Shown one piece after another: positions 1 to 20,000 of a stretch of DNA of 20,000 nt. Location: the IMG/VR virus record IMGVR_UViG_2579778687_000002. The stretch is one strand, 5' to 3'. The stretch comes from an uncultured virus (IMG/VR IMGVR_UViG_2579778687_000002). Lineage: Duplodnaviria; Heunggongvirae; Uroviricota; Caudoviricetes. The notes under the pieces were generated by a model. It worked only from the letters and a program-made list of their open reading frames with translations. It was not told where the DNA came from and ran no database searches. Both the position numbers and the translations under genes were made by a program. Each line of letters opens with the position of its first letter. The stretch's first letter is position 1.

Positions 1-4
1 GCAT

Positions 5-276
5 GCCCCGGTTCGCCGGGGCTTTACCGCACTGGAGGGCAAGACGATGAGCACTCAAGCTCAAGCATTCCACCTCATGATCGAAGTCAAGTATGGCGAT
101 AGCCCGTCCTATTGGCATCCGGCTTTCGAAGCTGAGACCCAAGAGGAGGCCAACGAGCTGTTCCAGCACTTCCCCCAGGCCTACGGTGAAATTTCCCGCC
201 GCATCATGGTAGGCGCCCCTTCTACGGACTGCACAGAACTGCGGCCCTGCTAAGCAACCCGCCCCGGTTCGCCGGG
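5..276 (+). repeat. 16-bp direct repeat GCCCCGGTTCGCCGGG (5-20 and 261-276), each copy a UUCG-loop hairpin, flanking ORF 47-253
   Basis: Identical 16-mers read directly from the sequence; CCCGG-TTCG-CCGGG stem-loop; the first copy is followed by TTT. Confidence 0.85.
47..253 (+). CDS. Hypothetical phage protein (68 aa)
   Basis: ORF with a GGAGG RBS upstream, lying between the two repeated hairpins. Confidence 0.65.
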   Translation: MSTQAQAFHLMIEVKYGDSPSYWHPAFEAETQEEANELFQHFPQAYGEISRRIMVGAPSTDCTELRPC

Positions 277-317
277 ACTGCACACCAGCCCCACCGAACT
301 CTATCCGGAGACACCCG

Positions 318-530
318 ATGAAGCGAAACGCCAACCCGGCGGCGACCGTTGCTGCCTGGAATTCCGCATACCGCGTCGGCACCGAGGTCGACTACCGATT
401 CCATCGCGGCGCGGCGCCGAAGCGCACCAAGACGACAACCGAAGCCCAGCTCCTCGGCGGCCACACTGCTGTCGTCTGGCTCGCCGGCGTGTCCGGTTGC
501 GTTGCCCTTTCCCACTGCGAGCCGGCCTGA
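318..530 (+). CDS. Small phage protein (70 aa), paralog of the C-terminal domain of the downstream CsrA fusion
   Basis: GGAG RBS. Motifs PAxxVxAWNS, VDY, PxRTxT and AVVW are shared with residues ~59-123 of ORF 565-936. Confidence 0.85.
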   Translation: MKRNANPAATVAAWNSAYRVGTEVDYRFHRGAAPKRTKTTTEAQLLGGHTAVVWLAGVSGCVALSHCEPA

Positions 531-564
531 GCCCGCGCGCCCAGCATCCTGATCGGAGGCACAC

Positions 565-936
565 ATGCTGATCCTCACCCGCCGAGTCGGCGAAACCCTG
601 CATATCGGCGACAACATCACCGTCACGGTCCTCGGCAGCCAAGGCGACCAGGTGCGCCTCGGCATCACAGCCCCGGACAACGTCGCCATTCACCGCTCCG
701 AGATCTACCAGCAGATCGGCAACGTCCGTCCGGTGCCGCCGGCGGAGCTGGTCGAGGCCTGGAACAGCAGGCATTCCGGCCCGGCCACTGTCGACTATTG
801 CGCGTACCGGGACGCCACACCCGTTCGAACTCGCACGCTCGGGCTGGCGCGGCTATCCGCCGCCGGCATGGCGGTCGTGTGGGTCGAGGGCCAAGCCACG
901 CCGGTGCTGCTGCGCAACTGCACCGCTGTCTCTTGA
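565..936 (+). CDS. csrA: CsrA/RsmA-family RNA-binding protein with an extra C-terminal domain (123 aa)
   Basis: N-terminus [24 protein letters not shown]...[17 protein letters not shown] closely matches RsmA/CsrA, including Arg44; GGAGG RBS. Confidence 0.93.
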
Positions 937-943
937 TCCGCTC

Positions 944-965
944 CCCTGGCGCTCCGGCGCCAGGG
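944..965. terminator. GC-rich hairpin between convergent genes (possible bidirectional terminator)
   Basis: CCCTGGCGC-TCCG-GCGCCAGGG, a perfect 9-bp stem; no clear U-tract. Confidence 0.5.
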
Positions 966-992
966 CACAATGGGAAGTGATCAAGAAGGTTC

Positions 993-1562
993 TTATTGGG
1001 AAACTAACGACTTACATCTGGACTCCATTCGCTTTCTTGCTGTTTCAGCTTTAGAAACAATTCTTAAGAGACCCTCACCATCAATTTTGTAATATATCTT
1101 TCCAGCCTTGGGAGCTATGTAATCTTCAAGATCTTTAGTCAGTTGAAAAACGTCTAAGAAATCAGCTAAATCCTCGCAATTTCTCAATTTATCCAGGTCA
1201 ACAAACTTGAACAGCTCTCTGGCATTCCTAAGCATATTCACCTGATTTTTTATTTGTTCTTCATAGACATATTCACGATGTTCTTCAACGACCTGAACAA
1301 TGATTCTCTCTGCATAATGGGCAATTGAGACCATCTTCCTAAGCCTGTTCTCTTGCTCCTCCTCACGATCTAACTCCGACTGCCTATGCTGTGTATCAGC
1401 TATATAAAACGCATAACAGATTGCCAGCACCGAACCGATAGCCTGAACCCAGGCTGCCGCGACAGAGTTTGTACCTCCATCAGCTGCAACCATAAATATA
1501 ATCGCCACAACAACCAAAAAAAGCCCAACTCCGACAACCTTAACTCCAGTCTTCCCATCCAT
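993..1562 (-). CDS. AT-rich moron: membrane protein with two N-terminal hydrophobic segments and a helical cytoplasmic domain (189 aa)
   Basis: AGGAG RBS; hydrophobic stretches VVGVGLFLVVVAIIFMVA and AAAWVQAIGSVLAICYAFYIA; markedly lower GC and opposite orientation to the backbone. Confidence 0.85.
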   Translation of the reverse strand: MDGKTGVKVVGVGLFLVVVAIIFMVAADGGTNSVAAAWVQAIGSVLAICYAFYIADTQHRQSELDREEEQENRLRKMVSIAHYAERIIVQVVEEHREYVYEEQIKNQVNMLRNARELFKFVDLDKLRNCEDLADFLDVFQLTKDLEDYIAPKAGKIYYKIDGEGLLRIVSKAETARKRMESRCKSLVSQ

Positions 1563-1703
1563 AACAAGTAACTCCTGTGTTTTTCTAATTTATATAGCAC
1601 TTTCTCCGCCCGCATTCGCATGAACGCTCCCCGCCTCCCCATCGGGCCAGCCCGGCGGCGCGAGCGTTCAGCCGAATGCAGGTGAACCACGGAGAGCATC
1701 CCG

Positions 1704-1847
1704 ATGTGGACATACCGCGAGCGCCGCAACCGCGCGGCTTTCAGCAACGCGCAACTCGCTTACGACCGTGCCGTCGACCCGCTCTGGGACCAGCCGGAAC
1801 CGGAGCCCGAGGACGAGCAGGAGGACGACGATGGCCTGGGCGAATGA
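1704..1847 (+). CDS. Small acidic-tailed hypothetical protein (47 aa, MWTYRERRNRAAF...EDEQEDDDGLGE)
   Basis: Translated by hand (below the ORF-track cutoff); GGAG RBS at ~1691; overlaps the next start. Confidence 0.7.
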   Translation: MWTYRERRNRAAFSNAQLAYDRAVDPLWDQPEPEPEDEQEDDDGLGE

Positions 1848-2052
1848 ACGCGCGGTGCTGATGATCGAGGAAGGCATTACGGCGATGCGCCGATCACCGT
1901 TCCCGCGCCCGGACCAGAAGTTCGTCCACGGCCAAATTGAACTGGCCTATGCGGTCGGCTTCATCGACACCCGTATTTACGACGACATGCGCCACCGGCT
2001 CGACGCCGCGTCGGACGCCCGCTGGGCAGAACTCAGGAGCACTCGGGTATGA
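1831..2052 (+). CDS. Hypothetical phage protein (73 aa, MAWANERAVLM...)
   Basis: AGGAGG RBS before ATG 1831; ATGA overlap with the next gene. Confidence 0.75.
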   Translation: MAWANERAVLMIEEGITAMRRSPFPRPDQKFVHGQIELAYAVGFIDTRIYDDMRHRLDAASDARWAELRSTRV

Positions 2053-2420
2053 ATCCAATCACCCGCTTTCAAGTCCGGGCCGGCCGAGACGCAGCTAGCC
2101 GCTGTGAGTTCGTTCGGGAAACGAAGGCCTACTACGTTCGAGCCGACGGCACGCGCATCGCGAAGCGCGCTGATTGGTACAGGTTCTACGCCACCGAACA
2201 GGAAGCGCAGTCTGCAATCGAGCGCGACAACCGCAAGCGGGCGGAACGCGCAGCACGGCGGCGCGTTGAAAGCTACGGCCCCGAATTACTCATCGCCCTG
2301 GAGCAGGCGTACTGCGCGCTGGTCGGCTATCTGCCGCACCATCGCAACGCGATCACAACTGCGGCGATCGAGGCGGCCCGAAGCGCAATCGACAAAGCCA
2401 AGGGAGGGGCCTCCGCATGA
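2049..2420 (+). CDS. Hypothetical phage protein (123 aa)
   Basis: AGGAG RBS; coupled on both sides by ATGA overlaps. Confidence 0.75.
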   Translation: MNPITRFQVRAGRDAASRCEFVRETKAYYVRADGTRIAKRADWYRFYATEQEAQSAIERDNRKRAERAARRRVESYGPELLIALEQAYCALVGYLPHHRNAITTAAIEAARSAIDKAKGGASA

Positions 2421-2536
2421 AGCCAAATGCGACTGGCGCCCGCCGGGCGCTCACCGAAGTTGCGTCGGCCATCGGCGTGCTGGCCCTGGTGGCTCCGTTC
2501 TACGGCTGGCTGATCTACAGGATGCTCCCGACATGA
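2417..2536 (+). CDS. Small single-TM protein (39 aa, MKPNATGARRALTEVASAIGVLALVAPFYGWLIYRMLPT)
   Basis: Translated by hand; GGAGG RBS; ATGA overlaps at both ends; hydrophobic core. Confidence 0.7.
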   Translation: MKPNATGARRALTEVASAIGVLALVAPFYGWLIYRMLPT

Positions 2537-2670
2537 ACGCGAAGCGCAAAGCCATCTGGTACGGCGCCCTCGGCGCAGCCGCTCTCTACATCATCCTGAT
2601 GCTCGGACCAGCTATCGGCGGCCGCATCACTGCAGAACACCCCGCTACGGCACCAACCGCCGCTAAGTGA
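2533..2670 (+). CDS. Small single-TM protein (45 aa, MNAKRKAIWYGALGAAALYIILMLGPAIGG...)
   Basis: ATGA overlap with the previous ORF; basic N-terminus followed by a hydrophobic helix. Confidence 0.7.
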   Translation: MNAKRKAIWYGALGAAALYIILMLGPAIGGRITAEHPATAPTAAK

Positions 2671-2690
2671 TCCCAATTACCGGAGAAACC

Positions 2691-3389
2691 ATGGACGACA
2701 CCATCCTCATTTACCGCGCGACCTACGGCACTCCCGAGCAAGTCGCCCAGCTCTACGCGGCCTTCGCGAAAGCTCAGGGGGCATTCGAGCCGATCGCAAA
2801 AAACCGCGAAGTCGAAATTCCCATCAAAGACAAAAACACCGGCGCGCAACGCGGTTCCTACAAGTTCCGCTACGCCGATCTCGAGGAAATCAACAGCAAG
2901 ACCCGAAAACCGCTCAGCGAAAACGGCCTGGGCACTATGCAGTCGATCGGGCGCAGCACCACGACCACCGGGACCTCGATCTACACGCGCCTGACCCACG
3001 CCGGCGGCGCCTGTATCGAGGATGAAATCCCTCTCCCCGCGCAAGACAAACGCGACATCAAGGACTACGGCGCGATCGTGTCCTACCTCCGCCGCTACGC
3101 CAAGACCGCGCTGCTGGACATCGCCGCCGACGACGACCTCGACGCCAACGGTGACCGGGACGACGACACCCAACCGGGCGCACAGGCAGAGCAGCAGCCG
3201 GAGGGCAACGGCAAACCGTCGTACCCGGACGAGAAGCTGGAGAAGATGCTGCCGCAATGGCGAAACCTCATCACCAGCGGCAAGAAGACCGCCGACCAGG
3301 TTATCGCCACGGTCAGCAGCGGCAACACCCTATCCCCCCAACAGGTCGAGAAGATCCGCGGCCTGGTCACCGTAGGAGCATCCGCATGA
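2691..3389 (+). CDS. erf: ERF-family single-strand annealing protein
   Basis: ERF motifs AFAKAQGAF..IAKN, YKFRYADLEEI, PLSENGL and GAIVSYLRRYA...IAADDDLD; GGAG RBS before ATG 2691. Confidence 0.9.
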   Translation: MDDTILIYRATYGTPEQVAQLYAAFAKAQGAFEPIAKNREVEIPIKDKNTGAQRGSYKFRYADLEEINSKTRKPLSENGLGTMQSIGRSTTTTGTSIYTRLTHAGGACIEDEIPLPAQDKRDIKDYGAIVSYLRRYAKTALLDIAADDDLDANGDRDDDTQPGAQAEQQPEGNGKPSYPDEKLEKMLPQWRNLITSGKKTADQVIATVSSGNTLSPQQVEKIRGLVTVGASA

Positions 3390-5023
3390 TCATCCACAAC
3401 GTAGTCCAAGGCTCGCCGGAATGGCACGCGCTGCGTGCCCAGCACTTCACCGCTTCCGAGGCTCCGGCCATGATGGGCGCCTCGAAGTACCAGTCGCGCA
3501 GCGACCTACTAAAGCAGAAGAAGACCGGCCTGGCCGCCGAGGTCAGCCAGCACCAGCAGGCGCTGTTCAACCGCGGTCATGCCGCTGAAGCTGCCGCCCG
3601 GCTGATCGTCGAGGAGATGATCGGCGAGGAGCTGTACCCGGTCACCGCAACCGAGGGCAACTTGCTGGCGAGCATGGACGGCATGGACATGGCCGAGACC
3701 GTCCTGTTCGAGCACAAGCTGTGGAATGCCAACCTCGTCGCCCAGGTCCGCGCTGGCGAACTGGAGCCGCACTACTACTGGCAGTTGGAACAGCAGTTGC
3801 TGGTCAGCGCCGCCGAGCGCGTGATCTTCGTCTGCTCCGACGGCACCCGCGCCAACTTCGTTCACATGGAATACCGCCCGGTCGCCGGCCGCGCCGAAGC
3901 GCTGCAGGCTGGCTGGCGCCAGTTCGCCGCCGACCTCGAGGCCTTCGAAGTCGAGGCGCCCAAGGCCGAAGCCGTGGGCCGCGCGCCGGAGCACCTGCCG
4001 GCCCTGCGCATCAAGGTCACCGGCATGGTCGAGGCCAGCAACCTGGCAGAATTCAAGGCCACCGCCCTGGGCGTGCTGGCCAAGATCAACACCGACCTGA
4101 CCACCGATCAGCACTTCGCCGACGCGGCGCTGACCGTGAAGTGGTGCGAGAACGTCGAGGAGCGCCTGGAGGCGGCGAAGCAGCATGCGCTGAGTCAGAC
4201 GGCCTCGATCGACGAGCTGTTCCGCACCATCGACGAGATCGCCGCGGAAACGCGGAACAAGCGTCTGACGCTGAAGAAGCTGGTCGATACTCAGAAGGAA
4301 GCCATCCGCTTGAAGATCAAGGGCAAGGCCGAGCAGGACTTCTGCGACTACGTGGCGGCCATCAACCAGCGCCTGGGCAAGGTGCAACTGCCGGTCATCC
4401 CTGTCGACTTCGCCAACGCCATCAAGGGCAAGAAGACGATCACCGGACTGCAGGATGGCGCCAACGGCGAGTTGGCCCGAGCGAAGATCGAGGCCGACAA
4501 GTGGGCCACGCTCATCGAGCAGAACCTGGCCAGCCTGCGCGAACTGGCGACCGACCACGCCTTCCTGTTCAGCGATGCGCAGCAGTTGGTGCTGAAGGCC
4601 AACGACGACCTGATGCTGCTGATCAACGCGCGCATCGCCGAGCACCAGGCGGAAGAGGAGCGCCGCCTCGAGGCCGAACGCGAACGCATCCGCGAAGAGG
4701 AGCGCCAGCGCCTGGAACTCGAGCAGCAGGAAGCCGCTACCGCGCAGCAACCGGATCCCGTAGCCGAGCCGGAGCCAGTTCCCGCTGCACCGGCCCCTGC
4801 CCGCGCCGCCGGACGCTCTCGCACTGCGACTGCACCGACCACCCAATGGATCGCCCGCGTCACCGACAAGTCCGCGCTCATCGCAGCGATTGCCGCGGGC
4901 CACACCACCGAGGACCTGCTGATCATCAACCAGCCGGCCCTGGACAGCCTGGCCAACAGCAATGGCCAAACGCTGAACCTACCGGGCGTGATCGTCGAGA
5001 AGGCACCCGCGAAAGCGGCCTGA
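3386..5023 (+). CDS. YqaJ/lambda-exonuclease-like recombinase with a long coiled-coil C-terminal extension (545 aa)
   Basis: QGSPEWHALR..FTASE, GHAAE, ASMDG, EHK and YYWQLEQQ motifs; ATGA overlap with erf, AGGAG RBS. Confidence 0.9.
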   Translation: MIIHNVVQGSPEWHALRAQHFTASEAPAMMGASKYQSRSDLLKQKKTGLAAEVSQHQQALFNRGHAAEAAARLIVEEMIGEELYPVTATEGNLLASMDGMDMAETVLFEHKLWNANLVAQVRAGELEPHYYWQLEQQLLVSAAERVIFVCSDGTRANFVHMEYRPVAGRAEALQAGWRQFAADLEAFEVEAPKAEAVGRAPEHLPALRIKVTGMVEASNLAEFKATALGVLAKINTDLTTDQHFADAALTVKWCENVEERLEAAKQHALSQTASIDELFRTIDEIAAETRNKRLTLKKLVDTQKEAIRLKIKGKAEQDFCDYVAAINQRLGKVQLPVIPVDFANAIKGKKTITGLQDGANGELARAKIEADKWATLIEQNLASLRELATDHAFLFSDAQQLVLKANDDLMLLINARIAEHQAEEERRLEAERERIREEERQRLELEQQEAATAQQPDPVAEPEPVPAAPAPARAAGRSRTATAPTTQWIARVTDKSALIAAIAAGHTTEDLLIINQPALDSLANSNGQTLNLPGVIVEKAPAKAA

Positions 5024-5144
5024 CCATCCCCTCCGCCTGCCCCCTCTCCCTCGAACCGCCTGCGCCGGCGCCCGCCGCCGGTGCGGCATCCGGGTGCGCG
5101 TTCATCGAGCGCGCAGCCTGATGCCCAACCACTGAGGACAGACC

Positions 5145-5750
5145 ATGCTCACCAACATTTTCGACTTCGAAACGACGGGTATTCCCGAGTGGAAGTTGCC
5201 CAGTGAAGACCCGTGCCAGCCCCACATCGTAGAAGTTGCCGCTCTGCTCTGCGATGCCGCCGGCAACACCATCGATCGCTTTGAGGCGATCGTGCGACCC
5301 AACGGCTGGGAAATCACCCCCGAAATGACAGCGATCCACGGCATCAGCCACGAACAGGCGATGGATGTTGGCATCAGCGAGGCCGAGGCTCTGGAGGGCT
5401 TTCTTGCGATCAACGGCCGCGCAGCCCGCCGCGCGGCGCACAACATCAGCTTCGACGACCGTATCACTCGCATCGCGCTGATGCGCTACCAGGACGAGGA
5501 TGCGGCCAACGCCTTCAAGGAATCGGGTGAGAAGTTCTGCACCTGCTATCGCTCCCGCGCACAGGTCGCGCTTCCCCGCAACAAGCTGCCGACCTTGGCC
5601 GAGGCATACAAGCACTTCACCGGGGAGGACCTGGTGGAGGCTCACCGCGCTATGCCGGACGCCCAAGCCTGCGCCCGCATCTACTTCGCTTTGCAGGGAG
5701 TCGATGTGGCGCCGGCCAGTTCGGTGCCGCCGGCTGAGGCGGAGGCCTGA
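5145..5750 (+). CDS. DEDDh 3'-5' exonuclease (DnaQ/epsilon-like)
   Basis: ExoI DFETTG, ExoII AHNISFD, ExoIII HRAMPDA. Confidence 0.92.
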   Translation: MLTNIFDFETTGIPEWKLPSEDPCQPHIVEVAALLCDAAGNTIDRFEAIVRPNGWEITPEMTAIHGISHEQAMDVGISEAEALEGFLAINGRAARRAAHNISFDDRITRIALMRYQDEDAANAFKESGEKFCTCYRSRAQVALPRNKLPTLAEAYKHFTGEDLVEAHRAMPDAQACARIYFALQGVDVAPASSVPPAEAEA

Positions 5751-5753
5751 GCC

Positions 5754-6251
5754 ATGGCACGCGGAGTGAACAAGGTAATCCTGGTCGGCCATCTGGGCCA
5801 GGATCCAGACGCAAGATCTACCCCGGGCGGAAAGGCGGTCACCTCCCTCAGTCTGGCCACTAGCGAAAGCTGGAAAGACAAGCAGACCGGCCAGCAGCAG
5901 GAGCGCACCGAGTGGCACCGGGTCGTGCTCTTTGGCCGGCTGGTCGAAATCGCAGCGCAATACCTGCGAAAGGGCTCCCAGGTCTACATCGAAGGCAGCC
6001 TACGCACCCGCAAGTGGCAGGGCCAGGACGGCCAGGACCACTACAGCACCGAGGTAGTGGTCGACATCAACGGCAACATGCAACTGCTCGGCGGCAAGCC
6101 TGAGCAGGCAGGCCAGTCGCGTGGCCCTGGCCGCGAGCCGCCACCGCGGCCGACCACTCACCACCAGCCGCAACCGGCAACCGACTACGACAGCTACGAC
6201 GACGACATTCCGTTCGATGACCCCTATCGCCTGCTCTGGCGTCTCGTGTAA
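5754..6251 (+). CDS. ssb: Single-stranded DNA-binding protein (phage copy)
   Basis: [18 protein letters not shown]...ATSESWKDK...TEWHRVV...[18 protein letters not shown]; acidic DDDIPF near the C-terminus. Confidence 0.96.
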
Positions 6252-6277
6252 GCGCCAGGCCACCCAGGAGACACCCC

Positions 6278-7498
6278 ATGTGGTTCCGCAACCTGCAAAT
6301 CTACCGCCTCACCCAAGACCTGCAAATCGACGCCGCGGCGCTGGAGCAGGCCCTGGCCAGCAAGCCGGCACGCCCCTGCGAAAGCCAGGAACTGACCACC
6401 TACGGCTTCGCCGCTCCGTTCGGCAAGGGCCCGAACGCACCGCTGGTGCACGCCAGCCGCGGCTTCCTGCTCATCTCCACCCGAAAGCAGGAGCGCCTGC
6501 TGCCCGACAGCGTAGTGCGCGACGAACTGGCCGAGAAGGTCGAGCAAATCGAAACCGACCAGATGCGCAAGGTGTTCAAGAAGGAGCGCGACCAGCTCAA
6601 GGACGAGATCGTCCAGACGCTGCTGCCACGGGCTTTCATTCGCAAGTCCAGCACGTTCGCCGCGCTGGACCTTGAGCAAGGCCTGGTGCTGATCGACACC
6701 AACAGCGCAAAGAAGGCCGAGGACCTACTGTCCACCCTGCGCGAAGCCCTGGGCTCGCTGCCGGTACGCCCGCTCAGCGTGAAGGTCGCGCCCAGTGCAA
6801 CCCTCACCGACTGGATGAAGGACCAGGCCGCCGGCGGCGACTTCCACGTGCTGGACAGCGCGGTACTCGCCGACACCCACGAGGACGGCGGCAAGGTCGT
6901 GGCCACCCGCCAGGACATGACCAGCGAGGAAATGCAGTTACACCTGTCCTCCGGGAAGCTGGTCACCCAGGTGGCCCTGGCCTGGTCGGACAAGCTCAGC
7001 TTCGTGCTCGACACCAAGCTGGCGATCAAGCGCCTGCGCTTCGACGACCTGCTGCAGGAGCAGGCTGAGAAGGACGGCGGCGACGATGCCGCCGGCCAGC
7101 TCGACGCCAGCTTCGTCCTGATGATGCTCACCTTCCGCGAGTTCATACCGCAACTGCTGGAGGCCTTGGGCGGCGAAGAGTTCCCGCAGGGAATCGACGG
7201 TGCGTACGATGAGCCCGAGCCAGCGCCTGGCGCCGGCATCGACGTAACCAAGGCGCTAGGGATGCGCGACGGTATCACCGCGACCCTCCATATCCCCCAG
7301 GTCAACGGGCCCGGTGACGACCCGCTGCTGAAGGAGGCCATCCGCTTCGTCCGCGAGACGCGCCGCGCTTCGATCTCCGCCATCCAGCGCAAACTCAAGA
7401 TCGGCTACAACCGCGCGGCACGCCTGGTAGAGGAAATGGAATTGCTGGATATCGTCGGGCCGATGCAGGGAGACGGATCTCGCGAGGTTCTGTCGTGA
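6278..7498 (+). CDS. rdgC: Recombination-associated protein RdgC fused to a C-terminal FtsK gamma (winged-helix) domain
   Basis: Rdg[28 protein letters not shown]. FtsK-gamma-like C-terminus: [50 protein letters not shown]. Confidence 0.92.
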
Positions 7499-7593
7499 AG
7501 TCGCCCCCATCGACGATGCAGAACGAAACGCTCGGGCACATCCGAGCGTTCTGGGCGGAGAAAGGCCACACGTGCAGCATTCGGTTTCAGTAG
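7495..7593 (+). pseudogene. Probable truncated N-terminus of a LexA-type wHTH gene (32 codons)
   Basis: GTGA overlap with the rdgC stop. [24 protein letters not shown] resembles helix 1 of the LexA DNA-binding domain, then stops just before the end of the moron. Confidence 0.4.
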
Positions 7594-7603
7594 AGACGGC
7601 GAG

Positions 7604-7918
7604 TTACAACCCCTTTTGAAGTGAGCGCTTGGCATGCGCGACTATGCCGGCCTTGAGCATTTCTGCCCAACTCTCGAAAGGAGTCTCACTACGGACATAA
7701 GCGTCCCATGGCTCGTCTGGAATCGCCCGTAGATCTTCCGCAGTTTCAACCTTATAACCGGCACCACGAGCAAACTCGTCGAAATTCGCAAACTTGCTGT
7801 TAGACGAAATAAAGCTGGGACTCATGATCTCGCTAAACGGCACTTGATGCGTGCCATCGAGTTGCTTGAGGTTTTGCTGCAGACGCTTCAGGCCAGACAG
7901 ATTCATCTTGATAGGCAT
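7604..7918 (-). CDS. Moron, hypothetical protein (104 aa, MPIKMNLSGLKRLQQNLKQL...)
   Basis: GGGGGA RBS before ATG 7918; lower GC; antisense to the backbone. Confidence 0.8.
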   Translation of the reverse strand: MPIKMNLSGLKRLQQNLKQLDGTHQVPFSEIMSPSFISSNSKFANFDEFARGAGYKVETAEDLRAIPDEPWDAYVRSETPFESWAEMLKAGIVAHAKRSLQKGL

Positions 7919-8054
7919 AGATCCCCCTAGTTGGTCAAGTAATAGCACCGTGACTTCACCATCGAGTTTTAGGGCAATCGATCTGCATTTCAAGCTCAGT
8001 TTATTCCTCTAGGTCGTGGTCACCAGCTCCAGGCTGCGGCCTGACCCTCGATAC

Positions 8055-8081
8055 AGCGCCCCACCTGGGGCGCTTTCTCTT
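8055..8081 (+). terminator. Rho-independent terminator-like hairpin
   Basis: AGCGCCCC-ACCT-GGGGCGCT followed by the pyrimidine run TTCTCTT. Confidence 0.6.
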
Positions 8082-8207
8082 CCAGCACGCACCGGACGCC
8101 GCCCTGTGGGCGATTCAACCATGCCTCGTGGGCCGCCCTGTCAGGCAGGGCGGCGTCCAGTGCCTGTTCACGGAGTACTGACGTACTTCTAGCGGGTCGC
8201 GTACAGC

Positions 8208-8534
8208 CTAACGACTCTGGGTGTTGAGAACCTCATAGTTACGATCTGCATGCGCCTTGGTTACCCAAGTGTTCTTTGTCGACCTGGCTTGAGCCTTGGA
8301 TCCGCTCAAAGTTTGGACCACTCGTCCCACGGCCTTCGATGCAACAAGTGCAGCGCTTTCAACCTTTGTCGGAGAACCCCGATAGCCTGCGGCAGACCGA
8401 AAATGATTGAGGATGATGTCTTGCTGATAAGCAGGTGTTTGCTCTCCACCGATTGTTGATGCACCCACCGTCTCATACCGGTAATAGACCTTGGTGTCAT
8501 CGAACACGATCTCGACGATTCTGAAGTCAGGCAT
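8208..8534 (-). CDS. Moron, hypothetical protein (108 aa, MPDFRIVEIVFDDTKVYYRYET...)
   Basis: GGAGGA RBS before ATG 8534; antisense to the backbone, intermediate GC. Confidence 0.75.
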   Translation of the reverse strand: MPDFRIVEIVFDDTKVYYRYETVGASTIGGEQTPAYQQDIILNHFRSAAGYRGSPTKVESAALVASKAVGRVVQTLSGSKAQARSTKNTWVTKAHADRNYEVLNTQSR

Positions 8535-8650
8535 CTCTCCTCCCTGATCCGGCCCCATGCCGGGCCATCCAACTCTAGCCCCAACGACATCACTGCGCCA
8601 TCACGCATAGCGCAGTGCGTCCTCACGTTCGCGAAAAGGAACCCCGCCGT

Positions 8651-9451
8651 ATGAGCAGTCAGGTCGACATCATCAAGCCCGAATCGCGCATCGTGGTCCA
8701 GTTCAGTTGCGGCGCGGCCTCTGCGGTCGCCGGCAAGCTGGCCCTGGCGCAGTACGGCGATACCCACGACGTCCAGTTCCTCAATGCCTATCTGGCCAAC
8801 GAGCATCAGGACAACCGGCGCTTCCTTGCCGACTGCGAGGCATGGACTGGCCGGAAATTCACGGTGCTGCGCGACGAGAAGTACGGCGCCGACGTGCTCA
8901 ACGTCTTCCGCCGCGAGCGCTACATGAAGGGCCGCACTGGCGCGCCCTGCACCAAGCTGCTGAAGCGTCGCCTGCTGGACACCTGGAAGCGTCCCGGCGA
9001 CGTGATGGTGCTCGGCTTCACTGCGGAAGAAGAGCACCGGCTGGACGACTTCCGCGAGCGGAACCCCGACCGTCCGGTGATCGCGCCGCTGATTGAGCGT
9101 GGCCTGGGCAAGGAGGACTGCAAAGCCATCATCGCCCGCGCCGGCATCGAACTGCCGGCCATGTACCGCCTGGGCTACGAGAACGCGAACTGCATCGGCT
9201 GCGTGAAAGGCGGAGAAGGCTACTTCCGGGCGATCCGGGAGGACTTTCCCGAGCAGTTCGAAGCCTTGTGCATGGTGCAGGACGAGCTCGGCCCGGGTTC
9301 GTACCTCTTCCGCAACCGCCAGACCCAGGAACGCTACTCGCTCCGCGACCTTCCCTCCGGGCCGATCCGCCGCAACGAAGCCATTCCGGCGTGCAGCTTC
9401 TTCTGCGAGCTCGCCGAGGCCGACATCATCCATAAGGAACCCGCCGCATGA
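8651..9451 (+). CDS. PAPS-reductase-like / adenine nucleotide alpha-hydrolase (PP-loop) protein, Cys-rich (266 aa)
   Basis: Degenerate PP-loop VVQFSCGAASAVA, PCTKLLK, VLGFTAEE..R, PLIE, YRLGYENANCIGCVKGG, terminal CSFFCE; AAGGA RBS. Confidence 0.8.
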   Translation: MSSQVDIIKPESRIVVQFSCGAASAVAGKLALAQYGDTHDVQFLNAYLANEHQDNRRFLADCEAWTGRKFTVLRDEKYGADVLNVFRRERYMKGRTGAPCTKLLKRRLLDTWKRPGDVMVLGFTAEEEHRLDDFRERNPDRPVIAPLIERGLGKEDCKAIIARAGIELPAMYRLGYENANCIGCVKGGEGYFRAIREDFPEQFEALCMVQDELGPGSYLFRNRQTQERYSLRDLPSGPIRRNEAIPACSFFCELAEADIIHKEPAA

Positions 9452-11220
9452 TCATCAAGCGCACCCTCTACCACTTCCACTTCTGCTGCGGCCTGGGCGG
9501 CGGTGCCGCCGGTTTCAACCGGGCGCGGCCGCGGGTCGGCAACGTCGAGGCCGAATGGGTCTGCCTCGGCGGGATCGACGTGGACCCAGCCGGACTGCGC
9601 GACTTCGAGCGCCTGGCTGGTGTCCCGGGCACCCTGCTGGACCTCTTCACCCGCGACCAGTACGTGCGGTTCCACGGCACGGAGCCGCCGGCAGGCTGGC
9701 GGGAGGCGACCCCGGAAGATATTCGGCGCGCCGCCGGCGGGCGCCGACCGGATGCGGTGTTCATCAGTTCGCCCTGCAAGGGCGCCTCTGGCCTCCTCTC
9801 CGAGAAGATGAGCCTGACCCCGAAGTACCAGGCGCTGAACGAGTTGACGCTGCGCTGCATCTGGCTCATGGGCGAGGCATGGGCTGATGACCCGGTGCCG
9901 CTGATCGTCTTCGAGAACGTCCCACGCCTCGCCAGCCGCGGCCGGCACCTGCTTGACCAGATCGGCCAGTTGCTCGGCGGGTTCGGCTACGCCGTGGCGG
10001 AAACTACTCACGACTGCGGCGAGCTGGGCGGCCTGGCTCAGTCCCGGAAAAGGTTCCTGCTGGTCGCGCGGCACGTCGAGAAAGTGCCGCCCTTCCTGTA
10101 CGAGCCAGAGAAGAAGTCGCTCCGCGCCGTCGGCGACATCCTCGGTCGCATGCCGCTTCCCGGCGACATCGAGGCCGCCGGCCCGATGCACCGTGTGCCA
10201 TCCCTGCAGTGGAAGACCTGGGTGCGCCTCGCTCTGGTGCGAGCCGGCAGCGACTGGCGCAGCCTGAACGACCTGGCCGTCGAGGACGGCTACCTGCGCG
10301 ATCTGATCATCGTGCCGGAGTACCACCGGGGCGTCCTGGGCGTGAATCACTGGGGCGATTCGTGTGGCGTTGTCGCCGGCGCGAGCCGCCCGATGAACGG
10401 GCGGTTCTCAGTCGCGGATCCTCGCGCGCCGGCAAACGCCCTGCAATACCAGCAGTACGGCGTGCGCCGCTGGACCGACACCTCGGGCGCCATCATCGGC
10501 GTCAAGTCGCCCGGCCAAGGCACGTACTCCGTCGCCGATCCCCGCGGCCAGAGTTTCGGCAAGTATCCGGTCACCGACTGGGACGGCCCAGCCGGCACCG
10601 TGATCGCGGCCAGTACTACCGGCCAGGGTGCATTTGCTGTCGCGGACCCGCGCCACAGCGGCCCTGCCAAACACTCGAATGAGTTCCGCATCGTGCCTTG
10701 GAGCCGCCATGCACAAGCGGTTACCAGTGCCCACGGCACAGGGCAATGCGTCGAAGACCCGCGGGTGCTCAACCGGACGAAGGGAGACTCCTACCTCACC
10801 GGCGGCCACTACGGCGTGGTGGGCTTCGACCAGTCCGCCGGCGCAGTGTCGGCCAGCGCCAGGCACGACAATGGCCGGTGGAGCGTTGCCGATCCGCGCA
10901 TGCCGGCCGCGAATGACCGTCTGACCTGCATCATCCGCAGCCTGGACGGCACCTGGCACAGGCCGTTTACCACCCTGGAACTCGCCGCGCTGCAGAGCTT
11001 GGTCGACCCCGAAGAGCAGTTGGTCCTCGACGGCCTGAGCGACAGCGACTGGCGCGAGCGCATCGGCAACGCCGTACCGCCGGCCGCCGCCGAGGCCATC
11101 GCCGGCGTGATGGGCACCACCCTGCTGCTGGCCGAGGCCGGCGAAACCTTCATGCTCAGCAATACGCCGATCTGGGTGCGCCCGGTTGCGGTGGCGCTGA
11201 GTGTCGTATTGCCAGAATGA
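9448..11220 (+). CDS. C5 cytosine DNA methyltransferase with tandem internal repeats (590 aa)
   Basis: Motif I FCCGLGG, motif IV SSPCKG, motif VI FENV, motif VIII QSRKR, motif IX/X R.FT..E..ALQ...IGNAVPP. Confidence 0.92.
   Translation: MIIKRTLYHFHFCCGLGGGAAGFNRARPRVGNVEAEWVCLGGIDVDPAGLRDFERLAGVPGTLLDLFTRDQYVRFHGTEPPAGWREATPEDIRRAAGGRRPDAVFISSPCKGASGLLSEKMSLTPKYQALNELTLRCIWLMGEAWADDPVPLIVFENVPRLASRGRHLLDQIGQLLGGFGYAVAETTHDCGELGGLAQSRKRFLLVARHVEKVPPFLYEPEKKSLRAVGDILGRMPLPGDIEAAGPMHRVPSLQWKTWVRLALVRAGSDWRSLNDLAVEDGYLRDLIIVPEYHRGVLGVNHWGDSCGVVAGASRPMNGRFSVADPRAPANALQYQQYGVRRWTDTSGAIIGVKSPGQGTYSVADPRGQSFGKYPVTDWDGPAGTVIAASTTGQGAFAVADPRHSGPAKHSNEFRIVPWSRHAQAVTSAHGTGQCVEDPRVLNRTKGDSYLTGGHYGVVGFDQSAGAVSASARHDNGRWSVADPRMPAANDRLTCIIRSLDGTWHRPFTTLELAALQSLVDPEEQLVLDGLSDSDWRERIGNAVPPAAAEAIAGVMGTTLLLAEAGETFMLSNTPIWVRPVAVALSVVLPE
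10327..10899 (+). repeat. Five degenerate ~36-45 aa protein repeats ending in V(A/E)DPR within the MTase variable region
   Basis: FSVADPR, YSVADPR, FAVADPR, CVEDPR and WSVADPR, each preceded by a GVxxW-like core. Confidence 0.85.
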
Positions 11221-11401
11221 TAGCCACTAACTGTCCCAACGTAGGTTGTCAAGATAAGCGGCAATCGCCTCCGTCAAGAGAGTATCGCCCCTAGCGGCGC
11301 CGCCACACAGGTCTAGTAGCATAAACCTACGTAGAACGGTAAGGTTATGAGGATGATCTGCTTGGCAAACTGCCGCCTGAAAGGAGCATTCAGTAAGAGA
11401 T

Positions 11402-12466
11402 ATGAGGAAAAGACATCCAACGGACGAGATATATCAGAGCATTGCCGACAGAAGGTCTCTGAAGGCTAGCAGATCGACCAGAAAATACAATCCAAACAAA
11501 GCCACTCATGCCAAGAGAATACTTGACAGAGAAGTGGTGCCAGCTCCAAGCAGCATCTCTTTCTTCGGAAAAGAGAATTACAAAAAATTCTTTGAGTTCA
11601 TAAAGAAACTGCACATCACATCATCAAGGTCGAAAATAATAATAGATCTACAAAAAACAAAAGACATAAAAATTTCCGCCGCATTAATTCTCTACGCAAC
11701 AGTAGAAATTATTCAAAAAAAACAAAAAAAGAAAGATCCTGTTAAAACAACAGTGTGCAGGCACTCCGGCGTCGCAAATGGACTACAACGCATCGGCCTC
11801 TGGAGACTTACGAAAGAAAGCAAGCATATTCGAAAAAATCTCTCCATGGGATTTGAGGTTTGCTCAACCTCCTACAAAGACCAACAGAGTGGCGACACCT
11901 CTCAACTCAGGCGCGCAATAACGTATGTTCAAGAGGCAATCAAAACCTCGGGAATGAATGAAGAAGAGGGGGTAAAGGCATTTGCAGCAATAACTGAGTC
12001 TTTTAGTAACGTCTGGCAACACGCATATGATGACGATTTCTATCCAAAACCTCTGCCAGATGATGAAAAAAATTGGTGGATAGTTGTCGAGAAAATTGAA
12101 AACCAATTATTCATTGCAGTGTACGACTCAGGAGTCGGCATACCAGCAACACTTTCAAAAAAACCTTGGTACAGCGATATAATTGATCATCTATTGGGTT
12201 CACTTGGCTTCCCCAGCTCTAACGACAGCTTAGCAATTAGAGCAGCGGTTGAGTATGGTAATTCGAGGTTTAAGACGGGAGGCAGAGGAAAAGGACTGGC
12301 CGAAGCGCAGGACTTTGTCACCGCGAACCCTGAAGGACAAATGCTAATATATAGTGGGCTTGGCTCTTACGAATTCAACGCTATGACACCTAACATAGAC
12401 AGCATAGAACCTCTGCCAGACAGAATGCCGGGCACATTCATACAGTGGAATATCCGGCTAGGATAA
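11402..12466 (+). CDS. GHKL (HATPase_c-type) ATP-binding protein with an N-terminal STAS-like region and no H-box (354 aa)
   Basis: N-box ESFSNVWQHAY, G1 DSGVGI, G2 GRGKGL, G3 PGT; AAGGAG RBS; AT-rich. Confidence 0.85.
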   Translation: MRKRHPTDEIYQSIADRRSLKASRSTRKYNPNKATHAKRILDREVVPAPSSISFFGKENYKKFFEFIKKLHITSSRSKIIIDLQKTKDIKISAALILYATVEIIQKKQKKKDPVKTTVCRHSGVANGLQRIGLWRLTKESKHIRKNLSMGFEVCSTSYKDQQSGDTSQLRRAITYVQEAIKTSGMNEEEGVKAFAAITESFSNVWQHAYDDDFYPKPLPDDEKNWWIVVEKIENQLFIAVYDSGVGIPATLSKKPWYSDIIDHLLGSLGFPSSNDSLAIRAAVEYGNSRFKTGGRGKGLAEAQDFVTANPEGQMLIYSGLGSYEFNAMTPNIDSIEPLPDRMPGTFIQWNIRLG

Positions 12467-12469
12467 TTT

Positions 12470-12793
12470 ATGAAAAGCGAAATCACAATTGATGTTGCCA
12501 AAAGTTTTTCTGACATGCCTTACGGCAGGAACGAAAAAGATGGAAAATTTAACGGATTCGCATTTAGAAAACTTCTGGTTGAGAAACTCAGCGAATACCA
12601 GAAGGTAAAGGTTGACTTAAATGGTACATTAGGCTGCGGATCATCCTTCACAGATGAAGCCTTTGGTGGCCTGGTAGCATATGAAGGTTTTAAGCCAGAA
12701 GAAGTACTAGAAAGGGTCGAAATAATTTACAGATATGACAGCATAGTGAGAACCATAAGAAAATATATTGAAGATGCTAAACCAGCGAGCTAA
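12470..12793 (+). CDS. STAS-like (DUF4325-type) protein (107 aa)
   Basis: PYGR..DG..NG..FR...VKVDLNGTLGCGSSFTDEAFGGL pattern typical of stand-alone STAS-like DUF4325 proteins; 3 nt after the ATPase stop. Confidence 0.85.
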   Translation: MKSEITIDVAKSFSDMPYGRNEKDGKFNGFAFRKLLVEKLSEYQKVKVDLNGTLGCGSSFTDEAFGGLVAYEGFKPEEVLERVEIIYRYDSIVRTIRKYIEDAKPAS

Positions 12794-13326
12794 TGGAGAC
12801 GACTATGTCATTACCATTTTGGTTAGCCATGGCGGGCTGGGCATTCACTTATTTAAATTCTAGAGCCTTAGCGAAGCAAGCTGAGGCTAATGCTATTGTC
12901 GCGACCGTAGACAAAATGCTGCAAGAAATTTCGGACGAGAATTACAAATTTTGGCGCGATGCAGACTCTTCCGACCAAGAGCACACAATGAAATGCCAAC
13001 TCTTTCAATCCTACATTACATTCAGGTGCAATTTTATAGAACTACGCATAAAGGCCTTAAGAATAAAGTGCAGCAACCGTATTATGTGGGACGGGAACTT
13101 TGATACTTTCGAAACAAAGGCTATTACTCTAATAGCGGAGCTTAGGGATCTGGCCACGTTAGATTCAGAACAAACTAACGATGTCGACCAGATGCAACGA
13201 AGACGAAAAATAATGCTCGTAAACAAAAAGACGATTGATCTTCACGAAATAATGAGCGATTTTATTCTAAGTCGCTTCAGATCCATATTTAGCTTCGAAA
13301 AGAACAAAGAGGAAGCATCACTATAG
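12793..13326 (+). CDS. Hypothetical protein with an N-terminal hydrophobic helix (177 aa); third gene of the cassette
   Basis: TAATG overlap with the STAS gene; LPFWLAMAGWAFTYLNS hydrophobic segment followed by an all-helical domain. Confidence 0.8.
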   Translation: METTMSLPFWLAMAGWAFTYLNSRALAKQAEANAIVATVDKMLQEISDENYKFWRDADSSDQEHTMKCQLFQSYITFRCNFIELRIKALRIKCSNRIMWDGNFDTFETKAITLIAELRDLATLDSEQTNDVDQMQRRRKIMLVNKKTIDLHEIMSDFILSRFRSIFSFEKNKEEASL

Positions 13327-13456
13327 GAAGAGCCGCAACTCCCGTATTCTTTATTATATGGAAACTTTTCCCCTGTAATGTGAAGTACGCGCTCGGCGGC
13401 TCAATCGAGTCCATCCCGTTCCTACCCAAAAGCCGCCAGCTTCACACTCCTAAGCG

Positions 13457-13834
13457 TTGGTGCGTTACTGGCTCCAGCACTCCAGTGGACCGCAACTGTT
13501 CGACTGGAACCCCGCGGAACGCTGCCATGTCCCGATCGTGGTCCCCGACGTGCCTGCCGGCGTTCCGGCTCCGCTGCGGCTCACCCAATGGAAGGAAGGC
13601 GCGCTGAAGGTGATCGCCACGCTACGCCGCCAGGGCTTCATCACAATGAGGCAGATCGCCGAATGCGGCGTCAGCGCCACGAACTGGACGCGATCCTGGC
13701 TCGACAAGGGCGCCGAGCGCGGCACGTGGGTTGAGTCTGCCCGCATGCCAGCGTTCGACCAGCAGCACCCCGAGGCCTTCACCAAGATCCAGCAGGCGCT
13801 GGACAAGAGCGCCCAGCCCACCCTCTTCACCTGA
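13457..13834 (+). pseudogene. Probable 5'-truncated remnant of a phage backbone gene
   Basis: The GC-rich coding frame begins abruptly at the AT-rich/GC-rich junction with a TTG start and no RBS. Confidence 0.55.
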
Positions 13835-13841
13835 GCCAACC

Positions 13842-14036
13842 ATGCCCAACTACTACCCCAAGGGCGGGCGCTGCCGCGCCTGCGAGCGACGCCTGGACGA
13901 CTGTTCGAGCTTCGACTTCAGCACGATGCCGGTCCACCGCCGTGACGGTCCCGACGTGATCGTCATCTGTACCGAGTTCCGACAGCTCAACCATGACCGG
14001 TCCCTACGAATAAACCCCAGGAGGAACTATGGCTGA
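13842..14036 (+). CDS. Small Cys-containing phage protein (64 aa, MPNYYPKGGRCRAC...)
   Basis: ATG 7 nt after the previous stop; CxxC...C...C; overlaps the next gene. Confidence 0.7.
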   Translation: MPNYYPKGGRCRACERRLDDCSSFDFSTMPVHRRDGPDVIVICTEFRQLNHDRSLRINPRRNYG

Positions 14037-14535
14037 GCCCCCTATCGACTACCAGATCAGTGCCGCTGACGCGCACGAACTGGCCGGCGCCGTTCTTCTG
14101 CCGGCGGACCTGCGCCGCCAGGTGTTGGAGAAAATGGCCGCCCAGCGCAACCTGGCCGCCATGCTCGACCTGTTCGCCCAGGTGCTGGGCATGGCCAACG
14201 CCGTCGCCGAGAACTGCCGTGCGATGGTGGAGTTGATCCTCATCGAGCGCGGCGAACACCCGCACACCGCGGAGCAGGCGAACCTGCCGACGATGTTCGG
14301 AGCGCTGCAAGGCGTTGTCCTGGCCGCCACTGTGGACCCACGCGGCACGTGCGCCGGCTGTGCCTATCGCCTCGGCACCCCGGCGAACACCTCGCCGGTC
14401 ACCACCTCCGATGCCATCCACTGCCGGCAGGAACTCAGCCGGTTCTACTGCCACGCCGACCTGGACGACCAGGGAAACCCGGTCCGCACCTGCGTCGGCC
14501 ACGCCAAAGCCATGAAGCAAGACGCCACGAAATGA
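14029..14535 (+). CDS. Hypothetical protein with a putative C-terminal Zn-binding motif (168 aa)
   Basis: AGGAGG RBS; CAGC...FYCH...CVGH. Confidence 0.8.
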   Translation: MAEPPIDYQISAADAHELAGAVLLPADLRRQVLEKMAAQRNLAAMLDLFAQVLGMANAVAENCRAMVELILIERGEHPHTAEQANLPTMFGALQGVVLAATVDPRGTCAGCAYRLGTPANTSPVTTSDAIHCRQELSRFYCHADLDDQGNPVRTCVGHAKAMKQDATK

Positions 14536-14657
14536 ACCGCCCCACCATCTGCCGCACCACGGGCCAACGGATAGGCCTGTGCAAATGCTTCCGCTGCCGG
14601 CCGCCGGCGCCGGAGCAACAGGAGACACCGCCATGTCCTCTACCCAACACCAACTGA
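14532..14657 (+). CDS. Small Cys-rich protein (41 aa, MNRPTICRTTGQRIGLCKCFRC...)
   Basis: ATGA overlap with the previous gene; C..CxCxxC. Confidence 0.55.
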   Translation: MNRPTICRTTGQRIGLCKCFRCRPPAPEQQETPPCPLPNTN

Positions 14658-15307
14658 TCAAGCAGTGCGCTACGCGCCTGCGCGGCATCGTCGAAGCCTT
14701 GGACAACATCCACGACACCAGCCCGCACCGCTGGTCGACGGACCTCGACGAGGTGCACTCCTCAGCCGAGAGCCTGCTTGCCCTGATCAATGACCAGGCG
14801 CCGACGCAAGATGCCCAGGGCCTGGCCGGCACAGCGCTTCGTGACTCACCGGCATCGGTAGAGCAGGCAGGCGTGGATGAGCGCGCGGTTTTCGAATTCT
14901 TCGTTCGCAAGCACTGCGGCATGCCGGAGCATATCGCTGTGAACTGGGACGCCAAGTTCACCAATGATGCATGGGAGGGGTGGAAAGCCCGCGCCGCCCT
15001 GGCGCAACCCTCCCCGGCGCCGACCACTTCCGGCTACGACCAGCTTTGGGGCTGGTTTGGCCTGAGCCGCAGCGCATACGCAGTCCTTCCGCGCGTGATG
15101 ATGCACGCGATGCCGGATGACTGGCAGGCCCGATTCGCTGAACTGATGGACGAGTGGGACGACCACTGGCCGAACCAGCCGGATATCACCGCCCACGTCC
15201 AGATCAAGCAGAACAACCGGTTTATCAGCACGCCTCCGTGGCTTCTCAACTACCGGCATCCCGACCACAACCAACTGAACGCCATGCGCGGCAAGGGTGA
15301 ACTGTGA
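14633..15307 (+). CDS. Hypothetical mosaic phage protein (224 aa)
   Basis: AGGAG RBS before ATG 14633; GTGA overlap with the next gene. Confidence 0.8.
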   Translation: MSSTQHQLIKQCATRLRGIVEALDNIHDTSPHRWSTDLDEVHSSAESLLALINDQAPTQDAQGLAGTALRDSPASVEQAGVDERAVFEFFVRKHCGMPEHIAVNWDAKFTNDAWEGWKARAALAQPSPAPTTSGYDQLWGWFGLSRSAYAVLPRVMMHAMPDDWQARFAELMDEWDDHWPNQPDITAHVQIKQNNRFISTPPWLLNYRHPDHNQLNAMRGKGEL

Positions 15308-16263
15308 TGCAAAAGAATGAGAATTTCGCAAAGCAGGCCGAGCAGGCAGAGGCGGAGCGGCCGGAGGTGGTTGGCGTCCGCTACGAGGACGGGACCATTC
15401 TGTCGGCCGAGGATTGCGGAACCGCGCTTGAGGTGTGCGCCAAGGTCCAGACGCCGCTGATGACCGTCGCCCAGCATGAGCGCATCGTCGGTGAGCTGCG
15501 GTTCGAACGCCAGCAGATGGACCGCGCTTTCACCGCGTGCATCAACGAGCGCGACGCTGCCAACGCCCGGCTGCACGAAGTAGCAACGGCCTGCGCAACG
15601 GCAGAGCAAGAGCGCGACGCTGCCTTGGTCAGGGTCGCTGAGCTGGAGAAGCAGGAGCCGGTGGCTCTCGCCAATCGCGGAATTCATGCCTTCTGGGTGA
15701 AGTGGACGGAGGCCGCTGCCGGCCTGTATGGCCCCGGCATCAAGCTCTACGCGCACCCGGTCGCACAGGCTCAGCACAGCGTGCCGGAGGGGTGGCGCAT
15801 CGAACGCTCAGCAGAGCGCATCGTCGTCATGAACCTGAACAACGGCGCTGGTTACGCCGCCGCCCGCGATGGTGAAAGCGGAATCGCAGAATCGGTCCTG
15901 TACCTGTTGGCTGCGGATCTGCTCGCCGCCGCGCCCGGCACGGAAGTGCCGCAAGCATGGCTCGACGTGCAGGCAGAGCGGAAGCGGCAGGTCGAGGTCG
16001 AGGGCTGGACGCCGGAGCATGACGATGCGCACAGCCACGGCCAGATGGCCCGAGCCGCCGCCTGCTACGCCCTGGCCGGCTCCAGCGCTCCGAACGATGG
16101 AACCGCCGCCCTGCTGGTGTCGCTGGCATGGCCGTGGGATGAACAGTGGTGGAAGCCGAGCACTGCTCGACGCGATATGGTCAAGGCCTGTGCCCTGGCG
16201 CTGGCTGAGATCGAGCGCCTTGACCGGGCAGCGGCGAGTCAGGGAGGGCCAAGCGATGCGTAG
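15304..16263 (+). CDS. Hypothetical mosaic phage protein (319 aa) with a coiled coil and a conserved-looking C-terminal domain
   Basis: Coupled ORF; coiled-coil ERDAA repeats; C-terminal DVQAERKRQ..EGWTPEHDD.H...WPW...WWKP...AEIERLDR. Confidence 0.8.
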   Translation: MMQKNENFAKQAEQAEAERPEVVGVRYEDGTILSAEDCGTALEVCAKVQTPLMTVAQHERIVGELRFERQQMDRAFTACINERDAANARLHEVATACATAEQERDAALVRVAELEKQEPVALANRGIHAFWVKWTEAAAGLYGPGIKLYAHPVAQAQHSVPEGWRIERSAERIVVMNLNNGAGYAAARDGESGIAESVLYLLAADLLAAAPGTEVPQAWLDVQAERKRQVEVEGWTPEHDDAHSHGQMARAAACYALAGSSAPNDGTAALLVSLAWPWDEQWWKPSTARRDMVKACALALAEIERLDRAAASQGGPSDA

Positions 16264-16378
16264 AGCGCTGACCGCCCTCGGCATCATCGCTGCCCTCGGC
16301 CTGGCCGTGGTAGGGCTGGTGGAGATATTCCCGATTATCCGCACGCTGGCGGCCTGGCAGGCGGGGTGCTTCGGATAG
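16256..16378 (+). CDS. Small single-TM protein (40 aa, MRRALTALGIIAALGLAVVGLVEIF...)
   Basis: GGAGG RBS; overlap with the previous stop; hydrophobic helix. Confidence 0.65.
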   Translation: MRRALTALGIIAALGLAVVGLVEIFPIIRTLAAWQAGCFG

Positions 16379-16387
16379 AGGCCGCGC

Positions 16388-16621
16388 TCAGGACTCGTCC
16401 GGGCTCTTCCGGACGATCCGGCCGGCGCGAACTTCTTCTGCAAGGGATTCGAGTTGGACGATATTGTCGTACATCCTTCCAAGCAGCCCGCGCAAGAGGA
16501 ATGCCGCCATCTCGTCGCATCGCTCGGCGATTCTGCTGACCTCAGTCACCAACTCGTCGCCTGTAGCCGCCATATCCAGCAACTCTTGCCGTAGCTTCTG
16601 GCTCGGACGATTCATTCCCAT
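16388..16621 (-). CDS. Small helical hypothetical protein (77 aa), antisense moron
   Basis: AAGGAG RBS before ATG 16621; candidate extended -10 (TGTTAGGAT) upstream on the minus strand. Confidence 0.7.
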   Translation of the reverse strand: MGMNRPSQKLRQELLDMAATGDELVTEVSRIAERCDEMAAFLLRGLLGRMYDNIVQLESLAEEVRAGRIVRKSPDES

Positions 16622-16891
16622 GCTCAGCTCCTTCTGACAGAGACTGCCCACCGGATCAGGGGCACATGCCCGCCAAGGCTGGTCCCGTCACCGGTGAGCC
16701 GCGCAATCCTAACAGAAGAACCCGACCGAATGAGCTACCCCCATTTGCCCGATGCAGGTAGTCCATTCGACCGAGTCCGCCGCAAATTCTAAACCACGCA
16801 CCCGCAAGGTAGAGGCCTCGCCCGACTAGCTGCACCTCGCCGCCCTCCAACTTTCACCCGGTCCATATAGACGGACCAGGGAGGTATTTCT

Positions 16892-17125
16892 ATGCGCAAT
16901 ACGCAACAGCACCAAGACATCCCCCGCTTCATCGACTTGAACATGGTCAAGATGAGAACCGGAATGGGCACCACGTTCATCTACGATCACATGAAGAAAG
17001 GGGACTTCCCGAAAGGGCGCAAGTTCGGCCGCGCCACCCGCTGGGCAGAGGCTGAAATCGACCAGTACTGCAATGGCACCTGGACTCCGCCGGCACCGGC
17101 AAACGAAGAAGAGGCCGCGGAGTGA
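16892..17125 (+). CDS. alpA: AlpA-family excisionase / recombination directionality factor
   Basis: RFIDLNMVKMRTGMGTTFIYDHMKKGDFPKGRKFGRATRWAEAEID is the classic AlpA wHTH; GGAGGT RBS; adjacent to the integrase. Confidence 0.9.
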   Translation: MRNTQQHQDIPRFIDLNMVKMRTGMGTTFIYDHMKKGDFPKGRKFGRATRWAEAEIDQYCNGTWTPPAPANEEEAAE

Positions 17126-17137
17126 TCACTCCGCGGC
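17114..17137. repeat. Perfect 24-bp palindrome centred on the abutting stop codons of alpA and the integrase
   Basis: GCCGCGGAGTGA|TCACTCCGCGGC read directly. Confidence 0.9.
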
Positions 17138-18361
17138 GGATTGCTCTAACCGGTCCAGGTAGTCAGCCCAGTCTTGCATCATCGCCCTTCGACGCTCCAC
17201 GTGCGCGGCATGGTTGTATGCCGCCCGCGTCTTGTTGGGGTCAGCGTGGGAAAGTTGGCCCTCGATCAACGTCGTGTCGTAGCCCATTTCATGCAGCGCG
17301 GTGGAGAAAGTCCCCCTCACTCCATGGCCAGTTAGCAGCCCGTCGAACCCAAGGCGCTTGATCGCCTGGTTGATGGTGTTCTCGCTCATCATCTTCGTCG
17401 GATCATTTCGACCTGCGAACGCGAACGGGTATTTTCCCGTCTTCTGCAGCAACCGCCTGACCTCCTCAATCGCTTGCCGCGACAGCGGCACGATGTACGG
17501 AGGCACCTCTTCCCCGTCCTTGCGCACCTTGCCGCGCAGTTGCTTCACCCTTCCGGGCGGGACAGTCCATATCCCCTTTTCTAGATCGAAGTCTGCCGGC
17601 GCAGCCTTTCGAAGCTCGATCGTACGTACCGCGGTCAGAAGCATCAGACGAACGGCGATCCTTGTGATCTCGGACCCCTGGTAAGACCGCAGCCTCACAA
17701 GAAAGGCTGGAAGCTCTTCGCCATCATGCGCAAGAATCGGATTGTGCTCAGTCGGCGGCTGTTCTTTCGCCAGAATGTCCAGGTCCGAGGCAGGGTTGTC
17801 CTCTCGTAATCCGGCCGCGATCCCAACGCGAAAGATCTGGCGTAACCAACTCCGCGCCTTCTCCGCGACGTGCAGCGCTCCCCGGCGCTCGATGGCTCCG
17901 ACAACCGCAGCCAGGTCACGACGGTGAATTTCGCGAAACTTCATATTCGCCAGGGCCGGGTATAGGTCATTGTCCAATACTCTGCGCGCCTGGTTTGCGC
18001 TGCCTTTCCGGCTATCGTCCGCCCAGCGCCCCTGTTTCAACTCCAGCCACTGTTCAGCCACGTGTCGAAACGTCTCCTCGACGCTGACCGTCTTCCGGTC
18101 CGCTCGATGCTGCCCCCGCGGATCGATACCTTGGGCCACCAACGAACGCGCCTCGTCACGGCGCTGCCGGGCATCACGCAGGCTCAACTCGGGATACGTC
18201 CCAAGCGACACTCGCTTCTGCTGGCCATTCAACGAAAAGCGGAAGTGCCAGCTTTTGGTGCCCTTGTGAGAAACGAAGAGAGAGAGGCCGTCAATGTCGG
18301 CGAGGGTGTAGTCTTTAGCTTCTGCTTTTGCCTGGCGGACAGCAGTATCCGTGAGCGGCAT
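17126..18361 (-). CDS. int: P4-like tyrosine integrase with an N-terminal arm-binding domain (411 aa)
   Basis: MPLTDTAVRQAK...DGLSLFV...GTKSW...SLGTYPELSL arm domain; catalytic R (VRTIE), HGVR, LSH, Y (AAYN). Confidence 0.96.
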   Translation of the reverse strand: MPLTDTAVRQAKAEAKDYTLADIDGLSLFVSHKGTKSWHFRFSLNGQQKRVSLGTYPELSLRDARQRRDEARSLVAQGIDPRGQHRADRKTVSVEETFRHVAEQWLELKQGRWADDSRKGSANQARRVLDNDLYPALANMKFREIHRRDLAAVVGAIERRGALHVAEKARSWLRQIFRVGIAAGLREDNPASDLDILAKEQPPTEHNPILAHDGEELPAFLVRLRSYQGSEITRIAVRLMLLTAVRTIELRKAAPADFDLEKGIWTVPPGRVKQLRGKVRKDGEEVPPYIVPLSRQAIEEVRRLLQKTGKYPFAFAGRNDPTKMMSENTINQAIKRLGFDGLLTGHGVRGTFSTALHEMGYDTTLIEGQLSHADPNKTRAAYNHAAHVERRRAMMQDWADYLDRLEQSAAE

Positions 18362-18410
18362 AGTACATTCCCGGAAAAACCAAATTCAGATGTACTAAGG
18401 AATGTACTAA
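18361..18410. promoter_or_regulatory. Putative integrase arm-type binding sites: ATGTACTAA at 18390-18398 and 18402-18410, plus inverted copy TAGTACATT at 18361-18369
   Basis: Three copies of ATGTACTA between the int start codon and the att/tRNA. Confidence 0.65.
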
Positions 18411-18524
18411 AAAAACGCGGCTGGTGGCGAATTGTGGCGGAAGCCAACGGAAGAGGCTAATCGGCTGCAAGCCCCGGAGTTACTGCGCTTGCAAAGGGTC
18501 GCGAAGGATAGCGAAAGAGAAGTA

Positions 18525-18609
18525 TGGTGCGGACGGAGAGACTCGAACTCTCACGCCTTGCGGCGCTGGAACCTAAATCCAGTGTGTCTACCAATTCCAC
18601 CACGTCCGC
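18525..18609 (-). tRNA. tRNA-Leu(TAG); its 3' end is the likely att core
   Basis: Minus strand GCGGACGTGGTGGAATTGGTAGACACACTGGATTTAGGTTCCAGCG...GTTCGAGTCTCTCCGTCCGCACCA; 85 nt, long variable arm, CCA end. Confidence 0.97.
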
Positions 18610-18663
18610 GGGACACTGCTTGGAAATGAAAACGCCAGGCCCCGGGCCTGGCGCTTCGGAATA

Positions 18664-18739
18664 TGGGGTGGACGATGGGAATCGAACCCACGACACCAGG
18701 AGCCACAATCCTGTGCTCTACCAACTGAGCTACGCCCAC
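18664..18739 (-). tRNA. tRNA-His(GTG)
   Basis: GTGGGCGTAGCTCAGTTGGTAGAGCACAGGATTGTGGCTCCTG...GTTCGATTCCCATCGTCCACCCCA; encoded G-1 at 18740. Confidence 0.97.
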
Positions 18740-18790
18740 CATATTACGACTTGCGGTAAAACATCGCCTGCTTCTTGCCGATTCGCCGAA

Positions 18791-18867
18791 TGGCGCACCC
18801 GGCAGGACTCGAACCTGCGACCATCCGCTTAGAAGGCGGATGCTCTATCCAGCTGAGCTACGGGCGC
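18791..18867 (-). tRNA. tRNA-Arg(TCT)
   Basis: GCGCCCGTAGCTCAGCTGGATAGAGCATCCGCCTTCTAAGCGGATG...GTTCGAGTCCTGCCGGGTGCGCCA. Confidence 0.97.
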
Positions 18868-19145
18868 TTTATTCATCTGCATTCAATGCTGAGCGCAAAC
18901 TTTAAGCTCTGGCAATCACAAAGTCAGCAACCGACTTGCTTTACCTCTTACCCTGCGTCCGGCTGTGCTCGGCAAGCGGGGCGCATGTTATACAGGGGGC
19001 GAAAGGCCGTCAACGGGTTTTTTAAAAAAATTCAGCTATATAAAGGAGTTACGGCAAATCCACGGGTCGCCTCCTTTGCCCCGGGCGGCGTCCATGCGAA
19101 AATGCGCGTCCTTTTTCCACCCGATTCGATGGTTACCCTTCCGAC

Positions 19146-20000
19146 ATGACCGCACAACTGATCGACGGCAAAGCGATCGCCGCCAACCTTCGCCAGCAGA
19201 TAGCCCAACGCGTGACCGAGCGCCGCCAGCAAGGCCTGCGCGTTCCCGGCCTGGCGGTGATCCTGGTCGGCACCGATCCGGCCTCTCAGGTCTATGTGGC
19301 GCACAAGCGCAAGGACTGCGAGGAAGTCGGCTTTCTCTCCCAGGCCTACGATCTTCCCGCCGAAACCAGCCAGGACGACCTGCTGGCCCTGATCGACCGC
19401 CTGAACGACGACCCCGCCATCGACGGCATCCTGGTCCAGCTACCCCTGCCCGCCCACCTGGACGCCTCCCTGCTGCTGGAGCGCATCCACCCGGACAAGG
19501 ACGTGGACGGTTTCCATCCCTACAACATCGGCCGCCTGGCCCAGCGCATGCCCCTCCTGCGCCCCTGCACCCCGAAAGGCATCATGACCCTGCTCGCCAG
19601 CACCGGCGCCGACCTGTACGGCATGGATGCGGTCGTGGTCGGCGCCTCGAACATCGTCGGCCGGCCCATGGCTCTGGAGTTGCTGCTGGGTGGCTGCACC
19701 GTCACCGTGACCCACCGCTTCACCCGCGACCTGGCCGACCATGTGTCGCGCGCCGACCTGGTGGTGGTCGCTGCCGGCAAGCCGGGACTGGTCAAGGGCG
19801 AGTGGATCAAGGAAGGCGCCATCGTCATCGACGTCGGCATCAACCGCCAGGCCGACGGCCGACTGGTCGGCGACGTGGAATACGAAGTGGCAGCGCAACG
19901 CGCCAGCTGGATCACCCCGGTGCCGGGCGGCGTCGGGCCGATGACCCGCGCCTGCCTGCTGGAAAATACCCTGCACGCCGCCGAACACCTGCACGACTGA
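19146..20000 (+). CDS. folD: Bifunctional methylenetetrahydrofolate dehydrogenase/cyclohydrolase
   Basis: [71 protein letters not shown]. Confidence 0.98.

Follow-up and report, generated by a model that had tools for sequence, protein, structure and literature searches.

A phage-encoded RsmM/Bci regulator of Pseudomonas aeruginosa carries a C-terminal domain, predicted to be a small SH3-like barrel, that is also encoded by the neighbouring early gene

CsrA/RsmA homologues encoded by temperate phages of P. aeruginosa, F116 gp24 among them, were grouped as the RsmM subfamily by Sobrero and Valverde in 2020, who proposed their structured C-terminal extension to act as a protein-interaction scaffold (PMC7366521); the available text of that study does not present the extension as a separate domain, as a paralog of the upstream gene or as a member of a wider family. 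Ambroa et al. (2020) deleted one such gene, bci, from prophage AUS531phi and found that, relative to the wild-type phage, killing curves were weaker and lasR, rhlR, qscR and pqsR transcripts more abundant, with increased motility and reduced biofilm and pyocyanin (PMC7546807). Mapping of the published primers indicates that the ORF and 6 further bases were cleanly removed; no complementation of the deletion was found in the bci sections of that paper, whose available parts established no mechanism for Bci. In a further report, bci was present in 4 of 13 prophages (PMC10449497), and phage RsmA homologues have been proposed, citing F116, as possible suppressors of CRISPR-Cas (PMC8450108). On plasmids, the Rsm homologue RsmQ binds RsmY/Z, heterodimerises with host RsmA and RsmE and switches behaviour away from motility (PMC9928087). 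The literature searched yielded no published RNA binding, dimerisation or partner for RsmM.

The window analysed here, a 20,000-nt stretch of DNA at the right-hand end of a virus record of 66,261 bases, has genes for tRNA-His, -Leu and -Arg along with folD at its edge. The record also encodes an integrase, a RecE-like nuclease, a methyltransferase, a cI-like repressor, a terminase and a portal protein. Its gene order matches that of phage F116 (repressor, DUF1654, p27, p26, p25 and p24, the latter two corresponding to the stand-alone and fusion genes discussed below) and, together with the gene matches, points to an F116-like P. aeruginosa prophage. Both genes fall in the initial part of the leftward early operon, which follows the cI-like repressor, and lie on the plus strand of the window: a stand-alone small-barrel gene of 70 aa (318–530; orthologue of F116 gp25, phrog_9165) is followed by rsmM/bci, a fusion gene of 123 aa (565–936; orthologue of F116 gp24, phrog_5527) with a ribosome-binding site, TCGGAG, at 553–558 (plus strand). 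Residues 1–51 of the fusion constitute a CsrA/RsmA domain (565–717, plus strand), and residues 55–123 a predicted C-terminal SH3-like barrel (727–933, plus strand), which represents the rare tail allele III within the RsmM subfamily.

The immediate surroundings hold several further features. The preceding early-operon gene (47–253, plus strand; 68 aa, phrog_12273, at the F116 gp26 position) is flanked by a GC-rich hairpin repeat at 5–22 and 261–277 (29 bases, 83% alike, 256 apart), which may serve in RNA processing or as a junction at which genes are swapped. Immediately before the window, the first operon gene (L001 16086–16256; 57 aa, phrog_15496, F116 p27 position) encodes a protein that, by eye, looks like another small beta-barrel. 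Directly after rsmM, a stable hairpin (931–987; z –3.5) precedes an AT-rich inserted gene (993–1562, minus strand) with an N-terminal membrane segment, and different phages hold different inserts in the slots before and after rsmM. A second AT-rich stretch in the early operon (11402–13326, plus strand) is a cassette of three genes (354, 107 and 177 aa), presumably including an ATPase-like and small STAS-like pair, judging by eye; neither insert has a PADLOC match. A scan around the genes returned no promoter, and the 4.7 kb around both of them contained no Rfam match indicative of a phage-encoded Rsm sponge RNA. Contigs from RNA libraries of four studies overlap parts of the region and are uninformative on level, strand or RNA origin. 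The prophage contained no third copy of the barrel domain. It also yielded no second match to CsrA, so the RefSeq label ‘CsrA-like regulator’ of the late-region F116 gene F116p47 (L274 363–569) may be loose.

The gene at 565–936 is the already published phage regulator RsmM/Bci, and not a new gene. Its product is 77% identical to Bci of AUS531phi, with which it shares the length of 123 aa and the CsrA domain at residues 1–51, and 66% identical to F116 gp24. The full fusion occurs in 46 phage records, where it is annotated as Bci, carbon storage regulator or F116 gp24, and 45 of the 46 Pseudomonas phage records listed, including phages in the published RsmM table, are 65–80% identical to it over the full length. 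AUS531phi differs from the present prophage in bearing tail allele I and in lacking the stand-alone gene.

An earlier note, made from the sequence alone, had taken residues 1–51 for a near-canonical RsmA with Arg44 intact. The assignment stands: the protein matches Pfam CsrA (PF02599; E 2.5e-24, 85.4 bits, cut-off 27) and the NCBIfam csrA equivalogs NF002469 (90.4, cut-off 73) and TIGR00202 (82.9, cut-off 70.1), and both H43 and R44 are present. ‘Near-canonical’ needs qualifying, for although 36 of 52 residues in the CsrA half equal those of P. aeruginosa RsmA (alignment to 7yr6), K26, K38 and R50 of the host protein are Q, D and Q here, and both CsrA alleles of the fusion have an acidic residue at position 38. 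Residues L2, L4, T5, R6, R7, I42, H43, R44, E46, I47 and Y48 are invariant in all 45 distinct fusion proteins. R44 is essential for GGA recognition (PMC7366521), and R31, K38, H43 and R44 lie on the surface bound by the antagonist CesT (PMC5864733). A model of the fusion monomer (N-terminal pLDDT 63–83) adopts the five-strand plus helix fold and matches RsmA (1vpz) and CsrA (2bti) at E 3e-4 to 5e-4. From these features, the CsrA half likely dimerises and binds GGA-containing RNA.

The replaced basic residues bear on an explanation in which RsmM would dampen the host system, its heterodimers with RsmA having weakened RNA affinity and a steric tail, so that RsmA targets would be de-repressed. 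Loss of RsmA lowers motility and increases biofilm and pyocyanin. Phage carrying bci shifted all three in this direction (PMC7546807), Rsm heterodimers do exist (PMC9928087), and the substitutions at positions 26, 38 and 50, including the shared acidic residue, would fit a subunit with impaired affinity. Yet the RNA-contact residues are invariant in 45/45 proteins, beyond what a poison subunit needs; transcripts of quorum-sensing regulators were lower in the presence of bci (PMC7546807); and RsmQ, which does bind RNA, also shifts behaviour away from motility (PMC9928087). We consider dampening unlikely.

The C-terminal part of RsmM is related to the product of the gene upstream. As the earlier note had claimed, the two align, with residues 3–67 of the stand-alone protein opposite residues 55–119 of the fusion over 65 gap-free positions (27 identical, 42%; E 8e-13). 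The alignment score of 113 was reached by none of 10,000 shuffles (mean 25, maximum 58), and the corresponding PHROGs families cross-match. At the DNA level, the copies are 49% identical in register (40% at third positions); their split is therefore old, and a recent duplication is ruled out. The duplication is real and appears to be unpublished, no description of it having been found in the literature searched, which covered few subscription papers.

The two copies have since taken different courses. The stand-alone protein keeps the family motif L-x-G-H-T-A-V-V-W as well as Cys61 and His66; indeed, it has all of G21, L46, G48, H49, T50, C61 and H66, which are 84–97% conserved in 146 family representatives (upper bounds, because the seed profile favours these motifs). 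In the window tail all seven (stand-alone numbering) are replaced, and tail alleles I and II likewise lack them; the core residues W14, N15, T39, A43, V52, W54 and L64 are retained. A quick tree unites the tails in a single clade whose stem measures 1.61 changes per site, compared with 0.32 for the stand-alone, and groups them with the stand-alone and a megaplasmid copy at weak support (82). Tail identity is 41–45% to the megaplasmid copy and 37–46% to the neighbouring stand-alone, so a tandem duplication is not proven; the tail probably descends from a copy of the domain on a Pseudomonas mobile element, the neighbour being the simplest candidate. Purifying selection acts on both genes, with dN/dS of 0.19 for the stand-alone (34 alleles) and, for the tail, 0.04 within allele I and 0.22–0.30 between alleles. 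Residue losses, long stem and renewed constraint together suggest that the tail changed its surface and was then conserved again.

Fusion genes combine two CsrA alleles with three tail alleles (about 62–70% alike), shuffled among loci. Three rare chimeras (P0009, P0012 and P0295) join the first half of the stand-alone to the C-terminal half of tail allele I across 10 in-frame bases that the two have in common; they are likely deletions between the paralogs that removed csrA, or else assembly artefacts.

Whether the two genes form a pair was assessed in IMG/VR using the 80 best among 258 matches to the stand-alone and, for the fusion, the 80 best among 135, loci that represent related prophages rather than independent events. 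Nine of the 80 fusion loci had less than 2.5 kb upstream and were set aside (eight of them hold the stand-alone); among the other 71, with at least 2.5 kb, the stand-alone was present in 32 and missing in 39. Conversely, all 73 P. aeruginosa-type stand-alone loci carried the fusion 0.2–1.3 kb downstream, with inserted DNA separating the genes in 22 pairs; the remaining seven of the 80 stand-alone loci were distant relatives without CsrA. Phage records gave a similar result, 35 of the 46 with the full fusion holding the stand-alone (87–96%) and 11, from eight distinct phages, lacking it, including AUS531phi, the source of the measured bci phenotype. The annotated phage collection contained no record with the stand-alone and without the fusion. 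Co-occurrence, run in both directions, is thus one-sided, and the stand-alone gene was shown to be dispensable for fusion-bearing phages. Linkage in one operon also explains why the stand-alone always has the fusion downstream. CsrA-only truncations were absent from the 160 loci, all 80 fusion-query loci holding both halves.

Allele matching gave a less clear-cut picture. Stand-alone proteins are 87–100% identical across loci, and in 51 distinct pairs each of tail alleles I, II and III meets the commonest stand-alone types. Distances between stand-alone and tail correlated weakly in a Mantel test (r 0.15, 36 of 2,000 shuffles, with few stand-alone differences), and those between stand-alone and the physically nearer CsrA half more strongly (r 0.24), as linkage predicts.

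These counts weigh on the two-part device suggested in the earlier note, in which the free domain would bind the RsmM tail or compete for a shared partner and thereby tune RsmM, with the silencing of defence mRNAs as a conjectured use. The invariable presence of the fusion after the stand-alone (73/73 IMG/VR loci, 35/35 phage records), the common operon, purifying selection on both genes and a few homologues with two or three copies of the domain, which self-association would allow, are compatible with such a device. However, the stand-alone is missing from 39 of the 71 fusion loci, alleles show little co-variation that linkage would not explain, and hosts devoid of CsrA also carry the family. 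Moreover, the tail has lost surface residues common to the stand-alone, distant phage and acyltransferase copies, which makes a shared partner unlikely. The device is accordingly doubtful at best, and the stand-alone is likely an older, independent early gene rather than a partner.

Structure prediction assigns the shared domain to the SH3-like small beta-barrels. The AlphaFold model of the stand-alone (pLDDT 92) comprises a helix and a five-strand barrel with a 3-10 turn, and that of the tail has the same barrel fold (pLDDT about 90 over residues 61–120). Fold searches returned Tudor, PWWP, chromo barrel, uL24/KOW and retroviral integrase C-terminal domains at Z 5–6.5 and rmsd of about 2–3.5; the 33 chains at Z of at least 5 are nearly all small barrels among the matches listed. 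None of these families reached Z 8 or more with the stand-alone barrel: the best values (6.4–6.5) were tied among several families and Foldseek E exceeded 0.05, so that the likeness is one of fold and not of family or function. Unnamed phage proteins match the barrel fold with TM up to 0.91, and the ESM Atlas returned unnamed clusters only, with DHFR_2 and DUF entries at 0.8 as no more than leads. Neither the stand-alone nor 21 aligned relatives matched Tudor, PWWP or KOW Pfam profiles; Pfam, NCBIfam and PADLOC offered no named family for the domain; and PADLOC, whose library holds models of defence rather than counter-defence, matched neither the stand-alone nor the fusion.

The family itself is large. 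A profile search recovered 3,859 clusters with the barrel domain at E ≤0.001, and the best 146 divide into 83 with the domain alone and 63 with extensions of at least 40 residues. Barrel copies occur in Betaproteobacteria, Actinomycetota, Acidobacteriota, Planctomycetota and other groups, and on 99 plasmid records (91 from Pseudomonas), those listed being megaplasmids. One plasmid copy, a stand-alone on NZ_MN894888.1 (L275 4986–5198), sits in a run of small unknown genes, and CsrA was not found on that plasmid. A few homologues (P0042, P0067, P0274) contain two or three tandem barrels. None of 253 homologous proteins had CsrA fused to the barrel, no CsrA was found near distant barrel copies in 44 viral and 51 bacterial loci (the latter including short 3-kb loci), and all five whole host genomes tested that carry the domain were devoid of CsrA; the ancestral job of the domain therefore cannot depend on CsrA. 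Distant stand-alone copies are mostly surrounded by early-region genes, with no constant neighbour among 103 in 26 of the 44 loci (rough gene calls).

Given such folds, the tail might be a second nucleic-acid-binding module, narrowing or extending the RNA targets of RsmM or holding it on DNA, and the stand-alone a small nucleic-acid-binding early protein. Among the structures similar in fold are a PWWP domain with ssDNA, uL24/KOW and the C-terminal domain of integrase. Of 146 homologues of at least 150 residues, six had a Pfam match, one of them a coiled-coil and the other five DNA-binding or repair domains; the nameable phage fusion partners of the barrel are HTH, MerR, FtsK-gamma, zinc-finger and glycosylase domains. 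The stand-alone is basic (pI 9.6) and the tails carry a net charge of +2. Across 146 domains of the family, however, median net charge is +0.5 with only 19% at +3 or more, the peptide-binding Tudor and chromo barrels match equally well (all Z <6.6), and the acyltransferases described below use the barrel in no nucleic-acid context. A nucleic-acid role is hence improbable in our view. The earlier suggestion of an interaction module fits the fold, the neutral charge and the many fusions; on these grounds and the predicted structure, the barrel tail likely serves as a protein-binding adaptor.

The sole sequence match in the PDB was the C-terminus of a malonyl-CoA:ACP transacylase (3g87, residues 333–393; E 3.4e-10 and 2.1e-9). 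Since 3g87 was not among the top matches of three fold searches, the domain may be unresolved in the crystal, and we claim no solved structure for it. Of 299 Burkholderiaceae genomes scored, 14 have a match, and in 11 the barrel ends a stand-alone acyltransferase of 358–408 residues, of the malonyl type found in polyketide clusters (L254–L264); these counts are lower bounds, large genomes having been scored for part of their candidates. Three of the regions were read further (L276 7494–8690, L277 6801–7922 and L278 9848–11008): in two, the barrel acyltransferase is accompanied by a ketosynthase that stands alone, an HMG-CoA synthase and a modular PKS, and in the third by a second acyltransferase beside it and an NRPS. 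Two acyltransferase copies derive from 0.5-Mb genomes of 21–22% GC. Like the stand-alone, most acyltransferase barrels have N15, G21, T39, A43, L46, G48 and H49 and the L-x-G-H hairpin is mostly kept; unlike it, they are appendages of chromosomal enzymes, form a separate clade in the quick tree and lack C61 and H66. No description of this link was found in the literature searched (again with few subscription papers), and we regard it as a new lead.

As stand-alone enzymes, acyltransferases of this kind work in trans on carrier domains; this, along with the near-neutral charge of the family, favours a protein-docking role. The barrel could then be a previously unrecognised module that docks onto a conserved bacterial protein, for instance acyl carrier protein. 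If this long shot were true, polyketide acyltransferases would be guided by the barrel to their assembly lines, the free early barrels made by thousands of phages and plasmids would seize the same host protein, and in P. aeruginosa phages a re-evolved copy would tether a CsrA repressor to a host machine, with the free copy able to modulate it. That the tail is instead a passive appendage of an accidental fusion, kept for stability only, would suit the loss of the conserved family surface and the divergence of its alleles but is hardly credible given the low dN/dS within and between alleles and the absence of CsrA-only truncations.

On balance, we think it somewhat more probable than otherwise that RsmM is an RsmQ-like early Rsm protein whose tail is a repurposed adaptor, and that the stand-alone is an early gene that is older and independent. 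RsmM would be made early in infection or induction and would add Rsm-type binding sites to the cell, binding leaders as well as the RsmY and RsmZ sponges. It may further mix with host RsmA as heterodimers, as RsmQ of plasmid pQBR103 does, and so shift the host regulon. The tail would have been captured from a Pseudomonas mobile-element copy and have evolved a new surface that ties the RsmM dimer to some protein or alters its target range. In line with RsmM working independently, the bci phenotype was measured in a phage without the stand-alone; stem length, residue loss and the low dN/dS of allele I support a new tail function, and barrel fold, near-neutral charge and acyltransferase fusions an adaptor. 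Action of the CsrA half on the host Rsm network, as the earlier note envisaged, is plausible and had already been proposed (PMC7366521, PMC8450108), and heterodimers of a mobile Rsm protein with host Rsm proteins have a precedent in RsmQ (PMC9928087). RsmQ serves as the working model for the CsrA half; it is plasmid-borne, and the available text on it does not mention the barrel domain (PMC9928087). Against our favoured reading, the missing K26, K38 and R50 might reduce the affinity of RsmM for RNA, one-way dependence would also predict a stand-alone that never occurs without the fusion, and the stand-alone/tail correlation, though weak, exceeds that of shuffles. In addition, nucleic acids are as frequent as proteins among the ligands of SH3-like barrels.

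The rsmM leader offers a further lead. In all 39 other loci read, it contains ACGGAG, an Rsm-type hexamer (ANGGAN), at the position of TCGGAG in the present copy; the leader pattern picked up 39 of 80 loci and missed 41 starts. The ribosome-binding site might thus double as an autoregulatory site that is weakened here. No stable hairpin presenting GGA in a loop was predicted at this leader, and as 12 of 70 F116 leaders share such a hexamer (5/27 left-early, 7/28 late), autoregulation is to be taken as a lead only. An enrichment of Rsm sites in phage late genes was also considered and rejected, the F116 leader counts showing no pattern.

Prophages of P. aeruginosa commonly carry RsmM/Bci, which occupies the switch governing acute versus chronic behaviour as well as CRISPR-Cas expression. 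Recognising its tail as a domain that folds separately and has three alleles provides clean cut points for tests. The unnamed barrel family is large, spans several phyla and is found at the end of polyketide acyltransferases as well; with the same family present in phages and acyltransferases, a single hunt for its partner could annotate both.
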